Sequence record: NC_061440.1
Reading direction: 5' to 3' (one strand)
Length of the DNA stretch: 64,000 bases
This document shows, in pieces, positions 1 through 64,000 of the stretch. The position numbers were made by a program, and so were the translations under genes. How positions within the stretch are numbered: position 1 is the stretch's first letter; the number at the start of each line of letters is the position of its first letter. Below the pieces are notes generated by a model. The model was given only the letters and a program-made list of their open reading frames with translations, was not told where the DNA came from and did no database searches.

Positions 1-147
1 TATGGCGGTCGTAAGCAGTTCGCGGTCTTCCGCGTTCAATCCAGCTCATAATCGTTCTCCTCTGTGTGGCTTAAATTAGTGTACAAAATTTAGGACCTTG
101 CCCCTAGTAAATACTTATTTAGAGTACGTTAAAACACGGAGCCTTTT

Positions 148-696
148 ATGCGTATTCTTTCAGGCGACCCGGGCAAGGTTAACTTCGCGTTGTCTGTTCA
201 GGAGTTTAAGGACAAGCGCATTACAGTGCTCGGCACGCGGATGTTTAAGAAACCCATCCAGAATCTGCACCACGACATGCGACAGCCCACCAAGGAGTTT
301 TTGGCAGAGCTAGAACTGATGTGGAAGCTATACGGACCATTCGATGCTATGTGCTTCGAGCGCTTTCAGTCGCGTGGTCTAGGTGGTAACACGATTGAGG
401 CTATCAGTCTCATGCTTGGTGTTATCTCGTTCTTCGCACTCAAAAAGAAATGCCCACTCGATTTGATTACGGCTAGCCAGTGGAAGAACGCATTCAACCG
501 CACAATGGACCTCAAAGGTTATTACGCACACTATAACCTGACGTCTAAAAAGAGTCGCAAAGCGATTCACGAATTTGATGCCAGTCTTATAGGCGTCTAC
601 ACCTTCTATCGTCACTCAGGAATCAAACCGTTCGCTGGCTTCAATCGCGTTGTCGATGTGTACGTACCACGATTCCTGGGCGCACCTGTGTTGTGA
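148..696 (+). CDS. RuvC-like Holliday junction resolvase
   Basis: N-terminal ILSGDPG (RNase H-fold catalytic Asp), central CFERFQ Glu, C-terminal HEFDASLIG; 182 aa. Confidence 0.8.
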   Translation: MRILSGDPGKVNFALSVQEFKDKRITVLGTRMFKKPIQNLHHDMRQPTKEFLAELELMWKLYGPFDAMCFERFQSRGLGGNTIEAISLMLGVISFFALKKKCPLDLITASQWKNAFNRTMDLKGYYAHYNLTSKKSRKAIHEFDASLIGVYTFYRHSGIKPFAGFNRVVDVYVPRFLGAPVL

Positions 697-702
697 GGAC
701 AT

Positions 703-1068
703 ATGGAACAAATTGAACTGTTACGCGTAGTGAAAGAGATCCTCAGCGAATACGGCAAAGTTGAGTTTCTGGCGCAAGGTCATGTTGGTGTGAACACCGA
801 GCACCGTGCGACCTATGAAACGTTAATCACTGTGACTTCTGATAGCGACACAACTTTCCCCGAAGCAGATTTCCGCGCTAAGATTGCGGCGCAGATTGAC
901 GAGTATCGTGTGGTTGGATTCAAGCGCACCTACAACGAGCAGACCAGAGAGTTTGTGCTGCAACTGACCGACCCAATATTCACCTACCGTGACCCATTGG
1001 TGTGTCCAGCAAACGGCAAAACTCTGTACTCGGTTTCCGTAGGTTTCCCGTTCGTGTCCACCAATTAA
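703..1068 (+). CDS. hypothetical protein (121 aa)
   Basis: ORF with GAGG RBS at 695-698; no recognisable motif. Confidence 0.75.
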   Translation: MEQIELLRVVKEILSEYGKVEFLAQGHVGVNTEHRATYETLITVTSDSDTTFPEADFRAKIAAQIDEYRVVGFKRTYNEQTREFVLQLTDPIFTYRDPLVCPANGKTLYSVSVGFPFVSTN

Positions 1069-1069
1069 T

Positions 1070-1078
1070 CTGTAAATA
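1070..1078 (+). promoter_or_regulatory. CTGTAAATA candidate phage (late/middle) promoter
   Basis: Motif recurs in intergenic or gene-end positions, mostly 39-48 nt upstream of starts; resembles T4 late TATAAATA. Confidence 0.5.
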
Positions 1079-1114
1079 TCCTTACTTGGTTAACGCGCGT
1101 GTGGGATATTGAAA

Positions 1115-1798
1115 ATGGCGAAGTTGAAGAAAGAACGATCGGTCAAAGTCAGTGCTAAAAAGACTGTTGCCGTAAAAACAAAGAAAGCAAAAGCTAAGGC
1201 TATTCCTGTTCGTGTCGTTCAGGACACACGGCCTATTATCAATTGCCCTGAGATGGAAGAGAAGCCTCAACCATTTCGTTTTCGTGGTCAGTGCCCGATA
1301 GTGACCTGTCAGTATTGCACACGCGAAACTCCGACAGGCTGCATGGCGCTTGACCGTAAAGAATCGGCCGACCGTTCAATCTCTAACAAGGAGATCGCTT
1401 ATTATAAACGTGGCCTCTTTCCTGAACTTAAAGACATGGATCAGAAGCAACTGGACAGTACGATTCGACGCGCACAAAATCGTACCCGCAATGCTATCTG
1501 CCTTACTATGTTTATTGCCGGGATTGATGATTCTGATTGCGATAGGTCTTTTCAATATGTAGAAGGCCGCAGTCGTCTGGTCGATCAGGTACATAACTAT
1601 CTGGTCCAAACGTTCAATGATTACCGTCCGTGGATGCTCGCATACCTCGACGACGAAAAACGATTCGGCGACATGGTGGGTAAAATAACCAATTCCGACT
1701 TTAATTTAAAAGACGCATTGCGTTTGACTCCTCGCAAGTATCAAATGTTCTGCCAGTCGCTACAAAATCTTAAACAATCTGGAGACTCTCATGAGTAA
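1115..1798 (+). CDS. hypothetical protein, Lys-rich N-terminus and Cys cluster
   Basis: ORF 1109..1798 with ATG at 1115; GQCPIVTCQYC...GC possible metal site. Confidence 0.75.
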   Translation: MAKLKKERSVKVSAKKTVAVKTKKAKAKAIPVRVVQDTRPIINCPEMEEKPQPFRFRGQCPIVTCQYCTRETPTGCMALDRKESADRSISNKEIAYYKRGLFPELKDMDQKQLDSTIRRAQNRTRNAICLTMFIAGIDDSDCDRSFQYVEGRSRLVDQVHNYLVQTFNDYRPWMLAYLDDEKRFGDMVGKITNSDFNLKDALRLTPRKYQMFCQSLQNLKQSGDSHE

Positions 1799-3563
1799 CT
1801 TTATCTCCCTCGATCAGTATCGCGCGATCATTCGTCGCAACGTTCTGAAAGAGCCTCAGATGCTGGTGGTCAATCAGACGCAGCCACTGGGTCAAATCTT
1901 TTTCCAATGCCCAGGCGATAACTTCCAGATGAAGGATATCATTGTCCCGCCATCTCGTAACGCTATCGACCTGACGCAGCAAGCACCGCTGGAAAATCTG
2001 CTGGCCTGTAGCCAACTGAAAGCGCTGCTGCAAACGCAACGTCTGGTGTTGTTGAACCCAGAAGAAATGCCAAACCCAGGTGACGGCATTCAGATGCCTC
2101 AGCTTTCTGTTCCGCCAGTTGCTGGTGCCGTGTCGGTTGACGGCGTAACTATTCCTAACGCTACTGTGATTGTCGAGCAAAACGGTAACGTCTGGACTGG
2201 TACTTCTAACGGCAGCGGTGTGTTCACTGTTGACGTATCTGGCCTGCAGGAAGGTGTGTTCTCAATCACCATTACTGCTGATGGTTTCGTGCCTGCTCGT
2301 TACAACTTCAATGCTGGTGCGCAACCTCTGCAACCAATGCCTGCGCCTACCGTACACGCTGTCTTTAAAGAGACAACTGTATCGGGAACCACTGTTGCGA
2401 ATGCTAATATCATCGTATCGGTGCAGAGCAAAGAGTTTACTGGTCAGGCTGATGGTCAGGGTGCGTTTAGCATTAACGTTGACCCACTGCCGTTTGACAT
2501 TATTCACCTGACGATCACTGCTGCTGATTATCTGGATAACGTTGTCAATCACATGGTTGACTCTGTTCCTGGTCTGGCTCAGATTAACAGCGCACCGTTC
2601 CTGTCTACTGCGCTGGCAGGTAAGGCAAGTCCAGAAGCTGAAATCGAAATCATCATCACTGGCCAGTCCAATCAGTTCGTTACTGCTGCTGCAAACGGCG
2701 ATTGGACTGCTGTTGTTGGTGCTGTTAAAGGTGAAGTCTCTATTCGTGTGCTGGAAAAAGACGGCTACGACGAAGCGACTGCTACCATGCAGCCTACCAA
2801 ACTGCCTGCTCCTGTACTGGCTGTCGATAACGCTGATAGCATCGGTGAGAATCAGACAGCATTCGGCGGCGCAATCACTGGCCTGAGCGCAGAAGCGAAT
2901 GACGTAGCGGTAACGCTGACTGTGCAAGCAGGTCTGTACGAAGGTACTGTTGACCTGCAATCAAGTCACTGGTCTGTGACTGGTGTTGATGCGAAAGCGG
3001 GTGTGGGTTCTGTAGGTGTTGTGAATCTGACGTCGGCCTTCTATGAAGATGCCTCAACGTCGTTCAACATTCTGGAAGAGTTCGCGCAGCCTACTCTGCA
3101 ACAAGCGCAAGATGGTCAGACTGCGGTAGTTGGTGATACTGTGGCTAGCGCTACAGTTAAGATCACAATGAACGGCGAAACCAAAACTGCGTCTTCAAAC
3201 CCGCAGGGTGCGTTCTCTGTTGATGGATTTACTAACGTTGTGCCTGGTCAGATTCGTATCGAACTGTCACGCAACGGTTACCTGCCTGCGGTCTTCAATG
3301 TCGCTCTGGCAGTACAGGCTCTCGGCCAGCTTGATGCAGATCTGGCTGTCGGTGAAGACACAGTTGCTGGACAAGCGACTCCTGGTTCTACTGTCACCTT
3401 GACGCAGGGTAGCGTTGTTGGTGATGCTGTGGCTGACGCGTCAACGGGTGACTTCATCATCACTCTGTCTGGACCGCTGGTAGAAGGTACACCAGTAGAG
3501 TTGAAAGTACAACACGCGGGCTATGTTGATTACGTTGAAACGTTAACTGTTTCTGCACCTTAA
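1791..3563 (+). CDS. Ig-like/beta-sandwich repeat protein, probable virion decoration or fibre protein
   Basis: 590 aa with about 6 repeats of the type T.V.G.....A.V.+......T..A...G.F.+; Ala/Val/Gly/Thr rich. Confidence 0.7.
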   Translation: MSNFISLDQYRAIIRRNVLKEPQMLVVNQTQPLGQIFFQCPGDNFQMKDIIVPPSRNAIDLTQQAPLENLLACSQLKALLQTQRLVLLNPEEMPNPGDGIQMPQLSVPPVAGAVSVDGVTIPNATVIVEQNGNVWTGTSNGSGVFTVDVSGLQEGVFSITITADGFVPARYNFNAGAQPLQPMPAPTVHAVFKETTVSGTTVANANIIVSVQSKEFTGQADGQGAFSINVDPLPFDIIHLTITAADYLDNVVNHMVDSVPGLAQINSAPFLSTALAGKASPEAEIEIIITGQSNQFVTAAANGDWTAVVGAVKGEVSIRVLEKDGYDEATATMQPTKLPAPVLAVDNADSIGENQTAFGGAITGLSAEANDVAVTLTVQAGLYEGTVDLQSSHWSVTGVDAKAGVGSVGVVNLTSAFYEDASTSFNILEEFAQPTLQQAQDGQTAVVGDTVASATVKITMNGETKTASSNPQGAFSVDGFTNVVPGQIRIELSRNGYLPAVFNVALAVQALGQLDADLAVGEDTVAGQATPGSTVTLTQGSVVGDAVADASTGDFIITLSGPLVEGTPVELKVQHAGYVDYVETLTVSAP

Positions 3564-3572
3564 TCTTACCTG

Positions 3573-3589
3573 AGGGGCTTCGGCCCCTT
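3573..3589 (+). terminator. hairpin with UUCG loop
   Basis: AGGGGC-TTCG-GCCCCT just after the stop; short U tract. Confidence 0.5.
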
Positions 3590-3615
3590 AATGAAATGCA
3601 ATTCGGAGATTTACC

Positions 3616-4269
3616 ATGTCAGATAAAGCAAGCACCAAAGTACAACCTATTACGCTCACCACTTACAACGAGCGTTACGGCCAGAACCCTGTCGCACCTA
3701 TGTACGTTGCTAACCGTACCGATCCTCGCGGCAACGTAATGTTCAGCGCACAGGACGACATGGGACAGCCTGTTCCAGTCCTCGTACCTGCTACCTTCAT
3801 CCCGATCGACCTGACTCAGCAAGCTACCAAAGAGAGCCTGTTGAAATCTACGCACCTGCGCCGCGCACTGCAACGTAACCAGCTGGTCATCATCGACACT
3901 GAAAGCGCTGAAAACTATCTGCGCACCAGTTCTCTGGCTAAAGCGGAAATGCGTAACCTGAACAAAATGGGTAGCGCAATCGCTGCTGACCTGGGCGAAG
4001 AAGGTGGCGAGCTGGCTGCTATCGATCTGGGCGGCGCGGCTAAGCGTAACGTGCAGTTTGAAGGCGGTACCCAGTATTCTGAAAACCAGTTTGTTAACGC
4101 ATTCATCGTTCGTGCTGCCGAAGACAGCGAAGAATCTGACGACAACCTGCAACGTGAATTCCTGTCTCGCGGTATCAACCTGCCGGTTTCTGAGCTGAAC
4201 ATTCTGCGTGAGCACATCACTCGCCCAGCAATCGTTGAGCTGATCATGCAGGCTCTGGAAGACGCGTAA
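3616..4269 (+). CDS. hypothetical protein sharing its N-terminal domain with the 1791..3563 protein
   Basis: GGAG RBS; IDLTQQA-containing domain shared with upstream gene. Confidence 0.8.
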   Translation: MSDKASTKVQPITLTTYNERYGQNPVAPMYVANRTDPRGNVMFSAQDDMGQPVPVLVPATFIPIDLTQQATKESLLKSTHLRRALQRNQLVIIDTESAENYLRTSSLAKAEMRNLNKMGSAIAADLGEEGGELAAIDLGGAAKRNVQFEGGTQYSENQFVNAFIVRAAEDSEESDDNLQREFLSRGINLPVSELNILREHITRPAIVELIMQALEDA

Positions 4270-4285
4270 TTTTAGTGCTACAGAC

Positions 4286-4323
4286 AAAAAAATGGGAGGC
4301 CCCGAAAGGAGTCTCCCATTTTT
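4286..4323. terminator. bidirectional intrinsic terminator
   Basis: A7-TGGGAG...CTCCCA-T5 between convergent genes. Confidence 0.8.
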
Positions 4324-4324
4324 G

Positions 4325-4504
4325 TTACTGCTGCTTTTCCGCTTGCTGTCTTAAACGATCAAGGAATGCCGAACTTTCACCTGGCTTAATGTGTCGCGGT
4401 TCAACTTTGATGCGATTGATCATACGCTGCATACGACGAATGCTTCGGCTACGCAGGTCTTCAATCGAGTGCTGCTTAAACTGCTTTCTGAATTTCAGAG
4501 CCAT
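4325..4504 (-). CDS. small basic protein (59 aa, MALKFRKQFK...)
   Basis: Read by hand; ATG at 4504 with AGGAAAG RBS right after the primase stop; below the ORF-track cutoff. Confidence 0.6.
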   Translation of the reverse strand: MALKFRKQFKQHSIEDLRSRSIRRMQRMINRIKVEPRHIKPGESSAFLDRLRQQAEKQQ

Positions 4505-4505
4505 C

Positions 4506-5564
4506 TTACTTTCCTTTCTGTGTTATCGCTTTAGGTCTATTCCAGCCTAACGCTTTTGCTGGCATGATACACTTCTTACCGTGTATGTCTTTCAGCGTCA
4601 TGCGAACTTCTTTGATCAAGTTCATCGGTGCATTGTCTGGATCGAGCTTAATCAGCTTACCGTCTTCATCATACTCACGCGGTAGCTTGAAATGTTTGAC
4701 AGGCACTGGCGAGTTCTTTTCAAACTCCGCCTTTATTTTATTGCGCAGTAGCTTCCCACCACCATCGTTATCCGTCATCGTGTAGACAACACTCACGCCT
4801 AACATCTCAAGCGTTCTGCGTTTCGTTTCCCCAAACTGTTCGGCGCCGAGTACGGCCAACGCAGGAATCCCATACGACAACAACGCCAGAGCATCACGTG
4901 GACCTTCGACGAGAACAACATAGCGCAACTTGTATTTCTTTAAACACTCTTTGACTAACGGCAGAGGGAACAGGCCTTTCTCTTTCGCCCAATCACCATT
5001 CGAGTTCACATAGCTTGTGCCGTTCATCTGTTTGCGCAGATACGCAGCGATACCACCTATGTATTTCGAACCATGCTTACACGGGAAGAAGCAGACGTTA
5101 CTGCCTGTACGTTGCGCGTTAAGCAGACCACCAGCAGCCTGAACGAGCGCTCCTGGATATCCACGCCATTCAACATCGAGAGGCCATTCCATGTAGCTGT
5201 TACGTCCGAGTGCTTTCATCAATAAACCGACAGAAGCATACGTGCCAATCTTATTGCCTATCTGCTCATACGTTTTGAACAACGCACTTAGGCTGTTTGT
5301 GTTCGCGTCTTTCAGCGCCCAGCCTTTGATCTCTTGCAGCTTCGCGTGTGCTGCTAACTTGTTCCAGCCACCCTTCTCACCGCAACCGAAGCAGTGAAAG
5401 AATCCTAAAGGAATCTCCATCCCAACAGAAGTGTAAATACCACAACTAGGCGTCTTATCACTATGAAACGGACAGCACACCATAACAGTGTCACCGTTAT
5501 ATTTCTTGTCGCCTGGCAATTTGCCAATCTCGTCAAGTATTATCTGATGAACGTCTTCTGCCAT
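4506..5564 (-). CDS. dnaG: DNA primase (CHC2 zinc finger + Toprim)
   Basis: CCPFHSDKTPSC...FHCFGCG zinc finger; VEGPRDALAL and MTDNDGGG Toprim motifs. Confidence 0.9.
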   Translation of the reverse strand: MAEDVHQIILDEIGKLPGDKKYNGDTVMVCCPFHSDKTPSCGIYTSVGMEIPLGFFHCFGCGEKGGWNKLAAHAKLQEIKGWALKDANTNSLSALFKTYEQIGNKIGTYASVGLLMKALGRNSYMEWPLDVEWRGYPGALVQAAGGLLNAQRTGSNVCFFPCKHGSKYIGGIAAYLRKQMNGTSYVNSNGDWAKEKGLFPLPLVKECLKKYKLRYVVLVEGPRDALALLSYGIPALAVLGAEQFGETKRRTLEMLGVSVVYTMTDNDGGGKLLRNKIKAEFEKNSPVPVKHFKLPREYDEDGKLIKLDPDNAPMNLIKEVRMTLKDIHGKKCIMPAKALGWNRPKAITQKGK

Positions 5565-5603
5565 ACCATCCTCTATTCGTATCGTAATTTCAGCATATAC
5601 GCA

Positions 5604-5612
5604 TATTTACAG
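5604..5612 (-). promoter_or_regulatory. CTGTAAATA candidate promoter for primase
   Basis: TATTTACAG on + strand; the motif flips strand together with the only minus-strand operon. Confidence 0.55.
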
Positions 5613-5628
5613 ATTAAGGACAGCCAGA

Positions 5629-5964
5629 ATGGGTAATCCACATCGCTATGTGCATACGGCACAGCGCCGCTTCTATGGCAAACACTGGGTTAGCTTTTGT
5701 GATCTGATTCGTGTTGAACCGCAAAAGTACGGCGCATTCAATAGTCAGGATGATATGATCGGGCTGACGCTGCCGAAAGATTTTGATGTGGCTGAGGCAA
5801 CAAAGAGCCTACGCCAGATTTATGTGACGACTGACGAGAACGTAGAAGTACGCTGCTACCTGTTTGGTACTCGCTACTATAAGTTCGTATTCTTCGAGCA
5901 AACAATTGCCGTGAGCGAGGACTCTGATGAGAACGTTAGCAAATATACCCGCCCGAGTGAATGA
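5629..5964 (+). CDS. hypothetical protein (111 aa)
   Basis: AAGGA RBS; divergent from primase. Confidence 0.7.
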   Translation: MGNPHRYVHTAQRRFYGKHWVSFCDLIRVEPQKYGAFNSQDDMIGLTLPKDFDVAEATKSLRQIYVTTDENVEVRCYLFGTRYYKFVFFEQTIAVSEDSDENVSKYTRPSE

Positions 5965-7012
5965 TACTCGCGGCCTGTCTCGCATCGGAAAAATGATTGA
6001 TGCGGCTCTTGACGTAAAGAACCAAGAGAAGCGTTGGCCGAAGAAGCGCGTCAGTCCGTCTATGTTTCCTATCTGCCCGATTCAAGAAACAGCGAAACTG
6101 ATTTACCAGAAGCACAATAACTGCATGACCGGAGAGTCTGGTACGTTGCTGAACATCTTTGCGAAAGCAGGGACAGGGATGCACGAATCATTGCAGAATG
6201 CTCTGGGGCACAGTGGCCAGATGGTTGGTCACTGGAAATGTACGAATGAAAAATGCGTCGAGTACCCGAAAACCAAAGGCAAGACAGTCGATGGTGAGTA
6301 CGTCAAAGGCAAATACACGCGAACTCGAAGCACGAACAATCGTTGTCCGTCGTGCGATCAGCCTATGGCTTATGCAGAACTCAAAGTCCTGTACAAGTCA
6401 CTCAAGGGTTACGTCGATGGACTGATTGATAATCTGGACGGCACGTACAGCCTGATAGATTTGAAATCTACTATGGTGACCAAAGCTGCTGACGGAACCT
6501 TCTTCGTTAAGTATCACCGCTTCCAGATTGCGACCTACGCATACCTGCTGAAAAAGCGTTACGGCTATAACATCGTGGACTATACCCTCGTTTACGTGCC
6601 ACGCGACAACCCGAAGAAGTTTGTCGAGAAGACCTTTGTGTTTGACGAGGCAGAGTCGAAACGCGCCAAAGACTTTATGATGGAACAAATACGCGCATGG
6701 GATGCTGCGGTAAAATCGGCTCGCACTGGCGACCTGCTGCCTGCTATTAAACGGAAGCCGTGCAAAAGCGCCGAGTATTATTGGGACGAGTTCCATGGAT
6801 ATGATACATGCCCTTTTGTTGACTATTGCTTTATTCAATCACACATGATTGACTTCATGAAGAAGTTAGAGCAGCGAATCATGGCCAACCCCGATCTTAC
6901 TTATATGGAAATCGTAAGCACAGGTCGGAAAACTCAACAACAAGGTCTGCTGCCGGACAAGAAGCCGAAGTCTCAACGTCCGAAGCATATCGTAAAAACA
7001 TTTGAGCTATGA
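5927..7012 (+). CDS. PD-(D/E)XK Cas4/AddB-like exonuclease (start uncertain: 5927, 5957 or 5993)
   Basis: SPSMFPICP; GTGMHE; GYVDGLI...LIDLKST; QIATYA; C-terminal PC..x..CPFVDYC. Confidence 0.8.
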   Translation: MRTLANIPARVNDTRGLSRIGKMIDAALDVKNQEKRWPKKRVSPSMFPICPIQETAKLIYQKHNNCMTGESGTLLNIFAKAGTGMHESLQNALGHSGQMVGHWKCTNEKCVEYPKTKGKTVDGEYVKGKYTRTRSTNNRCPSCDQPMAYAELKVLYKSLKGYVDGLIDNLDGTYSLIDLKSTMVTKAADGTFFVKYHRFQIATYAYLLKKRYGYNIVDYTLVYVPRDNPKKFVEKTFVFDEAESKRAKDFMMEQIRAWDAAVKSARTGDLLPAIKRKPCKSAEYYWDEFHGYDTCPFVDYCFIQSHMIDFMKKLEQRIMANPDLTYMEIVSTGRKTQQQGLLPDKKPKSQRPKHIVKTFEL

Positions 7013-7419
7013 GCATACAAAAAGATTATGAACGTTCAATGCGCCGACTTAAGGAGTCTGTCTATCGCAAAGAAAAACTCGGTTACGTTGCGCCGAGATG
7101 CGTTGATGTTGTTCTCTCAAAAGTGAGACCGCCTGAACAGGTAGCGTCGAGGAAGTATCTGGTCATGCTGATGTTATTCAGTCAGACCTGCGAACAACTC
7201 GGTGCTACCTTGACGATGCGTGAACAACTCGTGGTCAAGATGGCTATCCTTAGTCGGAAGCACCCAACGCCAGACATTCAGCGCAAAATTCGCAGACTGG
7301 ATGAACTGGTAATAAGTCAGGACAAAAACATTGAGGGTCAGCTTTTGTTGCTTGAGTATCGAGCGCAGATTCTGATTGATATCCTCGACGGTAAAGAACC
7401 CAACTCCAGATATACTTGA
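7009..7419 (+). CDS. hypothetical protein (136 aa)
   Basis: ATGA overlap with previous stop. Confidence 0.7.
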   Translation: MSIQKDYERSMRRLKESVYRKEKLGYVAPRCVDVVLSKVRPPEQVASRKYLVMLMLFSQTCEQLGATLTMREQLVVKMAILSRKHPTPDIQRKIRRLDELVISQDKNIEGQLLLLEYRAQILIDILDGKEPNSRYT

Positions 7420-7426
7420 GGTACTC

Positions 7427-7906
7427 ATGGAAATTTATGTAAGCCTGAGTCAGGATAGCACGGACAAGAACCGTAGCAAAGTCACAAGCCCAGAATCCAC
7501 CACTGGTCGTGTTGACGTGTCCGAATATGCTTCGCTTGAAAAGAAGCTGCGCCTGACAGAAGAGGCGAAAGACAAAGAGAAGTTAGCTCAAAAGGCTGGT
7601 GGCGGTGATTCTGTAAAGGGTAAGAAAGGCGCTAAAAAAGATAGCGCAAAGCCCAAGGATGACGACACTGATACGGACGAAGACCCTACATTAGATGATG
7701 AAGGTGACGCAGATGATTCAGATGACGCTTCCGATACAGATGGAGACGACTCCGATGGAGACTCTAAAGGTAAGAAGTCACGAAAGAAATCTGACGACTC
7801 TGGAGCAGAGGACGATGCGGACGCAGAAGACCCTGACGCAGACGAATCCGAAGGTGATGACGGGGATGCAGATGCTGAAAGCACTGATGACGAGGACCTC
7901 GAATAG
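7427..7906 (+). CDS. Asp/Lys-rich low-complexity protein
   Basis: GAGGT RBS before ATG 7427; C-terminal two-thirds D/E/K/S-rich. Confidence 0.7.
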   Translation: MEIYVSLSQDSTDKNRSKVTSPESTTGRVDVSEYASLEKKLRLTEEAKDKEKLAQKAGGGDSVKGKKGAKKDSAKPKDDDTDTDEDPTLDDEGDADDSDDASDTDGDDSDGDSKGKKSRKKSDDSGAEDDADAEDPDADESEGDDGDADAESTDDEDLE

Positions 7907-7940
7907 CGATCCCGTCGATGTGCCGAAGACGCATGATGCA

Positions 7941-8402
7941 ATGATCGAAGTGCTGATTGCTATTCGGTACATGTGCACCAAGCGCATGATCTTTCCTGTC
8001 GTGGTTGCTAACATTGAACGGCGTAATGATTATCTGGTGATGAACAAACTCACCTTTAGCATGAAGCCTGGTAAATTCCTGACTGCTATTCAGGATAGCA
8101 ACTGTCCTGTAAACGTGTGCTGGCTTATGCGAGCCTTCACACGCACAGCGCTGCATTTCGGTCTGATGCCTGTGATTGCAGACAGAAGTGGTGACTTTCA
8201 ACCTTTAGTTAGTCGCTACTTCACGCAGGACGATCCAGATTTTGCTTACCGTCGTCATTACGACATTCGTTACATGAGCCAGCTCACTGATATTCGTAAG
8301 CCGCGCCTGTATCTGCTTAATGGAGTTAATTATGGCGTACAAGTCACTCGCCAAGAAACCGAAGAAGTCGAAAGCCGCCAAAGAGGCAGAGACTCGGAAT
8401 AA
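7941..8402 (+). CDS. hypothetical protein (start uncertain)
   Basis: 3' part of ORF 7695..8402 that does not overlap the acidic gene. Confidence 0.6.
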   Translation: MIEVLIAIRYMCTKRMIFPVVVANIERRNDYLVMNKLTFSMKPGKFLTAIQDSNCPVNVCWLMRAFTRTALHFGLMPVIADRSGDFQPLVSRYFTQDDPDFAYRRHYDIRYMSQLTDIRKPRLYLLNGVNYGVQVTRQETEEVESRQRGRDSE

Positions 8403-8988
8403 GGCACACAAGCAAGCGCGTCGTGGTAAACTTGCTCAGGCAGTGAAAACAATCAGCACTGCCCTCAAGAAATCTCGACGCATGACGAAAGGTGAGAAAC
8501 GTGCAATTCAGTTGCAGCCGTTCAAACCTCAAGTCGTACCGCAGCCGCCTAAAACTCCGCTCATGGAGAAAGGTCTTTCGTTGAACGCGCTGATTAAGTC
8601 TACGCCGCGTCTGATGAAAGAGAACGCTATGGAATGTTATGTCAATGGCGTGAAGCGCGGCAAGACGAACAAAGGCCTGCCGATGATTATGGCAAACGTT
8701 CGTCACAAAGATCCACTGCGTCCTAATAAAACAGTGCGCATTCACAAGCCGATGATTATCGGTCTGGATGATCCGTACAAGCCTATTTCAAAACAAAAGC
8801 GTGTGCTGGTCAGTTGTCCCTGCGAGAACTTCGTGTTCATGTGGGAGTATGCGAACACCGAACATGGTTGTGCGCGAATTATTTACGGTAACGGCGAGCC
8901 ACCAGACTTCACTAACCCTGGTCATGCACCTGGTCTGTGTAAGCACCTGATGGCCTTAGCTGATCAAGTCAAACGAAACGGAGATTAA
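8332..8988 (+). CDS. SWIM-type zinc finger protein
   Basis: SCPCENF...GLCKHL (CxC-xn-CxH); basic N-terminus; GGAG RBS. Confidence 0.75.
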   Translation: MAYKSLAKKPKKSKAAKEAETRNKAHKQARRGKLAQAVKTISTALKKSRRMTKGEKRAIQLQPFKPQVVPQPPKTPLMEKGLSLNALIKSTPRLMKENAMECYVNGVKRGKTNKGLPMIMANVRHKDPLRPNKTVRIHKPMIIGLDDPYKPISKQKRVLVSCPCENFVFMWEYANTEHGCARIIYGNGEPPDFTNPGHAPGLCKHLMALADQVKRNGD

Positions 8989-8993
8989 TCCGA

Positions 8994-9275
8994 ATGTTCT
9001 TTAACAATCCAGCACCAGGCGTTATCCCTAACTATCCGATTGTGCATTCAATCAATGAGATGCACCGTCGTGTAGCTGAACTCAATGGCGAACTGATCGC
9101 TGCTGGCTGCACTGTCGTAGAGTCGTGCGGCGAGATGCTGATCGAGGTCCCTAAGGGCGCATCTGCGAAAGTTGACGATATCATCCAACGTCATCAGGAT
9201 ATGTTCAAAGGTCCTGTCCTCAGCTGCCCTGGTCGCTTGCAGATTGGAGGCGAAGATGCAGAAGCAGAAGTTTAA
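8994..9275 (+). CDS. hypothetical protein (93 aa)
   Basis: In-operon ORF. Confidence 0.6.
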   Translation: MFFNNPAPGVIPNYPIVHSINEMHRRVAELNGELIAAGCTVVESCGEMLIEVPKGASAKVDDIIQRHQDMFKGPVLSCPGRLQIGGEDAEAEV

Positions 9276-9687
9276 CCCAGCGATCAATAGCGTGTCGCTT
9301 CACTACGGACCGCTCATCGTTCACGGCCATGCGCAAGATAGCGCATTGAATAACGTTGTGCACCGCACGTTGCTGAACGAACTCAATCGCACCTGCGAAG
9401 ATATGTTCAACAAGATGGCATGTGTCCCTGCCGCCGCTCCGACTTTTGAGTGTGAAGTCACTGACGGTAACACCATTCTCCAATCGCTCAAACAGTGGCA
9501 GGCAGTCATCGAAGGGCAGGCGCCTGCGAAAGAGTTTGAACCGTGCTCTATTCCAGACTGGATGCGTCCGAGTCTTTTGGCTAAGGGCATGACTGACGCG
9601 GAGATCGATAGCATCCTTATCACTGGCATCGAACCTTCGTGGGATGAAACGCCAGGCGTTGTCTTCCGTACGGTGACCATTCCTTAA
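9256..9687 (+). CDS. hypothetical protein
   Basis: GGAGG RBS before ATG 9256. Confidence 0.65.
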   Translation: MQKQKFNPAINSVSLHYGPLIVHGHAQDSALNNVVHRTLLNELNRTCEDMFNKMACVPAAAPTFECEVTDGNTILQSLKQWQAVIEGQAPAKEFEPCSIPDWMRPSLLAKGMTDAEIDSILITGIEPSWDETPGVVFRTVTIP

Positions 9688-9902
9688 TGGCCTGTTCGGG
9701 TTGTGGCCGTCGTAGCTCTCGCATTAGCTACAACGGCAGTTCTGCTCCTCAGACAGTAATCGAAGAGGACGATACGTTAAGCGCTGCGCGTTTAACACCG
9801 CACGGCTGGGTACGCACATGCGTTAAGTGTGGTGCAGTTTCCGAGCCTTCACCCTTTGCAGAAAACATTGAAAAACCTTGTGACTGCAAAACAGACGAGT
9901 GA
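9687..9902 (+). CDS. small Cys-rich protein (71 aa)
   Basis: MACSGCG, CVKCG and CDC; coupled by start/stop overlaps. Confidence 0.65.
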   Translation: MACSGCGRRSSRISYNGSSAPQTVIEEDDTLSAARLTPHGWVRTCVKCGAVSEPSPFAENIEKPCDCKTDE

Positions 9903-11125
9903 TCAAGATGAGCAATCTCGTTGGTACTGCTGTAGCTTTGGACCATTGTCGCTTCTACGTGGAGAACATGGTCAATATTCAATTCGGTAACGTTCTCGCT
10001 CCTATTCCACCAGAAGCTCCAGACAATAAGCCGATCAATGATCGTGTGCTGCACGGTATGATCAAACATACCGAACTCATGTTCGACAACTTCATTAGTC
10101 GTACTGATCTGCAATTCCCATACGCACCGATTCTGTATCGCTTCCGTTCTATCTACGGTGTGTACGTGGGTCAGTACGTCGATGACGTGCAGCCTGTTCG
10201 CGGCATTCGTCCTGTGCTGAAAGAACACCCGCGTAATCCTGTGCCTGTCAAAGCAAGCGGTGAGCATGATAAAGAGTTCGCCTCGCGCTTCCTCAAGCAT
10301 ACATCTGACCAGGTGCGTTCGTTCTTGTACATGGTGTGTCTTGATCAGTATGCGCGTGAGCAAACAGACCTCTGGTTGCCTGCGCCTCCGTTCGATTTCG
10401 ATCAACCGACGAACATTCATAACGAAAGTCCGATCGCCTTTACTACCACACATGACGTTTTAATCAATCACTTGATGGAAGCGATGTTGCAGACGTATAG
10501 CGATACGCTGGACATTCATGTGTCGCTGCGTGACTACGGACTGACTGTGTTGTTCCCGCTGGTGGCTGAATGCCGCAACGTGATTTATGCCGCTTGGCCG
10601 ATTACGCGCGAATCGTTCCGTCAGCCAAAGTTCCTGGACAAAGGCGAGCACGTATCGTTTGAAGATCTGCCTGTCGATGACGACAAAGAAGTGTGGGAAC
10701 CAATCCCGCCAATGGGTCCTACATTCGAAAATCAGGCAGAGTGGGAAAAGGCTGTGACTGAAATTGCAGAGTCGTTCAAGCTGCAAGCATTCACTGATGA
10801 CGGTGATTCATCGTTTATCCTCGAGCCTGCTCTGTATGCTAGTGGTGATGACTTCCTGTTCTGGAACGAAGGTCCATTGACTGACAAGTCCATTTTCGAT
10901 ATCGCGGTCGTTCCTGTTATCGGTCAGGCGTACACTGATCTCGAAGTGCTGCTGCGTAGCGTCGGCAAAACCATTCGTGAATACGCAGTAGCTCGTGATT
11001 GCCACATCGTTGCGCGTTACATCGAGCAGGAAGATCAAATCATCGGTGCGTTGTTCCGCGTTCGCCGCAACATCGACTTCCCTAATTCGCCTCAAGAAGT
11101 AATGACTCACGTGGGGTTAGCATGA
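9899..11125 (+). CDS. hypothetical protein (408 aa), C-terminal domain paralogous to next gene
   Basis: DCHI...IGAL.RV.RN.DFP shared with 11122..11655. Confidence 0.75.
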   Translation: MIKMSNLVGTAVALDHCRFYVENMVNIQFGNVLAPIPPEAPDNKPINDRVLHGMIKHTELMFDNFISRTDLQFPYAPILYRFRSIYGVYVGQYVDDVQPVRGIRPVLKEHPRNPVPVKASGEHDKEFASRFLKHTSDQVRSFLYMVCLDQYAREQTDLWLPAPPFDFDQPTNIHNESPIAFTTTHDVLINHLMEAMLQTYSDTLDIHVSLRDYGLTVLFPLVAECRNVIYAAWPITRESFRQPKFLDKGEHVSFEDLPVDDDKEVWEPIPPMGPTFENQAEWEKAVTEIAESFKLQAFTDDGDSSFILEPALYASGDDFLFWNEGPLTDKSIFDIAVVPVIGQAYTDLEVLLRSVGKTIREYAVARDCHIVARYIEQEDQIIGALFRVRRNIDFPNSPQEVMTHVGLA

Positions 11126-11655
11126 CAGATCAAGTAATCACATTCGAAGACCAGCAAAGCTGGGAAGACTTCGGCGAAGCTGTTCACAATGAGTTTTTGC
11201 TGAACACGATGACAGGTAGCAGTAGCGCCAGTCAGATTCCTAGCGTCGGTCCTAACGAAGGCGTGAAACATGCGCTGACCTATGCCAACATTCTTCGTGG
11301 CGAGCAGTCGCCTATCGTTGTGCTCGATCTGCTGATCGAAGAAGTTGCTTTGGCTGAGGGCGAGACTAGTCCTTTCGATGCGGATGGTCTTGAGCAGGCC
11401 GTGCGTAAAGTAGTGGCGTTGTATCAAGCGCGAGCGCGTGACCTCGACTGTCATATCACTGGTCAGTACCTGACAGATGATAACAAGGTCATCGGCGCAT
11501 TGCTGCGTGTGTATCGCAATCAGGACTTCCCTTGTACTGGGCATCCTGAAATGCTGCATGGTAAACCAATCGGTATGTTCCACTGCGATAAGTGTCATGA
11601 GATGCAAGTCGCTGGTACGTTCCATCTTCCCAAAGAGGAAACTCAAAATGGTTAA
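11122..11655 (+). CDS. hypothetical protein (177 aa) with C-terminal CxxC
   Basis: Paralog of upstream C-terminal domain; MFHCDKCHE. Confidence 0.75.
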   Translation: MTDQVITFEDQQSWEDFGEAVHNEFLLNTMTGSSSASQIPSVGPNEGVKHALTYANILRGEQSPIVVLDLLIEEVALAEGETSPFDADGLEQAVRKVVALYQARARDLDCHITGQYLTDDNKVIGALLRVYRNQDFPCTGHPEMLHGKPIGMFHCDKCHEMQVAGTFHLPKEETQNG

Positions 11656-12115
11656 AGGTGGGTTGTGGCGTGTCTTCCCTGATTATGACTCGGAAGCATT
11701 GCTGATGAAGCTCGGCGCCGCTATCGGTATTGAGCACGACGAAGACGATGTGCCTGGCGAATTGCACGTTACTCTGGCTTACGACGAATCGAACCCTGAC
11801 GTCAAAGCCGAGCAGAACGATGCGGGCGAGTTCTTCGCTACCGTCAAATGTGCTGAGTTGTTTGGCGAAGGTCAAGATAAGATTCTGGTACTCGTACTTG
11901 AATCACCTGACCTGTGTGCAGAACATGATCGCATCCACGCATGTGGTGCAGCCCAGTTCGCATTCAAGCCATACCGCCCTCACGTCACGCTGTTGAAGTC
12001 TGCCAAAGACAGCCAAGCTGAACATCTCAATCAGATCATTCAGCACCCAGGCCGTCCTCCAATCACTCTGCGTTTCATTGAAGAAGATCGCAAGGTGCTG
12101 GAGAAGCGTAACTAA
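11648..12115 (+). CDS. acb1: 2H phosphodiesterase, Acb1/T4 gp57B-like anti-CBASS nuclease
   Basis: Two HxT motifs (LHVTLAY, PHVTLL); LVLVLESPDL...H...GA.F.F..Y.PHVTL matches the T4 Acb1 pattern as recalled. Confidence 0.8.
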   Translation: MVKGGLWRVFPDYDSEALLMKLGAAIGIEHDEDDVPGELHVTLAYDESNPDVKAEQNDAGEFFATVKCAELFGEGQDKILVLVLESPDLCAEHDRIHACGAAQFAFKPYRPHVTLLKSAKDSQAEHLNQIIQHPGRPPITLRFIEEDRKVLEKRN

Positions 12116-12166
12116 ATCCTAGCGGTGGCCATGTGCTGCCGCTTTTGTCGTTCTGGAGATATTTCT

Positions 12167-12496
12167 ATGGAAATGATGGTAAGTCTTAGCCACGAAATTC
12201 GCGTGGAGAAACAGGACAACACTGCAAATGAAGCGCAGACTCAAGGTCCTACTGACGCGCAGCAACGCGCTCTTGATCTTGAAGACCAGCGCCGCATTGC
12301 GGAAGAATACGGTATCGACGCTACTAAGGAAGAGATTGAAGAAAAGGAGAAGGAGCGCATAGGGCGTGAGAAAGAAAAAGAGGAGGATAATCGAGTTAGA
12401 CCTCCAGCAGACCTTGGGAAGCGCAAGCCTATCGAAGATAAAGACGTTACCGCTACAGATATCCAAAATGAGCACGATAACCTGACGAAGATCTAG
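12167..12496 (+). CDS. hypothetical charged protein
   Basis: GGAG RBS before ATG 12167; E/K-rich. Confidence 0.65.
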   Translation: MEMMVSLSHEIRVEKQDNTANEAQTQGPTDAQQRALDLEDQRRIAEEYGIDATKEEIEEKEKERIGREKEKEEDNRVRPPADLGKRKPIEDKDVTATDIQNEHDNLTKI

Positions 12497-12500
12497 GAAT

Positions 12501-12509
12501 CTGTAAATA
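12501..12509 (+). promoter_or_regulatory. CTGTAAATA candidate promoter
   Basis: Intergenic, 41 nt before the sigma-like gene ATG. Confidence 0.55.
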
Positions 12510-12541
12510 AGAGTCAAAGCAACTAACAGGTGTATTTGACC

Positions 12542-13579
12542 ATGAACAATAAGTCGAATCTCACGGGCGGTCAGATAGAAAGCGTCATGGACACCATGTT
12601 GCATGACTGCCTCCGTGAGATTGTTGAGAACACGGATATCTTCGATGTCCAATTGACCTACTTGTTGGGTCTGGTTACGTCAAATAAAAAGCGAAAGCCA
12701 TACAACGCAGAAACGCGTGAACGTGCTATCAGCCTTCTGATTAAAGCGCTCTCTGTACCGCGTGACCAGAAGATGGTTTTCATTCAGGAACTTAAAATGG
12801 AGCGTAACTTCATTTATGTCTTCCTGGAAAATGTAATTAAGCGGTACTACTCGGTGTATGTCGATTTGTACCGTGCATTCATCACGACGCAAGATCCAAT
12901 CAAGCGTGTGGCATATTCAAAACGACTGGACGTGTATGTGAAGATGTTTGGTGCTGAGTCTCGCTCCAAGCTGTTTGTGGCGTTGTGTCGTTTGAATGAC
13001 CTACTGCCGCAGTTCATGGAATACTTCCACTCGGTAGTTGCTGATTTTTATCGTCTGTGCAGCAAGCAGACCAAATTCTACGTTGATACCAATCGTGGTA
13101 AACTCTACGATAGCAAAGACGTGCGCCAGAACTTCCTGCGTAACGTTATCATTGCAATCAACAAGTATGACTCGTCGCGTGGTGCGATAGTCAGTTATAC
13201 GAAGTGGTGGATTCTGAACGCTCAAACCTGTAGTAGCAGCGAGCATGAATACGGCATCGCCTACACTATTCCCCAGACTCAACGTAAGAAACTGGCGACA
13301 GGTGAAGACACTACTTCTCTGAATTTCTCGGTAAGTCTCGATACTCCAGCCAATGAATCTGATGAAGGTGCGGACGCGTCCCTGCATCAAAAGGTGAGTG
13401 ACCATCATCACCTGGAAGATCACGTTGATAGTGAAAGACGTACCGAAAAACTGAGACTGCTTATTAAGCGCGTTGACCCTCTCGGGGTTGCTCGACTAAC
13501 GATGGACGTTGGCGAGGAGTTCGATAAGTTTGAACTCGAACTCATGCGTAAACATATGCAAGCTCAAGGGCTAGCCTAA
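12542..13579 (+). CDS. sigma70-family RNA polymerase sigma factor-like protein
   Basis: DVRQNFLRNVIIAINKYDSSRGAIVSYTKWWILNA aligns to sigma70 region 2 (DLIQEGNIGL..AV.KFD..RG..FSTYA.WWIRQA). Confidence 0.75.
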   Translation: MNNKSNLTGGQIESVMDTMLHDCLREIVENTDIFDVQLTYLLGLVTSNKKRKPYNAETRERAISLLIKALSVPRDQKMVFIQELKMERNFIYVFLENVIKRYYSVYVDLYRAFITTQDPIKRVAYSKRLDVYVKMFGAESRSKLFVALCRLNDLLPQFMEYFHSVVADFYRLCSKQTKFYVDTNRGKLYDSKDVRQNFLRNVIIAINKYDSSRGAIVSYTKWWILNAQTCSSSEHEYGIAYTIPQTQRKKLATGEDTTSLNFSVSLDTPANESDEGADASLHQKVSDHHHLEDHVDSERRTEKLRLLIKRVDPLGVARLTMDVGEEFDKFELELMRKHMQAQGLA

Positions 13580-13581
13580 AA

Positions 13582-13590
13582 CTGTAAACA
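13582..13590 (+). promoter_or_regulatory. CTGTAAACA candidate promoter
   Basis: Intergenic, 47 nt before SSB ATG. Confidence 0.5.
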
Positions 13591-13628
13591 GTGCATATCA
13601 TAGCACAACTCAATATTGAGGAAATATA

Positions 13629-14885
13629 ATGGCACGTGGATTTGGTGACATTCAGGACAACAGCAAACGTGATAGTCTGCGTGAGTCCGAAATCTTTGAA
13701 ATCTTCCCGCTCTCAAAGAAAGCAAACGGCAACTGGGTATCAATCCGCCTGTTAGATCTCGACCTGCTTCCTATCAAGAAGCACTGGATCAAGATCATGG
13801 GCGGCAAAGACAAAGATAAAGAAATCAAAATCCCGCGCATGTGCGTTAACTTCGATCCGGATAATCAGAACAAACCTCTGAACGGTATGAAGTGTCCGTA
13901 CTGCGGTATTGCACACGGCAACGACGAATCTGGTGCCCCAGCGCAGTACGACTACAAGTGGTATGCGCAAGCGATCATTCGTGACGAGCAGGCCGCTGCG
14001 CCGCGTAAAATGCCGAAGCTCTCTAAGAAAGAGCAGAAGACCGGCAAGAAAGAAATGGGCAGCGAAGCATGGACTCCAGTTCAGTGTATTCCGCTGTCTA
14101 ACTCTCTGGCGCAGAAAATCAAAGAGCTGGGCGAGCGTAACATTCATACCGTGAAAGATAAAAAATCCGGTAAGAAGTCCAAGCAAGCGTTCCAGGTCAA
14201 CCATCCGAAGTATGGCTGCGATATTGAAATCAAATACAACGCCAAGAAATCTCCGGCCGAGCGTTACACAATCGAACGCGGTGATCATACACCACTGACC
14301 AGCGATGAAAAAGAATATCTGACCTGGGACTTCGACAACTGGCCAGAAATCTACGACATGCTCGGCCGTCTGAACGAAGAAGCCGCTATGGCAGACTTCA
14401 AGAAGATGGACGTTATCGGCGTTAACACCAACGATTCTGACGATGGTGACGACGATGAAGATGACGACGACATGGCGCTGGGCCGCAAGAAGAAAGGCGG
14501 CAAGGCAGACAAGAAAAAACGTCGCAGCGATGATGACGATGACGACGATGAGGACGAAGACGATGAAGATGATCGTCCGTCGAAGTCGAAAAAGTCTAAG
14601 CCGACCAAGTCTCGCAAAATGCTGGACGACGATGAAGATGACGACGACGAAGACGATGAAGATGATCGTCCGTCGAAGTCGAAGAAGTCTAAGGACAAAA
14701 AGTCCAAGTCTTCTAAAAAGTCCAAGCGTTCCAGCGACGATGACGACGACGAAGACGACAAGCCTGCGAAGAAGAAAAAGAAATCTTCTGACGAGGTGAA
14801 ATCATCCGATAAGAAGAAAAAGAAAAAGTCTTCTGATGACGATGACGACGACGCGCCGAAGAAGAAAAAGAAAAAGAAAAAGTAA
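13629..14885 (+). CDS. single-stranded DNA-binding protein (gp32-like) with very long D/K block tail
   Basis: VSIRLL..P.KKHW, RMC...CPYCG, GCDIEIKY...YTI...TPL pattern; directly upstream of recA. Confidence 0.7.
   Translation: MARGFGDIQDNSKRDSLRESEIFEIFPLSKKANGNWVSIRLLDLDLLPIKKHWIKIMGGKDKDKEIKIPRMCVNFDPDNQNKPLNGMKCPYCGIAHGNDESGAPAQYDYKWYAQAIIRDEQAAAPRKMPKLSKKEQKTGKKEMGSEAWTPVQCIPLSNSLAQKIKELGERNIHTVKDKKSGKKSKQAFQVNHPKYGCDIEIKYNAKKSPAERYTIERGDHTPLTSDEKEYLTWDFDNWPEIYDMLGRLNEEAAMADFKKMDVIGVNTNDSDDGDDDEDDDDMALGRKKKGGKADKKKRRSDDDDDDDEDEDDEDDRPSKSKKSKPTKSRKMLDDDEDDDDEDDEDDRPSKSKKSKDKKSKSSKKSKRSSDDDDDEDDKPAKKKKKSSDEVKSSDKKKKKKSSDDDDDDAPKKKKKKKK
14553..14683 (+). repeat. 38-bp perfect direct repeat inside the SSB tail
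   Basis: GACGAAGACGATGAAGATGATCGTCCGTCGAAGTCGAA at 14553-14590 and 14646-14683. Confidence 0.9.
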
Positions 14886-14895
14886 TTCGCAACAC

Positions 14896-14922
14896 GGGGT
14901 AGCTTAGGCTGCCCCTTCTTTT
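14896..14922 (+). terminator. intrinsic terminator
   Basis: GGGGTAGC-TTAG-GCTGCCCC then TTCTTTT. Confidence 0.7.
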
Positions 14923-14943
14923 CTCAATCTGGACTATCCCACA

Positions 14944-17475
14944 ATGGCGAAAACGAACAACAAGGCTGAGAAGAAGGCCGAGAAGAAAGCTAAAGTCAAA
15001 GCTCTTAAAAGCGGAGAAAAGGCAGTAGCTTCTGATGATATCGGCGGCGTTGAAATTCAAGGCTTCGACCTCGCAAGTTTGATGGACGATGTGCTTGACG
15101 GCATCGAAAAGAAAACGAAAGTAAGTTCGCAGGATGCAGCACGACACGCACCGCGTATCTCAACAGGCTGTCTGGCGCTTGACATGTATTTGTCTGGCGG
15201 TATCGTACCTGGTGGCTGGTACACATTCAGCGGCGGTGAGCAGTCATGTAAGTCAACAATGACCATGAGCATTATGGCGAGCCTGATTCGTCTGAAATAC
15301 TCTGGCATTAGCGTGGTGTTCGACTACGAAGGTTCAACCGATGCCGAGTACGTTGCTGGTCAGTTGAAAACGTTCGGCGTTAAGGTCGACCCGAAAACTA
15401 TCTTCGGTGTGCGTGACGATAAAGACGGTAGCTGGATCGTTAAGCCCAAGATCCGTTACTACGCACCAGACAACGGTGAGCGCTTCTTCGATTATATGTC
15501 GATGCTGCGTCGTCGTCTGCCTGACAAAATCGTTGAGAAAGACGGCACCGCGTATTACATCTTTGAGAACAACAAAGAGAACGCGAAGAAGCTGGCAGGC
15601 AAGTACGATAAGAAATGGTTCAGCCGTAACAACCAGTTCAAAGTACCTGCGCCAGACGGTCACATGCAGGCGATGGTTATCGTTGACTCCTATCCTGCGA
15701 TGATGCCAGATCAGGTCGATGACGATGACGGCTCGAAAGCAATGGCGCTGCAAGCGCGTATGTTCTCTGACGGCATCAAACGTTTCCGTGGCGGTATGCG
15801 TCGTAAGATGATGACTATCGTTGGCGTTAACCAGTTGCGTCAGAAGCCCGCAGTAATGTTCGGCAGCCCTGAGTATGAGCCTGGTGGTGATGCGTTGAAG
15901 TTCTATTGCTTCGACCGTGACACTCTGATTCGTACTGACCACGGCGTGTTGACTGCACCGCAGATCAAAGCGCTGATGGACGAAGGCAAAGAAGTTGCCG
16001 TTGAGTCGTTCGATGGTTATCAGAAAATCAATGGTGCGTGGCAGGTTGAAGACGCTCCGTTCCCGTTCGAACTGAATGCTGGTGGTCATGTGTATGTCGG
16101 CTCGGCCGAACATCGCCAGTTCACGTTCATGCACGATCTGACTGCCGAAGGTACTCCAGTTCTGCGTCCTGAATGGAACACGCTGAATCAACTGGCTCAG
16201 TACCCAGAGCAGAAAGGTCAGTACGCTGGTCTGCGTGTACCACCAGTTAAGGAACTGAAAGAGAATGTTCCTGACGCCTTCGATGAAGCCTCACAACTGG
16301 TAAGCAATCTGCTTGGAAACTGTGACCCTGTTAGCAAGCAACTGCCTCTGGTGACTCATGGTGATACCACCTACGCCGCAAACTGTCTGTTCATCGACAC
16401 TGTGGGCGAAGACACCGACACTGGTTCGTTCTCGTTCTGGGTAGAGAAGTTACTGGCCATCGGCGTATTTGCTTACGCTGACGAAAGCGGTATCTGGATT
16501 CCAGGTCTGAACAAACACGAACTGGAAGCGGCTGTAGCGCAGGACGAACTCGGTGCGTTTGCTGGTATCAGTTTTGAAGCGACCTGTCGTCAACGTCAGA
16601 CTCAAATGCTGACCGTGATTGTTGATCACTTCCCAGAGCTGGTGCGTTACGTTCTGGACTATCAGTTGCAGACAGGTGAAGATAAAATCTATCTGGCTCC
16701 TGAGCAGGACTTCGCACAGGCGCTTGACCTGATTCTGCACAAAGAGATCGCTGACTACGATGACATGTACGACCTGCTGATGTTCCAGCTGGCGTATGTC
16801 GATGACTGGTACAACTTCGACTCTGCAATTCTGCCTGTGCCGTTTACGCTTCGTGCGCTCAACGAACAGCGTGAGTTCTGGGACGTGAACGTTGAAGAAA
16901 CGTCGGTAGTAATCACCAACGGCTTCGTCAGTCACAACAGCGACGTGCGTGTGCGTCTGGCTTCTCGTGCGGTACCAGAAGGCTGGCCGAAACTGAAAGA
17001 TGCTCCTGGCATCGTCGGTGAGAAGTCGGTAACAGTTGAAGGCGGTACTGACCGCTATCGCTTCATCGCTGCTAAGACCATTAAGAACAAGATGGGCGGC
17101 ATCCCTAACCAGCAGACGTGGTTACGTTTGTGGGAAGCTGACGGTAACGGTGAAGCTCGCGGCTTCGACCCAGTGTTCGATACGTGGCACTACCTGAAAA
17201 CTCTGGGTCTGGTCAACGGTAGCCGTAAGTCTTTCAAGCTGAAAGCGCCGTGCCCGCTCGCATCTGATGTTAAGATGGATTGGGATGACTTCCGTACACT
17301 CATCAACGGCAGCAAAGAGCAAGTTGTTGGCGTGTGTAAGAAACTGAAAGTCAAACCTGCTGGCCTGCGTCTGTGGTGCTTCAAGTTCGTTCAGTCCACT
17401 AAGGGCAACGAAATGTTGAAGAACGCAATCAGTAAGTCTGCCAAGAAGTCTGATGACGACGACGGCGACGAGTAA
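14944..17475 (+). CDS. recA: RecA/UvsX-like recombinase precursor containing an intein (spliced product about 499 aa)
   Basis: RISTGCLALD, Walker A-like GGEQSCKST, VIVDS, ALQARMFS, VNQLRQK..VMFGSPEYEPGGDALKFY|SDVRVRL, KTIKNK. Confidence 0.95.
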   Translation: MAKTNNKAEKKAEKKAKVKALKSGEKAVASDDIGGVEIQGFDLASLMDDVLDGIEKKTKVSSQDAARHAPRISTGCLALDMYLSGGIVPGGWYTFSGGEQSCKSTMTMSIMASLIRLKYSGISVVFDYEGSTDAEYVAGQLKTFGVKVDPKTIFGVRDDKDGSWIVKPKIRYYAPDNGERFFDYMSMLRRRLPDKIVEKDGTAYYIFENNKENAKKLAGKYDKKWFSRNNQFKVPAPDGHMQAMVIVDSYPAMMPDQVDDDDGSKAMALQARMFSDGIKRFRGGMRRKMMTIVGVNQLRQKPAVMFGSPEYEPGGDALKFYCFDRDTLIRTDHGVLTAPQIKALMDEGKEVAVESFDGYQKINGAWQVEDAPFPFELNAGGHVYVGSAEHRQFTFMHDLTAEGTPVLRPEWNTLNQLAQYPEQKGQYAGLRVPPVKELKENVPDAFDEASQLVSNLLGNCDPVSKQLPLVTHGDTTYAANCLFIDTVGEDTDTGSFSFWVEKLLAIGVFAYADESGIWIPGLNKHELEAAVAQDELGAFAGISFEATCRQRQTQMLTVIVDHFPELVRYVLDYQLQTGEDKIYLAPEQDFAQALDLILHKEIADYDDMYDLLMFQLAYVDDWYNFDSAILPVPFTLRALNEQREFWDVNVEETSVVITNGFVSHNSDVRVRLASRAVPEGWPKLKDAPGIVGEKSVTVEGGTDRYRFIAAKTIKNKMGGIPNQQTWLRLWEADGNGEARGFDPVFDTWHYLKTLGLVNGSRKSFKLKAPCPLASDVKMDWDDFRTLINGSKEQVVGVCKKLKVKPAGLRLWCFKFVQSTKGNEMLKNAISKSAKKSDDDDGDE
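15907..16938 (+). mobile_element. intein (344 aa) with degenerate homing-endonuclease region
   Basis: Starts CFDRDTLI after KFY; block B GSAEHRQF; block F/G FWDVNVEETSVVITNGFVSHN; +1 residue Ser; removal restores GGDALKFYSDVR. Confidence 0.95.
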
Positions 17476-17481
17476 TAAATA

Positions 17482-17503
17482 GGCGGGCTTCGGCTCGCCC
17501 TTT
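17482..17503 (+). terminator. intrinsic terminator
   Basis: GGCGGGC-TTCG-GCTCGCC-CTTT. Confidence 0.7.
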
Positions 17504-17517
17504 CTCTGGAGAAAGAA

Positions 17518-17946
17518 ATGCGCACTCAAATCTATACGGCTGATATCGTCAATCTGGAAACAGTGGTCGTTGACGAAGAAGGCCAAGAGACACGCAGTCC
17601 GACAATCGTTCCTAATCTCGAAGGCGAACGTGATCTGACTGTTAGCACTCTCGGTACTATCATGGCTACCGTGACCGCTGAACCAAATCCTGACGCTCGC
17701 ATGATCGTTTTGGTGTCTCGCGCCCTGTTCCCTGCTTTCGCAGACCCTGAAGGTGACCTGTTCGATATCTTCGATCCAATCGAACGCGTTGCTGATGTTG
17801 TTGCTGGAAACGTTGGCAGCATTCTCGGTATGCAGGTAGTAATCAACGATAAGTCCGACGACAACGTTCTGGCTATCGCTGATGTTCTCGATAACGAAGC
17901 TGGCGTTACTATTCGCACCTTCGGCGCTGCGCTCGTTCGCGCGTAA
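17518..17946 (+). CDS. hypothetical acidic protein (142 aa)
   Basis: GGAG RBS. Confidence 0.75.
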   Translation: MRTQIYTADIVNLETVVVDEEGQETRSPTIVPNLEGERDLTVSTLGTIMATVTAEPNPDARMIVLVSRALFPAFADPEGDLFDIFDPIERVADVVAGNVGSILGMQVVINDKSDDNVLAIADVLDNEAGVTIRTFGAALVRA

Positions 17947-17952
17947 GTAAAC

Positions 17953-17980
17953 TTGTGCGGGAAAGCATTATCCCGCACAA
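17953..17980. terminator. 10-bp inverted repeat
   Basis: TTGTGCGGGA-N8-TCCCGCACAA after the stop codon. Confidence 0.6.
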
Positions 17981-17987
17981 TCCCTCT

Positions 17988-18040
17988 CTCGATAGGCAAT
18001 ACGCCACGAGAAAACAAATCACTCGATAGGCAATACGCCA
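17988..18040 (+). repeat. 19-bp direct repeat
   Basis: CTCGATAGGCAATACGCCA at 17988-18006 and 18022-18040. Confidence 0.9.
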
Positions 18041-18050
18041 GGAGTAATGT

Positions 18051-18752
18051 ATGAAAAAGATTCAACACGTAACACTTCCGACCGATGCACTCAACGGACT
18101 CATTCACGGTTATTACCACCACAGCAAAACCACTGATGAATTTTGCAGATCGTTGATCTATATTGACGTGACCGCCCGCAGCGCCTCAGATGCGCTGTAT
18201 GCTATATTGAAACGTGAGCCGACAAAAGGCATTGTCCCTATGGGATATGATTGCTTACGAGAAGCACGTGGGCACACTGCTCCAGCACAACTCGCAATCG
18301 TATTGTCCAGCAACCTGTTGCATATAGATAATACGAAGATGGCCAGAGGCGTACAGGCCATCTTTAATGCTCTGGCCATAACCACGCACACAAACGATAC
18401 TCAAATAACTGTGTACGGCGAGCCTGGAGTAAGTAAGATTCTCAACATAATGCGCGACATTCAATATAAAGAATATATTAACGCGCCTGAATCCGACATT
18501 GTGCTTGGCGACTTTAACCTTGAGTCGAACATGACTATAGACCATTTCGTTCACATGGCTATCGATCCTAAGTTCGAAGAAGCTATTCGCAATTCTCCTG
18601 CCACAGAATTTAAACTGGGCAGCAGTTTCATGTTCATGCACCCAGATGAATTGGCTAAGGTTGTACGCATGGTCCGCCGTTGCAGTAAAATCTGCATCAT
18701 GCACCCTGACATTCATCGCTATTACTTTGAGAACGTAATCTGTAAATACTAA
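18051..18752 (+). CDS. hypothetical protein, paralog of 19902..20669
   Basis: Shared MK..QH..+P start and F.H.D.L..V...I.H.D..R..FE end. Confidence 0.75.
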   Translation: MKKIQHVTLPTDALNGLIHGYYHHSKTTDEFCRSLIYIDVTARSASDALYAILKREPTKGIVPMGYDCLREARGHTAPAQLAIVLSSNLLHIDNTKMARGVQAIFNALAITTHTNDTQITVYGEPGVSKILNIMRDIQYKEYINAPESDIVLGDFNLESNMTIDHFVHMAIDPKFEEAIRNSPATEFKLGSSFMFMHPDELAKVVRMVRRCSKICIMHPDIHRYYFENVICKY

Positions 18753-18800
18753 TCACCAAACCGAACACATTGCTGTGTGTAGTCTAGCCCGACTTGGGCA

Positions 18801-18831
18801 GGGGAGAGCCGGATGGCCTCCCCATTTTTTT
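18801..18831 (+). terminator. intrinsic terminator
   Basis: GGGGAGAGCC...GGCCTCCCC then T-run. Confidence 0.6.
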
Positions 18832-18854
18832 ATCTACACGCTGCGGAGAACAGT

Positions 18855-19856
18855 ATGTCTAAAACGAAGTCAACGCCACAGACCTTTCTCGATCTATTCC
18901 TAAAAGACGTTAAGCTCTTTCTGCCTAGATTCGACAAAGGGCTGGACGCGTACTTATTAAAGTGCAAAGGCAAGCCGGGTCCTTATGGTGTATCGCTTCA
19001 TCAATACATGAAGTGGCTAAATCCTGTAGCGCGACTTCCTGCCAACGCAAGCGAAGTGTCTATCATCACATCAGGCTACCTGCATTACTTTTGGCAGCTC
19101 GCTAAACCTAACTTTGTGTTGGAGCCTGTGCTTGTCAATCACTTGGTTGAGTCTGTGTTGCCAGACGAACTCCCGGCTGAGATTCTTCAACGTCTGCCTT
19201 ACTGGAGTCAGTGGATTACGTTGCCTCTACATCTGATAAGCAAAGACAATATTCTGGATCTGGACTTCGATGGTGCTTTCGTTGGGTATACATCAATCGA
19301 CAACAGACCTGCGCTTGTCCTTGCTGCGCCGTTTGTCTCCAACAATCAAAGCATTCGTTCGAACGACTTCACGCCGTTCGTTACATCTCATGTGTTTCTG
19401 GATGCTCCTGTACGTCCAGAGTTTTTGGTGAGGAACAGTCACATCCTTAACGTTGCCTCTGACGCAATGAGCAAAGAAGCCTACGCAACACTGATAATCA
19501 ACATTCACCACTTCTTGGTGAAAGTGATCAACTGTGTCATGTATATCTGCTCTCAACAGGAAGCATTGTATCAGGAAGGTCATTCTCAACCTAAGCCTCA
19601 GCGTTTAGGTAAGAGCTATCGCATCACGCCACCGAAAGATGATCGCATGATCACGGTAGGCGCCGAGATGACCAGGATTCTCAAAGACTTCGAAGCAGAA
19701 GTCGAAGCGTGTACTCGCGCTTTCAATGGGCGTAAGCCGCATATACGAAAAGCGCACTACCACCACTTCTGGACAGGACCGAAAGTAGGAGTTCGTAGCC
19801 TTGTCTGCAAGTGGTTGCCACCAAGTATTGTTCGCGGCACTATCGTAGAGCAATAA
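18855..19856 (+). CDS. AcrVA2/FinQ-family-like protein
   Basis: W..x..LPDELP..I...LPYW and C-terminal KPHIRKAHYHHFWTG...KWLPPSIV, similar to AcrVA2 (KRPHIRRGHWHGYW...RWQPAVFV) as recalled. Confidence 0.65.
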   Translation: MSKTKSTPQTFLDLFLKDVKLFLPRFDKGLDAYLLKCKGKPGPYGVSLHQYMKWLNPVARLPANASEVSIITSGYLHYFWQLAKPNFVLEPVLVNHLVESVLPDELPAEILQRLPYWSQWITLPLHLISKDNILDLDFDGAFVGYTSIDNRPALVLAAPFVSNNQSIRSNDFTPFVTSHVFLDAPVRPEFLVRNSHILNVASDAMSKEAYATLIINIHHFLVKVINCVMYICSQQEALYQEGHSQPKPQRLGKSYRITPPKDDRMITVGAEMTRILKDFEAEVEACTRAFNGRKPHIRKAHYHHFWTGPKVGVRSLVCKWLPPSIVRGTIVEQ

Positions 19857-19901
19857 CTTTTATCTCAACTCCACGTATGGGCGTTATGCCCGGAGACTAT
19901 T

Positions 19902-20669
19902 ATGAAATCTCGTGTACAACATGCGTATATTCCTGATATGGAATCGTTTGACCCTTACGTCCGTTCTCTGTGCCATATGGCGCGAGCACTGGACACATCG
20001 AATGCTAACTACGGTAAACTGAAACGTGTCGTGATAATCGGCACTTCGAAGCGCGTGGTCGAAGCCTACGTTAAGCAGTTACTCAACACAAACAACCTGC
20101 CGCACACTCTCATTTGCTTTGGCGTAGACGAACCGCCTATCAGTCACCGCGATTATACCTACGCTGGCGCCCACGTTGTGCTGATGCACGACCTGACCTA
20201 CGTTGATAGCGGTACGATGGGCAAAGTCGCCACGCGTGTGATTGAAATCATCGACAGCCTCAAACAGAAGCCTGGCGAAACAGAACTTAAAAATTCCGAG
20301 CTGTCTATGGTGTATTCGAATCCTCTGCTGTGGCGATCCATTATCGACTACGGTGCTTCCGTTTCTCTGCGCATGAATGGCAGCAACATTGAATACCGTA
20401 GCGGTCTGGTGTCGTCTATTGGCTTCGATGCGTTGCTGCGTTGTGAAAGCAATGCAGACTACCATGAACTTCGCGCTGATACGATTACGATCGGTCTGGA
20501 GTTCTTCTGCGTACACACGGACTACCTGCTGTCAAAAGTACACAACCTGCTGTGGTCACTTGCATGTGATGATTGCAAGTTCAAAAAGACGCACCGTATT
20601 ATCTTCCATGAAGACTTCCGACGCTTATTCTTCGAAGAATATCTCTTGAGGGACTTCCAGGGCTTTTAA
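19902..20669 (+). CDS. hypothetical protein, paralog of 18051..18752
   Basis: Shared N- and C-terminal motifs and a shared leader hairpin. Confidence 0.75.
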   Translation: MKSRVQHAYIPDMESFDPYVRSLCHMARALDTSNANYGKLKRVVIIGTSKRVVEAYVKQLLNTNNLPHTLICFGVDEPPISHRDYTYAGAHVVLMHDLTYVDSGTMGKVATRVIEIIDSLKQKPGETELKNSELSMVYSNPLLWRSIIDYGASVSLRMNGSNIEYRSGLVSSIGFDALLRCESNADYHELRADTITIGLEFFCVHTDYLLSKVHNLLWSLACDDCKFKKTHRIIFHEDFRRLFFEEYLLRDFQGF

Positions 20670-20742
20670 GATTATTCTTAGCCTGCTCTCTAATTTCAAT
20701 ATGTTGGCAAGTAGTGCTGACATATCGTTATTGGAGAATAAC

Positions 20743-21003
20743 ATGTGCGAACGTAGCCATTTGCGGTTGAAGTACCTCGCACGGTCATCTGGCTGGTGCA
20801 ATAATAAAGTAAACGCTTGTAGTGAGCGGAAGGCGAAGAATGTACAATGCGAAGAATTTTTGGCAGCGACCAAAGATTGCCGCAGCGAACAGAAGTCGTC
20901 CAGTGTTGTTTCATTCTTCAAAGGTCATGAGCTGGTTGGTCAGGCTATATGGCATGAGATAGAGGGAGACAGCACACTTCAATTCCGGTTGCTACTTGCT
21001 TAA
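20743..21003 (+). CDS. possible small protein (86 aa)
   Basis: GGAG RBS before ATG 20743 and followed by a terminator; composition atypical. Confidence 0.35.
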   Translation: MCERSHLRLKYLARSSGWCNNKVNACSERKAKNVQCEEFLAATKDCRSEQKSSSVVSFFKGHELVGQAIWHEIEGDSTLQFRLLLA

Positions 21004-21009
21004 CGACAG

Positions 21010-21050
21010 AGGGCCTTTCAGAGTAATATCTGGTGGGCCCTTTCTTCTTT
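21010..21050 (+). terminator. intrinsic terminator
   Basis: AGGGCC...GGGCCC then TTTCTTCTTT. Confidence 0.6.
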
Positions 21051-21102
21051 CTATGCTAATTTTGCCTGTCACTAACACACCAACCGACTTCGGGGTATCA
21101 CT

Positions 21103-22791
21103 ATGTCTTTGATTAAGATCGAAGGCGTCCAATCACTGTCTGCGCCTACCAAAGCCCAGAAAGACGCCGCTGTTTATATGTTTGGTCCTAAGGGCCATTC
21201 AATCGTCGCCGTACTCGACAAGTTCAGTCGTGTAAAAGAACTGCGCACTGCCCACATTGACGGTCTGCTCAAGCTGATGAAAGAAGGTGAAGATGACGAG
21301 ATCGTCAAGTTCACTGCATCGGCTGCTGGTAAGAAATCTCTGACTGCGGCCAAGCAGTTCGCTACAGCCAAAACTCTGGCCATGTCCATCAAAGCGCTGA
21401 AACTGATTCGCGTTCCGATGAAGTGGATCGCTGGTCACTCTGATGCGGCAGCAGCCCGTATCACCGAGACGAAAGAAATTCGCGCCCGTAAGACTGCCGG
21501 CAACAAGCCAGAGAAGCCAATCAAACTCGATAATCCTCATGCGCCAGAAGCGACAACGGCCGAACAGACCAAACAGAACTCTGCCTTGAGCAAAATCTAC
21601 AAGCTGCCTAAAAACGGCAATGGTTATGACAATAAACTGTCTCCGCAGTGGAACGCCCTGATTAAAACAATCAACACTACCTTCAAAGGGATGTTCGCTG
21701 CCAAGTGGATCAAAGCCGAAGGTGCTATTCGCATCACGCCTAAAGGTCCTGGGTATCGCTCAATCCCTGAAGCCTTCTTGGGTGCTATCCCTGAAGACAA
21801 TAGCTGGCAGATGTATACCGTGTCACCGCGCGGGCAGGTTGAAGGCTACGCTATCGGCAATCAACTGACTATGGCTTCTGTTGCTATATTCATGCGTGAC
21901 TTCATGGCTACCAAGAAGACTCCTGATGTTGCAGCCATCAATAAGATGGTTGCTGGCGCTACTGCGTTCAACACAGAAGTCCTGCACACCGAAGAGAACA
22001 GTCCAGAACTGAAAGAACTGGGTGATGCTCAACGCAAGCTGGACGCAGAAGGTGTAGCAAAAGGCGCCATCAACTCTGTTACCAAGATCACTTCGGCTAA
22101 CGTGTCTAAGATTACACGTGGAGCGCAGATTAAGATCGAAGAACAGTTGAACAACAAGCTGGGGAATGTTCTGTATAACGCGAACTTCCGTGAGAAAGGC
22201 ACCTACTCAGCGCTCGATGGTTACCTGTTTGAAATGACTCAGGCGACTAAGCATAGCGGTTCGGGCAACAAGTACGCAGCGTTCGCACTGATTCCTCCTC
22301 AGAAAGGTACTCAACTTGCAGGTCAGACTTGGCGTGTAGCGGCATTTAACATGGGCCGCCAGACTGCCACTGACCTGATTGATATCGGTGCTAAGTTCTC
22401 TCTGGCGAAAGTGAAGTCTGCTATCAAACAGATTGACGGCGTTTCTTCTACAAAGTACACACCGTCAGGTAAGTCGCCTGACTCTTTGGTGGATGAAATC
22501 GCAGAAACCCCTGCTCGTAAAATCGCAGCAATGCCTTTACAGGGACGCGAAGAATACTTCAACGCCCTGAACGCTGTCATTCAGCGTAACATGCCTCACG
22601 CAAACGTGATTGTGTCTTCTGATGGCTTGACGATAACAAAAGGCAGTAAGATGCACACCGTGAGTCTGACTGATAAAGGCTGGTTCATTAAGACTGGCGC
22701 CACAGGCAAACCAAAACGTATCGGCGTAACGTTCGATATTGTTGACCTTCTGGGCATGATCGACAAGAGCATTCTCAAACCTAAAGCGTAA
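21103..22791 (+). CDS. hypothetical Lys/Ala-rich basic protein (562 aa)
   Basis: Long ORF with the same codon style as the core genes; no recognised motif. Confidence 0.8.
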   Translation: MSLIKIEGVQSLSAPTKAQKDAAVYMFGPKGHSIVAVLDKFSRVKELRTAHIDGLLKLMKEGEDDEIVKFTASAAGKKSLTAAKQFATAKTLAMSIKALKLIRVPMKWIAGHSDAAAARITETKEIRARKTAGNKPEKPIKLDNPHAPEATTAEQTKQNSALSKIYKLPKNGNGYDNKLSPQWNALIKTINTTFKGMFAAKWIKAEGAIRITPKGPGYRSIPEAFLGAIPEDNSWQMYTVSPRGQVEGYAIGNQLTMASVAIFMRDFMATKKTPDVAAINKMVAGATAFNTEVLHTEENSPELKELGDAQRKLDAEGVAKGAINSVTKITSANVSKITRGAQIKIEEQLNNKLGNVLYNANFREKGTYSALDGYLFEMTQATKHSGSGNKYAAFALIPPQKGTQLAGQTWRVAAFNMGRQTATDLIDIGAKFSLAKVKSAIKQIDGVSSTKYTPSGKSPDSLVDEIAETPARKIAAMPLQGREEYFNALNAVIQRNMPHANVIVSSDGLTITKGSKMHTVSLTDKGWFIKTGATGKPKRIGVTFDIVDLLGMIDKSILKPKA

Positions 22792-22793
22792 TC

Positions 22794-22822
22794 AAAAGGG
22801 GTGGCTTCGGCTGCCCCTTTTT
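22794..22822 (+). terminator. intrinsic terminator
   Basis: AAAAGGGGTGGC-TTCG-GCTGCCCCTTTTT. Confidence 0.85.
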
Positions 22823-22850
22823 GCGTCTATATGCACCGCAAAGCTGTCTA

Positions 22851-22908
22851 ACTCTGCATATAATAGGATGAAATCGCCGTATACGCGCCCGTACGCCCGT
22901 GATACAAT
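22851..22908 (+). promoter_or_regulatory. conserved phage promoter, copy 1
   Basis: TAATAGG-ATGAAAT, 25 nt, TG-A-TACAAT. Confidence 0.75.
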
Positions 22909-22934
22909 ACACGTAGACGCTACATGTCGTAGCG

Positions 22935-22965
22935 CATACAACTACTGCCGAGGGGCACACAATGA
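22935..22965 (+). repeat. 31-bp leader duplicated at 23407..23437
   Basis: CATACAACTACTGCCGAGGGGCACACAATGA identical in both places. Confidence 0.95.
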
Positions 22966-23336
22966 CTGCTATCAAATTTGCTTCTGTTTACGACATTCTT
23001 ACCGAGATGGACGAATGCGCCAGAGATGTTGACTTCACCAAGACTCTTGGCTTCGACCCAATCAAAGTAGAAATTCTGCAATGTGGCTTGCAAGAAGACC
23101 TAGGCGTGTACGCTTGTCTACCGAACGCCACAAACATTCTGATTGCCGATTCTGATGACCTGTTCTCTGAGCACCTTAAAGGTGACGGCGAAATCACGGT
23201 CTGCCGCATCTTAACACCGAATGGTGAGATGTTCGATGAACCGGAAGTCGAAGTCAAACAGCTTGGCACGTTCAACGATTTTGATTCTGCGTATGCTGCG
23301 TGGTTAGCGGCGATTAACGAAGAAATCGACAAATAA
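22962..23336 (+). CDS. hypothetical acidic protein (124 aa)
   Basis: First gene after promoter; GAGG-loop RBS. Confidence 0.8.
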   Translation: MTAIKFASVYDILTEMDECARDVDFTKTLGFDPIKVEILQCGLQEDLGVYACLPNATNILIADSDDLFSEHLKGDGEITVCRILTPNGEMFDEPEVEVKQLGTFNDFDSAYAAWLAAINEEIDK

Positions 23337-23381
23337 TAGGTCAAAAGCGCCATAGCGATGTGGCGCTGTTTATCGTACTAT
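23331..23381 (+). promoter_or_regulatory. conserved phage promoter, copy 2
   Basis: AAATAATAGG-TCAAAAG, 25 nt, TC-G-TACTAT. Confidence 0.65.
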
Positions 23382-23433
23382 ATAGTCTCTAGCGCACTAA
23401 CGCGCACATACAACTACTGCCGAGGGGCACACA

Positions 23434-24135
23434 ATGAAAGCAGCAAACTTTGACGTAGCATTCAACGCGAAAGACGAAGCAACCTTAAACGCATACGCAG
23501 CGCAAATCACCGAAGCTCTTAACGCGCTTGGTCGCCACGACCTGAAGATCAATATCATCTTCGGCACTGACCCGTTCGGCGAACGCCCTGATTTTGTGAA
23601 TGACCCGAACGGTTTTCGCGTTACACAGAACGGCGAAGAAATTTTTGATATCTACACGCCGACTGAAAAACAAGTTGAAGGTGATGCGTCAGATGCTTTC
23701 ATCTACGCTTCATGGGCCGACGGCGAAGCGCCGTGGGGTAAAGACGTGTCAGACAATGACATTGCAGAAATCGCCGAACACCTGAACGCTGCAATCCCAC
23801 GCGTCGGCCGTGTGTTCAACGAATCTGATCGTCAGATGCTGCAAAAACTCGCCGACACTTTGAACGCTCGTATGGACCGTACTGATGCGCGAGTGATCGT
23901 AACGAACGGCGCCGAAGACGATCTCATTGTTATGGTTGTTGGCTACGACGAAGAAGAAGATGAAGTCAGTGACGAATACGGCTTCTTCTTGAGCCTGCCG
24001 TACACCGATGAAGACGGCACAGACGAGAAATACAGTCTGCACTACGCAGGCTACCCTGACGTGAACGACCACTCATATAGCTCTGCTGACCTCGACGAGA
24101 TCTCAGAAGAAATCGAAGCGCTCGATCTGCTCTAG
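23434..24135 (+). CDS. hypothetical very acidic protein (233 aa)
   Basis: GAGG-loop RBS; D/E-rich. Confidence 0.8.
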   Translation: MKAANFDVAFNAKDEATLNAYAAQITEALNALGRHDLKINIIFGTDPFGERPDFVNDPNGFRVTQNGEEIFDIYTPTEKQVEGDASDAFIYASWADGEAPWGKDVSDNDIAEIAEHLNAAIPRVGRVFNESDRQMLQKLADTLNARMDRTDARVIVTNGAEDDLIVMVVGYDEEEDEVSDEYGFFLSLPYTDEDGTDEKYSLHYAGYPDVNDHSYSSADLDEISEEIEALDLL

Positions 24136-24197
24136 TCACTAACTAACTGCGGGGTTACGGCCCCGCTTACTTCACAATCTAATTGAGAGAACATACC

Positions 24198-24812
24198 ATG
24201 AACCTTATCAATACTTTCTTCGTCAAACGCTCTTACGCTTCTCTGGCCGCAGGTAACTTTGCAATCGACGCCAAGCACGTACAAGAGCTGGTTGAATGTG
24301 AGTGTGTGATCGTACACGTAGACACAGGCCACCGTAATGCGTTCGCGTTGAAGAACATCTCTATTACGCCTATCGACGAGCACAACGTTCGCATTACGTT
24401 CGACCCGCTGACCGACGCACACGCGATGCCTGTGACTGTCATGCCGAAAGATCTGAAAGGCAGCATTGAAGTATATGGCATGTATGTAGAAGACCTGAAA
24501 GACGTGCCACGTTTCAGCGTGTCGAATGACGCATCAGGCAACAATCCCAATCTGCTGTCGCTTGACCTCGAAAGCCGCCAGCGCTTCGTTCAATACTTCG
24601 GTGGCATGTGTACGTTGACTGACCTGTGCCTGACGCTACATGAGAAAGGCATTCACGTTGTCGATATCCACAACAACGTTAAGCAGCACGATCACGGCGT
24701 TGGCGTTTTCACTCAGCGTTATCGCACCGCATTCGAACTGAACAAAGACAACGGCATTAAGCGCCATAACGACGACTATCCTGTTCTGGCTCGCATGACC
24801 GTTTTAATGTAA
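24198..24812 (+). CDS. hypothetical protein
   Basis: ATG 24198 after GAGAG. Confidence 0.7.
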   Translation: MNLINTFFVKRSYASLAAGNFAIDAKHVQELVECECVIVHVDTGHRNAFALKNISITPIDEHNVRITFDPLTDAHAMPVTVMPKDLKGSIEVYGMYVEDLKDVPRFSVSNDASGNNPNLLSLDLESRQRFVQYFGGMCTLTDLCLTLHEKGIHVVDIHNNVKQHDHGVGVFTQRYRTAFELNKDNGIKRHNDDYPVLARMTVLM

Positions 24813-24860
24813 ACACACCTTGCCTCGCATTGAGCGGGGCTTTTCTATTTGGAGAATGCT

Positions 24861-25121
24861 ATGTACCACTATACGCGTGAAGAACTGGAAGAAATGAACT
24901 GCATCGAACTGGACCAGCTTGCAAACGAGCGCGGTCTGCTGGAAGATAAAGACGATGACGACGATCTGGACAATGACCTGCTCATTGGTATGATTCTTGA
25001 CGACCAGAACGAACAGCAACTGGCAGACGAAGAAGCCGAAGATAAGCAACGTGCCGAAGACGACCGCGATCCACGTATCAATCGCCGTGACGGCCAAGAC
25101 GGTTCAGACGACTATTGCTGA
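24861..25121 (+). CDS. small acidic protein with Rho-N/HeH-like module
   Basis: LEEMNCIELDQLANERGL...DLLIGMIL. Confidence 0.7.
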   Translation: MYHYTREELEEMNCIELDQLANERGLLEDKDDDDDLDNDLLIGMILDDQNEQQLADEEAEDKQRAEDDRDPRINRRDGQDGSDDYC

Positions 25122-25179
25122 TTAAGTAAACCAAGAGGCTGCCAAGCGCTGGTGGCCTCACTCACAAGAAGGAGCAATA

Positions 25180-25527
25180 ATGAAGCGCAAAGTAATATTG
25201 ATAGACACGGCAGAGTTTCACAACCAACCCATCTCGTTCCCATCGATCATTGATTTTGAAGGCATAGACACGGTGGTGTTTGTTGTGAAGTCAAATGGTG
25301 AGCACGGAGGCATTGATTATCTCGGTGCGTATTGTGCAACACAAATGACAGTTGGCTATACGAAAGTGCCTATGGCGCAGACGTTGAACATCGACGAATA
25401 TGGCGTTGTGCCTCTCGAAGATGATATGAAGGCCAAGCTACTTCACACCAACCATTACGTTGACGAAGTGCCTGAGCAACATCAAAGCATCTACAGCACG
25501 AAGACTGAAATCCTCTTCGCTGAGTAA
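25180..25527 (+). CDS. hypothetical protein (115 aa)
   Basis: AAGGAG RBS. Confidence 0.75.
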   Translation: MKRKVILIDTAEFHNQPISFPSIIDFEGIDTVVFVVKSNGEHGGIDYLGAYCATQMTVGYTKVPMAQTLNIDEYGVVPLEDDMKAKLLHTNHYVDEVPEQHQSIYSTKTEILFAE

Positions 25528-25531
25528 CCGC

Positions 25532-25560
25532 AAGGGCTGCCATTATTGGTGGCCCTTTTT
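25532..25560 (+). terminator. intrinsic terminator
   Basis: AAGGGCTGCCA-TTAT-TGGTGGCCCTTTTT. Confidence 0.8.
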
Positions 25561-25565
25561 CATTT

Positions 25566-25574
25566 CTGTAAATA
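25566..25574 (+). promoter_or_regulatory. CTGTAAATA candidate promoter
   Basis: Immediately after a terminator, 39 nt before ATG 25605. Confidence 0.55.
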
Positions 25575-25604
25575 CCTCGTACATTCACTGATGCGAGAAA
25601 CACA

Positions 25605-25976
25605 ATGCGCCGCTTTCTGACAGTCTTCAATGTCACTCAACAGGAGTTTGACGAATTACGCTTTTACCGCCACAAGCTCAACATCGTAACTACCTTACGC
25701 CGCACACACGGCATACTGCTGGTGGTACGTGAGACAGGCCGAGTGTTCAATGTCTCAACTGCCTTGTATCAACAAGCCGAAGAATACGACTTGCGCCGCG
25801 TAGACTTCACTGGTCCTGTCGAAGTGACCAAAGAGTTAGGCGAACGCTTCTCTGAACTCAAGCAGGCAATCGCAAACAACCTGCAGGATAAAAGCATCAA
25901 CTACTTTGGCCGCACTCTCTCGCTTGACGAAACGCAAGAGCGTTTGTACGCCACTAAACTGGAGATACTCGTATGA
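25605..25976 (+). CDS. hypothetical protein (123 aa)
   Basis: ORF after the candidate promoter. Confidence 0.7.
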   Translation: MRRFLTVFNVTQQEFDELRFYRHKLNIVTTLRRTHGILLVVRETGRVFNVSTALYQQAEEYDLRRVDFTGPVEVTKELGERFSELKQAIANNLQDKSINYFGRTLSLDETQERLYATKLEILV

Positions 25977-26215
25977 CAACAATCGGTGCCTCTCTAGGTG
26001 CTCGCTTCGCTGCCACATCTTCGGAGCGTTGTTCTTCCCGCAAGAAAGCCAAGCCTCGTAACAAGACGCTGACGGCCGCAACAACTGCCGACATCCATAA
26101 CGCAGTCGAACGCCTGGCAATCAAGTTGAACACGACACGCTCGAACGTAATCGAGATCGCACTCAAAGAACTGTGCGCGAAACACGGCATAGCGATAGGC
26201 GATACTGATGAGTAA
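25973..26215 (+). CDS. ribbon-helix-helix (CopG/Arc-like) DNA-binding protein
   Basis: KTLTAATTADIHNAVERLAIKLNTTRSNVIEIALKE fits the beta-alpha-alpha RHH pattern. Confidence 0.7.
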   Translation: MTTIGASLGARFAATSSERCSSRKKAKPRNKTLTAATTADIHNAVERLAIKLNTTRSNVIEIALKELCAKHGIAIGDTDE

Positions 26216-26555
26216 CTTTATCTACTGTAGGCTATATGGAGTTCAGCATCGCCTGAACGTAGAAGGCATCGACTTCTCACAACAGACCGTATCGTATATG
26301 GTATCTGCCTCTGATGTGCTGCGCATGATGCCACGCATTCAGGTAGGTGCGGCCTATGACACGTACACGCCATACAATGTGCTCAAGGCAGGACGCGCTG
26401 ACTTCAAGATCAAAAAGATTGAGAAGATAAGCGCTGACGAGTGGCGCTATTCGTTTGTTGATTATGCTGATACGCCGTTCAACACAATTCTTAAACGGAG
26501 GTCGTATGTCGATAGGACTGGTGAAAGTCGTCGGCTTAAAAGACAAAGCGCCTAA
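26208..26555 (+). CDS. hypothetical protein (115 aa)
   Basis: Coupled ORF. Confidence 0.65.
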   Translation: MSNFIYCRLYGVQHRLNVEGIDFSQQTVSYMVSASDVLRMMPRIQVGAAYDTYTPYNVLKAGRADFKIKKIEKISADEWRYSFVDYADTPFNTILKRRSYVDRTGESRRLKRQSA

Positions 26556-27138
26556 AGGGTTTGATTTAGATATCTGCCCTGTGTCGCGTGACGACGATTG
26601 GTGGTCATTGAGTCCTTTCTATCTTGGGCCTTGTCGTACACCGAGCGGTATTATGTTCCACAACATGGAGAACATGTGGCAGTATAGCAAGGTGTACGAA
26701 GAACACCTCGTCAACTCGAATGATTTGTTTCACGGCGAAGTATCTGCCGAGTGGTGGGAGTGGCATTTGAAAGGCAGTACAACCGAACAGGCGCATCGCT
26801 ATCCAGCGGGTAAGGGTCGAAAGGCCCTGTTCTCGAAATGGGGCGACTTGCGCCTTTCGTACATTCCCGCACGAAAACAAATCTACGTGCCTGAATATGC
26901 GAAGCTGGTAATCCACAAGCCGAAGTTTAAACGCCTGCTCAAGGATTATAAGAAAGGTGCCAAGATAGTCCTCAGAGATTATGACACCTACGATATTCAA
27001 AAGGCATATCCAGATTCTCGTAGCCCGTGGTTGTCTGCCATCCAAAACGAGAATGCAAAGTTCGGCCATGCGTTCGTCATTGCATTGGCCTTGATGTTCC
27101 ACGAACGACCACTATGGTATAATCAATGGGTAATCTGA
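26506..27138 (+). CDS. NADAR-superfamily-like protein
   Basis: LSPFY, MENMWQYSKVY (cf. YbiA xEHYFQAxKF), C-terminal FGHAFVIALAL; GGAGG RBS before 26506. Confidence 0.55.
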   Translation: MSIGLVKVVGLKDKAPKGFDLDICPVSRDDDWWSLSPFYLGPCRTPSGIMFHNMENMWQYSKVYEEHLVNSNDLFHGEVSAEWWEWHLKGSTTEQAHRYPAGKGRKALFSKWGDLRLSYIPARKQIYVPEYAKLVIHKPKFKRLLKDYKKGAKIVLRDYDTYDIQKAYPDSRSPWLSAIQNENAKFGHAFVIALALMFHERPLWYNQWVI

Positions 27139-27446
27139 CCAGATACGTAGCCTGCATTGAGTTGTCTACCCGCGAAGGAAATATGAATCTGCCGATTCTA
27201 CCTCGCTGTGAACTACAAGCATTTGTTCTTGATGGACACACGCAGACTAAAGTGCCTATCAAACTTAATGCCACAAACGTCATCAATGTGGCGGGCAAAA
27301 CGTGTGGTAGTCTGCAATGGTTTGATTGTGTGAATCTGCTCATATGGTCATCGTTTGATCCTGGCCGGTTTACGCTGTATATTGAACGTGCTTTCAAAAC
27401 AGACGAGACTACAGACGACCAGCAATCTGCTGAACTCTGCAAATAA
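27126..27446 (+). CDS. hypothetical protein (106 aa)
   Basis: Ends AELCK inside the promoter box. Confidence 0.6.
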   Translation: MGNLTRYVACIELSTREGNMNLPILPRCELQAFVLDGHTQTKVPIKLNATNVINVAGKTCGSLQWFDCVNLLIWSSFDPGRFTLYIERAFKTDETTDDQQSAELCK

Positions 27447-27491
27447 TAGGCTAAAATAGCCATTCAGTCAGATACGCTCCTATGATATACT
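27433..27491 (+). promoter_or_regulatory. conserved phage promoter, copy 3
   Basis: AACTCTGCAAATAATAGG-CTAAAAT, 25 nt, TG-A-TATACT. Confidence 0.8.
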
Positions 27492-27537
27492 ATACGTGAG
27501 CGCAGTGCTCATTACAACTAACGCTGAGGAGCGTATC

Positions 27538-27987
27538 ATGACTACTTTATCTATCACTGATTTGAAAACCCCTGCTGAGTTTACTACTCACCTGACTTTC
27601 GGTCACATGGAAGAACTGCGGGCCAGCCTCGAACGCGCCTTAAATCGTGCCGACCTTGAGGTGTATGTTGATTGTGATTCTAACTACACACTCGAAGAAG
27701 CAAACACCGACGGTCCTGACCAGCTGGTGGGCGATCATGAATGTATTAACGTTCACGTTCGTTATGCAGGTATGTCGTTCGATGAAGCGACGGCGAAAGG
27801 CGTGTGGGATATTTTACTGCAAACCCCGCACGAAGATAACAGCATGTCCGAGTGGTCTAACTCATACATCATGTATGTGGCCGATGAAAACCTCGACGCG
27901 CTGGAAGAAGTGACGATAGAAAACGGGAATCCTCGTATGATGGAAACTCTCGTTGATCGTATTAACTACTGGCTGCCAAAACTCTAA
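27538..27987 (+). CDS. hypothetical acidic protein
   Basis: GAGG-loop RBS (ACGCT-GAGG-AGCGT) supports ATG 27538. Confidence 0.8.
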   Translation: MTTLSITDLKTPAEFTTHLTFGHMEELRASLERALNRADLEVYVDCDSNYTLEEANTDGPDQLVGDHECINVHVRYAGMSFDEATAKGVWDILLQTPHEDNSMSEWSNSYIMYVADENLDALEEVTIENGNPRMMETLVDRINYWLPKL

Positions 27988-27989
27988 GC

Positions 27990-28028
27990 GATTTGTGAAG
28001 GGCATTTGCGAGTGCCCTTTGAAAATCA
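27990..28028 (+). repeat. terminator-like cassette repeated at 28372..28412
   Basis: GATTTGTGAAGGGCATT-(TG or CCAA)-CGAGTGCCCTTTGAAAATCA. Confidence 0.9.
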
Positions 28029-28053
28029 AACACCATAAGCTGAGGAGCTTAAC

Positions 28054-28371
28054 ATGTCATCTTCTACCACTCTGACTTTCATCTTCCCAGAAATGACCAC
28101 TCTGGAAGTATCTATCGGTAATGGCATTGTGCCTGCGTATCTGGGTCTCGCAGAAAATAGAGACATAACATTCAGCGACGTTAAGGCGCTGCGTCTGATG
28201 GGTGACTCAAACATCGTGGGTGCCATGTCACGCTTCGACCAGTCGATGTTGAATCTGCTGATTGACCGTCACATCTCACATGAGAATGTTCGCTGCCGTG
28301 ACGCCATAGACGCGGGCACCGAGCACTTCCCGTCTACTTGTCTTTATCTGAAAGTAGCGCACCACCGCTAA
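28054..28371 (+). CDS. hypothetical protein (105 aa)
   Basis: GAGG-loop RBS. Confidence 0.75.
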   Translation: MSSSTTLTFIFPEMTTLEVSIGNGIVPAYLGLAENRDITFSDVKALRLMGDSNIVGAMSRFDQSMLNLLIDRHISHENVRCRDAIDAGTEHFPSTCLYLKVAHHR

Positions 28372-28436
28372 GATTTGTGAAGGGCATTCCAACGAGTGCC
28401 CTTTGAAAATCACAACCTGTTCTGAGGAGAACAACA

Positions 28437-28790
28437 ATGCCAGCAACTGAATTGCCTATCGACGCCCGTGCTTTTGATGACCTGAGCAATAACAACTTCC
28501 TGCAAGTGTGCAACGCGATCTCTTTCTGCGTGTCTCGCGGTGATCTTGAGTTTCGTCATCATATCAAAGGTCGCCACATCGACGTTGCGTATCGCGCTGG
28601 TGGTAACAACGTTTTTGGTATCAGCACCGTTCGCATCCTGATGCCGTCCGAAGTTCTGCGTGAAGATATCGTAGAAGACTTCGAAATCATTCACGGCGAT
28701 GCAATCATTCAGATTGAACGCCAGAAAGATTCGTTCTCGACGTTGCAACGTATCGCTGGTGCAGTCGAAGCATGTATGCCTAAGAAGTGA
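28437..28790 (+). CDS. hypothetical protein (117 aa)
   Basis: GAGG-loop RBS. Confidence 0.75.
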   Translation: MPATELPIDARAFDDLSNNNFLQVCNAISFCVSRGDLEFRHHIKGRHIDVAYRAGGNNVFGISTVRILMPSEVLREDIVEDFEIIHGDAIIQIERQKDSFSTLQRIAGAVEACMPKK

Positions 28791-28834
28791 TTGTTGCTCG
28801 CAGGTTCTTACGAGAGCCTGCTGTCAACATAACC

Positions 28835-28858
28835 CCATAAGCTGAGGAGCTTAACATG
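28835..28858 (+). repeat. 24-bp leader identical to 28033..28056
   Basis: CCATAAGCTGAGGAGCTTAACATG in both places. Confidence 0.95.
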
Positions 28859-29263
28859 AAACAATATCCACAACGCGGCCGTGTGTACACGCTGAAAGAA
28901 ATCGAAAACGAACTGGAACTGCGTGACAGCCCGTTCCTGCGTTTCGTACCGCAGAAAGTTCGTCTGCTTGGTGAGAAAGAAGCTGGCATTCAGGTAATAC
29001 AGCAATCGCACCTCGCTAACCTGTCTGACGTTGAAGGTTGGGCAGACACCAAGTGGGCGTATGTACGCGAGACCGAAGAGTGGATTCCGCTTTTCCGTGC
29101 AGTTGACGACGCTGAGATTGAGGCTCTCTGTGTTATCGAGCCTGACACGTCTGAGTTTCGTTCGTGTGATGGTATGTTCATCTACCCGAAAGGTGCGGTG
29201 TGCAGGCAGTACACGCCTTATGACAAAAAGATTCACGGCGATCTGCTGGTGGCAGTAGAATAA
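28856..29263 (+). CDS. hypothetical protein (135 aa)
   Basis: GAGG-loop RBS. Confidence 0.75.
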   Translation: MKQYPQRGRVYTLKEIENELELRDSPFLRFVPQKVRLLGEKEAGIQVIQQSHLANLSDVEGWADTKWAYVRETEEWIPLFRAVDDAEIEALCVIEPDTSEFRSCDGMFIYPKGAVCRQYTPYDKKIHGDLLVAVE

Positions 29264-29270
29264 CAAAACA

Positions 29271-29300
29271 GGGATGCTCACCTTCGTGAGCATCCCATTT
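29271..29300 (+). terminator. intrinsic terminator
   Basis: GGGATGCTCAC-CTTC-GTGAGCATCCC, 11-bp stem. Confidence 0.75.
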
Positions 29301-29319
29301 CTCATTTAAGGACAAATCT

Positions 29320-29829
29320 ATGATTCCCGAAATCACCCACATCTTCAACGTAATGATGACCAGCCTGAAAGACGTTCGCAGTGTTGAGCGTCTGCATCTC
29401 ATTAACAAGAGCGCCGTGCGTTTTCACCTTAAAGGTAAACAGTATGACGTGCGTGGTCAGTACCCGCTGTTTTCTGTTCACGAAATCGAAGGCGCCATTA
29501 TGTCCTACTCACGGGCAGCCAAAGAGATTGAATCCCAACTCAATGGTGAACCTATCGAAGAAGTCGAAGACAACACGCATGACGCAGCACTGGACGATGT
29601 GCTGATCGCTCATGTTGACAACATGGCCGAAGATCGTGTTCGCGCATACAATGAAGAATGCGGCGGCCCTGACTTAGACCCAATCAATATGCAGCGCACT
29701 TGGCTAAAGACCCACTTTCTGCATATAGGCCACAACACACCTGACCTGTTAGAGACCGTGCTGTACATGGAAGGAAAAGAACGGAGAGAAGAACTGGCGA
29801 AAGCTATTAAGGGGGTATTATGTTTTTAG
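29320..29829 (+). CDS. hypothetical protein (169 aa)
   Basis: AAGGA RBS. Confidence 0.7.
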   Translation: MIPEITHIFNVMMTSLKDVRSVERLHLINKSAVRFHLKGKQYDVRGQYPLFSVHEIEGAIMSYSRAAKEIESQLNGEPIEEVEDNTHDAALDDVLIAHVDNMAEDRVRAYNEECGGPDLDPINMQRTWLKTHFLHIGHNTPDLLETVLYMEGKERREELAKAIKGVLCF

Positions 29830-30101
29830 CGTGGTTTAAATATCTGCGCGCCAAGAAACGCAACAAGTTCATGGCAGAAGTCGTGTCGGCAATTGCTAAA
29901 TTGAATCAACGCGACCGTGACCTGTTGTGTCGTGCATTCAGTCTACCTGCAACTGCTGACGGTCTGTTTACGTTGACGAACATGCCACGCAAAGATTTGG
30001 CTAAGCAGTGCAATCAGTATTACGCCCGTGTGTCGGGCAATAAATGGAACGTGTACGATGCGTTCTGCAAAGTCATTCATACCGCAAGAAAAGGAAAGTA
30101 A
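29820..30101 (+). CDS. hypothetical protein (93 aa)
   Basis: GGGGG RBS; overlaps previous stop. Confidence 0.6.
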   Translation: MFLAWFKYLRAKKRNKFMAEVVSAIAKLNQRDRDLLCRAFSLPATADGLFTLTNMPRKDLAKQCNQYYARVSGNKWNVYDAFCKVIHTARKGK

Positions 30102-30103
30102 CC

Positions 30104-30544
30104 ATGAACGAAATAGATATTCTGATCCGTGAGTTCTCTCGGGCGTATCTGAAAGCAGAAGCATCACCTTTCGGTAACGTCGCATATCACGTACAAGACC
30201 AAACAGACGGCCTGAAAAACATTGCACTCTATCTGCGTTTTCGTTCTGGCCCGCAGGCTCTTTGGCAGCGTCCGTGTTTGGTGCTCGCCACAATTGATGT
30301 TCGTGACTCGGGTAAAGGTACATTCAGTGAGTTGCTTCGCCGCACAAAAGACCTGTGCCGCGAACGTGACTGGATTCTTCAAATTGAAAACGTCCTGACT
30401 CCGCAGTTCAGGAAGTTCTTGCAGCGTGGTGGCTTCAAGCCGTTCGGTGTAGATAAAGATGTACCATTCGGTAGTCTCTACTGGTTCCACGACGAGGCAA
30501 TCCCGCAGCAATGTGCGATGTACCCAGAGAGGGCACACCCATGA
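30104..30544 (+). CDS. GNAT-fold acetyltransferase-like protein
   Basis: LATIDVRDSGKGTFSELL (motif A) and IENV...FLQRGGF (motif B). Confidence 0.6.
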   Translation: MNEIDILIREFSRAYLKAEASPFGNVAYHVQDQTDGLKNIALYLRFRSGPQALWQRPCLVLATIDVRDSGKGTFSELLRRTKDLCRERDWILQIENVLTPQFRKFLQRGGFKPFGVDKDVPFGSLYWFHDEAIPQQCAMYPERAHP

Positions 30545-30981
30545 TTAACTGGCCTGTAGTTCTCTGTGGATTCTTTCCACTGATTGCCTGCTACATAACA
30601 ATCCCGTGGTTCCGTGCTGCTGTTAACCGTAGACTGACGTTCAAGCCATTCGACTACGATGCGCTTGACGAGATACTGACTGACGGCATGCCTGAGAAGT
30701 TGACGATCTCCTGTCTACAGGCTACGTACCGCGTCAACTCACCTGCGCATTCGCACATTGATATTTACGCGCACAAGGACAACGTTGCTGTTGTTCGAAT
30801 GCTGGTGGACCCTAACTTCCCGATAGCACGTTGCTTCCATGACGTGTTGAACGCGAACATAAACGCATTCGCCGTGAAGTCACATAGACCACCGACACTC
30901 ATAATCAATCAGTGTCTCTATCCTGTCGTTGAATATGAGTATGACGATCAGTATCTGTTGATTTACCTTAAACATAAGTAA
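30541..30981 (+). CDS. hypothetical protein with N-terminal hydrophobic segment
   Basis: WPVVLCGFFPLIACYITIPW. Confidence 0.6.
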   Translation: MINWPVVLCGFFPLIACYITIPWFRAAVNRRLTFKPFDYDALDEILTDGMPEKLTISCLQATYRVNSPAHSHIDIYAHKDNVAVVRMLVDPNFPIARCFHDVLNANINAFAVKSHRPPTLIINQCLYPVVEYEYDDQYLLIYLKHK

Positions 30982-30990
30982 GGGACTATC

Positions 30991-31290
30991 ATGGTCACCC
31001 AACAACAACTATCGGAGTTTGCGCGACTGCCTACACTGCACCGTAAAGTGATACTTCGCAGTATGCAGGTTGAGATGTTGGGTGCCTTGCCTGAGCTTAC
31101 TGACATTGTGCGTGAAATGCTTTATCGTGCAATTGTCGTTGATGTAGCTCAAGCTGAACTGGCACTCCTTGCTGCTCGCCAAATGTGTGAGAATAAGGAC
31201 GTTCGTAAAAGCATTGATGACCTACTTCAATTCGCTGCGCGTCTGCATGACGTTGCAACTGATAACTTTCTTTCTGGAGATTTACTATGA
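30991..31290 (+). CDS. hypothetical helical protein (99 aa)
   Basis: AAGGGA RBS. Confidence 0.65.
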   Translation: MVTQQQLSEFARLPTLHRKVILRSMQVEMLGALPELTDIVREMLYRAIVVDVAQAELALLAARQMCENKDVRKSIDDLLQFAARLHDVATDNFLSGDLL

Positions 31291-32351
31291 ATAAGACCGT
31301 TGGCCTGATGATTGATGAAGACGTAATGAATTGGCTGGACATGCTGCTTGCTGGTGAACTAAGCAACGTCTTGGGTGCGTTGAACAATATCGTGTACGCT
31401 CGCCGTCAGGAACTGTCTGTCGAACGTCTGACCGAAGACGAAGACATTGGTGCTCTCTCCCACAAGGAGCTGGAGATCATTCTGCGTTACGCTGCGCCTA
31501 ACCATGAGTACGATACGTCGGTGCTGTCGAACGAACAACTGCTCCGCCTGGCGATGGACGCACAAGGGATCATCTCGTACACACTGCCGTGTCACTGTTC
31601 ACCTATCATGGTTAAACGTGCTTTCGCTAACGGCAACGTGTGCTCACTGCTTGGTGGTTTCTCTAATCGTGCTGATATTGTCATGGCTGTTCACCACTGG
31701 GAATGCGGTCTGTCTAACATCTCGCTCGATGGTGTAACTGGCAACGACGAACGCCCAGACGAACAGGGCATGTACCTGTGCTACGATGAGCACAAGCAAG
31801 TTCGATACGGTCGCCTGTTCAAGAACGCCAACGATGGATGGACATTCAGTGAGTATTATTCTGCTGGTGGATCTACTACGTGGCTTGAAGCGAGTCCAAA
31901 CAATGCGCTTGATGGCGACGACCTGCCAATCAGTCTGCTTTCTAACTGGGTATTCGTTGTTCCAGATCGTTCACCGTCTATCCTCAAACCTGCTGAGGGG
32001 TTCAAACGCCTGTCTGATACACAACGCATCTTCCTGTATCTGCGTAGCCTGAGTCCTCACGTTAAAGCTGAGATCGTCGCACACTTCGACGGCGTTCTGG
32101 ACAATCGATCATTCACCTCTGTCGATCAGATTGGTCGCCTGACCGAGAAAGACTGGCGCGATGCTGCAATTGCTATCGGTGAAGAAGAACGCGGCCAAGA
32201 AGGCGTTCACTACTGGGATGATCGTAGTGCGTGGGCTTGCTTCGTCGCTGTGCTTAATGCTCTGTGCTTCGACATGGACACACGCGACTTCCAACCGCAG
32301 TATGAATATCAGGCTAACGATGACACTATGGAAGAAGACAACAATGGCTAA
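31287..32351 (+). CDS. hypothetical protein (354 aa) with Rho-N-like segment
   Basis: GGAG RBS; IGALSHKELEIILR...LSNEQLLRLA. Confidence 0.75.
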   Translation: MNKTVGLMIDEDVMNWLDMLLAGELSNVLGALNNIVYARRQELSVERLTEDEDIGALSHKELEIILRYAAPNHEYDTSVLSNEQLLRLAMDAQGIISYTLPCHCSPIMVKRAFANGNVCSLLGGFSNRADIVMAVHHWECGLSNISLDGVTGNDERPDEQGMYLCYDEHKQVRYGRLFKNANDGWTFSEYYSAGGSTTWLEASPNNALDGDDLPISLLSNWVFVVPDRSPSILKPAEGFKRLSDTQRIFLYLRSLSPHVKAEIVAHFDGVLDNRSFTSVDQIGRLTEKDWRDAAIAIGEEERGQEGVHYWDDRSAWACFVAVLNALCFDMDTRDFQPQYEYQANDDTMEEDNNG

Positions 32352-32877
32352 ATCACTCGGCGTATACATGACTTACATTCTGCGACACAAGCCGCAGGAT
32401 ATCGGAATCGCAATGGACACCCAGGGTTGGGTGTCTGTTCTGGACTTCTTGCAGAAAGCGAAGTATGTGAAACAGGTCACTCTCGAAATGCTGATTGCCG
32501 AAGTTGAGGCGGACGAGAAAGGCCGTTTCGAGTTCAACTCTAACCGTTCCAAGATTCGTTGTGTGCAGGGACATTCGGTTGAGAACGTTATTCTGCATCT
32601 CGAACCGTTCACCGACCTTGCGCCTCTATATCACGGTACGGCTGATAAGAACGTGGCGTCAATCATGCACGAAGGTATCACGAAGCGGAAACGCAAACAC
32701 GTCCACATCAGCCGTGAGATCGAAACAGCCGAGAACGTTGGTCGTCGTCACGGTGCACCTGTTGTGTTTCAGATTGATACACAGGCAATGATCACTCACG
32801 GCTATAAGTTTTACCTCGCCGAGAATGGAGTCATCCTGACCGACCACGTACCGTCCAGATATATAAAGTTGGTGTGA
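32344..32877 (+). CDS. kptA: RNA 2'-phosphotransferase (KptA/Tpt1)
   Basis: YILRH, MDTQGWV, KGRFE, KIRCVQGHS, LYHGT, RKHVHIS, GRRHG, AENGVILT. Confidence 0.95.
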   Translation: MAKSLGVYMTYILRHKPQDIGIAMDTQGWVSVLDFLQKAKYVKQVTLEMLIAEVEADEKGRFEFNSNRSKIRCVQGHSVENVILHLEPFTDLAPLYHGTADKNVASIMHEGITKRKRKHVHISREIETAENVGRRHGAPVVFQIDTQAMITHGYKFYLAENGVILTDHVPSRYIKLV

Positions 32878-32878
32878 T

Positions 32879-33280
32879 ATGGAAAAGACGTACATGACAC
32901 ATTGGGGTTCGCGTTACGTGCGAGCTCCGTCCGGTAAGTGGTATTCAGTTCATGGACGTGAAGGTACTTGGGTAACGAACCGCTATGGTACCTCATTCTA
33001 TCGTAGCGGTTCGGAGGTATGGCGGGACATAACTATTGCGGATCGTGAGTCGCTGGAACGTGAGCTAATCAAACGTACCAACGAAGACTACACCGAGCAA
33101 AAGCGTAGGTATGACTACTGGGGAAGACTGGTGCGAGCGATTGCTCGTCAGTCGGAAGAGGAGAAGAATGAGCATACGGCAGAGCTTGCCGGGATGATTG
33201 AAGCGCTTAGACAGACTTTCTATGGACAGAAGGTACAGCAACTAAGCACAATTCTGGACGAAATAGCCGTTAAGAAGTAG
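32879..33280 (+). CDS. hypothetical protein (133 aa)
   Basis: Coupled ORF. Confidence 0.65.
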   Translation: MEKTYMTHWGSRYVRAPSGKWYSVHGREGTWVTNRYGTSFYRSGSEVWRDITIADRESLERELIKRTNEDYTEQKRRYDYWGRLVRAIARQSEEEKNEHTAELAGMIEALRQTFYGQKVQQLSTILDEIAVKK

Positions 33281-33298
33281 ACTAATTCGTGATACAAT
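33246..33298 (+). promoter_or_regulatory. conserved phage promoter, copy 4
   Basis: GCACAATTCTGG-ACGAAAT, 25 nt, TG-A-TACAAT. Confidence 0.65.
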
Positions 33299-33347
33299 AA
33301 AGACGAACGCTAGACAGTCGTTTAGCTACTTACATGAGGATATGTAT

Positions 33348-33677
33348 ATGAAAAAGTCAAAAGTTGAAGTTGTTGCGCCAACAATCGAAGGTCGCATTTT
33401 TACTCTGTACGGTGTTGGTCCTGTGCCTGACGAATCGACCACACCATTCGCAGGTCGTGATTCATTCTTACCTCTGCTTCATAAAGTTCAGGAGAGTTCT
33501 AAGCTGGAACGTATTCGTGGTTTATCCTGTTGTCCGTATTGCCGAGAAACGATGATGCTCGGTGAATACACCAAAGACAACTGGCTGTGGTCATATTCAT
33601 ACCAACATATGATCGAACACCACAACGTAACGCCGTCCGCAGAATTTATTGCATACGTCGAAGCCGCTTCCAAGTAA
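33348..33677 (+). CDS. small putative metal-binding protein
   Basis: RGLSCCPYC...W.W...HMIEHHNV.P..EF. Confidence 0.7.
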   Translation: MKKSKVEVVAPTIEGRIFTLYGVGPVPDESTTPFAGRDSFLPLLHKVQESSKLERIRGLSCCPYCRETMMLGEYTKDNWLWSYSYQHMIEHHNVTPSAEFIAYVEAASK

Positions 33678-33697
33678 CCTGAACTCCGCATGAGGAC

Positions 33698-35194
33698 ATG
33701 AATATGAAAAACATTAAACACACTTTCCGACTGACAGACCTTGTACGCATCTCCAAAACCCTGCTTCCTGGTCTGAATAAATCCACCGCAGGCCTTGAGG
33801 CGATTGTTGTTGGTCGCACCACAGGTCTTATGTACCAGTTACACATTAAAGGTCAAGGTGAAGTAGACAACTTTTATCCACAGGAAACATTGAGTCTGAT
33901 TAGCCACAACAACGGCGAACTGCTTGACCAGTGGGAAGCGGGTGACTATGGCCGTGACAAGAAAAAGAAACGCAAGATCCCAAAAGAACTGCGTAACTTC
34001 ACGGCAATCCTGCCTGTGACCTGCAATGCCGATTGTTCGTTCTGTCCTGAGAAAGAGATGGAGCAGAAAGCCAACCAGAAAGAGTGGCAAGATGGTTTGA
34101 TTGCCGAGATCAAACGCATGTACAAGAAAACGAAGTTCGACCACGTATCAATCAGCGGCGGCGAACCGACGTTGCGTACAAAGTTCCTGTTCGAAACGAT
34201 CGACCGTATTCAGAAAGAAACGCCGATCAAGAAAGTCGGTCTGACTTCTAACGGTCAGTTCCTTGAGAAACCAAACAGCACGTTCGACTTCTTAGACCGT
34301 AACACTGCGCCTGAGATGACCAGCAAGCTGTCGCATCTGAATATCAGTATGCACTCGTTCAACCGTGACCTTGCAAACAAGATCATGGGTGTGAACTACA
34401 AACAGACCCTGGAAGATTTAGTTCGCTTCCGCCGCCAGCTCGGCCGTGACGTTAGTTTCCACATTAACTTCGTGATCAATGACCAGACTGGTTCGATTAC
34501 GGAAGAGTTCAAACGCGCCGCTAACTTCATGCGAGCCAACCCGTTCATCGACGTTGTGTTCCGTGTTGACTACAACGATGTTGAACTGTCTAAGGCTCTG
34601 CGTGATTACGCTATGGAATATGAAGCGTATCTGACTAAGCTGCGTGATAATGCGAAGCGCCCTAAGAAGGGAATCATTCGTGAGCCGAAAGCACCGCATA
34701 TCGTTCAGAAGTTTGATCGCTTCTTCGGTGGCCAGAACCTTGAAGACGTTGAGAGCGCTTGGACTACAGGTTGCCCGTCATGCTTCACTCATGCGTCGAA
34801 CCCTGTCAATAACAGTCGTGCGTATTTGAAAGCGTCCTCGTATGAACCGAACGACGACGAAGAAGAATACACTGAGCTGGTGTACCACATGGACGGCGCT
34901 CTGTATTGGGATTGGACTCGCAATGACCCAGTAGCACTGCCGCGCTCAAAACGTTTCGACTTCGAAATGAAAGAAGAAGACTCTGTTACTGAGGGTCGCT
35001 GTTCATTCGGACCTGCTGCACCTCATCATTGTTCGTATGATTCAACTGGTACAACGGTCGCACCAAAAGCTGTGAAGAAACCTAAGAAGGTGGCACCTGC
35101 TAAGAAAGCGAAGAAAGTGGGTGGAAAAGTTTCGAGCGTTCCTGGTGCTGCACCTGGTGTTTGTGGCTACGGCAATAGTCGTTGTGGTTATTAA
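33698..35194 (+). CDS. radical SAM protein with SH3-like N-terminus and Cys-aromatic repeat tail
   Basis: CNADCSFC (CxxxCxxC), SISGGEPTL, LTSNG, LNISMHS. Confidence 0.9.
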   Translation: MNMKNIKHTFRLTDLVRISKTLLPGLNKSTAGLEAIVVGRTTGLMYQLHIKGQGEVDNFYPQETLSLISHNNGELLDQWEAGDYGRDKKKKRKIPKELRNFTAILPVTCNADCSFCPEKEMEQKANQKEWQDGLIAEIKRMYKKTKFDHVSISGGEPTLRTKFLFETIDRIQKETPIKKVGLTSNGQFLEKPNSTFDFLDRNTAPEMTSKLSHLNISMHSFNRDLANKIMGVNYKQTLEDLVRFRRQLGRDVSFHINFVINDQTGSITEEFKRAANFMRANPFIDVVFRVDYNDVELSKALRDYAMEYEAYLTKLRDNAKRPKKGIIREPKAPHIVQKFDRFFGGQNLEDVESAWTTGCPSCFTHASNPVNNSRAYLKASSYEPNDDEEEYTELVYHMDGALYWDWTRNDPVALPRSKRFDFEMKEEDSVTEGRCSFGPAAPHHCSYDSTGTTVAPKAVKKPKKVAPAKKAKKVGGKVSSVPGAAPGVCGYGNSRCGY

Positions 35195-35207
35195 GAGGAA
35201 AAATGAA

Positions 35208-35570
35208 ATGAATGAACGTCGCAACTATTACTATGACAGTCCGTTCTACTACGGACTGATCACTTGGCGCAAACGCCTGTTCATCGTCGTGGCCTTCTTT
35301 GTCTTCATCGTAATGTTTCATGCAGACAAACCTCCAGTCGTACACAATCAGTGGACGATAACTGCCATTATCTCTGGCCTGATGTTTGCTTTCTGCTATA
35401 TAAGAATGCGTATCTATGAAACGTATCTACTGGAGGCGATGGGTCCATTAGACAACAACACGGTTATCGGTAGCCTATCCTTCGAAGGACTTGAGCGCCG
35501 TCACGAACTTTGGTATGAAAAGAAGTTCGGACACAAGCCACCTAAGACTAACACATGGAGCATCGACTAA
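35208..35570 (+). CDS. membrane protein, two TM helices
   Basis: LFIVVAFFVFIVMF and WTITAIISGLMFAFCYI. Confidence 0.7.
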   Translation: MNERRNYYYDSPFYYGLITWRKRLFIVVAFFVFIVMFHADKPPVVHNQWTITAIISGLMFAFCYIRMRIYETYLLEAMGPLDNNTVIGSLSFEGLERRHELWYEKKFGHKPPKTNTWSID

Positions 35571-35947
35571 TGGCACTCATGTTTACTGAGAAGCATCGCA
35601 AGCAGTTTGGTCGTGACAGCAAAGACCCGCAGTATCATGGTGATGCGTGTGAGGCAGTCTACAATCACGGCATGGAATTGTTGCGTGAGTACAAACGTCT
35701 GGCGTTGCTCATCGGCGCGAAGCGTAGAACGCGCATTGATAAAGGCGCGCCTATAACCAAGTGCTTCCGCAAGCAGTGGATTGAAGACAAGAAGCTGGCG
35801 AACGAAGACACGCGCCCTATCGACGTGTTGATTGCTCGCTTTAAAGAAGTAGCTGTGTTATTGAAACTGGCGCGTATGAACTACACGGACCTGCATACTC
35901 GTCGTCACGGTTTTACTCGTCCTAGCTACTTCCACTGGAGAGACTGA
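35570..35947 (+). CDS. hypothetical basic protein
   Basis: GGAG RBS; TAATG coupling. Confidence 0.65.
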   Translation: MALMFTEKHRKQFGRDSKDPQYHGDACEAVYNHGMELLREYKRLALLIGAKRRTRIDKGAPITKCFRKQWIEDKKLANEDTRPIDVLIARFKEVAVLLKLARMNYTDLHTRRHGFTRPSYFHWRD

Positions 35948-35948
35948 T

Positions 35949-36374
35949 ATGGCCAAGCATCATACCTTTCGTTTGAATGACCTGTGCGCTATTATGCCTA
36001 AGCGCGGTGTGCATGGTCCTCAGCAGGGTGAGCACGTTGTCATCGTTGGTCGCCATCCCGATCTGAATGAGTACACCATCTACTATAAAGATGGTCTGTA
36101 TGGTTGGTTCAAAGCCGAAGACCTTGCGCTCGTTAGACACGATGCCCACGAACAACTCGAATTGTGGGAAGACGCATACAATGAACGCTGTGCGCTCGAC
36201 CGTGAGCAGGATGATGAAGTCCAGATGCGTGAGCTTGACGCAATCGCTGCGAAGCTGGACTTGTCAGATGCAGGCAAATGTTGCGAGTGCGGAAAAGACC
36301 TCGATCCCGAAGACGGTGCAGATGATACGATGTGTCTGACCTGTCGCTGCGATGTAGATTTTGGAGATAGATAA
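35949..36374 (+). CDS. SH3-like domain + C-terminal zinc finger protein
   Basis: N-terminus paralogous to the radical SAM N-terminus; CCECG...MCLTC. Confidence 0.75.
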   Translation: MAKHHTFRLNDLCAIMPKRGVHGPQQGEHVVIVGRHPDLNEYTIYYKDGLYGWFKAEDLALVRHDAHEQLELWEDAYNERCALDREQDDEVQMRELDAIAAKLDLSDAGKCCECGKDLDPEDGADDTMCLTCRCDVDFGDR

Positions 36375-36637
36375 TGGCTGTAGGCTTTGTAAAAGATGAT
36401 GGCGTTAACGATACCATCGAAGCTAACCTGAACAACGAGATTGACCGCGCCCGTGCTGAACTGCTAGGCAAAGGCACCACGCACTGCATCAACCCTGAGT
36501 GTGGTGCAGAGATTCCACTGATGCGCCGTGTCGCTATGCCGAATGCTCGTTACTGTGTGGCCTGTCAATCAAGCCACGATGGTTCGGCTGTTAGCCACTA
36601 CAATCGTCGTGGCTCAAAAGATTCTCAATTGAGGTAG
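36374..36637 (+). CDS. ybiI: DksA/TraR C4 zinc-finger protein, YbiI-like
   Basis: C..x..CGAEIP..RR.AMP...C..CQ; ends YNRRGSKDSQLR as in enterobacterial YbiI (recalled). Confidence 0.9.
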   Translation: MAVGFVKDDGVNDTIEANLNNEIDRARAELLGKGTTHCINPECGAEIPLMRRVAMPNARYCVACQSSHDGSAVSHYNRRGSKDSQLR

Positions 36638-36640
36638 TTA

Positions 36641-36865
36641 ATGGATATTAAAGCTAACCCCGAAGTTACATACACGCTTGAAGGATTCTTCCCTGATAGA
36701 AACATCTGGGTGATCATTCATTCCGGTCTTAAAGAAAAGGTTGAGATCTCTGAGTTGTTAGACCAGTTGAAGATTGATCCGAAGTGCCCACGTAGTCCTG
36801 CCACTGCGTTTCGTATGGTGCAGGTAACACGCGACGTTGTTCAATTCATGGAGGTTATTAAATGA
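36641..36865 (+). CDS. hypothetical protein, paralog of the C-terminal domain of 37705..38292
   Basis: VTYTLEGFFP...W..+.SGL. Confidence 0.7.
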   Translation: MDIKANPEVTYTLEGFFPDRNIWVIIHSGLKEKVEISELLDQLKIDPKCPRSPATAFRMVQVTRDVVQFMEVIK

Positions 36866-37005
36866 ATGATGAAGAACGTAAAGAACCGTACTCACGTTGC
36901 GAAGACTGCCGTACACCTCTAGCAGAGGATGAAGTGTACGGCGAGTGGGATGACCTGTGCGAAAATTGCTGTGCTGATCGTGAAGACGAAGGGGAGTCTA
37001 CATAA
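36862..37005 (+). CDS. 47-aa zinc-finger micro-protein
   Basis: Read by hand: MNDEERKEPYSRCEDCRTPL...LCENCCAD; GGAGG RBS. Confidence 0.6.
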   Translation: MNDEERKEPYSRCEDCRTPLAEDEVYGEWDDLCENCCADREDEGEST

Positions 37006-37322
37006 TGCTGCGTAAACTTTGGGTAGCAATGGGATTCATCTTCCCTACTGTCAAGGATGCACTGAATAGTGGTGAGCATTGCACTCGCATTGGCTATCGT
37101 AACTATTGCATACGAAGTGCCGGTGGCTTTGCAGAAGCCTTCTCCGATCACCTGATTCAGTATCGCTCAAGCTCTATGTCTCTCGCACAAAACGAAGACA
37201 GGCACGAAGACGTGTTGAATAAAGCACGTCATCTGGAATATCCGTGCGTAATCTATTTCAACGACAACACGTTCAATTCTATTCCAGTAGAAGAACCTCG
37301 TTTAAGGTACCCGACGCCATGA
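37005..37322 (+). CDS. hypothetical protein (105 aa)
   Basis: TAATG coupling. Confidence 0.6.
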   Translation: MLRKLWVAMGFIFPTVKDALNSGEHCTRIGYRNYCIRSAGGFAEAFSDHLIQYRSSSMSLAQNEDRHEDVLNKARHLEYPCVIYFNDNTFNSIPVEEPRLRYPTP

Positions 37323-37708
37323 AACGAATCAAACGTTTCTTCCGTGTAGTGTTTATACTACCGACTATCTTCTATCTTGTTTGTCAAATCATCGGCATCA
37401 AATTGTGGAAAGTAGTCCTCTGGTTCCGTATGCGTAAGTCTGATAAAGAGCTTGCGTATTTTCAGCACGAAGCTGATGTGCTTGAAGCATTGCTTAATCT
37501 TAGCACCGATAAGTGCGCACGTATCACTGTTTTGTTTGCGGAGTACAAGAAGCCGCGGGGCTTATCGCACAATCTTGTTTACCTGTGGCCGAAAGCCTAC
37601 TTGCATAAAGTTTTAAACAGCAAAGGCGTTGCCGTTGGTCCAGTTCCAAACTACACTGCCGCATTCACGCAGTTCTTGGACAAAGTTCAGCAGGAGAAGA
37701 AAGCATGA
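37319..37708 (+). CDS. hypothetical membrane-anchored protein
   Basis: MKRIKRFFRVVFILPTIFYLVCQIIGI hydrophobic N-terminus. Confidence 0.6.
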   Translation: MKRIKRFFRVVFILPTIFYLVCQIIGIKLWKVVLWFRMRKSDKELAYFQHEADVLEALLNLSTDKCARITVLFAEYKKPRGLSHNLVYLWPKAYLHKVLNSKGVAVGPVPNYTAAFTQFLDKVQQEKKA

Positions 37709-38292
37709 AGCCTAACAAATGGAAAGTGAAGTTCACGCAGAAAGACAAACCTACCAATACGTTCGAGGCTGTGTATACCAGTCAGGACGAATTTGAGCAC
37801 TGGGCTAAGATCCACCACGACGGTGGCTTCCTTGTGGAAGTCGAAGCGTTTGCTGTTGTCGAAATTCCGGTGGCGACCGATTGGAAATACCCAGCGGCAC
37901 CTAACCTGCATGAGATACCCCAGTTGTTCCACGTCAAGCACTACACCGGCGATGAACAACCTTCACTTATCGGTATGCAGCGTTACTTCCATGTTGAAGG
38001 TGATCGCGAAGAAGTTGAAGACTTCGCCACGTTGCTCAACACAATGATCTATGCTGCGCGTAACTACGCAGAGCAGGGTGTGACATATACGGTTGAAGGT
38101 TATGTGCCGTCACAAAACGCATGGCTACCTGTGCAGTCTGGTCTGCCTACGCTGCAAGAAGTTGAGAACTTCCTTGTGACGATTCGTGGTAGCAAGCCAG
38201 GTCCATTCAACCCTGTAACTAAGGTTCGCCTTGTTCGTTACGTGCGTGAAGTGGGTGAAGAAATAACTGACATGGGAAAGCATGTACTATGA
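37705..38292 (+). CDS. hypothetical protein (195 aa)
   Basis: GGAG RBS; C-terminal domain paralogous to 36641..36865. Confidence 0.75.
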   Translation: MKPNKWKVKFTQKDKPTNTFEAVYTSQDEFEHWAKIHHDGGFLVEVEAFAVVEIPVATDWKYPAAPNLHEIPQLFHVKHYTGDEQPSLIGMQRYFHVEGDREEVEDFATLLNTMIYAARNYAEQGVTYTVEGYVPSQNAWLPVQSGLPTLQEVENFLVTIRGSKPGPFNPVTKVRLVRYVREVGEEITDMGKHVL

Positions 38293-38525
38293 CAGATGAA
38301 GAATACCAGCGCTTCATTCAGCGTATCGCCGAACGCGGCGCGGAGCGTATGACTCCGCAAGAACTGGAAAGTCTGCGCTTTAAGTTGCGTGTCAATCAAC
38401 CTGAGCGTCCTCTGCCCGATACGCACACGATGCCTGACTCTAAGTTTGACACGCATCGTATCGACCCGAGCACCGACATGACCGTCGGTGATATCAAACA
38501 TCACTTTCCACCAAAAGGCAATTGA
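38289..38525 (+). CDS. hypothetical protein (78 aa)
   Basis: Coupled ORF. Confidence 0.6.
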   Translation: MTDEEYQRFIQRIAERGAERMTPQELESLRFKLRVNQPERPLPDTHTMPDSKFDTHRIDPSTDMTVGDIKHHFPPKGN

Positions 38526-38526
38526 G

Positions 38527-38859
38527 ATGGAAAAGGTAACCAATGCTGTAAATGCAGTATGCGGTAAGTTCGTGCTGCCAATCTATATCGGCGAATCCGA
38601 CATGAACCCGTACATAGGCAAGGCGTTCTGGGATAGTCTGGTCTTGCGTGACGATCTGTTCAAAGAACCAGAAACTCGTCAAGTCATTCACAACGACGAG
38701 CGTATGAACCGCACCGAGTTTATTCGCGTGTCAACTGTCTATGATGTTGTGCAGGCGTTGAAGCGCTGCCGCAGTTATATCCGCTACTTCGAGTATATCA
38801 GTGACGAAGACATTGATATCCTGGTTGAAGCGCTCGAACATTACATCGACGAAGAATGA
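38527..38859 (+). CDS. hypothetical protein
   Basis: ATG directly after the previous stop. Confidence 0.65.
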   Translation: MEKVTNAVNAVCGKFVLPIYIGESDMNPYIGKAFWDSLVLRDDLFKEPETRQVIHNDERMNRTEFIRVSTVYDVVQALKRCRSYIRYFEYISDEDIDILVEALEHYIDEE

Positions 38860-38875
38860 TAGATCAGGAGACGTT

Positions 38876-39499
38876 ATGAATAACATCATTCAATTTCTCA
38901 TGGATGAGAACGAAGTGCAAGACGCACTCACCTCGTATCACACCGACCCTACCGATGAAAACAAACGTCGTGTGATTGAAACGATTTTGAGTGAGTCTAA
39001 ACACGCACCAAAACCAGACATTGAATCTGAGGCGCATCGCATTATATTTGTGCCGTCCGTAACTACGCTGAGGAGTGAGCCTGCTGTTACGCAATATGCT
39101 TCTTTCAGCGGTGAGATTGACAAGATGCTTATGGCCACTGCTAAATTGGCTAAGCGCGTTGTAGACAAAATTCATGAAGCAGGTAGTTCCGCTGTGTTTG
39201 TTCGCTTCGATCCAGAAGAATGGTATTCTTATCGCATTCCTATTCTTTGGGGATTCTACGATCTGGCGTTAGAAGCGAAAACGCTGGACGGGATTGATTC
39301 ATCCATGCGCGACCTCATGCGCAAGGTAGGCAATCTGCCTTTGGATGAAGATGTAGAAGGCTTCTACGGAAGGATTAATCGTTATGTGACTGAGGGAGAG
39401 CATGAAGGCTGTCTGCGCTCCATCACTCAAATGGTGGACACTAAGTTCACGCGCAACTTACCTCAAACCGAAACCGAAGAAGAAGGTGAAGAAGAATGA
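38876..39499 (+). CDS. hypothetical protein
   Basis: AGGAG RBS before 38876. Confidence 0.7.
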   Translation: MNNIIQFLMDENEVQDALTSYHTDPTDENKRRVIETILSESKHAPKPDIESEAHRIIFVPSVTTLRSEPAVTQYASFSGEIDKMLMATAKLAKRVVDKIHEAGSSAVFVRFDPEEWYSYRIPILWGFYDLALEAKTLDGIDSSMRDLMRKVGNLPLDEDVEGFYGRINRYVTEGEHEGCLRSITQMVDTKFTRNLPQTETEEEGEEE

Positions 39500-39867
39500 T
39501 CAGACAAATGCCAAAGCAGATCTCGACTAAAGAGTTCAGCTTATCTATTGACGGCTTCGCGGCTAAACTCAATCTCGAAAACTACACGGCAATCGTTCGT
39601 GGTAAGTGGCGTTTGCTTCGTGGTACAGACACAAGCGGTAACTTCACGACCGTACTCATCGGTCCGTATGCAGTGTCGCCTGACCTGACCGGTTATCAGA
39701 TTCTCATTGCCGCAGGTTATCAGCCTGTAGATGCGATGCAGGCGCTCGGTCTCGATCACAAACATCTGCGCACCATGCAGAAAGAACACCGTAAGCGCGT
39801 AGCTCAATCGAAAGCAGCACCACGCCGTGGCAACACTAACTCACTTGACGATCTCCAGGGGAAGTAA
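39496..39867 (+). CDS. hypothetical protein (123 aa)
   Basis: ATGA overlap. Confidence 0.65.
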   Translation: MIRQMPKQISTKEFSLSIDGFAAKLNLENYTAIVRGKWRLLRGTDTSGNFTTVLIGPYAVSPDLTGYQILIAAGYQPVDAMQALGLDHKHLRTMQKEHRKRVAQSKAAPRRGNTNSLDDLQGK

Positions 39868-39868
39868 C

Positions 39869-40612
39869 ATGAAACAGTTATTCGTAGGCAGTCACCCAAA
39901 CACCGTTCGCTTTTCTGACCTCGATGGTCGTGACCGTATCTGTGAGATTCGTGCCATGATCGCTGACGCGTATCGCATGTTGCGTGATTCAATTGGCGAA
40001 CAGGCGAAGAACGAAACGAATACTTTCCACGGTCCGTGGCTTGTGTTTCGTAATCTCATGAACGATCACCCTGCTGCCTGTCTGGAAGAGTTCCGCCATG
40101 CCTCTATCTACTTCGATGCAGATACAGAAGGCAAGGTAACTGAGATTGCTGACCTGATTGAACAGCATATCGAACTGACCCGCCAATCGATCTGTTTGAA
40201 AGGCGCTAATCAACATCAGGCCGATGCAATGATTGGTATTGCAAGCACTGGTGGACGAATCGAAACGACTGTTATGCAGGGTCTGGGAAAAACACGCCAG
40301 AACAACCCGCACCGCACTTTGGCCGAAGACCTGCGTAAGTACCTCAACAAGTTCAAAGACAATGACGGTACCTTTGACTTGTGTACCTTGTTGACTAAGC
40401 TCTACGGTAAACCTTCGTTCGACACGTATGCTGATAGTACGGTAGATGAGATGTTTGACGAAACGTGTCAGGCAATTCAAAGTGCGAATGAGCCTATCGA
40501 TCAGGTATATGATGTGGTGTGTCGTGCAATCCTTTCGTTCGGTCTGCCTGCTATGCCAGCAGACAGTGATGACCAGGCGGCTGATGATGAAAACTTTGCT
40601 CTCCGCGGTTAA
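39869..40612 (+). CDS. hypothetical protein
   Basis: AGGGGA RBS before 39869. Confidence 0.7.
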   Translation: MKQLFVGSHPNTVRFSDLDGRDRICEIRAMIADAYRMLRDSIGEQAKNETNTFHGPWLVFRNLMNDHPAACLEEFRHASIYFDADTEGKVTEIADLIEQHIELTRQSICLKGANQHQADAMIGIASTGGRIETTVMQGLGKTRQNNPHRTLAEDLRKYLNKFKDNDGTFDLCTLLTKLYGKPSFDTYADSTVDEMFDETCQAIQSANEPIDQVYDVVCRAILSFGLPAMPADSDDQAADDENFALRG

Positions 40613-40790
40613 AATCTATTGGCGTGAAGCGATGATACTGGCTGTGCTCGTTGTCATCGCTGTCGCTCTCCCTTTCTTAGAAGTACGCAACCCAGTTCTG
40701 GTGATGCTTGTTGCTGTCATCGTCGCTGCGTACTTCATTGCTACTTGGGCATGTAAGCCTGTATACGGATCAGACGATGAAAAAGAATGA
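40584..40790 (+). CDS. small membrane protein, two TM helices
   Basis: AMILAVLVVIAVALPFL and VLVMLVAVIVAAYFIATW. Confidence 0.6.
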   Translation: MMKTLLSAVKIYWREAMILAVLVVIAVALPFLEVRNPVLVMLVAVIVAAYFIATWACKPVYGSDDEKE

Positions 40791-41328
40791 AATCAAACTG
40801 AGTACCGCAGACATTGCAGCAGGTATCATCTGCATTAACGAAGCTCTGGCCAAACACGGCCTGTCGTGTGCAGAAGGTGATGTTGGTTACGAAACAGTGT
40901 ACACCGATGATCACGGTGAAACACAGGGAGGCTGGTACGCTGAGTTCGATAAGAAGTCCCGTGACAAGCTGCGTGAATCAAAACAGGTGTCATGGCGTAA
41001 CTGTGGTATGTTGAGCGGCGATACGATTGACAGCATTCTACGCACAATCGCCAGCCTCAAGTTCCGCAACCACGCTAAAGAGCCTACGCCGTTGCAGTTG
41101 AAAATGGCGGAGAATGTTAAGAGCAAGGTCGAAGCAACTAAGGCAGCGCTTGAAGTGTACAACTCGGCAGCGCCTCTTTCTGACTCTGACCTGCGTTTGT
41201 GTATCGAGCACTTCCGTACTCTGGATAAAGCTGTGCAGGCAGACCCGATGCTTGCTCTGTGTAAGCTGCATGTAACACTCAATCTCGAAACACTCTTAGG
41301 CTACAAAGAAGCACGTAAGCGTAAGTAA
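40777..41328 (+). CDS. hypothetical protein
   Basis: 3' part of ORF 40708..41328. Confidence 0.7.
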   Translation: MKKNEIKLSTADIAAGIICINEALAKHGLSCAEGDVGYETVYTDDHGETQGGWYAEFDKKSRDKLRESKQVSWRNCGMLSGDTIDSILRTIASLKFRNHAKEPTPLQLKMAENVKSKVEATKAALEVYNSAAPLSDSDLRLCIEHFRTLDKAVQADPMLALCKLHVTLNLETLLGYKEARKRK

Positions 41329-41334
41329 CCAATC

Positions 41335-41360
41335 AGGGAGATCCCGCTAAGGATCTCCCT
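41335..41360. terminator. 10-bp hairpin
   Basis: AGGGAGATCC-CGCTAA-GGATCTCCCT. Confidence 0.65.
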
Positions 41361-41383
41361 CTGTCATTTCTGGAGCATTTCTC

Positions 41384-42364
41384 ATGCGTTTTGGTTTCGC
41401 CTGCAAATTGCTTGACGCAAACAACAAACAGCCATTCACGAATAAGAGCCTTAGCTATAAACATTTCTCTGCGTTGTCTGCTGCTGACCAACATACGAAA
41501 CTGTTGGAAGTTGTCACGCATAACCTGACTTCATTGCTTGATATGATCAAGCACGTTGGTCGTCTGCGTACAGACCTGCGCATGTTTCGAATCACCAGTG
41601 AATTGTTGCCTCTGTACACTCACCCTAAAGTGTTTCACATGTACATGCGCCATGACGTTGTTACTATCACCGAATCGCTACTCGCCTTGTGTGGTGAAGC
41701 GGCTAGACGTCATGACGTGCGATTATCATTTCATCCAGGTCAGTTCACGGTACTCGCATCTGATCGACCAGATGTTGTCCAGAACTCAATAGCCGAACTT
41801 GAGTATCATGCGTACTGTGCCTATCACATGGGGTATGGTCGCCGCTTCCAAGACTTCAAGATCAACATTCACCTTAGCGGTAGACTTGGCGCTTCGGGAT
41901 TCAGGCAAGCGCATTCGAAACTTTCTGATCGCTGCCGGAACATGTTGACCGTAGAGAACGACGAAATCACTTCGAGCCTCGAAGATTGTTTAGCGCTGGC
42001 AGACATATGCCCGATCGTCCTCGACATTCATCATCACTGGGTAATGACTAACGAATACATACAACCGACCGACGACCGTGTTCAGCGTGTCATTGATTCT
42101 TGGCGAGGCGTTCGACCTGCTGCTCACTACTCTGTGTCAAAGCCTGAGTTTGTACCATCGCGTGGACTGCCCGACCAGAACAAGCTGTCCGCTAATCGAA
42201 TGCAGTTACGTGCTCATGCTGATTATTACCACAACGAAGACGTAAACGAGTGGGCCACTAGTTTCACTGATTTTGACCTGATGTGTGAGTCAAAAGCGAA
42301 AAATAGGGCTAGACTGAAACTGGCGTGTTTTAGCGTCAACTCTGCAAATAATTGGACAAAATGA
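41384..42364 (+). CDS. uvsE: UV damage endonuclease UvsE/UVDE
   Basis: GFACK, MFRITSELLP, RLSFHPGQF, INIH, LTVENDE, VLDIHHH, AHYS, RAHADY, MCESKAK. Confidence 0.95.
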   Translation: MRFGFACKLLDANNKQPFTNKSLSYKHFSALSAADQHTKLLEVVTHNLTSLLDMIKHVGRLRTDLRMFRITSELLPLYTHPKVFHMYMRHDVVTITESLLALCGEAARRHDVRLSFHPGQFTVLASDRPDVVQNSIAELEYHAYCAYHMGYGRRFQDFKINIHLSGRLGASGFRQAHSKLSDRCRNMLTVENDEITSSLEDCLALADICPIVLDIHHHWVMTNEYIQPTDDRVQRVIDSWRGVRPAAHYSVSKPEFVPSRGLPDQNKLSANRMQLRAHADYYHNEDVNEWATSFTDFDLMCESKAKNRARLKLACFSVNSANNWTK

Positions 42365-42397
42365 GGCTTGTTTACGAAGGTAGCCCTGTGATACACT
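42338..42397 (+). promoter_or_regulatory. conserved phage promoter, copy 5
   Basis: AACTCTGCAAATAATTGG-ACAAAAT, 26 nt, TG-A-TACACT. Confidence 0.8.
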
Positions 42398-42449
42398 AGA
42401 TATGAGCGTTATCGCTCGTATAACTAGACTGACACAAGGAAATAAGACA

Positions 42450-42752
42450 ATGTTCAATACTACTACCATCGTAAAGAAATCTGGTGCTGCAAACGTTACC
42501 AATCATTCGTTCGGTATTACAGGTATCACGCCAACCAATCGCATTTCTTGCATCTGGCCTGGCGCTTTGGAGGTTCCGGCTGACATTAAACGTTGGTGCC
42601 GTGCTAACGAAATCATTAATGACCTTGACGCTTACATGCGTGTTCGTTTTAAAGGTCGTCGTGCTGATATCCTGAACTTGGTTGCTCGTCATCTGGCACC
42701 AAACAATCCTGAACTGGCTGTGCGTATTCTTGCAACTATCACTGAGGCCTAA
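42450..42752 (+). CDS. hypothetical protein
   Basis: AAGGA RBS; first gene after the promoter. Confidence 0.75.
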   Translation: MFNTTTIVKKSGAANVTNHSFGITGITPTNRISCIWPGALEVPADIKRWCRANEIINDLDAYMRVRFKGRRADILNLVARHLAPNNPELAVRILATITEA

Positions 42753-42753
42753 A

Positions 42754-43017
42754 ATGAAAGTCCAATCTATGGAAGCTGTTTACGGTGCTACAAACACCAA
42801 CACTCCGCTTGTGGAGAAACGCGGCTTTCGTTCTGTCGAATCGAAGTACGTCGATGGAACGGAGGTTAGATTACAACGGTTGTCGCATGACATACATGAA
42901 CGTCAGGTGGTGGGCTACGATCAATTTGGTCGAGCAGTGTACGGAACATATGTACCACCATCTACGTTCGAAGTGCGTGACAGCAAGGAAAGCGAACCGA
43001 ATAAGACGGCGCCCTAG
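42754..43017 (+). CDS. hypothetical protein
   Basis: GAGG RBS. Confidence 0.6.
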   Translation: MKVQSMEAVYGATNTNTPLVEKRGFRSVESKYVDGTEVRLQRLSHDIHERQVVGYDQFGRAVYGTYVPPSTFEVRDSKESEPNKTAP

Positions 43018-43075
43018 CAAGCTCACAACCAGAAGCCATAGAATAACAAACAATAAATTCATGCGCTGACCTATC

Positions 43076-43468
43076 GTGGGGTGTCTTAAAATGATCGTTA
43101 TATGTAATAGCTCGAAAGAATTTTCAGCCGACCGTTTGGCTCATGGCGACGCATTTGTTTTTGGGAAGACTCGCATGTTGTTACGTGCGGACTTCATCGT
43201 CCTGACAGACAAAAACAATGCGGTATTCGTAATACGCAAATCTGATGTTGTTTGGTCTCCCGAGCTTACGGGCGCAACGCATGTGATTAAAATCCGGGCG
43301 TATGCCCAGGTTAAGCCGTTTGAACTCAACGCAGCATGTCCGCAGTTTAACAGTCGTGTGTTCGGAACAATTGCGTTTCGTAACCCACACTTTGAGCACC
43401 GTCTTGGTAGCTTGAAATATGTAGAGACAATCTTCGGAGGTTTACATGGCACGGTATCATGTGTTTAG
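43076..43468 (+). CDS. hypothetical protein (start uncertain)
   Basis: Fills the gap on the + strand. Confidence 0.5.
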   Translation: MGCLKMIVICNSSKEFSADRLAHGDAFVFGKTRMLLRADFIVLTDKNNAVFVIRKSDVVWSPELTGATHVIKIRAYAQVKPFELNAACPQFNSRVFGTIAFRNPHFEHRLGSLKYVETIFGGLHGTVSCV

Positions 43469-43697
43469 TGCGACTCATAAATACTACGGTGAAGCATACG
43501 AAGGAACTTGGCTCAAAGAGATAACTCTCAACGGGCACCAAGTCCTCAACGCAGAGTTCCCTAACTTCGAGGCCGCGAAAGAATGCGCCGACAAGTTGCA
43601 TGAGGTTTGCGATATTGGGTGGATCGTGTATAACGCTTTTTCTGAACGCGCTATGTACGATACCCGCACGGTACAAGGCGAGTCTGTAAACAACTAA
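43446..43697 (+). CDS. hypothetical protein (83 aa)
   Basis: GGAGG RBS. Confidence 0.65.
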   Translation: MARYHVFSATHKYYGEAYEGTWLKEITLNGHQVLNAEFPNFEAAKECADKLHEVCDIGWIVYNAFSERAMYDTRTVQGESVNN

Positions 43698-43769
43698 CAG
43701 GCCCGCCAGTTATCCCTAAACGTGATGCTCACGGGCGTCACACAAATTTTCACAATACGAGGCTATAAA

Positions 43770-44279
43770 ATGAAATTCACCGCAATCGCTATCGCACTGG
43801 TTATGTCTGCTTCCGCTTCCGCTGCAAACTATGTGGCACCAGCTCCTGCTGCTGGCATGAAATCTTCTGGCATGACTATCAGCGACAAGCTGGACGATAG
43901 CTGCCAGAAGAAACTTAATCAGGCGATCGACCTGCGTCATTCAGTGATTGACTTCGCTGTATCAAAAGATGCAATCGACACTGTAGCCGCTTGGCCGCTT
44001 GTGTGTTCACCGACTGTTGAGTCTGCGTCGGTTACTGTTGAACGTATCGGCAGTGACATTACGATCACCTACGTCAATAACGACAAGTCGCTGGCGAATC
44101 TTAGCCTCGTGTTGCAGCGCGTAGAATCCACTACAGAAGACGATGCACCAGCGTATCAGATCGTTCAGATTGGTGACCTGAATGCTATGGGTTATCAGGA
44201 ACAAACTGACGTGAAAGAGTGGCTGCTTGATTGTTATGCGGCTACTGTGCAGGACGACATGGCTGTAGTGAGGAACTGA
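43770..44279 (+). CDS. exported/periplasmic protein with signal peptide
   Basis: MKFTAIAIALVMSASASA Sec signal with AxA cleavage site. Confidence 0.75.
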   Translation: MKFTAIAIALVMSASASAANYVAPAPAAGMKSSGMTISDKLDDSCQKKLNQAIDLRHSVIDFAVSKDAIDTVAAWPLVCSPTVESASVTVERIGSDITITYVNNDKSLANLSLVLQRVESTTEDDAPAYQIVQIGDLNAMGYQEQTDVKEWLLDCYAATVQDDMAVVRN

Positions 44280-44584
44280 TGAAAGGAAAGAAGTTAGACG
44301 TATTTTTGCAGCAACGCACGGCAATGAACAAAATCGCGTCCAGCCCGCAAGACTGGGAGACGTACAAAGAAATGCTGTTGAACATACGGCTTGCCGTTGC
44401 TGTTGACCCTCGACCTGATGCTGCTGTACGCCATCTGGCTCGTACATGGCACGCCGAAAAGAAATATGCGCTCCCTGTCTGTCAGGCTACGCTTCTGAAA
44501 CTGATGACGTTGAAGAAAGCAAACCAAACGCTTGAAGAAATGATCGCGCTTTACATTGACCTTGAGGAAGGACCGAAGAAATGA
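44279..44584 (+). CDS. hypothetical protein
   Basis: GAGGA RBS. Confidence 0.65.
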   Translation: MKGKKLDVFLQQRTAMNKIASSPQDWETYKEMLLNIRLAVAVDPRPDAAVRHLARTWHAEKKYALPVCQATLLKLMTLKKANQTLEEMIALYIDLEEGPKK

Positions 44585-45774
44585 CCGAAGATGAAATGAA
44601 CATCGACCACATTCGCAACGCCACGAAATCTATCTTCACTTCTGGCACCGTTCAGCAACGTGACGCTCTGCGTTCAATCGCTAACACTGTGCTTGCTCCT
44701 AACGCCATGTTTGCGTGTGAAGTCGAGGCGCCTGATGTGGAAACCGCGTATCGTCTGCTGGAAGAAATCAAATTCACTGGCGACGGCACTAACATGCTTC
44801 CTGCCGATGAAGTGTATGCGCTCGATTCCATTCTGAGTAAGAAGTGGAAGAAAGACTTCTTTGAAGCAGTGCGCAATATCGCGCTGACAATGTACAGCAC
44901 CGACCCTGTGTCTGCCGGTAAAGGCTTCTGGCCACGCAATCAAGGCGAGTTCAATCAGTTGATCACTCGCGCTTTCGTCTGGGTGTTGGCTCAAGAAGGT
45001 CTGAAAAATCTTTTGAAAGATTCGACTGTCGTTAGCCATACGCGTCTTGCTCAATTCATGATCGCAACGCAACTCGTAGGCAAAGACGAACCGAATCTGC
45101 GCCACTTCACAACGTATCGTCCATATCAGGACACAGGTGGTGTGAACTGCGACAACATTCTGCCTGAGTCTTATCTCGAACAAATTCGCGCAGAACGCCG
45201 TGCAGGCCAGCCGCCAGAATATGAAGCTGCCAAGAACATGTCGTTCTCTGACCTGGCTGATTTGTGTGAGCGCTTGAACGTCATTGGCCCGGGTTCGACT
45301 AAACCCGTAACCTGTAATTGCCCTGTCGGTGAACTTTGCGAATGCGAAGAAGACGAATACCAGACGCGTGACGATTTTGACGAAGACCAGGAGGAGTTGC
45401 TGGAAGAGTTCTATCGTAAATTCGGCTTCCCTCACGATGAAGATGAAGACGAGCCCGAAGAAGAAATCTGGCGCGAAGGTATCTCGCTCATGGAAGTTGA
45501 AGTCGATCTGCCTACTGTGCGTCTGACTCTTCCAGAAGCCGGTGTCCGCAGAGACTCACGCATGAAAAAGCCGATGCAGAAATCTCGCCGTAACAAGATT
45601 CTGCTTACGGCTGAACAACAAATCTGGCACAAGGTTGATACTGACCCTGTGTCCGCAGATCGTCGCTTCGCTATCAGCCTCGTATCTCGTCATACGTGCG
45701 GTGTTAGTCGCCCTGTCGCCACGCAGCGTGAAGCACTGGCAATCGCCGCTGCTTTAGCTGAACTCTGCAAGTAA
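44581..45774 (+). CDS. hypothetical protein (397 aa) with acidic tract
   Basis: Long ORF; ends AELCK inside the promoter box. Confidence 0.8.
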   Translation: MTEDEMNIDHIRNATKSIFTSGTVQQRDALRSIANTVLAPNAMFACEVEAPDVETAYRLLEEIKFTGDGTNMLPADEVYALDSILSKKWKKDFFEAVRNIALTMYSTDPVSAGKGFWPRNQGEFNQLITRAFVWVLAQEGLKNLLKDSTVVSHTRLAQFMIATQLVGKDEPNLRHFTTYRPYQDTGGVNCDNILPESYLEQIRAERRAGQPPEYEAAKNMSFSDLADLCERLNVIGPGSTKPVTCNCPVGELCECEEDEYQTRDDFDEDQEELLEEFYRKFGFPHDEDEDEPEEEIWREGISLMEVEVDLPTVRLTLPEAGVRRDSRMKKPMQKSRRNKILLTAEQQIWHKVDTDPVSADRRFAISLVSRHTCGVSRPVATQREALAIAAALAELCK

Positions 45775-45819
45775 CTGGTCAGAATAGCGCTTCTTCGTGA
45801 GGCGCTTCTATGATACAAT
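45761..45819 (+). promoter_or_regulatory. conserved phage promoter, copy 6
   Basis: AACTCTGCAAGTAACTGG-TCAGAAT, 25 nt, TG-A-TACAAT. Confidence 0.8.
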
Positions 45820-45885
45820 CATAGATAGAGCAATATCGCTCTCAACGTTTTATCAACCATACGTTTAAACACGGGATTGTCATTT

Positions 45886-46188
45886 ATGTCACGCACTATT
45901 TCACGCAAGAAAGCCTTAGAGTTAATGTCCAAAACTTATAACGCCAAGCACCCTGAATATCTTCCGCGCCTGATGGCCGAAGATATGGATTCGAAAGACC
46001 TGTTCGAATTCCGTGAAGATGTTGTCGCCCAGATTCGTGCTGGGAAAGATCCCGTTAAGGTTGTTGATGATATGATCGACAACGCTATTCGTGTGACTTT
46101 GGTTCGTCGTCGTTCGAGCAACGACTATAATCCGAAGATTGCCGACGTGCTGACTGATGAAATTCGTGACCTGCTTCGTAACCTGTAA
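45886..46188 (+). CDS. hypothetical protein
   Basis: ATG 45886 after GGGA. Confidence 0.7.
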   Translation: MSRTISRKKALELMSKTYNAKHPEYLPRLMAEDMDSKDLFEFREDVVAQIRAGKDPVKVVDDMIDNAIRVTLVRRRSSNDYNPKIADVLTDEIRDLLRNL

Positions 46189-46197
46189 GGAATAAAA

Positions 46198-46749
46198 ATG
46201 AAAAGCTACGGTTACTTCTATATGTTGAACCATATCGCTATGGCCGTAGACGCACCCAACAAGGAAGTTGGGTTTAAAGCAATGGTTGAACTGGATATGT
46301 TTAACCGCGCGTCTATCTTCACTCGACCTGATGCAGAGCCTCGTGCCGCGCAACTGGTCAAAGACCTCACTGCCGCCATCTACCCTGTCGGTGACTGTCA
46401 CCCGACCGTAGAGCAACGCATGATGCTGGTGCAAGCGCTGCATGACCAAGAGCTGGAAAAGATTCTTGGTTCGATTCGTTTCTTCGTGCCGTTCGCGTAC
46501 ACAAAAGAAGTGTTATGCGATACGTTCGGATTCTTCGACAACGGTGATACGTTGAGCATTCCGTATTTTCTGCGTCACCACTTCATGGATGACCAAGCTG
46601 TCTTCTATGACGGCAAACTGACCAGCTTCGCGTATTCGTGTTCGCACGGCGAAGTGTCGCAGACTGCCAGACAGTATGGTCTGTTCCCTGCATACGCTTA
46701 CGGTAAGAACGATATACCTGAGCAATTCAAACATCTGCCTCTATTCTAG
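46198..46749 (+). CDS. hypothetical protein (183 aa)
   Basis: AAGGA RBS. Confidence 0.75.
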   Translation: MKSYGYFYMLNHIAMAVDAPNKEVGFKAMVELDMFNRASIFTRPDAEPRAAQLVKDLTAAIYPVGDCHPTVEQRMMLVQALHDQELEKILGSIRFFVPFAYTKEVLCDTFGFFDNGDTLSIPYFLRHHFMDDQAVFYDGKLTSFAYSCSHGEVSQTARQYGLFPAYAYGKNDIPEQFKHLPLF

Positions 46750-46757
46750 GAGACACT

Positions 46758-47222
46758 ATGGGAGTAGTTAAAGGCATAACCGCTACCACGTTCCCTGCAC
46801 GTGGGCGTGACGAGGGCCAGAAGATTGCTCTCAAGACGCGCTGGGGAATCTACCCAGCCGTTATCGTGCGTCAAGACAACGACAATCCGTATAACGAGAT
46901 TTGGAAGGTCGATGCAAAGAATCTTCCTCGTCGTTACTTCACTGAGGTAGATGACCTGTTCGTGTCTCGTAAGTTCATCGAGAACTATCCGAAGCTCTCG
47001 CCTATCTGTGAGAAAGGCGAGTACGAAGACAAGTTCGTTGACGTTGTGTTTGACCATGACGTGCAAAACAAATGTGAAGGCGTTGTCGTCACACATCGCA
47101 ACGCTCTGCTGGTCATTCTGATAACGACAGGTCCGCATGAAGGTCGTTATGTCACAGGCAAAGAATGTCAGTACGCCGTGAAGCCTCGCACGGTTAAGGA
47201 CCTGATCGATGAAAACGAATAA
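46758..47222 (+). CDS. hypothetical protein (154 aa), beta-rich
   Basis: AGGAG RBS. Confidence 0.7.
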   Translation: MGVVKGITATTFPARGRDEGQKIALKTRWGIYPAVIVRQDNDNPYNEIWKVDAKNLPRRYFTEVDDLFVSRKFIENYPKLSPICEKGEYEDKFVDVVFDHDVQNKCEGVVVTHRNALLVILITTGPHEGRYVTGKECQYAVKPRTVKDLIDENE

Positions 47223-47490
47223 AGGTAATTTCCTTGAGCGCTTGAAGTCCGGCGAAACTTTTTACATGCACATTAGCGGTAAGAAGAAGGGCCAACCACG
47301 TCAAGGTGTTTCGTTAGGCCATGACGCTCGATACAAAGACCTGATGATGGCTGTCGGTGGTGTTGCATTCACTCACGGTTATAAGAACGTTCAGGTATCA
47401 TTCAGCCGCAACATCATGGCAGACTCTGATGGTGTTGTGGTGTTTCGCGTTAAACAATCAATCACTGTTAAAGAAGAAAGGACGTACTAA
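47209..47490 (+). CDS. hypothetical protein (93 aa)
   Basis: AAGGA RBS. Confidence 0.65.
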   Translation: MKTNKGNFLERLKSGETFYMHISGKKKGQPRQGVSLGHDARYKDLMMAVGGVAFTHGYKNVQVSFSRNIMADSDGVVVFRVKQSITVKEERTY

Positions 47491-48017
47491 TGCAATTCTT
47501 AATCAAGCCAGAAGATCGTTTCCCGAATTTCATCCCGCCTAAACGCGCTACTGCGAAAGCTGCGGGCTTCGACCTGTTCGCGCAGGAAGATATGATCATC
47601 ACGGGCGACACCGTGCTGTTCGATCTGGGCTTCCGTACTAAAGTGCCAAAAGACCACGTTGCTATCATCTTCCCACGTAGCGGCCTGGGCGCTAAGTTCC
47701 AGGTGCAGTTGGCAAACACGAACGGTGTTATCGACGAAGACTACACTGGCATCTGGATGGCTGCTCTGCATCTCGGCGGTAAAGGTACTCAGGTACAACA
47801 ACTCGACTGGCTGAGTGCTGCATACGAGCAATCCAGCTTCACCGAAATCCCGGACATTGACGACGACGAAGATCAGAAAGCGTTGTTGATTAAACGCGGC
47901 GATGCGTTCGCGCAGGTGTTGTTCTTCCCTGTGCCAGAAGTCGAAGTGGTTATCACGCACGAACCTCTGCCTGAAACAGATCGTGGTGACGGCTGCTTCG
48001 GTTCCACAACGAAGTGA
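47490..48017 (+). CDS. dut: trimeric dUTPase with an internal insertion
   Basis: Five motifs: AAGFDL, PRSGLG, GVIDEDYTG, AQV, RGDGCFGST. Confidence 0.95.
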   Translation: MQFLIKPEDRFPNFIPPKRATAKAAGFDLFAQEDMIITGDTVLFDLGFRTKVPKDHVAIIFPRSGLGAKFQVQLANTNGVIDEDYTGIWMAALHLGGKGTQVQQLDWLSAAYEQSSFTEIPDIDDDEDQKALLIKRGDAFAQVLFFPVPEVEVVITHEPLPETDRGDGCFGSTTK

Positions 48018-48229
48018 TTTACTTCTGGCTGATCTTCGCAGCGTACTACGTTGTCGGCATTGTCGTGTTTGCCAGTGACCTAAAAGAAACGTCCGACGAT
48101 GTGATGCTGATGCGCCAGTTCAATGAAGAACTGAATCGCATGACCAATCTTGAACTAGTTTGGGATGCGATAAAACTTTTGCTATTCGTGGTGTTCATCC
48201 ACATTCCTTGTTGGATTCTCCGCGTATAG
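48014..48229 (+). CDS. small membrane protein
   Basis: Two hydrophobic segments. Confidence 0.65.
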   Translation: MIYFWLIFAAYYVVGIVVFASDLKETSDDVMLMRQFNEELNRMTNLELVWDAIKLLLFVVFIHIPCWILRV

Positions 48230-48244
48230 TGACGTTACTCACAC

Positions 48245-48267
48245 GAGGAGCCTTACGTGGGCTCCTC
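48245..48267. terminator. hairpin
   Basis: GAGGAGCC...GGCTCCTC. Confidence 0.55.
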
Positions 48268-48287
48268 ATTATCGTAATATAAATGCT

Positions 48288-48602
48288 ATGGGAAAGAAAA
48301 CTTATCTGCTGCCCCGCGAGCGCCCTAGCCCTCTGCCGAACTTACGTGCCTATCTCGCGTATCTCGCCCGGAAGCCTAATGCTAACCGCGAAGTATTAGA
48401 AACGTATTGCAATCAGAGTCTGGCCCAAATGCGCCGTGAGCGGTTCTTTGTTGGTAAGCTCTTTGCCTATAAAGTGTATACGAAGTCGAACAAGCTCGCA
48501 TACACGGTTGTCTGGATTGACCCGTACAACTATGACTGCCTTGTTCTGAATCACCAAAGGAGATGCGTAGAGTTTAAAAATTTATACGGCCTGCTTTTAT
48601 AG
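48288..48602 (+). CDS. hypothetical basic protein (104 aa)
   Basis: ORF; weak RBS. Confidence 0.55.
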   Translation: MGKKTYLLPRERPSPLPNLRAYLAYLARKPNANREVLETYCNQSLAQMRRERFFVGKLFAYKVYTKSNKLAYTVVWIDPYNYDCLVLNHQRRCVEFKNLYGLLL

Positions 48603-48639
48603 TTAGGTCCTAGCGCCTTCACACTAGGAGATTCTTCCA

Positions 48640-49320
48640 ATGATAACTGTTCTTAACAATCGTACCGACGAGGTAATGAAACGCCTAAACGTAGCAGTAT
48701 GGGTTTGTGTTGCTTTCGCATTTGCTGTTTTAATCGCAGTGTTGAATACGCCCGCTAACGCCAGCATGTCTACAGGCCCTGACAACGCCATTGATATGTC
48801 TTCAACCGTGTCACTCGATCCCTCCAATCGTGTGGCGACTAAATACAAGGAGATAGAAAAGGCAGTAGCAGTAAAAGACGAACGAAGGCCAAAACGCTAT
48901 GTAACACGCGAGCGCCTCCGACAACTCTATGCGCACTTGCCTCATCCAACAGACCTTGGCAAGCAAATTGATTTGGCCGCAGAGAAGTATCAGGTAGATG
49001 CGAAGCTGCTTCTTTCCATCTGCGTCTCCGAGTCGCATCTCCGTGCAAAGGTCAGAAATAAGTCTGGCGCAACTGGCTTATGTCAGATTATGCCAAACAT
49101 GCACGGCCGTTCTGTTAAAGAACTTATGGACTACCGGGTCAATGTTGATCAGGCAGCCCAAATCGTAGCGCTACTAAACAAGCAGTGTAAAGGACGACGC
49201 GCCTGCGTCATTCAAAGTTACAACACTGGTTGGGGAGCATATTTAAAGGGTGTACGTTCACCACAATACTTAGCTAAAGTTCAGACCGAGTATCGCCGCA
49301 AGCATACTCCTTCTTCCTAA
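48640..49320 (+). CDS. soluble lytic transglycosylase (SLT) domain protein with N-terminal TM/signal
   Basis: ICVSES (catalytic Glu), GATGLCQIMP, NV..AA.., SYNTG; hydrophobic N-terminus. Confidence 0.85.
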   Translation: MITVLNNRTDEVMKRLNVAVWVCVAFAFAVLIAVLNTPANASMSTGPDNAIDMSSTVSLDPSNRVATKYKEIEKAVAVKDERRPKRYVTRERLRQLYAHLPHPTDLGKQIDLAAEKYQVDAKLLLSICVSESHLRAKVRNKSGATGLCQIMPNMHGRSVKELMDYRVNVDQAAQIVALLNKQCKGRRACVIQSYNTGWGAYLKGVRSPQYLAKVQTEYRRKHTPSS

Positions 49321-49332
49321 GAGGATATAATA

Positions 49333-49983
49333 ATGAGCATCAATATCGCCGCGCTGTACAAAATGCAATTCCAGTTGTTGAAGCCGCTATCTCCACGTCA
49401 AGAGTTTGCTCTCGTTGTGCTGCTCTCCGATGACCTGCGTGACGGTGATGTTAAAGCACTGGCAGAAGTAATCATCCGTGACTACCCGCATGTAGGCCGT
49501 CTGTATGACGCGTTCGCTGCGGCTAATCAGTTTGAAAATGCGGTACCGTTCATCGTACCTGTGCTGAACTCCGAAGAAGTGACAGAAGAAATCTTCTGCA
49601 TTCGTGACCACGCGCTTGTCGTTGCACCTGAACTGCGTGACCTTCTGAGTCAGGCTCTGGATCGTGTCGAACAGATGCGTGAAAGTCCTGATGAACTGCG
49701 TTTCTGCGAAGGCGCCAAGCCACTTCAACTCGGCTGGTTCATTGATTGTATGCTCGACGCATATAACTGCGGTGTGTTGCCTATGATCGTGCGCCCTACG
49801 AAAGACCAGCAAGCGATGCGTGATGACCGTCTGCTGTCTTTTGAAATGCTGCGTGATAGCAACATGTTCTCTGGAAGTCTTGACTTTACTAAGGCGCTAC
49901 AGCCGAGCGAACGTGCTCGCGTTATCGCCCAGCAATTGTTAGCGCGTCTGCGTCATAACTCGCTGCGTGTGGTAACACAATAA
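49333..49983 (+). CDS. hypothetical protein (216 aa)
   Basis: GAGGA RBS. Confidence 0.75.
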   Translation: MSINIAALYKMQFQLLKPLSPRQEFALVVLLSDDLRDGDVKALAEVIIRDYPHVGRLYDAFAAANQFENAVPFIVPVLNSEEVTEEIFCIRDHALVVAPELRDLLSQALDRVEQMRESPDELRFCEGAKPLQLGWFIDCMLDAYNCGVLPMIVRPTKDQQAMRDDRLLSFEMLRDSNMFSGSLDFTKALQPSERARVIAQQLLARLRHNSLRVVTQ

Positions 49984-49988
49984 AACTC

Positions 49989-50020
49989 AACGGGAGACCT
50001 TAACTGGTTTCCCGTTTTTC
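49989..50020 (+). terminator. intrinsic terminator
   Basis: AACGGGAGACC...GGTTTCCCGTTTTT. Confidence 0.75.
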
Positions 50021-50051
50021 ATTTCTGCGCAAATTTTTAAGGACTACCACA

Positions 50052-50993
50052 ATGACTAAAATGATCAACATGCCGTTTGCTACTTCTTCTAGTCGTAGCT
50101 CATTCTTCTCGGCAAAAGTTCGTGAACTCGATCTCCAGAGCGTCTGGAGCTACGTTGTATCAAACAACAATCCACAATGGCAAGGCGACCCATTGCTGCA
50201 CCACATGCACTATCATTCTACCGAGCACATGAAGCAAGTAACTGCTCTCGCCCTGTGGCTGCTGAATGAAGAAGCCGAACAACCATGGCAGTATGATCTG
50301 GGTGCGCTGCCTCTGGCTATCGCCTGTATGTTCCACGATATGCACCACTCTCTTGGCCGCTTGAGCGATGCAGTCAACGTGCGTACTGCACAAGACGCTT
50401 TCAAACAATATGTGACCGTGTGTGAAGACCAACGCATTATCGACCAGCAGGAAATCATTCTCGAACTGATAGGCGTTACGGAATTCCCGTACATGAAGAA
50501 TCGCCAGCCGAAGAATCTGGTTGAGCGTTGCATTCGTGATGCGGATATTCTCTACGGTATGCAGGACGATGCACTGGACGTTGTGATGTTCGCACTGCGC
50601 CGTGAAGTGAATCGTGCCGTGAACAAGCCAACACACTTCACGCCAGAACAGTGGGCAGTAGGTCGTGTTGACTTCCTCATGTCTGTTGAGATGTATACGC
50701 CTACAGCAAATGCGATCATGGACTGGCTGTTGGCAAAAGACAACGATCACAATCATCAGTCTAAGATTGATAGCTGGATGCGGGATAACGTTATCTTCCG
50801 TGATACGTCAGCACACAAGCTCCAGGCCAATGATGTGTTGTTTATCGACACTGAGGCAGACAGTACGCCGAAGCGCCGTTTGATTGAACGTGTTGAGTCA
50901 GTACATCCGTACATCAACTTCTATTTCCACGACGGCGAAGCTATCTCGCTGCGTGACGGTGAGAGTTGTGTGGTCTGCGAAAGACGCAAATAA
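50052..50993 (+). CDS. HD-domain metal-dependent phosphohydrolase
   Basis: YHSTEH, ACMFHDMHH, TEFPY, IRDAD. Confidence 0.8.
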   Translation: MTKMINMPFATSSSRSSFFSAKVRELDLQSVWSYVVSNNNPQWQGDPLLHHMHYHSTEHMKQVTALALWLLNEEAEQPWQYDLGALPLAIACMFHDMHHSLGRLSDAVNVRTAQDAFKQYVTVCEDQRIIDQQEIILELIGVTEFPYMKNRQPKNLVERCIRDADILYGMQDDALDVVMFALRREVNRAVNKPTHFTPEQWAVGRVDFLMSVEMYTPTANAIMDWLLAKDNDHNHQSKIDSWMRDNVIFRDTSAHKLQANDVLFIDTEADSTPKRRLIERVESVHPYINFYFHDGEAISLRDGESCVVCERRK

Positions 50994-51037
50994 TAGGCTG
51001 AAATAGGCGTATACGAACCACGTGCCTGTGATATAAT
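50986..51037 (+). promoter_or_regulatory. conserved phage promoter, copy 7
   Basis: GCAAATAATAGG-CTGAAAT, 24 nt, TG-A-TATAAT. Confidence 0.8.
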
Positions 51038-51069
51038 ACGCATAGGCACACATAATAGAGAGAACTTGA

Positions 51070-51774
51070 ATGAAATACTTGAAGCGCATTCATCCCGGTG
51101 TGGACGCAAGTCTGTTTGCGATTAACGGAATCGTAATACCGATGGCTTTCTTCTACATGGACGTCACTATCCATGATCAAGAACGCGGCGACAAAGAAAT
51201 AAAGCTCGGTGTGCGTATGAATCCACACGTTCCTGTAGAATCCTATCTGCCTGGCGTGGACTACAGAACGTTTATTCCAGTGTTAGCCTGCGACCCATCT
51301 GATGACGAAGGGTTCCATACGGAGCTGGGATTCATTGACATTAACAGTCGCTATGTTGATCTGCATCACCAGAAGCGAACGTATCTTGCTTATCTAGGTT
51401 CGTTGCCTGATGTTGCAGAGTCCGATGTGCGCGACAAACGATATGTATGTCCGATAGACATACGCCAAATACCGCCGCACCCTGACATGCCTCAACGTTT
51501 CCGCAATACACCACGTTACGGCGCTACGATTCGCACTGATTACCTGCGTACCTCTGCCATCGATCAGATCGACGATGAAACGTGGGAAGCGCTGCGCACC
51601 ATTGACCACGCTAAAGGTACTACGTGGTCACAGTTTTTAGACGCCGCAACGTCAGGGCGCTTCACGCCACACGATGATCTGTCAGACTGTTTGGAGAACA
51701 TCGACCACGAGTACATGCCTGAACATATCTTCAAGCGTATTCGTATCGCTCAATTCGAGAAAAGAAGGAACTGA
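51070..51774 (+). CDS. hypothetical protein (234 aa)
   Basis: First gene after the promoter. Confidence 0.75.
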   Translation: MKYLKRIHPGVDASLFAINGIVIPMAFFYMDVTIHDQERGDKEIKLGVRMNPHVPVESYLPGVDYRTFIPVLACDPSDDEGFHTELGFIDINSRYVDLHHQKRTYLAYLGSLPDVAESDVRDKRYVCPIDIRQIPPHPDMPQRFRNTPRYGATIRTDYLRTSAIDQIDDETWEALRTIDHAKGTTWSQFLDAATSGRFTPHDDLSDCLENIDHEYMPEHIFKRIRIAQFEKRRN

Positions 51775-51776
51775 TC

Positions 51777-52007
51777 ATGATGCACGATTTGTATAAGGTG
51801 AGTGCTATCCTGTTCTACACGCTAGGCGCTATGGCTTTCCTTGCACATATCGTAGGCTTCATGAAGAACTGGATGAAAATTCAGGAGATGCGCCAGAAAG
51901 CAAAAGCGAAAGCCGCTAAGGTGCGCTCTCCACTGCAAGACATTAAACGCCGTCTGCGTAAAGCAGAAGAACGCGCACGGCATCGCCCACGTAAATTGAG
52001 AGACTAA
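51777..52007 (+). CDS. small membrane-anchored basic protein
   Basis: N-terminal TM segment, basic tail. Confidence 0.65.
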   Translation: MMHDLYKVSAILFYTLGAMAFLAHIVGFMKNWMKIQEMRQKAKAKAAKVRSPLQDIKRRLRKAEERARHRPRKLRD

Positions 52008-52009
52008 TC

Positions 52010-52318
52010 ATGGCTGAATTAACCCGCGACGATAATCTGGCGAACAAAGTACAACGTGCTTTGGAAATCTGCTGGGAAGAGACAACGAAGCGTAATGAAG
52101 GTGAACACACCTATGCGTTTCTCGCGTCTGAGTTTGCCGCTAACGGTAAGAACTTGTTTGATGGCGAATTGCGAATGCTGAACGCCATGTTGCGAGATGC
52201 CGTTAACATCAACATGTACGGCCGTTACGTTGCAACCGTTTATACAGGCAACAAAGGTATCATGGTCGCGTTCCAGCCTGTAGCCGATCTGGAAGATATC
52301 ATCGAAATGAGGCTCTAG
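52010..52318 (+). CDS. hypothetical protein (102 aa)
   Basis: In-operon ORF. Confidence 0.7.
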   Translation: MAELTRDDNLANKVQRALEICWEETTKRNEGEHTYAFLASEFAANGKNLFDGELRMLNAMLRDAVNINMYGRYVATVYTGNKGIMVAFQPVADLEDIIEMRL

Positions 52319-52319
52319 C

Positions 52320-52895
52320 ATGGAACAGATTGATATGTTTGAAACGTATGGCCCACATGAGATCTCTGACTATACTCAACTTGAGTATGAGCGTCTGACC
52401 GGTGAGTACATAGCGAAATGTGACCGCAGAGTGCAGGCTGCCTTCGGTGACCCAATTCTTACGGCGGAGTTTCGGGAAAAATACCCGATGCTTGTGCCTG
52501 GCAAATTAAAGTTTCGTAAGAAGCTGGTTATGGTCCAGGAGTTCGTGCTCGTTACACACGACAAGCTCAAGGCGAGCCTGCTCAAGAAACAGGGCAACGT
52601 TCGGCAGACAGGTAATATCGATCCGCAGTACCTGATCAATGTGTACAATCACACCGAGAAGGTAGCGTTGTTCCTGCGCGACTTTGAAGACTTCATGGAA
52701 CACTTCATGAATGCCATTCACCTGTTTACGGTCGCAACTGTGTATGACGGTCGTCTGTTAGTCTTTGCAGAGAATGGTGATCCGCTTGTCTCCTCAGAGG
52801 AAACGTTGGCGATGCTCACCGAGATTGAGCACTTCATCAACCGCAGCAAAGTGTATCGCGTACACTCACAACACGCCATCTACCGTACAATCTAA
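52320..52895 (+). CDS. hypothetical protein (191 aa)
   Basis: GAGG RBS. Confidence 0.7.
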   Translation: MEQIDMFETYGPHEISDYTQLEYERLTGEYIAKCDRRVQAAFGDPILTAEFREKYPMLVPGKLKFRKKLVMVQEFVLVTHDKLKASLLKKQGNVRQTGNIDPQYLINVYNHTEKVALFLRDFEDFMEHFMNAIHLFTVATVYDGRLLVFAENGDPLVSSEETLAMLTEIEHFINRSKVYRVHSQHAIYRTI

Positions 52896-52942
52896 TCCAT
52901 CAATCACGGCGGCGCTCACGGGCGCTGCATAGGAGAAACATT

Positions 52943-54379
52943 ATGTCATTCGATCTTCGTCAAAACTTACTGCTTGTTCGTGACGCTACCTTGACAGGCA
53001 AGCCGCTGTTTTATTTCTACAACGCCATGGGGCGTGAGATGGTCCTCACTGGCGATGTGCTGCGTGAAATCATTGATCGTCAGAAAGAAGGTACGCTCTG
53101 CACTAACACTTACTGGGGTTTCGCTTCTGACCCTACGCTGGAAGTTTGGTCGTTCGACGATAACAATGACCTAATGCTTCATCATCACGTAGGCAAGTCC
53201 TGCAAAACGTTCCTGCCGTATGAGATGATTGAGAGTGCGCATGAAGGCTTCAAGCCAATCAATGGTCTGTTCATCGAAGACAGCCTGCGCCGTATCATCC
53301 GTATTCATCTCAAGGCAACGTGCCGCGAAGAACAAAAGATCACTTGGTTCGCCGATCTGCCTGAGCCTGAAATGCGTAGTATGTTGCTATCTCTCGGTGT
53401 TGGTCCTATGCGTGTATCGCGTGAAGACAAAGAAGGTCTGATCAAACTTCATGACCGCTGGCTCGAAGACTTCGACGACAAATACAAGTACACGCACAAC
53501 GCAATCGGCTTGGACGACAACGAAAAAATTCCTGCTGACTATCGCCCTGAACGCATTCGTGATATTACGAAGCGCACTATGTCTAACGGTAAGACTCAGG
53601 AAATGATGGACCAAACTCTGAATGACCTGTTGCGTCAGTGTCGTATTCGCGGTGATATCCCACATCCTGGTCGTAACTTCAATCGCTACCAGTTGACATG
53701 CTATTACGCAACGCATTTGATCTTTGCGCAAGATGCGAAAGAGAAAATGGTTGAACTGATCGATAATCCGCAATTCGTGGTCAACTTTATTTATGGTTGG
53801 TATCCGGACTACACATGGATTACGATCAACGAAGAAACGTTCGAGTATCAGCGGTCTCTGGTACGTGCCGCGCTGATCAGTTTGCAGCGTAATGTACAGA
53901 ATGAAGTAAGTGTGTACAAGATCGATCATGGTATGGTTACGTTCGCAGATAACTTTGACCCACATGCAGACGAAGAACCAGAAGATGACGGTCGGGTGGA
54001 TGACGAAGAAGACGAGATTGAAAATGAACCTGAGCAGGAACGTGTGCCTCTGCCACGTAAATTCCCGGTGATGTTGCATCATAACCGCATCGACCACGAT
54101 GTTATTCGTCGCTCTTTGGTTCAGATGAAGATCATTGCGAGCCAGAGCGCTCTCAATAAACTGTTTAAGAAAGACGGTTTGACCGTTGCCCAGCAACACG
54201 CAGCATATCGTACAATGCTGAAAAATGTTGTTCTGGATCCAGCACGGGACGTACTGAGCAAGCTGTCTGATTCGTCTTTATGTGCGCTGGCCATGAGCCT
54301 GACTAAGCTGAAAGACGGTGATGGCTATCCTCGTGACAATGCGTACCTGAAAGAACTAATTAAACACGCGGTCAAGTGA
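52943..54379 (+). CDS. hypothetical protein (478 aa) with Rho-N-like segments
   Basis: AGGAG RBS; FADLPEPEMRSMLLSLGV...KEGLIKL. Confidence 0.8.
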   Translation: MSFDLRQNLLLVRDATLTGKPLFYFYNAMGREMVLTGDVLREIIDRQKEGTLCTNTYWGFASDPTLEVWSFDDNNDLMLHHHVGKSCKTFLPYEMIESAHEGFKPINGLFIEDSLRRIIRIHLKATCREEQKITWFADLPEPEMRSMLLSLGVGPMRVSREDKEGLIKLHDRWLEDFDDKYKYTHNAIGLDDNEKIPADYRPERIRDITKRTMSNGKTQEMMDQTLNDLLRQCRIRGDIPHPGRNFNRYQLTCYYATHLIFAQDAKEKMVELIDNPQFVVNFIYGWYPDYTWITINEETFEYQRSLVRAALISLQRNVQNEVSVYKIDHGMVTFADNFDPHADEEPEDDGRVDDEEDEIENEPEQERVPLPRKFPVMLHHNRIDHDVIRRSLVQMKIIASQSALNKLFKKDGLTVAQQHAAYRTMLKNVVLDPARDVLSKLSDSSLCALAMSLTKLKDGDGYPRDNAYLKELIKHAVK

Positions 54380-54413
54380 ATCGTAAACATACCTATCATT
54401 GAAGGGAAACAAA

Positions 54414-54836
54414 ATGCAATTCGAACAAAACATTCTGGTAGTTAATCGTGTGGCTCTTATCATGGGCGATGACCTCGTAGCTAAATGGGGTGAAGCTGCA
54501 AACGCCAATCGTGATCAGGCTGCGTATGCGACCATCGTTATTCTGTCTCGTCTTCAACAAAAGGTTATTGCTGCCCTTGCTGCGGAAAACCCAGAAGCCT
54601 GCTGCCGTCCTGATTTGCTTTGGACCGACTACGGTTCAATCTCAACATCAGGCCTGTTTGTCATTGCTTCCTCTGCGGACCGTGAAGTGTTGAATCACTT
54701 CGAAGACCACGACTACCTGAACCATCTGCACACAATCAAACGTGTTGCCGAGGAGAATGGATTCACGTTAACCGTTACGCCAGTGAAGCACTTATTCCCA
54801 TTCGCTAACACTGAAATTCCAGCTAACATGAAATGA
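54414..54836 (+). CDS. hypothetical protein
   Basis: AAGGGA RBS before 54414. Confidence 0.7.
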   Translation: MQFEQNILVVNRVALIMGDDLVAKWGEAANANRDQAAYATIVILSRLQQKVIAALAAENPEACCRPDLLWTDYGSISTSGLFVIASSADREVLNHFEDHDYLNHLHTIKRVAEENGFTLTVTPVKHLFPFANTEIPANMK

Positions 54837-54844
54837 GGTGACCT

Positions 54845-55144
54845 ATGCCACGCGAACAAATTCTGATGAATGACGTTGCTATCGTCCTGACCATGAGCGA
54901 ACGTCGTGCGTTCTTGGGACCTAAAGCTGATGGCTTCGTGTACCTGCCGTCGAAAGAAGCTCTCACGAAGTTTGAGGCTCATATCAAACGTTATGGTAGT
55001 CGTGATGAGTATGCGTTCATCGAGCACCGCGAACTGCACTCTATAAACTCTGAGGGCATCGTTGCTCTTGCTCATGAAGTAGAGACTGACTCTGAGCGCC
55101 CGTGGCTGTGGACGAAAGAAGACTTCCGCGTTAAGCTCTGGTAA
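54845..55144 (+). CDS. hypothetical protein (99 aa)
   Basis: GAGGTG RBS. Confidence 0.7.
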   Translation: MPREQILMNDVAIVLTMSERRAFLGPKADGFVYLPSKEALTKFEAHIKRYGSRDEYAFIEHRELHSINSEGIVALAHEVETDSERPWLWTKEDFRVKLW

Positions 55145-55197
55145 GCATAAAACTGGCTAAAATCGTGGTATCAATTTAAGCCCGACTGTGATATACT
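55145..55197 (+). promoter_or_regulatory. conserved phage promoter, copy 8
   Basis: GCATAAAACTGG-CTAAAAT, 25 nt, TG-A-TATACT. Confidence 0.8.
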
Positions 55198-55247
55198 AAA
55201 AGCGTAGCGATGCTGCGCTTTTTCACTTATGTCTGAGGAGACAACAA

Positions 55248-55712
55248 ATGATTGAAGAAATCAAACCCACCATGTCGGATATTGAATTGCAGGACCAGAT
55301 GATCGATGCGGCTGCCCAGAAGCTGATTGAACTGAAACCTGAATGGGTGGACGTTTGTGTGGCTGCACTTCGTTTATATCTGACCGTGTGTGAAGAAATT
55401 GGCGGTCCTATTCCAGAACTGCGTTTCGTCCACAACTCCAAGCCGTGCCGCCTTCAATTCAATTTGAAAGAGTCGGTGGAAGGTGCCGAGTTCGTGGCGA
55501 ACGAAATCGACAAAGACAAGCAGATGGCTATTGTCGATGAAATGTTGAAAACTGCCGAAGCGTGTCCGAACGGCCACTCGATGTTGGACTTCGCTATTTG
55601 CTCTGGACGCCTGTTCATGATTGGTTATGATGGCCTTGCTGGTACGCTCGATAAGATTTGCTTCTGTGCCAACAAGAAAAACTATTCCATGACTCTGGTT
55701 AAAGGTGAATAA
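55248..55712 (+). CDS. hypothetical protein (154 aa)
   Basis: GAGG-loop RBS. Confidence 0.8.
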   Translation: MIEEIKPTMSDIELQDQMIDAAAQKLIELKPEWVDVCVAALRLYLTVCEEIGGPIPELRFVHNSKPCRLQFNLKESVEGAEFVANEIDKDKQMAIVDEMLKTAEACPNGHSMLDFAICSGRLFMIGYDGLAGTLDKICFCANKKNYSMTLVKGE

Positions 55713-55713
55713 C

Positions 55714-56400
55714 ATGAAACCTGACTACACTCTGCTGAAACGTAGTAAGACGCACGAAGATGTTTTCGCTTTCGTGTTTGACAGCGAGTTGCTTGTTCAA
55801 TTCAAAGCTGTCCAGTTGCATAAAGCTCTGACCGAAACGCTCAAAGCAAACTGCATCAATGAAGTCGATATCCTGTGGCGTGACGGTACGCGTACGGTCC
55901 AACAACTGGTTGTGCATCATACGCGTGAGTTCGTACAGTTCGACACTATCGTCCACAACTACAGCGTGTGCCTGATGCTTCGCGCACAAGGCGTTGGTCA
56001 TTCGCTCGCTGTGCCTGTCGATGTTCGTTCTATGTATGACGCCGACGGCCCGATGATCAGTGAGATTCGCATTGATAGTGAAACAGTCGCTGATCTGATG
56101 CGTCACATTAAAGCCACGCCATACATTGATCCAGAAGAAGATGACGATGTTGGCGATATGGATGAAGATGATGATTGGGATGACGATGATGATCTCGATC
56201 AGACCGAGTTCCACGATATCGAAACAGAATCTATCGCCGATAACAAATTGCAGGTCGGCGATTGGGGATATCGCGCACACGACTGGGCGGTCACTTTGAC
56301 CGATGAACAGGTAGACCGCATTCACTTCCTCGAAGTTGGCATTGACCCTGACATTGAACTGCCTATTGCAGATGATGCTAAGAAGGACGCATTCTTCTAA
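55714..56400 (+). CDS. hypothetical protein with acidic tract
   Basis: AAGGTG RBS before 55714. Confidence 0.75.
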   Translation: MKPDYTLLKRSKTHEDVFAFVFDSELLVQFKAVQLHKALTETLKANCINEVDILWRDGTRTVQQLVVHHTREFVQFDTIVHNYSVCLMLRAQGVGHSLAVPVDVRSMYDADGPMISEIRIDSETVADLMRHIKATPYIDPEEDDDVGDMDEDDDWDDDDDLDQTEFHDIETESIADNKLQVGDWGYRAHDWAVTLTDEQVDRIHFLEVGIDPDIELPIADDAKKDAFF

Positions 56401-56591
56401 TGAAAACGATTAACGAACAGGTCAACGAATTGAAACAGCGCGGCGTGCTTATCATCGAAGAACACCAGAAGCATACGCTGCCAGATTTGACCTTCACGCT
56501 TGACTGCATGTGTCTGCCGCATACTAAGCGTGAAGTAGAGACAACCACGCGCGGCCGCGTTGTTAAAATTCGCCTGACAAACATTCACTAA
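56400..56591 (+). CDS. small hypothetical protein (63 aa)
   Basis: TAATG coupling. Confidence 0.55.
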   Translation: MKTINEQVNELKQRGVLIIEEHQKHTLPDLTFTLDCMCLPHTKREVETTTRGRVVKIRLTNIH

Positions 56592-56604
56592 CTTTTGTGG
56601 TCTT

Positions 56605-56679
56605 GGCCCGCCCGTCCAGAAATGCTCACCCCCAATGAGGTGTCTCGCGCAGAGGCATGACGGTCACCGGGTCCTTTTT
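56605..56679 (+). ncRNA. candidate multi-stem structured RNA or attenuator
   Basis: Nested stems found by eye, followed by T5; no family recognised. Confidence 0.3.
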
Positions 56680-56734
56680 AGAGCGCACTACTGAGTACGC
56701 TGTACAAAGCAAACAACAAACAGGAGGCTGTTAC

Positions 56735-57079
56735 ATGCGTTTTAACGAAGTATCGAAAGAAGCACAGGTTGCGTTAATGTCTAGCGCACTTGCGGGAGTA
56801 ATCGAAGCATTCACCCGCGACGAAGACGATGAAGGCCGTAAGATTCTCGTCATGGCCCTCAAGCAAGTAGGCCTGACGGTAGATGAGTTCGGCGCGCTTA
56901 TCTCTGACCTGTCTCCAGAAGTTGAACTTGAGATCGTTCGCGTTATGGAAGCTGCTGATGCCGAAGCAGATGAAGAGGACGAAGACAGCGAACTCACCAC
57001 GATGGAGGAGCGCCCTGGCAACCTAAATGATGCGCCTAACATTAACGCTGATGGCTGGGAGAACCTCAAAGATGAGTAG
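56735..57079 (+). CDS. hypothetical acidic protein
   Basis: AACAG-GAGG-CTGTT RBS hairpin supports ATG 56735. Confidence 0.75.
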   Translation: MRFNEVSKEAQVALMSSALAGVIEAFTRDEDDEGRKILVMALKQVGLTVDEFGALISDLSPEVELEIVRVMEAADAEADEEDEDSELTTMEERPGNLNDAPNINADGWENLKDE

Positions 57080-57275
57080 TCAAGATGATGTGAATGGTAG
57101 AATTGCTGCGGCCGACGAGCAACGTCAGAAAGAGCGTGAATCACGCTATGATGATTGGTCGATCGACGACCTGCGTGATGCTCTGCTTGAGAATGGTCTT
57201 GTATTTGACGGTGAAGACGTAGACGACTACAGCCGCGCAGACTGTATCAGACTGTTACTGGCTGATGGGTTCTAA
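57072..57275 (+). CDS. small protein with Rho-N/HeH-like module
   Basis: YDDWSIDDLRDALLENGL...SRADCIRLLL. Confidence 0.7.
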   Translation: MSSQDDVNGRIAAADEQRQKERESRYDDWSIDDLRDALLENGLVFDGEDVDDYSRADCIRLLLADGF

Positions 57276-57328
57276 GCACAAAACTGGACAAAATCGTGGT
57301 TGTCTCAAATAGCTGCCTGAACTATACT
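57276..57328 (+). promoter_or_regulatory. conserved phage promoter, copy 9
   Basis: GCACAAAACTGG-ACAAAAT-CGTGGTTGT...TATACT at the same offset. Confidence 0.75.
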
Positions 57329-57376
57329 ATATAGACAGCGAGACAACTATCTCTCTGTATGCCTTTGTTACTGCTT

Positions 57377-57505
57377 GACCGTGTGTTTTTCGATTTTCCC
57401 GGACACACGGTCCTTTTTAAAGTGGACTTCGCTGAGGTTCCTTTAAAAAGGGTTCGATACCCTTTGAGCGCGTCGGGCTTTACGCGGTTTCCGCCTTACG
57501 TGCTC
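57377..57505 (+). ncRNA. structured 5' leader or small RNA with a T-loop-like hairpin
   Basis: Four hairpins, including AAAGGG-TTCGATA-CCCTTT, in an ORF-free 200-nt leader. Confidence 0.45.
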
Positions 57506-57532
57506 TCATGCTAAACCGCAAAGGAAATTGAA

Positions 57533-58240
57533 ATGCCTACTACTTCACGTCCTAAGACAGAAGACAAGTTCTCCCGTGCTCGCGCCGCTAAAAACTCACC
57601 TGAGCGTCAGGCCGCGGCCGCTAAGAAAACGCCACGAGGTCCTTCCTCGGTTCGTCCTAAATCAACGGCAGATCGTGAGCCTAAGATTCGTGACGAGGAG
57701 CGTGTGTACAATCTCGTACATGCAATTCTGAGCGCGTGGAAAGCTGATGTGGGACATGCCGAAAACACGGCAGCATCTGCTGGTATCATCAAAGTGTCTC
57801 GTCGTAAAATTGAAGGTGCCTTGCGTGACCTCAAGAATACACGCTTCACTAAAATCCCGACGCTCATTAATGACGTCCTCGTGTATAACGAAGTCTGCAA
57901 TGAGTTCGGGCAGTGGGTGTACGTTGAGCATGACAGTCCTGATTGGATTTTCGTGCGTCTGCCTGAAAACAGCACACCCGTGCTTCGTGCTGATATCAGT
58001 TACAACAAGACTGACGAAAGGTCTGCGTCTATCACAACGTCCAGTGAAGCACTCATGGAAACGTTCGATGACAATGACGACGAAATCGAGATTCTCGAAT
58101 GTAACGATCAAGATATTGAAGATCTCGAATCTGCTGAGATGCGCAAGCGTCTGGTAGATGCGCAAATCATCAAACCTGAAGCTGCTGCCAAGCTGCAACG
58201 CCCAGACTTAATGAAGCTCTGCGCGTACTACGGCAAGTAA
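57533..58240 (+). CDS. hypothetical protein with basic N-terminus and C-terminal Rho-N-like module
   Basis: AAGGA RBS; IEDLESAEMRKRLVDAQII...PDLMKLC. Confidence 0.8.
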   Translation: MPTTSRPKTEDKFSRARAAKNSPERQAAAAKKTPRGPSSVRPKSTADREPKIRDEERVYNLVHAILSAWKADVGHAENTAASAGIIKVSRRKIEGALRDLKNTRFTKIPTLINDVLVYNEVCNEFGQWVYVEHDSPDWIFVRLPENSTPVLRADISYNKTDERSASITTSSEALMETFDDNDDEIEILECNDQDIEDLESAEMRKRLVDAQIIKPEAAAKLQRPDLMKLCAYYGK

Positions 58241-58249
58241 GCAATAATG

Positions 58250-58275
58250 AGCAGGCAGTGTAGTAGCTGCCTGCT
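58250..58275. terminator. hairpin
   Basis: AGCAGGCAG...CTGCCTGCT. Confidence 0.6.
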
Positions 58276-58288
58276 ATCTGCGAAGTAT

Positions 58289-58342
58289 GCAGAAAACTGG
58301 ACAAAATCGTGGTTGTTATCTGAAAGCAACCTATGCTATACT
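58289..58342 (+). promoter_or_regulatory. conserved phage promoter, copy 10
   Basis: GCAGAAAACTGG-ACAAAAT-CGTGGTTGT, 26 nt spacer, TG-C-TATACT. Confidence 0.8.
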
Positions 58343-58405
58343 TAATGCAGACGCAATATCGCGTCGGCAAGCAAATCAAACAACAAATACTGAGGAGTAT
58401 TAATC

Positions 58406-60016
58406 ATGGCACGTCTGGAAACTAACACTAACCTGGTTGGCAAAACTATCGTCCTGCTGAACGGCACCAAATCTAAAATCGAAGATGCAATCGCGTCTGG
58501 TTATAAAGTGAAGGGCCAGTCAAAACGTATCGCCACCCGCTGCGTCATCAAAGAAGGTTCTCACTTCCGCGAAATTGAGCGCATGAACATGAGCCAGCTG
58601 GAAGATACTGGCGAAGGTTACGTTAAACTGAAAGATGCTAAAGCGTCGGGTAAGAAAGCTGGCGCCAAAGAGAAAGAGCCGAAAGCGTCTGGCAAGAAGA
58701 CTGGCAGCAAAGCTACTGCCAAAGAGAAAGAGCCGAAAGTTCGTCGTAAGTCTTCTAAAGAGCAAGGCGATGAGTATCAGGCTCTGGCGAAAGAAATCAT
58801 CAAAGGCGGCAAACGTGCTGCGCCAGTTGAAATCGACGAGATCGATGGCGACCTGACTGATACTGTTGCTCAACGTCTGGTGGACGTGCTGAACAATACC
58901 GAAATCGCCAAGCTGTGCGCTGACAACAAAACGCCGATCGCTAACGCTATCGAAGTTGCTTACGGCGCTGAGTTCGCACCTGAAACAAACGTCATGCAAA
59001 TCACGCTGAGCCTGCAATACGCGAAGCCTGTTAAAACGCAGTCATCTTCTACGCTGGAAAACGCCGATGCAATCGCGGCCCGTGCTAAGAAAATGATCGC
59101 GCCTAAGCTGTCTAAGAAACTCGCTAAGGCGATTCGTGAAGCGTTCGGTCTGGAAGACGCCGCCGAGCTTGAAGCTGGTACCGTGTTGTTGTCTGATGGC
59201 GCTGAGTTCGTCTTCTGCGGCGAGAGCGCGAAGCACCTCGGCAAAGCGTTGCTGTATGTTGTAGAGACCGACAAGTTCAAATCTGTTGTAGGCTCTGCGC
59301 TGGCTGATTACGAAATTGGTCAAGAAGAGGAAGAGGAAGAGGAAGAAGAAGACTTCGAGGAAGAAGAGTCTGAGGAAGAAGAAGAGGAAGAGGAAGAAGA
59401 AGAGGAGGAAGAAGACGGCGAAGAAGAAGACGGCGAAGAAGAAGACGGCGAGTCTGACGATACTGAATACCAGTATGTGGCCGTGACCAAAGATCATACC
59501 AACATGATCAACAAGAAAGTCACCGCTAAGTATCACGCCGCGCTGGCTGAACGCTTCAACACAACCGAAGAAGCTCTGGTCCCTGGCCTCGTGTTGACTG
59601 ACGGGGAAACAACGTTCGCTTACCTGGGCTGTGATAGCAAAGGTGGTCTGCTGGTCATCGACGTTGAGGCTGAGGAGAACGAAGAAGACGTTCTGCTGTA
59701 CAGCAAAGCCGATATCAAAGAACTGACCGACTTCAATCCTGTGCTGGATGACGTAGAAGGCGCTGCTGATGATGAAGGCGAAGAAGAAGACGGCGAAGAA
59801 GATCTGGACGAAGAAGACGGCGAAGAAGATCTGGACGAAGAAGACGGCGAAGAAGAAGAAGACGACGAAGACTTCGACTTCGATGATGTTCCTGCCGTTG
59901 ACTTGAAAGATCTGTCCGAAGACGAACTGCGTGACCGTGTCGTTGAAGCCGGCCTGACCACCGTGCGTAAAGCTGACAAAATGAACGCGGCTCAACTGCG
60001 CAAGCTCCTGAAATAA
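58406..60016 (+). CDS. highly acidic modular protein (536 aa), paralog of 60100..61350
   Basis: Poly-E/D tracts; two copies of an internal domain; C-terminal Rho-N-like helix pair. Confidence 0.85.
   Translation: MARLETNTNLVGKTIVLLNGTKSKIEDAIASGYKVKGQSKRIATRCVIKEGSHFREIERMNMSQLEDTGEGYVKLKDAKASGKKAGAKEKEPKASGKKTGSKATAKEKEPKVRRKSSKEQGDEYQALAKEIIKGGKRAAPVEIDEIDGDLTDTVAQRLVDVLNNTEIAKLCADNKTPIANAIEVAYGAEFAPETNVMQITLSLQYAKPVKTQSSSTLENADAIAARAKKMIAPKLSKKLAKAIREAFGLEDAAELEAGTVLLSDGAEFVFCGESAKHLGKALLYVVETDKFKSVVGSALADYEIGQEEEEEEEEEDFEEEESEEEEEEEEEEEEEEDGEEEDGEEEDGESDDTEYQYVAVTKDHTNMINKKVTAKYHAALAERFNTTEEALVPGLVLTDGETTFAYLGCDSKGGLLVIDVEAEENEEDVLLYSKADIKELTDFNPVLDDVEGAADDEGEEEDGEEDLDEEDGEEDLDEEDGEEEEDDEDFDFDDVPAVDLKDLSEDELRDRVVEAGLTTVRKADKMNAAQLRKLLK
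59408..59452 (+). repeat. 15-bp tandem repeat x3 (EEDGE)
   Basis: GAAGAAGACGGCGAA units. Confidence 0.85.
59783..59856 (+). repeat. 27-bp tandem repeat x2.7 (EEDGEEDLD)
   Basis: GAAGAAGACGGCGAAGAAGATCTGGAC units. Confidence 0.9.
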
Positions 60017-60041
60017 ACCTGTAGTATCGCAACACTGAATA

Positions 60042-60068
60042 ATGTACGCCTCAGACAGGGGCGTACAT
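60042..60068. terminator. hairpin
   Basis: ATGTACGCC...GGCGTACAT. Confidence 0.55.
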
Positions 60069-60099
60069 CTGACAACTAAGCTGATTGAGGAATCACACT

Positions 60100-61350
60100 A
60101 TGTCAAACGCAAACAAAATTCTGCTTAACGCCCGTGTTCGTCGTACTGATGGCACCATCACTTACATCAACAAAGTAAACGCTAACGGTTATAGCACCGA
60201 CGCGAAAGGTCCTCAAATCCCTGTGAAGCGCATTGTCTTTGCAGGCAAGATGTTGAAAGAGATTGCGGAGCCGTTCGCAAAAGGCGAGTACGTGATTGTG
60301 CAGGGTGTCGCTGTGAAGTTGAACAAGCGCCAGCAACGTGAACTGGCTGATGGTACTCTCGACGAGAAAGCGCTGCGTCCTGAGTTTGGCCGTTTGGCTA
60401 TCATCGACCCTGAAACAGGCAAAGCAACTGACGGCAAGAAAGTGAAGCCGAAAGCTGATAAGAAAGACGGCGGCCTGAAAGCTACGCGCAAGCATAGCGG
60501 CGATACCAGCACGAAGAAAGAGCGCAAAGCTGAGAAGGCGAATCTGAAAGACGACCTTGACTTCATTCAGTCAGACAAGATTGACCGTAAAGCTGAACTT
60601 GTCAAGCTCCTCGACGGCTCTATCGCTGACGCGAATACGAAAGAGCGCCGTAAGCAATTGTCCGAAGCGTTTGACATGGACTGGAAAGATCTTAAAAAAC
60701 ACGGCGGTAAAGGTGTTGTCAAACATCTTGGTCGCAAGGCCGCACAAAGCGCCGTTGACCGTCTGTCTGCTACGCTGACGCAAGACGCATTCATCAAACA
60801 AATGCCGGCTGAGTTGAAGCGCCTGATTCAAGATCGTCGTCTGGTTCTGAATAAGCGCCAGATTGAAGCTGTACTCTCTGCATTGGGTCTGGACGTTAAG
60901 TTCTACGCCATCGCAATGCAAACGCTGCTGGGTAACCTGTCGCTCGCTGTAGACGACACGGCCGTGAATCCCAAAGCAGGTAAGAAAGCAAAGAAGCGCA
61001 AACCAGCAAAGCCTGAGTATGCGTCCGATAAAGAAATAAAGCGCCGTATCAAAAAGATGAAAGTCAGTTTGATCATGCCTCCTAAGAGCGAAATCAAAAC
61101 GGCTAAAGCCCACTTGAAACAGGCGAAAGCCATTCTCGCCGACAAGCTGGGTATCTCGTCGAAAGATATCAAGCGTGGCCTGATCGTGCACCACAAGAAC
61201 GGCGTTGACTACATGTTCGTTGCGTGTGACCTGCGCGGACCAATCTTCATCGACAAAGATGGCGATCCGTCTGTGTATACCTACGCCAACCTCGAATCGA
61301 CTTTCGACTTCACGCTGGCGAAATCTTCTGAGCTGGATGAGGCTGTATGA
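60100..61350 (+). CDS. Lys-rich basic modular protein, paralog of 58406..60016
   Basis: GAGG-loop RBS supports ATG 60100; shared N- and C-terminal domains. Confidence 0.85.
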   Translation: MSNANKILLNARVRRTDGTITYINKVNANGYSTDAKGPQIPVKRIVFAGKMLKEIAEPFAKGEYVIVQGVAVKLNKRQQRELADGTLDEKALRPEFGRLAIIDPETGKATDGKKVKPKADKKDGGLKATRKHSGDTSTKKERKAEKANLKDDLDFIQSDKIDRKAELVKLLDGSIADANTKERRKQLSEAFDMDWKDLKKHGGKGVVKHLGRKAAQSAVDRLSATLTQDAFIKQMPAELKRLIQDRRLVLNKRQIEAVLSALGLDVKFYAIAMQTLLGNLSLAVDDTAVNPKAGKKAKKRKPAKPEYASDKEIKRRIKKMKVSLIMPPKSEIKTAKAHLKQAKAILADKLGISSKDIKRGLIVHHKNGVDYMFVACDLRGPIFIDKDGDPSVYTYANLESTFDFTLAKSSELDEAV

Positions 61351-61730
61351 CAAATAACGAAATACTCCTGTCTGGTATGTTTGCTCAACTGTATGCGCGG
61401 CTGGTAACGGCCGCAATACTGAAAACGCATGTGTTCTATTCTGACTTGGCTCCGATAGTATTCGGCATCCAACTGTCCGAAGTGAGCACTGCGCAATATG
61501 ACGCTCTGTGGAGTTTAGTAGCGACTTCCATGAGCGTCGATATCTCGCACGGAAGAGCACCGCTTGCTGCGCTCTATGTGTCGCGGTCATCTGATGATAA
61601 GAAGCCGAGTCGCAAGTTCTTCCGTGAGTATCACAAGATTACAGGCAAGCATCTGTCGGACAAAGAGTGGCAAGCACTCGTCCAGCAGGTGTACACTCAA
61701 TACGAATCAAATCTCCGAGAGCCATCATGA
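61347..61730 (+). CDS. hypothetical protein (127 aa)
   Basis: ATGA overlap. Confidence 0.65.
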   Translation: MTNNEILLSGMFAQLYARLVTAAILKTHVFYSDLAPIVFGIQLSEVSTAQYDALWSLVATSMSVDISHGRAPLAALYVSRSSDDKKPSRKFFREYHKITGKHLSDKEWQALVQQVYTQYESNLREPS

Positions 61731-62188
61731 AAAAAGCAAAGGTAGTAATTAGTCGTGGTGGATATCGACCGGCCTCCCACGAAGAAGCACAAAAGCTGGT
61801 GGTCGAAATGTTGTTAGCTTCAATCGGCGTTGACCCTACTATACTGAGCCAACAAATGCTGTTGAACGTTGCGAACTATAACTTCCTGACGTCAATCGCA
61901 GATACAGGCAAAGCAAATAACGCGAACCAGACAACTCTGCATAAAACTGTAAAAGAACTTAATGCGTTTTGTAGATTGCACAAGATTCCGCTGGGCTTGC
62001 TAATTATGCCCCATACATCGGCTAGTGATTATGCTGGTGATGAGGTTGTAGCGATTCCATGGGAGCATGTGCTTAAAAACACATTAAGCCAGAACGCTGT
62101 CAATTCCCTGTTCCAAACAGTCGAAGCTGATGGCTATCCGCAGTTTGTGACTGACGCGAAAACAGTAGAGGAATACAATGTTTTATGA
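61727..62188 (+). CDS. hypothetical protein
   Basis: ATGA overlap at 61727. Confidence 0.65.
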   Translation: MKKAKVVISRGGYRPASHEEAQKLVVEMLLASIGVDPTILSQQMLLNVANYNFLTSIADTGKANNANQTTLHKTVKELNAFCRLHKIPLGLLIMPHTSASDYAGDEVVAIPWEHVLKNTLSQNAVNSLFQTVEADGYPQFVTDAKTVEEYNVL

Positions 62189-63458
62189 TCACGTATTCAA
62201 CCACGACGAAAAGCTAACGCTCTTGTCGGTGGCTGAGTCTAAATTCCTGGTGCGGCTCGACTGCCCTGATTACTTGAAGAAGTCGAAGCACTCAATTGAG
62301 ATTCGCCACACTGTAACGAACCGCGGCGAGCAACGTCGAAGCGGTGTTGTGAATACAACCTTTGTTCCGCGTATTCATACTGCAACCGTTCAGCGTTTGG
62401 TGCGTGAAGTTCGTGACAATGCTAACGTTAGTTCTGCGAACAGCCTAGCCGCGTTGTTCGAACTTGGTCTGGGTGTGCCTAAGCAAAAGGACATTGCAAC
62501 GTACCTGCGAGACTACTCGCGTGATAACGATAAGAAGGGCGTGGGCATCAAATATATCCGCAAACTGATTAACGAGTATCATCGCAAGCACCGTCATAGT
62601 TTTGCAGGAAGTCGCTGGCTGATGCCTGCTGTGTACACCGCGAACTTGCTGAACATGCAGTCATTCATTCATCTGAAAGAAGACGGCTACAGCAAGAAGG
62701 TCAAAGTGCCTGACGGTCTGCCTGTTGTTCTGATCTACCAGAACACGAACCACGCCGAAGCTGAGTTCTCTTTGTGTGACGCGTTTGCGATTAGCCCACT
62801 GGGTTATCCGATGCCGTTCGCCCAGATTGCTCTGCGTCCTGAGTTCAAGGCTGCACCGAAGACCTTCCGTTCTAAAGCGTTACGCGGCAAAGGTATGTAT
62901 AGCATGGTGATGGGTATCATGCACTGGGAGAACGGCGATGCACTGTCGAACTTCCGTGAACTGATGGCTATCGACGACGAGCCGTATCTGACTCTGCTGG
63001 GCGATGAGCAGTACGCTGACCGTCGCAGCCCTGAATATCAGGCTCTGCTGGACAAACGTGCTGAGTTCCATGAGCAACGCCATGAGCATAACGAAGCGAT
63101 TGCGAAGTATGGCAACACGACCCGTACGCTCAAGCCTAAGCAGGTGGAACGACTCGAACGTGCGGAAGCCTTCTTCAAAGAACGCAAAGCGTTTATGGAC
63201 GAGTTTGATAAGTTCGAGAAGAAAGAGAACCATCACGCTGCGAAGAAATTCGCTGTGGCCCGAGCGCAGTTTGCTGCCGTTGATTGTGGTACCGTTATCG
63301 ACCGTTCAACCTACATGGCGGTTGCTTCCGGCCTTGATACTGTAAACAAGATTCTCACGAAGTGGGGATTTACGACGGTCGACACTGTTAATAGTAGTTT
63401 GAAGAAGTCTATCCTTACATACGACCCAACGACCGCTACTCGCGTCTGGTCTGTGTAA
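62178..63458 (+). CDS. hypothetical basic protein (426 aa)
   Basis: GAGGA RBS; long ORF. Confidence 0.8.
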   Translation: MFYDHVFNHDEKLTLLSVAESKFLVRLDCPDYLKKSKHSIEIRHTVTNRGEQRRSGVVNTTFVPRIHTATVQRLVREVRDNANVSSANSLAALFELGLGVPKQKDIATYLRDYSRDNDKKGVGIKYIRKLINEYHRKHRHSFAGSRWLMPAVYTANLLNMQSFIHLKEDGYSKKVKVPDGLPVVLIYQNTNHAEAEFSLCDAFAISPLGYPMPFAQIALRPEFKAAPKTFRSKALRGKGMYSMVMGIMHWENGDALSNFRELMAIDDEPYLTLLGDEQYADRRSPEYQALLDKRAEFHEQRHEHNEAIAKYGNTTRTLKPKQVERLERAEAFFKERKAFMDEFDKFEKKENHHAAKKFAVARAQFAAVDCGTVIDRSTYMAVASGLDTVNKILTKWGFTTVDTVNSSLKKSILTYDPTTATRVWSV

Positions 63459-63482
63459 ACCACTTATCTGAGGAGATAACGC

Positions 63483-64000
63483 ATGTCATCTAATACTAAT
63501 AATCTGGGCGCTGCTGCAACATTCGGCTCTGAGACTCAAAAGCAATTGAACGACCAACAACGTCGTGCTCATTCTGCTGAGTCGGGCCACGTAAACAAAT
63601 GTACCATCGTTGTACTGACTTCCCTGAATGCCAACAATCGTTTCTCGTACATGTCTGCCGACGAGCAACTGCGTGAACACGATATCGTGGGCAAAGTAAT
63701 GGACCGTCTGCCTGGTTTGATCGAACGTGCGTCTGGCGTTTCTTCTGACCCAAACAGTGCGTACTACATTCTGCATCCGAACAACGGCGTGCCGACCCGC
63801 ATCGACGAGCGCATCAAAATCGGTGAAGCTGATTCTGTCATCGTTTCATATACTGTAAATAAAGCAGTGTCAGAAATGTATGGCAGTTTGTCACTGGCCC
63901 TGTTTAGTGCTGGCGAAGGTGATATCGCAGACCTCGCGGCTGAGTATGGTATTCACTCCATCTCAATCGTTGAAGAGGCGAAAGCGCCTGACTACATCAA
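63483..64000 (+). CDS. hypothetical protein, truncated by the window end
   Basis: Read by hand: MSSNTNNLGAAATFGSETQKQL... open to 64000; GAGG-loop RBS. Confidence 0.8.
   Translation, partial: MSSNTNNLGAAATFGSETQKQLNDQQRRAHSAESGHVNKCTIVVLTSLNANNRFSYMSADEQLREHDIVGKVMDRLPGLIERASGVSSDPNSAYYILHPNNGVPTRIDERIKIGEADSVIVSYTVNKAVSEMYGSLSLALFSAGEGDIADLAAEYGIHSISIVEEAKAPDYI

Follow-up and report, generated by a model that had tools for sequence, protein, structure and literature searches.

An unannotated class-1 intein at the KFY|S site of a jumbo phage RecA/UvsX-like recombinase gene, and the retention of its acidic central insert

Inteins are usually viewed as selfish elements that pass through a cycle of invasion, endonuclease decay, and loss, and a question in the field is whether some are instead kept because they regulate the host protein. 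The locus described here—a RecA/UvsX-like recombinase gene interrupted by an intein, within a 64,000-nucleotide window of sequence record NC_061440.1 (Table 1)—poses this question through a natural comparison. An old intein is fixed across several phage genera, with a probably dead endonuclease that has been neither lost nor shrunk and with a conserved orphan helical module; an apparently young, mobile canonical intein lies 14 residues away in some relatives, and intein-less sister alleles are available as controls. This combination makes retention by function directly testable against retention by constraint. The reading preferred here, with a probability of roughly 0.6, is that a spliced, vertically fixed, nuclease-dead class-1 intein is kept because it is difficult to delete and because the splicing fold has come to depend on its central module.

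Host gene and splicing anatomy

The product of the host gene matches Pfam PF00154 (1.9e-23) and PHROG 97, "UvsX-like recombinase" (1e-75), and the precursor is 100% identical to a protein of the Erwinia jumbo phage pEa_SNUABM_22 that RefSeq labels "UvsX-like recombinase." The exteins, which are basic (pI about 9.3), were searched as separate sequences. The phmmer alignment of the N-extein with E. coli RecA chains stops at GGNALKFY (2reb residues 140-218), placing the insertion point directly after the equivalent of Tyr218 (2reb numbering) and just past loop L2, as the original prediction had it. The intein breaks the core strand that follows this DNA-binding loop, at the beginning of that strand and at the protomer interface. 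The Ser+1 of the C-extein is also found in intein-less alleles (ALKFY-SDVR). In about 50 deposited genomes, the gene bears no label beyond "hypothetical protein" or "UvsX-like recombinase."

Table 1. Features of the recombinase locus (positions in the window)
Feature	Position	Strand	Basis
RecA/UvsX-like recombinase precursor gene	14944..17475	+	ORF, 843 aa plus stop
N-extein, 321 aa, C-terminus GGDALKFY, equivalent to E. coli RecA through Tyr218	14944..15906	+	phmmer alignment
Empty MFG|S site (Gly307|Ser308), RecA-b position; second canonical 350-aa intein there in some relatives	15862..15867	+	insertions in L011, L025
Intein, 344 aa, class 1 (Cys1 ... His343-Asn344, then Ser+1)	15907..16938	+	translation, motifs, model
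Hint domain, N-terminal part (intein residues 1-112; block A Cys1, block B G-S-A-E-H-R-Q)	15907..16242	+	model beta-strands 8-110, dN/dS 0.17
LAGLIDADG-like half-domain (intein residues 121-214; alpha-beta-beta-alpha-beta-beta-alpha), most variable segment	16267..16548	+	model secondary structure, fold matches
Conserved acidic four-helix bundle (intein residues 221-306)	16567..16824	+	helices 223-238, 243-256, 269-277, 288-304 (model)
Hint domain, C-terminal part (intein residues 307-344; blocks F, G: F-W-D-V-N-V ... T-N-G-F-V-S-H-N)	16825..16938	+	model strands 308-343; D326, H343, N344 invariant
C-extein, 178 aa plus stop, N-terminus Ser+1 nucleophile (S-D-V-R-V-R-L)	16939..17475	+	translation

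The predicted 344-aa element, running from Cys1 to His-Asn/Ser+1, was recovered at exactly the predicted coordinates with a stop-free reading frame. It starts with Cys-Phe-Asp, ends with Ser-His-Asn, and is flanked by GGDALKFY and Ser-Asp-Val-Arg. Among the 41 distinct family members, C1, S66, H69, D326, H343, and N344 are invariant; with a block B of the form S-x-x-H, the block F Asp, the C-terminal His-Asn, and the +1 Ser, the class-1 intein residue set is complete. The AlphaFold model of the intein (pLDDT 87.9, pTM 0.87) has a Hint fold, matching the solved inteins NpuDnaB (Z 16.3; rmsd 2.1 A, 129 aligned), NrdJ-1 (Z 16.2), and TliVMA (Z 16.0), and nearly all of the 30 chains matching at a Z of at least 8 are inteins or Hint domains. 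The best Foldseek rows are PI-PfuI, the TliVMA and PhoVMA inteins, and PI-SceI (E 6e-7 to 2e-4). The curated intein profiles PF14890, TIGR01443, and TIGR01445 gave no match above cut-off, with TIGR01443 sub-threshold at intein residues 326-344 (13.5 bits versus a cut-off of 15.6), and Pfam left the intein unmatched at E values up to 1 in all 19 members searched. This miss reflects insufficient sensitivity of the profiles and leaves the structural and motif evidence standing; of practical importance, the KFY|S intein escapes both Pfam and NCBIfam. The element is a genuine, previously unannotated class-1 intein in a phage RecA/UvsX-like gene, and literature searches for inteins in connection with RecA or UvsX, with Erwinia or jumbo phages, and with the individual phages concerned turned up no account of it.

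From this anatomy, we infer that the precursor splices itself. Translation would yield an 843-aa precursor, probably not functional as a recombinase, from which the Hint domain would excise itself via Cys1, block-B His69, block-F Asp326, His343-Asn344, and Ser+1. The products, released in a 1:1 ratio, would be a 499-aa basic RecA and a free, acidic 344-aa intein.

The insertion site and neighboring inteins

Mycobacterial RecA inteins occupy site a (Mtu, 252-691) and site b (Mle, 206-570) (Topilina et al. 2015, PMC4513877), and site b corresponds to MFG|S by E. coli RecA alignment numbering. The expectation that these inteins sit elsewhere, at VVKNK|C and MFG|S, was borne out: in mycobacterial numbering, KFY is residue 219, whereas site b follows residue 205 and site a residue 251, so that the KFY|S point is 14 residues past the former and about 32 before the latter. 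The inteins of PI-MtuI (site a) and M. leprae type (site b) resemble the KFY|S intein in being class 1, in having a RecA host and a LAGLIDADG-type insert, and in lying in the monomer-monomer interface region (PMC4513877); furthermore, superposing the splicing domain of Mtu RecA on the model gives a Z of 15.3. There is, however, no detectable sequence similarity between them, and the KFY|S intein differs in its single-motif, acidic, orphan insert, its phage host, and its fixation across genera in place of a sporadic distribution.

A candidate for a closer positional counterpart is site d of Acinetobacter baumannii RecA, which holds a 155-aa mini-intein at coordinates 216-370 (PMC4513877). Compared by reported coordinates only, site d lies 1-3 residues from Y217/S219 in one Acinetobacter RecA (K215 F216 Y217 A218 S219), and the same or a neighboring insertion point, likewise at the protomer interface, is thus possible. 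KFY|S could therefore be at or adjoining published site d, and the site is not clearly new. The A. baumannii intein differs in lacking a central domain and in residing on a bacterial chromosome. A search with an Acinetobacter RecA as query did not bring up the intein-bearing A. baumannii proteins; its single longer match, P0163 (459 aa), is an artefact of assembly that contains an internal duplication.

Some relatives carry a second intein, absent from the window, in the same gene: it is found in pEa_SNUABM_17, fHe-Yen9-02, and P0004/11/12/37/38, and L011 and L025 have insertions of about 350 aa after residue 307, 14 residues upstream of KFY|S. Its junctions read MFG|CLHG...VHN|SPEYEP. It shares with the KFY|S intein the host gene, a length of about 350 aa, class 1, and Ser+1, but it is recognized by Pfam and NCBIfam (PF14890, 9.7e-13; TIGR01445, 9.6e-9), contains two LAGLIDADG-like motifs, and is scattered over the tree. 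Where two hosts have KFY|S inteins that share only 39-82% identity, their second inteins share 71-97%, and in one pair the second intein is 97% identical as against 91% for the N-extein. By this pattern, it behaves as a recently spreading mobile intein.

Distribution, descent, and selection

A full-length intein at the identical site was found in 53 phage records, with intein identities of 29-100% and lengths of 328-352 aa. All known homologues with at least 79% N-extein identity have it. The predicted retention of a large insert holds throughout, with all 41 distinct variants unshortened. Intein-less alleles, the search for which had been proposed, do exist: the orthologues of Dickeya phage JA11 (501 aa), PaBG, and P0041-P0058 run through ALKFY-SDVR unbroken, and intein-less alleles occur in Salmondvirus phages. 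Among 5.8 billion proteins, the closest intein-less homologues have 71% and 67% N-extein identity and the others at most 57%, with none above 71%. Relatives are present in the reads of a phyllosphere metagenome and of one further run, and none of the joints there bypasses the intein; two raw-read runs lacked the phage. When 185,579 species genomes were scanned with the motifs of the KFY|S intein, the only matches were two phage contigs, mis-binned into a "Raoultibacter" MAG.

The intein tree is broadly congruent with the tree built on the N-extein alone, and mirrors its deep structure. The intein is fixed in the clade and, over several phage genera, has passed down together with its gene by vertical descent, in agreement with the original prediction that it is non-mobile. 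A codon style like that of the core genes had also been noted, and was confirmed by a GC3 of 0.56 (window mean 0.545 +/- 0.03) and a CAI-like index of 0.83 (0.75 +/- 0.07). The intein would have entered an ancestor of the enterobacterial jumbo phage clade comprising Alexandravirus, Sasquatchvirus, Yoloswagvirus, Rivsvirus, fHe-Yen9-02, and the Sen-NF-like phages, become fixed, and then descended vertically. One gain may be enough, and one gain plus one loss suffices at most; this history is provisional, since support is weak (85/45) for where Sen-NF falls with respect to the intein-less Salmondvirus branch.

Pooled dN/dS values are 0.04-0.06 for the exteins, 0.17-0.19 for the Hint parts, 0.18 for the helical bundle—the same as for the Hint parts—and 0.30 for the LAGLIDADG-like half. 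Evolution is faster in the intein than in its host gene, and the whole insert is under purifying selection. Taken together, fixation, tree congruence, and dN/dS indicate a non-mobile intein that selection retains and that is not simply eroding.

The central insert and its retention

In the model, the insert consists of one LAGLIDADG-like half-domain and a conserved four-helix bundle. Fold matches of the half-domain are to WhiA (Z 7.2-7.6), I-DmoI (6.0-6.3), the endonuclease part of TliVMA (5.8), and I-Vdi141I (5.3-5.5); its top Foldseek rows are I-MsoI and I-CreI (E 0.03-0.1), and the insert falls near LAGLIDADG clusters in the ESM Atlas (feature score 0.85-0.86), a lead only. The scores are modest, and the strength of the assignment lies in the recurrence of one family among the matches, not in any single strong one. 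A single alpha-beta-beta-alpha-beta-beta-alpha unit is followed by four helices, in place of the two-unit, two-LAGLIDADG-helix layout of a double-motif endonuclease. Pfam and PHROG gave no match to the insert, a profile search of 1.84 billion representative proteins found its relatives confined to its own family, and the same held in BFVD, where an independent model of relatives agrees with the insert at TM 0.92-0.94.

The absence of an intact LAGLIDADG motif, as originally described, is reflected in D140, the acid ending the first motif-like helix, being kept in only 24 of the 41 distinct members. The decapeptide WVEKLLAIGV had been taken for a motif remnant, but in the model it forms the second helix of the first unit and is not a second motif. 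Residues 232-245, containing the near-invariant Asp240 (39 of 41 variants), make a more plausible motif-2 remnant, although the helix there (223-238) has no sheet after it. Across the family, the LAGLIDADG-like sheet contains 3.2% Lys and Arg and 9.9% Asp and Glu, and does not have the basic and polar character of a DNA-binding saddle. We propose, on the model, that the central domain derives from a LAGLIDADG homing endonuclease of which one recognizable half is left. Since the motif-1 catalytic acid is not conserved and the domain is strongly acidic, it has most likely lost the ability to bind or cut DNA. The term "eroded" would nevertheless be an overstatement, given a pLDDT of 88, dN/dS values of 0.30 and 0.18 for the two halves, and a length that is never reduced. 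WhiA, which the first half of the insert matches best in fold, is a nuclease-dead LAGLIDADG fold kept for another role; it differs in having two LAGLIDADG units and a helix-turn-helix and in binding DNA, as opposed to one unit with a helical bundle, acidic and inside an intein.

The bundle carries the motif blocks R-Q-R-Q...V-I-x-D-x-F-P-E-L-x-R and D-x-Y-D-L-L-M-x-Q-L-A-Y-V-E/D-D-W. Among the 41 variants, Q229, P243, L245, Q294, A296, and Y297 are invariant and R230, I238, D240, F242, E244, R247, D289, and D300 nearly so. A fold search with the bundle gave no convincing match (Z up to 5.8, to helical proteins): polyprenyl synthase, sigma-factor domain, and integrase N-domain assignments, at Z 4-5.8, lie below the level that is meaningful for helical proteins. 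A CUE domain, sub-threshold in Pfam for 6-7 close members (best E 0.004), was not accepted either, this probably being an effect of the F-P-E-L motif. The strong acidity predicted for the center is evident, the central 194 aa having a net charge of -25 and a pI of 4.05. The insert carries about -13 charges per 100 aa, with 3 of the 52 ORFs in the window more acidic per residue, and all relatives have a net charge between -12 and -27. Purely structural retention offers no obvious explanation for the number of invariant polar residues in the bundle, nor for an acidity kept across 70% sequence divergence.

On the preferred reading, the simplest account of persistence would have two parts: removal would require a precise deletion out of an essential site, and the splicing-competent fold would now include the central module, in particular its conserved helical bundle. 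A tentative and less probable alternative is that the insert has been exapted, its acidic bundle and variable sheet together making up a functional module that either gates splicing through docking on the basic exteins or serves after excision as a stoichiometric DNA mimic or decoy for the recombinase or a host defence protein. If true, the intein would act throughout a jumbo phage clade as an internal regulator of recombination-dependent replication.

As a domesticated regulatory intein, the role originally suggested, it would splice conditionally—in response to ssDNA, ATP, metal, redox state, temperature, or infection timing—with the acidic module sensing a signal or docking on the basic RecA exteins, and the recombinase would be freed on need. 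This reading, possible but rather unlikely, draws on vertical fixation over several genera, on purifying selection across the entire insert with a bundle as constrained as the splicing domain, on the invariant polar residues, on conserved acidity opposite basic exteins, and on the position beside loop L2 at the protomer interface. It is an argument from conservation and position, however, and any intein in an essential site is selected for continued splicing, while fixed inteins with dead endonucleases are common. A redox trap finds no conserved Cys pair: Cys residues of the intein other than the catalytic one are variable, and at extein position -8 this phage has Gly in place of Cys. Splicing control between extein and intein is documented in Pyrococcus horikoshii RadA (PMC4513877), and for Pho RadA and the mycobacterial DnaB i1 intein, the factors that control splicing are extein contacts, redox state, or zinc (PMC4513877, PMC6195587, PMC7360933). 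These conditional inteins also sit at functional sites of RecA-superfamily ATPases, but they are mini-inteins with experimental backing, whereas the KFY|S intein is known from sequence and model and has no conserved Cys pair.

An improbable alternative is that the excised intein, made 1:1 with RecA, moonlights as an acidic DNA mimic or protein decoy, acting on RecA filaments in the manner of DinI-type acidic regulators or on a host nuclease or defence protein, with the variable sheet as its putative interaction surface. The insert stands at the acidic extreme of the window proteins and has no relatives outside the KFY|S intein family, and the former DNA-binding sheet is its most variable part. 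In otherwise close phages, pN is 0.25-0.41 inside this segment and at most 0.05 in its flanks, in a cassette-like pattern, and in a metagenomic relative, positions 16289-16543 are swapped for a diverged cassette (a 253-nt replaced block). However, dS is raised there too and dN/dS stays below 1, so recombination plus relaxed constraint fits equally well as an arms race. A weak similarity to AcrIF7 (phmmer against the PDB, E 0.06, intein residues 159-225) vanished with the family profile and is attributed to chance.

Less probable still is an active, mobile homing endonuclease of non-canonical type, either an I-CreI-like single-motif dimer or an Asp240-based enzyme. The near-invariance of Asp240 leaves room for such an active site, most of the weak fold matches are to LAGLIDADG-family structures, the single-motif enzymes I-MsoI and I-CreI align over the entire insert in some Foldseek rows, the insert is under purifying selection, and intein-less targets are present in Salmondvirus phages. 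Against this, the sheet that would bind DNA is acidic and contains little Lys and Arg, the motif-1 acid is not conserved, the distribution is not sporadic, and the intein evolves faster than its host gene, unlike the mobile-looking second intein. Finally, a permanent, non-splicing Hint-fold insertion with the 843-aa protein as the working form, to which the failure of profile libraries to call an intein might point, is scarcely credible, given that it would interrupt a core strand at the protomer interface and that all residues of the four-step splicing reaction are invariant while 70% of the other positions have changed.

The recA gene and its KFY|S insert

The window spans record positions 186001-250000, and the region matches, at 100% identity, Erwinia phage pEa_SNUABM_22, a 265-kb jumbo phage (Alexandravirus) of Erwinia amylovora. 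A sigma-factor gene and then an SSB gene precede the recA gene, which is labeled "UvsX-like recombinase" in RefSeq and "hypothetical protein" in GenBank. None of the database records checked mentions an intein, and no description of this intein was found in the papers searched. The 344-aa intein claimed in the original prediction was borne out by the translation, which runs from Cys-Phe-Asp to Ser-His-Asn and then to Ser. The RecA part before the insert (the N-extein) can be aligned to E. coli RecA as far as GGNALKFY (Tyr218), which places the insert immediately past loop L2, where the following core strand begins. The two exteins were analyzed separately. Orthologues of ~500 aa from Dickeya phage JA11 and Pseudomonas phage PaBG, as well as many metagenomic proteins, read ALKFY-SDVR without interruption, indicating that Ser+1 belongs to the host protein.

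The insert has no Pfam or PHROG match in any of 19 family members, and the only profile signal, TIGR01443 at the intein C-terminus, is sub-threshold. An AlphaFold2 model computed from 19 homologues (pLDDT 87.9, pTM 0.87) brings the two ends of the intein together as a Hint domain, which can be superposed on NpuDnaB (Z 16.3, rmsd 2.1 Å over 129 residues) and on other solved inteins, namely NrdJ-1 (Z 16.2) and TliVMA (Z 16.0). Nearly all of the 30 chains with Z of at least 8 are inteins or Hint domains, and the top Foldseek rows are the intein-endonucleases PI-PfuI, TliVMA, PhoVMA, and PI-SceI (E 6e-7 to 2e-4). None of the 41 distinct variants departs from Cys1, Ser66/His69 (block B), Asp326 (block F), His343, or Asn344; elsewhere they diverge at up to 70% of positions. 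From these motifs and the predicted fold, we conclude that the insert is a class-1 intein, and it presumably splices.

Features of the recA locus, of the intein, and of related inteins; dN/dS was pooled from seven independent pairs
Feature	Position	Strand	dN/dS	Remarks
SSB-annotated gene	window 13629-14885	+		directly upstream of recA; last ~150 aa alternate between blocks of poly-Asp/Glu and poly-Lys
RecA/UvsX-like recombinase precursor ORF	window 14944-17475	+		843 aa; PF00154 1.9e-23, PHROG 97 1e-75, profile match interrupted
Exteins			0.04 and 0.06	
MFG|S site	window 15864|15865			empty
KFY|S intein	window 15907-16938			344 aa
Hint parts			0.17 and 0.19	
Central insert	residues ~113-306			
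LAGLIDADG-like half	residues 121-214		0.30	alpha-beta-beta-alpha-beta-beta-alpha unit (model)
Hot segment	residues 121-210			
Stretch replaced in a metagenomic relative	window 16289-16543			
Four-helix bundle	residues 221-306		0.18	model; best-conserved non-splicing residues of the intein
AcrVA2-like gene	window 18813-19856	+		PF26125; three genes downstream of recA; also in a distant relative (L026:7286-8329)
MFG|S intein of pEa_SNUABM_17	L011:1909-2958			
Candidate intein in C-5 cytosine DNA methyltransferase	outside window, G000:C1 ~29628-31796 (L028:214-2382)			723-aa ORF
Candidate intein in ORF of unknown function	outside window, G000:C1 ~2543-5254 (L027:829-3540)			904-aa ORF

The acidic central insert

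The fold neighbors of the first half of the insert are consistently LAGLIDADG proteins, with modest scores: WhiA (Z 7.2-7.6), I-DmoI (6.0-6.3), the endonuclease part of TliVMA (5.8), and I-Vdi141I (5.3-5.5). The top Foldseek rows are I-MsoI and I-CreI (E 0.03-0.1), and in the ESM Atlas the insert lies near LAGLIDADG clusters at 0.85-0.86, which serves as a lead only. These modest scores are consistent with derivation of the modeled unit from a LAGLIDADG domain. The stretch SQLVSNLLGNCD, earlier read as a LAGLIDADG remnant, indeed forms a motif-like first helix, with its terminal acid, D140, present in just 24 of the 41 variants.

The fold search gave no convincing match for the four-helix bundle. 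Six of its residues never vary in the family (Q229, P243, L245, Q294, A296, and Y297), and eight more hardly do (R230, I238, D240, F242, E244, R247, D289, and D300). Since helix 223-238 terminates in Asp240, the bundle may, as a conjecture, be the remnant of a second LAGLIDADG unit. Searching 1.84 billion representative proteins with a profile built from the insert yielded family members only, and a BFVD search likewise returned the family alone; independent predicted models of two relatives in that database superpose on the insert with TM 0.92-0.94. A weak match of the intein to AcrIF7 disappeared once the family profile was used, and this likeness was rejected. The strong acidity that had been noted for the insert was confirmed (net charge -25, pI 4.05, with -12 to -27 in every relative), opposite exteins that are basic (pI ~9.3); only three proteins in the window, all low-complexity, are more acidic per residue.

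Distribution, selection, and retention

In tblastn, 53 phage records contained the full-length intein, always at this site, with identity from 100% down to 29.5%. Its carriers include Alexandravirus (with Dickeya phage AD1), Sasquatchvirus Y3, Yoloswagvirus, Rivsvirus SNUABM_5, Yersinia phage fHe-Yen9-02, and Sen-NF/Afa-NA1, and metagenomic proteins add further carriers. The intein is present in every homologue with N-extein identity of at least 79%. Intein-less relatives, which the original prediction had proposed as a comparison, were found in a search restricted by protein length, the closest (Salmondvirus, JA11-like) having 71% and 67% N-extein identity and the remainder at most 57%. On an N-extein tree rooted with intein-less outgroups, the carriers can be accounted for by one gain, with no more than a single loss along the branch leading to Salmondvirus, the relevant node being weakly supported (85/45)—a pattern compatible with a single origin. 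The deep branching of the intein tree matches that of the extein tree apart from a few local differences, and the codon usage and GC3 of the intein match the rest of the genome, in line with the core-gene codon style reported earlier. No joint skipping the intein was found among relatives' contigs from a phyllosphere metagenome and one other run; those relatives carry the intein. The phage was absent from the raw-read runs.

Two contigs of a Raoultibacter sp. MAG (L030, JAVWLC010000071.1; L031, JAVWLC010000206.1) contain the family's recA intein at 65-67% identity and are almost certainly misbinned jumbo-phage contigs. Salmonella phage Sen-NF (L017, PV359490.1) and Alcaligenes phage Afa-NA1 (PV550095.1) score identically against the intein in tblastn (29.5%, 1e-30), and their records are only 78-109 kb, versus ~260 kb in relatives, with differing stated hosts; they look like pieces of one jumbo-phage lineage, with questionable host labels.

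The dN/dS values, together with a total intein length of 328-352 aa in all 41 variants, show that the insert is relaxed relative to RecA but clearly non-neutral, and that it was never trimmed to a mini-intein. Between some otherwise close phages, pN is 0.25-0.41 in the hot segment, where dS is raised too, and does not exceed 0.05 in the flanks. In a phyllosphere-metagenome relative (run X1), a 253-nt stretch in the LAGLIDADG-like region has given way to 244 unrelated letters between flanks 95-99% identical, and cassette-like differences in the same segment separate pEa_SNUABM_22 from SNUABM_2 and SNUABM_1 from a metagenomic contig. This pattern resembles the swapping of a loosely constrained cassette by recombination, and speaks neither for nor against diversifying selection.

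The best-supported reading is that the KFY|S intein is an old, fixed, vertically inherited class 1 intein, whose LAGLIDADG-derived domain has apparently lost its endonuclease function and is kept under purifying selection. Constraint would be the most economical reason for this retention: at an essential site, only an exact deletion would be tolerated, and the central module, above all the helical bundle, is predicted to pack rigidly with the rest (pTM 0.87) and may be required for a splicing-competent fold. Polar residues conserved in the bundle, an acidity that is maintained opposite a basic recombinase, and the location beside L2 at the protomer interface are suggestive of, but not evidence for, either a regulatory splicing switch, as first proposed, or an excised acidic intein moonlighting as a separate protein; any interaction of the insert or intein with other proteins would be putative. 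An active homing endonuclease (with a putative DNA-binding sheet of 3.2% Lys+Arg and 9.9% Asp+Glu family-wide) is unlikely, as is a non-splicing insert.

Inteins at other sites

In some relatives, a second intein (~350 aa) follows Gly307 (MFG|S), 14 residues upstream of KFY|S, the extein segment separating the two inteins being the 14 residues SPEYEPGGDALKFY. Both inteins occur in pEa_SNUABM_17, in fHe-Yen9-02 or a similar phage (L025), and in several metagenomic proteins (P0004, P0011, P0012, P0037, and P0038). Unlike the KFY|S intein, the MFG|S intein is recognized by Pfam and NCBIfam; it contains two LAGLIDADG-like motifs. Between hosts, it shares 71-97% identity where the corresponding KFY|S inteins share 39-82%, and it behaves as a young, mobile element; its sporadic occurrence across four sub-clades and its higher conservation in one host pair (97%, versus 91% for the N-extein) suggest recent horizontal spread. 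P0163, a 459-aa "RecA" in the protein collection, was rejected as an intein-bearing allele: ~110 residues are duplicated within it, an artefact of assembly.

Among five known RecA/RadA intein sites, site a is represented by M. tuberculosis (252-691), site b by M. leprae (206-570), and site d, located at the monomer-monomer interface, by a 155-aa mini-intein of Acinetobacter baumannii (216-370) (Table 1, Topilina et al., 2015; PMC4513877). By E. coli RecA alignment numbering and this compilation, MFG|S corresponds to the classical site b, and site a lies ~32 residues downstream of KFY. Since KFYAS comprises residues 215-219 in an Acinetobacter RecA, site d, by its coordinates, would be the same as the phage KFY|S site or a few residues off.

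Elsewhere in the same genome, two further candidate inteins, one within a C-5 cytosine DNA methyltransferase, have sub-threshold PF14890 and Hint_2 matches, and the phage may thus carry at least three inteins.

Follow-up and report, generated by a model that had tools for sequence, protein, structure and literature searches.

MoaA has, besides its radical SAM core, a C-terminal domain that bears Cys ligands for a second cluster. SPASM and RRE domains are typical of most peptide-modifying radical SAM enzymes, and plant BURP-domain peptide cyclases carry their own substrate peptide within one polypeptide. Viperins have, to our knowledge, neither a CxxC domain nor a Cys tail. The C-terminal tail of MoaA is flexible, basic, and disordered in crystals and ends in small residues; once inserted in the active site, it sets off the cleavage of SAM, a function that can be provided in trans by an 11-mer peptide (PMC12625886). 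RNRs of class I, and some of class II, re-reduce an active-site Cys pair by means of a second Cys pair in a disordered C-terminal tail (PMC9669993). In the thioether-forming maturases PapB and Tte1186, a substrate Cys directly binds the iron of the auxiliary cluster (PMC10177961).

The 64-kb stretch of DNA analyzed here (the window) comes from the Erwinia jumbo phage pEa_SNUABM_22 and encodes, on its plus strand, a radical SAM protein of 496 or 498 amino acids with a Cys-bearing tail of its own. The ORF reported in the first-pass annotation, 33698..35194 (+), is present and 498 aa long. The ATG at 33704 appears to be a likelier start than 33698, judging from a GAGG at 33692-33695 that ends 8 nt ahead of it, from the start used in GenBank, and from homologs, which begin at the equivalent Met. 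Neither tRNA genes nor Rfam matches were found in the window. The protein can be divided as follows.

33704..35194 (+): radical SAM gene, encoding 496 aa when read from the likely start and 498 aa over the whole ORF from 33698
33719..33943 (+), aa 8-82: optional N-terminal five-stranded beta domain, AF2 pLDDT above 90
33944..33988 (+), aa 83-97: K-rich basic connector, with low AF2 pLDDT at residues 85-88
33989..34597 (+), aa 98-300: radical SAM core, supported by Pfam PF04055, invariant residues, and fold
34022-34045 (+): CX3CX2C cluster motif within the core
34598..34963 (+), aa 301-422: C-terminal domain, in structural alignment with full-length MoaA
34772-34783 (+): invariant C359-P-S-C362, on a beta hairpin of the C-terminal domain
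34964..35191 (+), aa 423-498: disordered tail, AF2 pLDDT 33-47
35000-35008 (+): tail Cys unit CSF
35030-35038 (+): tail Cys unit CSY
35162-35170 (+): tail Cys unit CGY
35183-35191 (+): tail Cys unit CGY, at the C-terminus

All sequence letters quoted in the first-pass annotation were found in the protein, including the CNADCSFC core, the internal CPSC, and four C-x-[F/Y] units in the tail. These account for its exactly nine Cys residues: the radical SAM triad C109, C113, and C116; C359 and C362 of the CPSC; and the tail residues of C435-S-F, C445-S-Y, C489-G-Y, and C496-G-Y, of which the last unit forms the final three residues. A K/A/P-rich spacer sits between the two pairs of tail units.

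By cluster motif, Pfam score, GGE motif, and fold alike, the protein belongs to the radical SAM superfamily. The Radical_SAM domain (Pfam ID PF04055) was matched at residues 107 to 264 with 54.2 bits against a cutoff of 29.5, and the C109-x3-C113-x2-C116 triad is retained in 133 of the 135 clade representatives. The S-x-x-GGE motif also lies within the core: in its SAM-binding G154-G155-E156, the first and last residues are invariant and G155 is found in 130 of 135 representatives. The core is predicted by AF2 with pLDDT above 90, and its top Foldseek matches are all radical SAM enzymes. The N-terminal domain is confidently modeled by AF2 as five beta strands plus a helix (residues 15 to 80, pLDDT above 90), a prediction compatible with the “SH3-like” label it had been given. 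Many family members are without this domain, and a paralog of it is encoded at 35949-36374.

In the C-terminal domain, C359 and C362 are each retained in 134 of 135 representatives and are, outside the SAM-cluster triad, the only conserved Cys residues of the core; E383-P384, E393, and D405-W406 are listed with them. H365 and H397 vary across the wider clade, so that a C2H2 zinc site formed by C359, C362, H365, and H397 could be ruled out and any second metal site would need extra ligands.

Among solved structures, that of MoaA comes closest, matching over the entire length (E value of 2e-11, TM score of about 0.58), followed by that of viperin. As in MoaA, a radical SAM core is combined with a C-terminal domain carrying Cys residues. 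In contrast to MoaA, that domain has two conserved Cys residues, and no third one that would complete the MoaA-type three-Cys auxiliary [4Fe-4S] motif was found in the core of the representatives. The tail also differs, as it is 30 to 200 residues long and ends in Cys units (C-G-Y here, mostly Cys or C-G elsewhere), whereas MoaA has an 11-residue tail with a Gly-Gly motif. Finally, unlike moaA, this is a phage-borne lone gene with no molybdenum cofactor genes around it. The scores against the MoaA models of NCBIfam, 48 to 58 bits, are far below the respective cutoffs of 231 to 325 (TIGR02666, 47.9 against 284; TIGR02668, 56.5 against 325; NF001199, 57.7 against 231).

The first-pass annotation named placement in a known family such as QueE or the anaerobic RNR activase (NrdG) as a ground for refutation, and in the NCBIfam scan the enzyme fell in none of the curated families. 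It scored 31.2 against a cutoff of 131 for NrdG2, 24 against 126 for NrdG, 30.5 against 232 for PFLA, and 20.8 against 260 for QueE. The best E value (6.5e-16) was obtained with the HxsC model TIGR03977, yet the score was 58.1 against a cutoff of 267.9. Viperin models gave 48.7 against 180 (NF038283) and 25.6 against 450 (TIGR04278). The identities of viperin, MoaA, QueE, NrdG, and HxsC were thus all rejected as below the curated cutoffs. Viperin is nevertheless the best sequence-profile match in PDB (E value of 1e-8), and the PADLOC pVip model matches residues 106 to 262 only (E value of 2e-11). The core folds are similar, but the alignment with viperin covers only about 160 to 200 core residues, and the membership scores lend no support to viperin-like nucleotide chemistry, which is still conceivable. 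A glycyl-radical tail for an activase-like enzyme was also rejected, given the low activase scores, the absence of a glycyl-radical-enzyme fold, and the fact that just 96 of the 210 cases in the close family have Gly after Cys.

SuiB, SkfB, CteB, and anSME are found as structural neighbors, the match to thioether maturases being moderate. As with CteB, PapB, Tte1186, SkfB, and SuiB, a small Cys peptide may be encoded beside the enzyme: it is fused here and is a separate gene in four tail-less relatives. Unlike in those systems, enzyme and peptide usually form one chain, the context is that of lytic phages, and tailoring, protease, and export genes are absent. Pfam searches detected no SPASM domain at E values of ≤0.1, and the precomputed Pfam assignments across all relatives include only PF04055 and PF13353. 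The multi-Cys set of SPASM/twitch domains was not detected either, only two conserved Cys residues being present downstream of the core, and neither Pfam nor NCBIfam reported a peptide-recognition (RRE) domain. A maturase of the mycofactocin or PQQ type is therefore unsupported.

A search of the tail sequence alone against PDB gave no match. A Cys-rich Gly/Ser tail ends all 67 close relatives, and the last 40 residues of these proteins contain 145 C-x-[FYW] units against 16.3 ± 3.7 expected from 2,000 composition-preserving shuffles (maximum, 30), an enrichment of about 35 standard deviations. The two tail segments with Cys units are 97% and 94% identical, compared with 92% for the catalytic core and 38 to 62% for the spacers, and this pattern marks the Cys units as evidently under selection. 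The motif is kept even though the tail sequence cannot be aligned, and it is maintained down to approximately 25% identity of the core. The chain stops at the last Cys or 1 to 2 residues beyond it in 61 of 67 close and 106 of 121 distant members, a placement that would fit recognition of a free C-terminus; the last two Cys residues are 4 to 8 residues apart. Across the clade, the spacers range from 30 to 200 residues and the number of Cys units per tail from 2 to 10; some tails consist of tandem repeats, and many have nothing conserved but two Cys residues among Gly and Ser. Both the spacers and the separately encoded peptides are strongly basic, with 10 to 24 K plus R against 8 to 11 D plus E.

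A profile search for the wider clade returned 2,219 hits, and 138 further representatives were scored for the tail. An ending of the type [G/S]-C-G...C is present in 118 of these 138 more distant proteins, which makes C-x-[F/Y] a local flavor of a general Cys-Gly tail. The aromatic residue is particular to the Erwinia/Dickeya/Yersinia subfamily and absent from most of the clade. Thus, tail conservation in homologs, the point on which the first-pass annotation was open to refutation, holds for all close relatives and most of the larger clade. The Cys-aromatic cross-linking that it proposed is not the family-wide logic, as the general feature is a Cys with Gly/Ser neighbors at the very end of the chain.

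The clade comprises hundreds of sequence clusters and is phage borne in all contexts examined. More than 100 related enzyme groups, mostly from uncultured phages, have such a tail either fused or as an adjacent mini-gene, which identifies the tail as a working part of the enzyme family. Four independent tail-less members have a separate small gene for the tail next to that of the enzyme. These genes, which are translationally coupled to the enzyme genes, lie downstream with a gap of ≤3 nt or an overlap and have their own ATG and GGAG site. Assembly artifacts and stop codon recoding could be ruled out as the source of the split forms, given the separate ATG and GGAG site, the use of all three stop codons to end long ORFs on these contigs, and the recurrence of two of the pairs in independent assemblies with 100% and 99.7% identity. 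Fusion and fission of enzyme and tail have occurred repeatedly in the clade. When a strict tail rule was applied to 279 kb of phage loci, it retrieved genes of the clade, the split tail peptides, and otherwise just two antisense ORFs unrelated to them. In a related-locus search, no relative of the member P0126 was found in IMG/VR. The members of the clade are labeled in GenBank as “hypothetical protein,” “radical SAM superfamily protein,” or, wrongly, “GTP 3',8-cyclase,” and literature searches returned no description of this radical SAM family or its tail.

The proposal of the first-pass annotation that the tail is tied to enzyme function, as a fused substrate or as a source of extra metal or active-site ligands, is strongly supported by these data, chiefly by the four split tail genes. 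The members of the clade share one plan, namely, a MoaA-like core, a C-terminal domain with the CxxC, and a flexible basic arm that ends in at least two Cys residues among Gly and Ser; the arm is disordered in the predicted structures and can exist as a separate gene product. We tentatively favor an explanation in which the tail, as a tethered active-site arm, works with the invariant CxxC, like the MoaA tail and the dithiol tail of RNR. Such an arm would place its very end in the active site, in the manner of the flexible basic tail of MoaA, and the terminal Cys pair would cooperate there with the CxxC. The pair might fill the open ligand positions of an auxiliary Fe-S site that is otherwise ligated only in part; alternatively, it might complete each turnover as a dithiol or hydrogen donor, like the C-terminal pair of RNR. 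The substrate is probably nucleotide-like. The likeness to RNR, which is one of functional analogy and not of homology, consists in a disordered tail with a Cys pair near the C-terminus and a second, conserved Cys pair in the catalytic core. RNR has an unrelated fold and an unrelated source of the radical, and the tails of the clade differ from that of RNR in their Cys spacing of 4 to 8 residues, the variable number of pairs, and the long basic spacer.

Several observations were counted against such an arm. The split forms, with a small peptide gene next to that of the radical SAM enzyme, have the classic layout of precursor and maturase. The spacers extend far beyond the 11 residues of the MoaA tail, and a fixed set of ligands would not be expected to vary from 2 to 10 Cys units, in some cases as tandem repeats. 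AlphaFold gave no confident docked tail, with pLDDT of 33 to 47 here and 52 to 62 in P0073, a member with a short linker. Three tail-less members, all on short contigs, showed no partner peptide.

The main rival explanation, which was the first option of the first-pass annotation and which we consider possible though on balance unlikely, is a fused RiPP-like system in which the enzyme acts on its own tail as a peptide substrate. An auxiliary cluster at the CxxC would have an open iron, bound by one of the tail Cys residues, and the 5'-deoxyadenosyl radical would take a hydrogen from a neighboring residue, yielding a Cys-derived cross-link or other modification. The product would be a modified peptide or a protein-derived cofactor, and some phages would keep the two genes apart. 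The four independent split arrangements resemble precursor and maturase pairs, and the repeated fusion and fission, the variable repeat number with hypervariable sequence around a fixed motif, as in multicore RiPP precursors, and the motif at the extreme C-terminus all fit this explanation. The BURP-domain cyclases provide a precedent for enzyme and substrate peptide in the same chain, although they are eukaryotic copper enzymes of unrelated fold with internal, not C-terminal, core repeats. Further points in its favor are the presence of SuiB, SkfB, CteB, and anSME among the structural neighbors and the binding of a substrate Cys to the auxiliary-cluster iron in PapB and Tte1186 (PMC10177961).

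However, the SPASM/twitch Cys set was undetected and no RRE was reported by Pfam or NCBIfam, the nearest relatives of the enzyme act on nucleotides, and no protease or exporter genes were seen near clade members at the loci examined. Fusion would restrict each enzyme molecule to one tail, and the dominance of fused forms, together with the tight coupling of the downstream split genes, suggests a 1:1 subunit and not a substrate made in excess. Further, since most tails are without an aromatic residue and many have only two Cys residues among Gly and Ser, an acceptor residue is not apparent. The fused precursor proposed by the first-pass annotation is thus plausible but not the best-supported reading, given that the family scans detected neither a SPASM nor an RRE domain, and given the use of the C-terminal tail as a catalytic arm by MoaA. 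It is likewise doubtful, though conceivable, that single-gene peptide-modification systems, with a radical SAM domain modifying the Cys-Gly or Cys-aromatic tail that it carries or the product of a neighboring mini-gene, are widespread in phages. If they are, a cross-linked peptide or protein-derived cofactor would be used during infection, and this would be the first class of fused radical SAM precursor-maturases and a large phage-borne RiPP-like family.

A role of the tail outside catalysis, as a basic nucleic acid-binding or localization arm whose Cys tip would bind metal or form disulfides or as an Fe-S or zinc capture site that aids cluster acquisition in the host, appears improbable. The strongly basic character of the spacers and split peptides would suit such a role, as would the variable number of Cys residues, seen also in metal-binding peptides, and the frequent location of clade members among RNA-repair-type genes (Tpt1/KptA in this window; Thg1, CCA-adding enzyme, PTH2, and phosphatases elsewhere). 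Against it, the strict rule confines the tail to this radical SAM clade in the 279 kb of phage loci, and the link to the invariant CxxC of the core and the strict C-terminal placement point to the active site. A functionless low-complexity read-through with chance motifs, to which the low complexity and predicted disorder of the region might point, is effectively refuted by the excess over shuffled sequences, the 94 to 97% identity of the Cys units, the persistence of the motif across the clade down to approximately 25% core identity, its specificity in the 279 kb, and its retention as a separate gene in the split forms.

An enzyme and a Cys-tipped basic peptide that have been repeatedly fused and split constitute an undescribed two-part machine, and either reading would be new for radical SAM enzymology. 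A tethered active-site arm would be a protein-borne dithiol or ligand arm at a radical SAM active site, extending the principle of the MoaA tail, and with a substrate tail this would be the first radical SAM enzyme to have its peptide substrate fused to it. In phage biology, the family represents a widespread accessory function of large phages, with the gene often among RNA-repair-type genes. The natural fused, split, and tail-less variants allow comparison without engineering.

The region upstream of the radical SAM gene contains the following elements.

33290..33298 (+): putative promoter-like extended -10 element (TGATACAAT), from a consensus scan
33309..33326 (+): hairpin leader with a small inverted repeat (GCTAGAC...GTTTAGC), near-invariant in 9 phages
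33332..33350 (+): translation-initiation module (ACATGAGGAnATGnATATG), copy 1, before the small ORF
33348..33677 (+): accessory 109-aa Cys/His protein (CCPYC...HMIEHH)
33688..33706 (+): translation-initiation module, copy 2, before the radical SAM gene

The first-pass annotation placed the radical SAM gene second behind a promoter and a small Cys/His ORF. This order is correct for the window, but the small ORF, found in SNUABM_22, 16, 3, and 1, is missing from Alexandra, SNUABM_2, 35, 40, Y3, and AD1; most relatives are without it and have the same promoter and leader directly before the radical SAM gene. The TGnTAnAAT sequence is kept in 9 related phages, whichever of these two genes comes next. 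The small protein had no match in the family scans. Its absence from most relatives and the duplicated initiation module that flanks it rule it out as an obligate partner. The module pattern occurs twice in the window against 0.03 occurrences expected, and the two copies would fit either an insertion of the small ORF between the leader and the radical SAM gene or its loss from that position. On this sequence comparison, the small Cys/His protein appears to be an accessory insertion and not a partner of the enzyme.

A radical SAM enzyme carrying a tethered or adjacent Cys-tipped peptide appears to define a large phage-borne clade; literature searches found no description of either the clade or its tail. 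The window comes from the 265-kb genome of the Erwinia amylovora jumbo phage pEa_SNUABM_22 (Alexandravirus), and window coordinates are record coordinates minus 186000. All features of the protein listed in the first-pass annotation were found in a single ORF:

33698..35194, + strand: radical SAM ORF, 498 aa
C109/C113/C116: radical SAM triad, in CNADCSFC
C359/C362: CPSC pair
C435-S-F, C445-S-Y, C489-G-Y, and C496-G-Y: tail units, each Cys followed by a small residue and then an aromatic one

These account for all nine cysteines, and the C496-G-Y unit forms the C-terminus. The true start is likely the second ATG, at 33704 (496 aa), which has a GAGG sequence 8 nt upstream, is the GenBank start, and is where the homologs begin. 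Two in-frame ATGs 6 nt apart open both this ORF (33698 and 33704) and the small ORF upstream (33342 and 33348); in both, the second has the better GAGG spacing and is the one chosen in GenBank. The AlphaFold2 model, built from a family alignment of 57 sequences, is confident for a beta domain of five strands (residues 15-69) and for the radical SAM core with its C-terminal domain (residues 98-420), and it shows the tail (residues 423-498, pLDDT 33-47) as disordered. The beta domain is a mobile module shared by two or more of this phage's proteins, since a paralog (33% identity, E 1e-8) makes up the first 75 residues of a 141-aa ORF at 35949-36374 (+). That ORF ends in an acidic, Cys-rich stretch, and its beta-domain module has a fold match in a protein of Klebsiella phage Miami.

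Among sequenced Erwinia, Dickeya, and Yersinia phages, 47 carry a homolog, and the close family in a large database comprises 67 protein clusters, chiefly from contigs of >200 kb. Tail lengths vary widely, and the tails cannot be aligned even where phage cores are ~86% identical. The tail is nevertheless conserved: a Cys-rich Gly/Ser stretch forms the C-terminal end in 67/67 close relatives, so what is retained is a motif rather than a sequence. In the last 40 residues of these 67 proteins there are 145 C-x-[FYW] units versus 16.3 +/- 3.7 in shuffled sequences (2000 shuffles, maximum 30), and the favored unit is [S/R/G]-C-[G/S]-[Y/F]. The final two cysteines are 6-7 residues apart in 44/67 proteins; the last one lies exactly two residues from the end in 40/67 and is itself terminal in 18/67. 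In the four phages with alignable tails, identity reaches 97% and 94% in the two Cys-unit segments, compared with 92% for the catalytic core, 70% for the N-terminal domain, and 38-62% for the spacers. Selection therefore targets the Cys units themselves.

When 1.84 billion cluster representatives were searched exhaustively with the profile, 2,219 matched at E <= 1e-3, 332 of them at E <= 1e-10. Beyond the family proper, scores fall to 90-150 bits, and most such proteins still span the whole profile. At least two cysteines are found in the last 30 residues of 118 of the 138 new representatives, as [G/S]-C-G ... [G/S]-C units. The Cys-aromatic unit noticed in the first-pass annotation thus holds for the close family but not for most of the wider clade, which lacks the aromatic residue, and is a local flavor of a general Cys-Gly tail. 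Among the 135 new representatives aligned to the profile, the median tail after the core is 60 residues long, and two tail cysteines are commonest (58 proteins), with up to eight. In the wider clade, the final two are spaced 4-8 residues apart; the last Cys is terminal in 64 proteins, followed by one residue in 29 and by two in 13. Each cysteine of the C359/C362 pair is retained in 134/135 proteins, and N215-x-S-x-H219, E383-P384, E393, and D405-W406 are also conserved; conservation of H365 and H397 was not found across these 135 proteins. In the metagenomic member P0088, the last 30 residues consist of a 9-residue unit with C-G-G in perfect tandem repetition, which shows that tail units can grow by repeat amplification. 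Wherever the context was readable, the contig belonged to a phage, with T4-type markers, genes for head-tail joining and for the tail, and small ORFs in series; the best matches of distant members among sequenced phages are in the Erwinia/Dickeya/Yersinia jumbo phages.

In eleven clade representatives the Cys tail is missing, the protein stopping 8-18 residues past the core. In four independent cases (L021, L022/L023, L027/L028, and L031), a separate same-strand ORF of 65-82 aa lies within two genes downstream; these split peptides are basic and carry all their cysteines in the last 10-22 residues, in the same motif as the fused tails. Every one of these ORFs is equipped with an ATG and a GGAG-type site of its own; 3/4 lie against the enzyme gene or overlap it (gap <=3 nt), and the fourth overlaps a small ORF that lies in between. 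No partner peptide was seen near a further three members without tails, whose contigs are short. When 1,372 ORFs from all six frames of 279 kb were screened with a strict tail rule as a control, the sole hits were the radical SAM genes, the split peptides, and two antisense ORFs that are unrelated. Stop-codon recoding is contradicted by the ordinary use of all three stop codons on the contigs with split forms, and an assembly artifact by the recurrence of two pairs in independent assemblies (100% and 99.7% identity). Tail-less members form no single lineage, and the nearest relatives of each carry tails; fusion or fission has therefore occurred repeatedly, which implies that the peptide must be able to function both in cis and in trans.

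The only Pfam domains in the protein are Radical_SAM and Fer4_12. The top NCBIfam models (HxsC, MoaA, and prokaryotic viperin) reach 20-25% of their cut-offs; scores for NrdG, PflA, and QueE are even lower, which argues against membership of the QueE or NrdG family, an outcome considered in the first-pass annotation. PADLOC viperin models matched the core alone. In profile comparison with proteins of solved structure, viperin, YydG, and MoaA came closest (E 1e-8 to 5e-6). For the two AlphaFold models, of the window protein and of the short-linker member P0073, the best fold match is MoaA over approximately the whole chain (E 7e-9 and 2e-11, TM 0.56-0.59), followed by viperin, SuiB, BlsE, DesII, anSME, and SkfB. 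Thus, the enzyme falls in the MoaA/viperin/twitch neighborhood of radical SAM proteins but outside every described family. The Erwinia phage Y3 ortholog, Y3_274 (L009:3007-4350), is labeled "GTP 3',8-cyclase MoaA" in GenBank, which is unsupported (family scores of 48-58 bits versus MoaA cut-offs of 231-325); published genome papers name the gene merely "radical SAM superfamily protein" (PMC6143709).

Clade members combine an enzyme with an invariant CxxC and a flexible basic peptide with at least two cysteines at its free C-terminus, and both the conservation and the repeated fusion and fission indicate that the two form one unit. The peptide tip would be expected to go into the active site. 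We favor, with not quite an even chance of being right, a tail that serves as a catalytic arm. In MoaA, the nearest structural relative, the tail is likewise basic, C-terminal, and crystallographically disordered; it enters the active site, triggers SAM cleavage, and can be replaced in trans by a peptide (PMC12625886). The Cys-tipped tail also resembles that of ribonucleotide reductases, where a disordered C-terminal Cys pair re-reduces the active-site pair (PMC9669993). A catalytic arm is further favored by the second core site with just two conserved cysteines, the strict C-terminal placement, the predominance of fusions, the translational coupling of split genes, the lack of a detectable SPASM domain (Pfam scan) or a reported peptide-recognition (RRE) domain (Pfam, NCBIfam), and the absence of processing or export genes near clade members in the contexts examined. 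A less probable reading is the fused RiPP-like substrate proposed in the first-pass annotation: split forms resemble precursor-maturase pairs, unit number ranges from 2 to 10, some tails are tandem repeats, and the substrate Cys of thioether-forming maturases is a ligand of auxiliary-cluster iron (PMC10177961). The two readings overlap, because both would bring tail cysteines towards a putative metal site at the CxxC; confident docking of the tail was not obtained in either AlphaFold model. It is improbable that the tail is non-catalytic and serves in nucleic-acid binding, localization, or metal capture, and chance occurrence of its motifs can practically be dismissed against the shuffled sequences.

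The surroundings of the gene include the following features:

33290-33298, + strand: extended -10 element, kept in nine related phages
33290-33339, + strand: the -10 element and, after it, a nearly invariant leader containing a small hairpin, kept in nine related phages
33332-33350 and 33688-33706, + strand: copies of the 19-nt ribosome-binding/start module ACATGAGGAnATGnATATG, flanking a 109-aa Cys/His ORF
32344-32877, + strand: Tpt1/KptA-family RNA 2'-phosphotransferase (Pfam E 3e-43; hypothetical in GenBank)
36374-36637, + strand: DksA/TraR-type C4 zinc-finger protein (Pfam E 9e-12, PHROG 54)

Conservation of the -10 element and leader spans Alexandravirus, Sasquatchvirus Y3, and Dickeya phage AD1; elsewhere in the window, the -10-plus-flank pattern shows no significant repetition (5 matches versus 3 expected). 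The small Cys/His ORF described in the first-pass annotation does stand between the promoter and the radical SAM gene in SNUABM_22, 16, 3, and 1, but it is absent in six related phages (Alexandra, SNUABM_2, 35, 40, Y3, and AD1), where the radical SAM gene directly follows the same promoter and leader. The 19-nt module occurs twice in the window versus 0.03 copies expected. Because the ORF is variably present and the start module is duplicated around it, its product is an accessory insertion and not a partner of the enzyme. This ORF comes and goes among otherwise syntenic phages, and it looks to have been gained or lost through recombination between the two module copies. The radical SAM gene is itself accessory within this phage group, being found in AD1 and Y3 and missing in the related Dickeya phage JA11 (PMC6143709). 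A DksA/TraR-type gene lies a few genes 3' of it in all related phages examined. Near distant members, RNA-repair-type genes include Thg1 with two phosphatases on one contig (L022), and another (L018) has a CCA-adding enzyme, PTH2, and a Macro domain as neighbors. Such neighbors could point to a role connected with RNA, or they could reflect nothing more than the way accessory genes group together in large phages.

Follow-up and report, generated by a model that had tools for sequence, protein, structure and literature searches.

Adjacent genes for oppositely charged proteins, genuine though very distant paralogs, in an Erwinia jumbo phage

The window analyzed here, a stretch of 64,000 nucleotides from sequence record NC_061440.1, belongs to the Erwinia jumbo phage pEa_SNUABM_22 of the PaBG/Lu11 group. 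It contains two neighboring genes, designated A (pEaSNUABM22_00325) and B (pEaSNUABM22_00326), whose open reading frames had been recognized in a preliminary description and coincide with the GenBank annotation, including both ATG starts (Table 1). Each protein was covered over its full length by the HMM of one PHROG family, with phrog_33433 matching residues 1-535 of A (E 1.9e-199) and phrog_32501 matching residues 1-416 of B (E 3.7e-163). Both families are listed in PHROG with function unassigned.

Table 1. Features of the A/B locus, with positions counted from the first nucleotide of the window
Feature	Coordinates	Strand	Remarks
9-bp GC-rich hairpin, terminator-like, just past the _00324 stop	58250..58275	+	Conserved in close relatives
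Gene A promoter region (predicted), conserved	58288..58342	+	Scan match and cross-phage alignment
5'-UTR hairpin of gene A	58350..58365	+	Compensatory stem changes between lineages
A RBS: 6-bp hairpin with GAGG in its loop	58386..58401	+	Stem covaries in JA29 and Yersinia phages
Gene A	58406..60016	+	pEaSNUABM22_00325; 536 aa; pI 4.31; net -77; phrog_33433
A residues 1-75, N-terminal beta-rich domain, common to B	58406..58630	+	hhalign 95.5%; AF2; family search
A residues 76-120, disordered Lys/Ala-rich basic linker	58631..58765	+	With degenerate 27-bp repeat
A residues 121-215, middle domain: helix and beta-hairpin, A-family-specific	58766..59050	+	
A residues 216-305, repeat domain R1: helix, then 4-stranded sheet	59051..59320	+	
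A residues 306-352, acidic tract 1, net -40	59321..59461	+	15-bp-type tandem repeats, length-polymorphic
A residues 353-445, repeat domain R2	59462..59740	+	
A residues 446-500, acidic tract 2, net -36	59741..59905	+	Exact 27-bp x 2.7 repeat, length-polymorphic
A residues 501-536, helix-extended-helix-like (SAP/LEM-like) C-terminal motif	59906..60013	+	
11-bp GC-rich hairpin in the A-B intergenic region	60042..60068	+	
B RBS: 5-bp hairpin with GAGG in its loop	60082..60095	+	
Gene B	60100..61350	+	pEaSNUABM22_00326; 416 aa; pI 9.85; net +31; phrog_32501
B residues 1-85, homolog of the A N-terminal domain, plus B-specific extension	60100..60354	+	
B residues 106-160, Lys-rich linker 1, disordered	60415..60579	+	
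B residues 161-285, helical middle domain, B-family-specific	60580..60954	+	
B residues 286-340, Lys-rich linker 2 (net +14), reaching the capping helix	60955..61119	+	
B residues 341-416, R domain in single copy	61120..61347	+	
_00327, _00328, _00329 (basic, +13)	61347..63458	+	Mutually overlapping; after B in every relative
_00330 start, 1001 aa, net -193	63483..64000	+	Continues beyond the window

A and B lie in one transcription unit, and the stop codon of B overlaps the start of _00327 in an ATGA. The predicted promoter of A comprises an upstream block (58288-58307) and sigma-70-like -35 (58313-58318) and -10 (58337-58342) hexamers, with 9 of 12 matches plus a TG extension in the scan. 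Promoter-like matches in the region showed no excess over shuffled sequences, so it is conservation alone that supports this promoter, the block and hexamers being alignable across Alexandra-, Y3-, Yoloswag-, JA29-, and Yersinia-type phages. The hairpin between A and B keeps its position in almost all lineages, with a different sequence each time. The ribosome-binding sites of A and B, previously described as GAGG motifs presented in hairpin loops, proved to be real, relatives show compensatory stem changes, and the same arrangement was found at _00330.

BLASTP detected no significant similarity between A and B, and profiles were therefore required. In hhalign profile-profile comparisons of the ortholog alignments, residues 6-59 of A aligned to residues 4-57 of B with a probability of 89.6-95.5% (E 1.9e-6 to 1.4e-8), over the stretches for which a shared N-terminal domain had been proposed, and among 3010 six-frame genome ORFs the best non-self match of each N-domain HMM was the other paralog. 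A second domain (R), reported in two copies for A and one for B, was likewise recovered, with R1 (228-276) aligned to R2 (365-412) at 95% (E 3.8e-8), R2 to the C terminus of B (344-386) at 84% (E 7e-6), and R1 to B at 46%; the remaining 30-odd domain pairings fell below 5%, bar one at 16%. Moreover, the HMM of the B R domain found A proteins of relatives with significance at the sequence-to-profile level (JA29, 5e-7; Yersinia phage, 5e-6; L007, 4e-5), intermediate sequences of related phages bridge the two families, and the model of B matched the A-type protein of NCTB structurally (E 3.6e-6). Judged by these comparisons, A and B are genuine but very distant tandem paralogs. The R domain is absent from the B proteins of one lineage (JA-type), and the common architecture is thus not obligatory.

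AF2 placed the strands of the A N domain at residues 14-75 (pLDDT 71-81). This domain is basic (net +6 over residues 1-60), as is the segment at 61-120 (net +9, pLDDT <50), and helices were predicted in the C-terminal motif at 505-514, 520-524, and 528-535 (pLDDT 81-86). The label "poly-acidic" given to A therefore describes the overall net charge of -77 and fails for residues 1-120 (net +15) and for the last 36 residues (net +2), both of which are basic; A is a block polyampholyte, bipolar rather than purely acidic. The linkers of B are Lys-rich as claimed, with net charges of +10 (106-150) and +14 (286-340) and pLDDT <50 in both. The first residues of A and of B are very highly conserved.

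The opposite net charge of the two proteins (pI 4.3 against 9.85), already noted in the preliminary description, was kept in 54 of 54 orthologs (27 A and 27 B), ranging from -53 to -84 for A and from +23 to +34 for B, and it persisted at identities down to about 35 to 40%. Across ∼30 independent A-type clusters, a basic 40-residue window directly follows the N domain and a later window reaches -19 to -37, with the place and size of the acidic block kept at identities of a mere 15 to 40%. The repeats that encode the acidic tracts are less stable. TRF located a 15-bp array at 59330-59451 and, at 59783-59856, 2.7 exact copies of a 27-bp unit, in agreement with the unit lengths first proposed, and every indel among four ∼96%-identical phages fell inside the two D/E tracts of A, with length changes of 3 to 15 nt that included both gains and losses. 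Since units are lost as well as gained, the repeats are better described as length-polymorphic than as still expanding.

The A/B family is small, uncharacterized, and confined to PaBG/Lu11-like jumbo phages. Among 1.84 billion proteins, the N-domain family amounted to ∼45 clusters, carried by jumbo-phage-sized contigs, and the domain stood at residue 1 in these clusters irrespective of the charge of the remaining protein. For PaBG itself, tblastn retrieved no homolog, and the structural match obtained was weak and itself doubtful. An A-type gene occurs alone in the distant relatives NCTB, L005, L017, L018, and L020, all B types fall on one branch (support 98/88), and B was downstream of A in 8 of 8 loci inspected. 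The A type is the ancestral form, composed from N to C terminus of a basic beta-rich domain, a Lys-rich disordered tail, the middle and R domains, D/E tracts, and helix-extended-helix motifs. B was born once, by duplication; in it the acidic tracts disappeared, Lys-rich linkers were acquired, and the N domain was retained, as was one R domain in most lineages.

Searches against known domains and folds were largely negative. Pfam returned chance low-complexity matches for A and B, no domain for 38 true members of the N-domain family, and no match between B and HU/IHF (Bac_DNA_binding, PF00216). The top Pfam matches of several helix-extended-helix copies were SAP, LEM, and Ish1, all below threshold: SAP scored 14.6 bits on the C-terminal motif of A (curated cutoff, 23.9), Ish1 scored 17.3 bits on the _00323 motif (curated cutoff, 26.6), and LEM reached a best E of 0.022, in 3 of 11 motif copies. 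PDB sequences searched with the N-domain and helix-extended-helix profiles yielded nothing, including no match of the N-domain profile to Lsr2; the A and B models gave nothing above background against the PDB (Foldseek, VIA), and the ESM Atlas gave no usable match to B or to _00329. Three candidates were rejected, namely, a Tudor/SH3-like small beta-barrel for the N and R domains (best Z, 4.2 to 5.6; best Foldseek E, >0.3; structural criterion, Z of at least 8 or Foldseek E of at most 1e-3), a pyrin/death fold for B 158-230 (Z of 5.8, the noise level for helical bundles), and the Lsr2 dimerization domain, whose lone match, in P0087, was a false positive with Ig-like repeats. R1 of A and the R domain of B matched the same parts of 7sxi, 7a46, and 7n5d, below the structural criterion. 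In composition and disorder, A 61-120, B 106-150, and B 286-340 fit histone H1/Hc1-like tails, with no family-level match. As no confident known fold or Pfam match was obtained, DNA binding by A and B is proposed from charge and context alone.

That context is a module of charged proteins. A, B, and the downstream genes are in strict synteny, and seven proteins of extreme charge are encoded within 14 kb, namely, A, B, _00329 (+13), _00330 (-193), _00332 (+15), _00333 (-98), and _00334 (+27). In net charge per residue, A, _00330, and _00333 belong to the lowest 1% to 5% of genome ORFs (_00333 lies below the 1st percentile), and B, _00332, and _00334 belong to about the top 5%. The alternation of basic and hyperacidic proteins recurred in every relative inspected, including L017, L018, L020, and NCTB, and the helix-extended-helix-like motif recurs in A, _00323, _00324, and _00333. 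The pair is situated on the plus-strand arm together with RecA, UvdE, and other nonstructural genes, apart from the minus-strand tail/baseplate block. In a single lineage, marine L018, the slot of B, two short ORFs past the A-type gene, contains a gene for a member of the HU family (PF00216, E 3.9e-11). Its product has a Lys-rich tail of 60 residues and a net charge of +32, compared with +31 for B, and a PC4-like single-stranded DNA-binding protein is encoded nearby. PF00216 had no match in the whole genome of pEa_SNUABM_22. A homolog of _00329 matched GapR weakly, at 17.3 bits and under the cutoff of 22.6.

Considering these features, we infer that A and B are probably a DNA-associated, charge-complementary pair. 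Their site of action would be the DNA in the infected cell rather than the virion. B would coat or compact DNA via its basic N-module and Lys-rich linkers, like the marine tailed HU in the same slot, and A would bind through the basic head that it has in common with B, its ∼100 residues of D/E tract serving as a DNA-like polyanion. These tracts may fold onto the basic head of A, causing self-inhibition as in HMGB1; alternatively, basic segments in B and in other basic proteins of the module may be contested between these tracts and DNA, with A serving as chaperone or release factor. The A:B ratio would be set by the hairpin conserved between the genes, and the rest of the module (_00329, _00330, _00332, _00333, and _00334) would follow the same acidic/basic logic. 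Taken as a whole, this preferred explanation is tentative. The complementary pair first suggested, a histone-like DNA-binding protein with its acidic chaperone, thus gains from the real paralogy, the conserved opposite charge, the single transcription unit, the alternating module, and the HU protein in the slot, but "acidic chaperone" oversimplifies A. The basic N-module of B is also present in A, together with a separate Lys-rich tail, and A may therefore act directly on DNA, with its D/E tracts causing self-inhibition.

Several known systems resemble the pair in part. In HMGB1-type and other DNA-binding proteins with D/E-repeat tails, the tract can fold onto the head and tune DNA binding (PMC10250230). 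A similarly has a basic head followed by two strongly acidic tracts, but it lacks an HMG box or homology and carries three extra folded domains and the C-terminal helix-extended-helix-like motif. Histone H1/prothymosin-alpha and nucleoplasmin/Nap1, in which a polycationic DNA binder meets a disordered polyanion competing with DNA (PMC10987829), correspond to the model originally proposed for A and B, whereas the putative partners here are adjacent phage paralogs with two common folded domains. B resembles HU/IHF in its net charge, its Lys-rich tails, and the tailed marine HU in its slot, but it has no HU domain, and what links the two is position and charge rather than homology. The C-terminal motif, with ∼35 residues, two helices predicted around an extended loop, and a similar pattern of Leu, Gly-Leu, and Lys/Arg, recalls SAP, LEM, and Ish1, although all scores remain below the curated cutoffs. 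Internal proteins of T4 carry a capsid-targeting sequence, and phiKZ-like phages have paralogous inner-body proteins. A and B are likewise paralogous, adjacent, highly charged, and provided with a common N-terminal module; they show no homology to those proteins, however, and reside in a nonstructural arm. T7 Ocr and SPO1 Gp44 imitate DNA by strong negative charge (PMC8208478), a likeness that for A concerns composition only, and they are small and compact, whereas A is large and multidomain with a basic N-terminal quarter.

A broader proposal is that this non-nucleus-forming jumbo phage clade encodes a polyelectrolyte "chromatin" kit, with A and B as binder and counter-ion derived from one gene. 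The polycations would be B, _00329, _00332, _00334, and, in marine relatives, HU, the polyanions with helix-extended-helix motifs would be A, _00330, and _00333, and together with DNA they would form a charge-balanced condensate. We consider this unlikely. Orphans make up about 70% of the gene complement in PaBG-like jumbo phages (PMC7412058). For one conserved orphan module, a domain map and an evolutionary history are now available, together with a testable idea of a phage-encoded, charge-complementary DNA-organizing system. If this idea holds, the system would be a bacterial-virus counterpart of histone/chaperone or H1/prothymosin logic and a clean natural case of a duplicate gene split into polycation and polyanion. 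Easy experimental handles are offered by the instability of the D/E repeats and by the ribosome-binding sites with GAGG in a loop.

Other explanations of the pair were weighed. A and B might be packaged internal head or ejection proteins, with the N domain targeting or anchoring oppositely charged cargo to the prohead and B neutralizing the packaged DNA. The invariant position of the N domain at residue 1, whatever the charge behind it, and the very high conservation of the first residues would suit this role, and the packaging of paralogous internal protein families by jumbo phages is known (PMC7909554). Nevertheless, we regard it as unlikely, since the genes, preceded by a sigma-70-like promoter, occupy the nonstructural plus-strand arm, the slot-mate in the marine relative belongs to the HU family, and a strongly acidic 59-kDa protein would be odd beside tightly packed DNA; moreover, the Coomassie-band table of 14 abundant PaBG virion proteins contains none of ∼48 kDa that would fit the structural match in PaBG, doubtful as that match is. 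The same promoter suggests early expression and would agree with host takeover through separate targets, in which A is a DNA-mimic decoy for host DNA-binding proteins, B condenses or silences the host chromosome, and no partnership exists. Nucleoid proteins, restriction enzymes, or RNA polymerase would be the targets of such a decoy. Acidic DNA mimics are well known from phages, for example, SPO1 Gp44 (PMC8208478), and the fast changes in repeat length in the acidic tracts would suit an arms race. Yet the net charge of the tracts is narrowly held across the family rather than diversifying, known mimics are compact and folded rather than 500-residue multidomain proteins with a basic head, and A, B, and the downstream genes are kept in strict synteny, so that this explanation also appears improbable.

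The polycations and polyanions of the module might instead form a complex coacervate, scaffolding a membraneless compartment for replication or assembly in which phage DNA and enzymes are concentrated. We assign this a low probability; the seven extreme-charge proteins within 14 kb, the charge alternation preserved in L017, L018, L020, and NCTB, and the long disordered tracts predicted in A and B are in line with it, but its basis is composition alone, and it overlaps the action on intracellular DNA preferred above without excluding it. Finally, the contrast in charge could have no joint meaning, the copies having taken unrelated jobs after duplication and the D/E tracts being tolerated, slippage-prone filler. 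Although the instability of the acidic tracts and the loss of the R domain from JA-type B are compatible with such a history, it seems very unlikely, considering that the acidic block keeps its position and size over ∼30 clusters at 15 to 40% identity and that the net charges of A and B vary little.

The window was 100% identical to positions 186,001-250,000 of the genome of Erwinia phage pEa_SNUABM_22 (MZ443785; genus Alexandravirus; 265,146 bp), a member of the PaBG/Lu11/NCTB/Dickeya/Erwinia group of jumbo myoviruses (PMC7412058). The acidic protein A and the basic protein B, encoded by adjoining genes, matched only PHROG families of unknown function (phrog_33433 and phrog_32501, respectively). 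The NCBI entry for one B ortholog, P0061 (62% identity), assigns it to Salmonella enterica serovar Infantis, on a contig of 266 kb; its source is probably a related jumbo phage within a Salmonella assembly. In addition, 44% of the sampled words of 58406-61350 were present in a phyllosphere metagenome run, indicating that leaf surfaces harbor a close relative of this phage.

Positions of the gene pair, associated acidic genes, and GAGG-in-loop sites (window coordinates unless stated)
Feature	Position	Strand	Description
Gene A, pEaSNUABM22_00325	58406-60016	+	536 aa; annotated 'hypothetical protein'
Gene B, _00326	60100-61350	+	416 aa; annotated 'hypothetical protein'
_00330	63483-64000 and beyond (genome 249483-252488)	+	1001 aa; net charge -193; pI 4.05; several D/E tracts
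_00333	L001:19157-19954 (genome 254156-254953, outside the window)		265 aa; net charge -98
GAGG-in-loop sites	27521-28839, 55230, 58387, 60082, 63465		

Taken together, profile, HMM, Foldseek, and AF2 results revealed that A and B are true, very old paralogs. BLASTP detected no significant similarity between them; when alignments of 27 orthologs per gene were compared as profiles, residues 6 to 59 of A aligned with residues 4 to 57 of B (89.6% probability, whole-profile hhalign). Both alignments were then split into nine regions and all region pairs were compared, which bore out the N-terminal domain that the preliminary description had taken to be shared (95.5%, E = 1.4e-8) and the second (R) domain it had placed twice in A and once in B (R1/R2 of A, 95.0%, E = 3.8e-8; R2 of A/R of B, 84.1%, E = 7e-6; R1 of A/R of B, 45.7%), with all remaining pairs below 5% except one internal to B (16%). 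Moreover, among 3010 six-frame ORFs from the whole genome, the best non-self match of each N-domain HMM was the other paralog. Matches in relatives supplied the missing links between the two families: the A N-domain HMM matched B (5e-8) and the B R-domain HMM matched R2 of A (4e-5) in a Yoloswag-like genome, the protein at B's slot in Dickeya phage JA29 matched both N-domain HMMs (1.4e-7 and 1.7e-11), the B N-domain HMM matched the A-type protein of NCTB (3.5e-8), and the B R-domain HMM matched A of JA29 (5e-7) and of a Yersinia phage (5e-6). Among predicted viral structures, Foldseek likewise paired the B model with the NCTB A-type protein (E = 3.6e-6). In AF2 models, all three R copies had an identical order of helix, four strands, and short helix; R1 of A and R of B matched shared segments of three PDB chains (7sxi, 7a46, and 7n5d), at Z scores of 4 to 5, which is background level.

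An exhaustive profile search of 1.84 billion representatives with the combined N-domain alignment returned 49 clusters. Four of these, Ig-like repeat proteins, appear to be spurious matches; in the others the domain begins at or near residue 1, and Pfam domains were not found in the true family members. About 30 clusters are of A type: their proteins have 440-630 aa and a pI of 4.05-4.55, and the N domain is directly followed by a basic 40-residue window, with an acidic window of -19 to -37 later on. About 10 are of B type (250-390 aa, pI 9.5-10.4). The contigs bearing them span 168-311 kb, one being a Tara Oceans marine contig. In the N-domain tree, which is coarse because it rests on 64 columns only, all B types, the short JA type without an R domain among them, formed one branch (support, 98/88). 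NCTB and four other genomes or contigs (L005, L017, L018, and L020) carry an A-type gene without a B type. In all eight loci having a B type, it lies directly 3' of the A-type gene. Thus, B derives from an A-like ancestor through one lineage-specific duplication. Some B orthologs (P0056, P0065, P0067, and P0070) contain a ~50-residue insertion (about columns 150-215 of the B ortholog alignment, A2) repeating the helical segment that follows it; the B family has seen another duplication, this time internal.

The opposite net charge described for the pair (A, pI 4.31, -77; B, pI 9.85, +31) was kept across the 27 + 27 orthologs (A, -53 to -84; B, +23 to +34) at identities down to about 40%. Most of the positive charge of B lies in two disordered linkers, Lys-rich as proposed, but A is bipolar, not simply acidic: residues 1-120 carry +15 (N domain, +6; disordered Lys/Ala-rich linker, +9), the two D/E tracts -40 and -36, and the final 36 residues +2. 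Tandem repeats of 15-bp type and an exact 27-bp × 2.7 array were recovered in A by TRF; the suggestion that they are still expanding held only in part. Among four phages about 96% identical, all gene A indels fell within the two acidic tracts, in frame and of 3-15 nt, with gains and losses alike, and gene B was 1251 nt in all four. The tracts are therefore in flux rather than only expanding.

An HMM of the last 51 residues of A matched _00333 (E = 1e-7 to 1e-9), the upstream _00324 (E = 6e-6 to 3.5e-4), and _00323. Its model shows short helices about an extended loop (pLDDT >80), and its best Pfam matches were SAP, LEM, and Ish1, all helix-extended-helix families, with every score below the cut-off; a PDB sequence search with the motif found nothing, and the motif is only tentatively described as helix-extended-helix-like. 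Two copies were also present in distant A-type proteins. In _00333, two such motifs enclose about 90 residues of nearly pure D/E, and the gene is flanked by basic _00332 and _00334.

Throughout the relatives inspected, A and B were followed, in constant order, by genes for proteins of about 130, 155, 420 (basic), and 1000 (very acidic) aa. Net charges in this module (A and B as above; _00329, +13; _00330, -193; _00332, +15; _00333, -98; _00334, +27) lie at or beyond roughly the 5th and 95th genome percentiles, save _00329 (+3.1 per 100 aa), near the 75th, and the basic/acidic alternation is also present in NCTB, L017, L018, and L020. In the marine relative L018, the basic protein at B's position (L018:8064-8579) carries an HU/IHF domain (PF00216, E = 3.9e-11, above cut-off), a net charge of +32, and a 60-residue Lys/Ala/Thr-rich N-terminal tail; a PC4-like ssDNA-binding protein (L018:2021-2287, Tara marine jumbo-phage contig) lies near the A-type gene. 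This observation, from a single lineage, is the only evidence linking B's slot to DNA binding; no HU gene was found in the pEa_SNUABM_22 genome. Homologs of _00330 sit after a basic _00329-type gene in distant relatives, and one _00329 homolog (L017:8564-9919) gave a sub-threshold match to the GapR DNA-binding domain (17.3 bits versus a cut-off of 22.6).

Conservation and context partly support the complementary-pair interpretation; the opposite-charge paralogs proposed earlier stood, and a DNA binder with its partner did so in part. We tentatively favor, with confidence short of even, a pair complementary in charge that would associate with DNA inside the cell; B would be the binder and bipolar A a self-inhibited binder or polyanionic competitor. 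The A/B region shares its + strand arm with RecA, UvdE, and further non-structural genes, and the tail and baseplate genes of the relative Y3 are on the - strand. That A and B are packaged internal proteins is improbable; the PaBG virion band table lists no plausible relative, although the membership of PaBG in the family is itself doubtful. We give similarly low weight to independent host-takeover factors, consider coacervate scaffolds about equally unlikely, and see little chance that the two genes have no joint function.

The GAGG-in-loop ribosome-binding sites noted at A and B were confirmed, with stems covarying in relatives. Defined as a perfect 5-bp hairpin 3-9 nt before ATG, such sites numbered 10 genome-wide versus 1.0 in shuffles, nine of them on the + strand at genome 202-250 kb; the genes include _00319, _00330, and four at window 27.5-28.8 kb, and the arrangement seems to be a translation-initiation signature particular to one class of genes. 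A GC-rich hairpin, different in sequence each time, occurs between the A stop and the B ribosome-binding site in almost every lineage and is predicted to be terminator-like or stabilizing. Since the B stop overlaps the _00327 start and _00327 to _00329 mutually overlap, B is translationally linked to the next three genes. Upstream of A, a conserved block precedes sigma-70-like -35 and -10 hexamers, followed by a hairpin in the 5' UTR that shows compensatory changes. This layout recurs just once, with a small leader hairpin, at 42343-42430, between the UvdE-like gene, which it directly follows, and a small ORF whose start is at 42451. UvdE itself (41384-42364) lies upstream of A at a distance of 16 kb, compared with about 1.3 kb from the A-type gene in NCTB and L005, which points to insertion or rearrangement of about 15 kb of genes in the interval.
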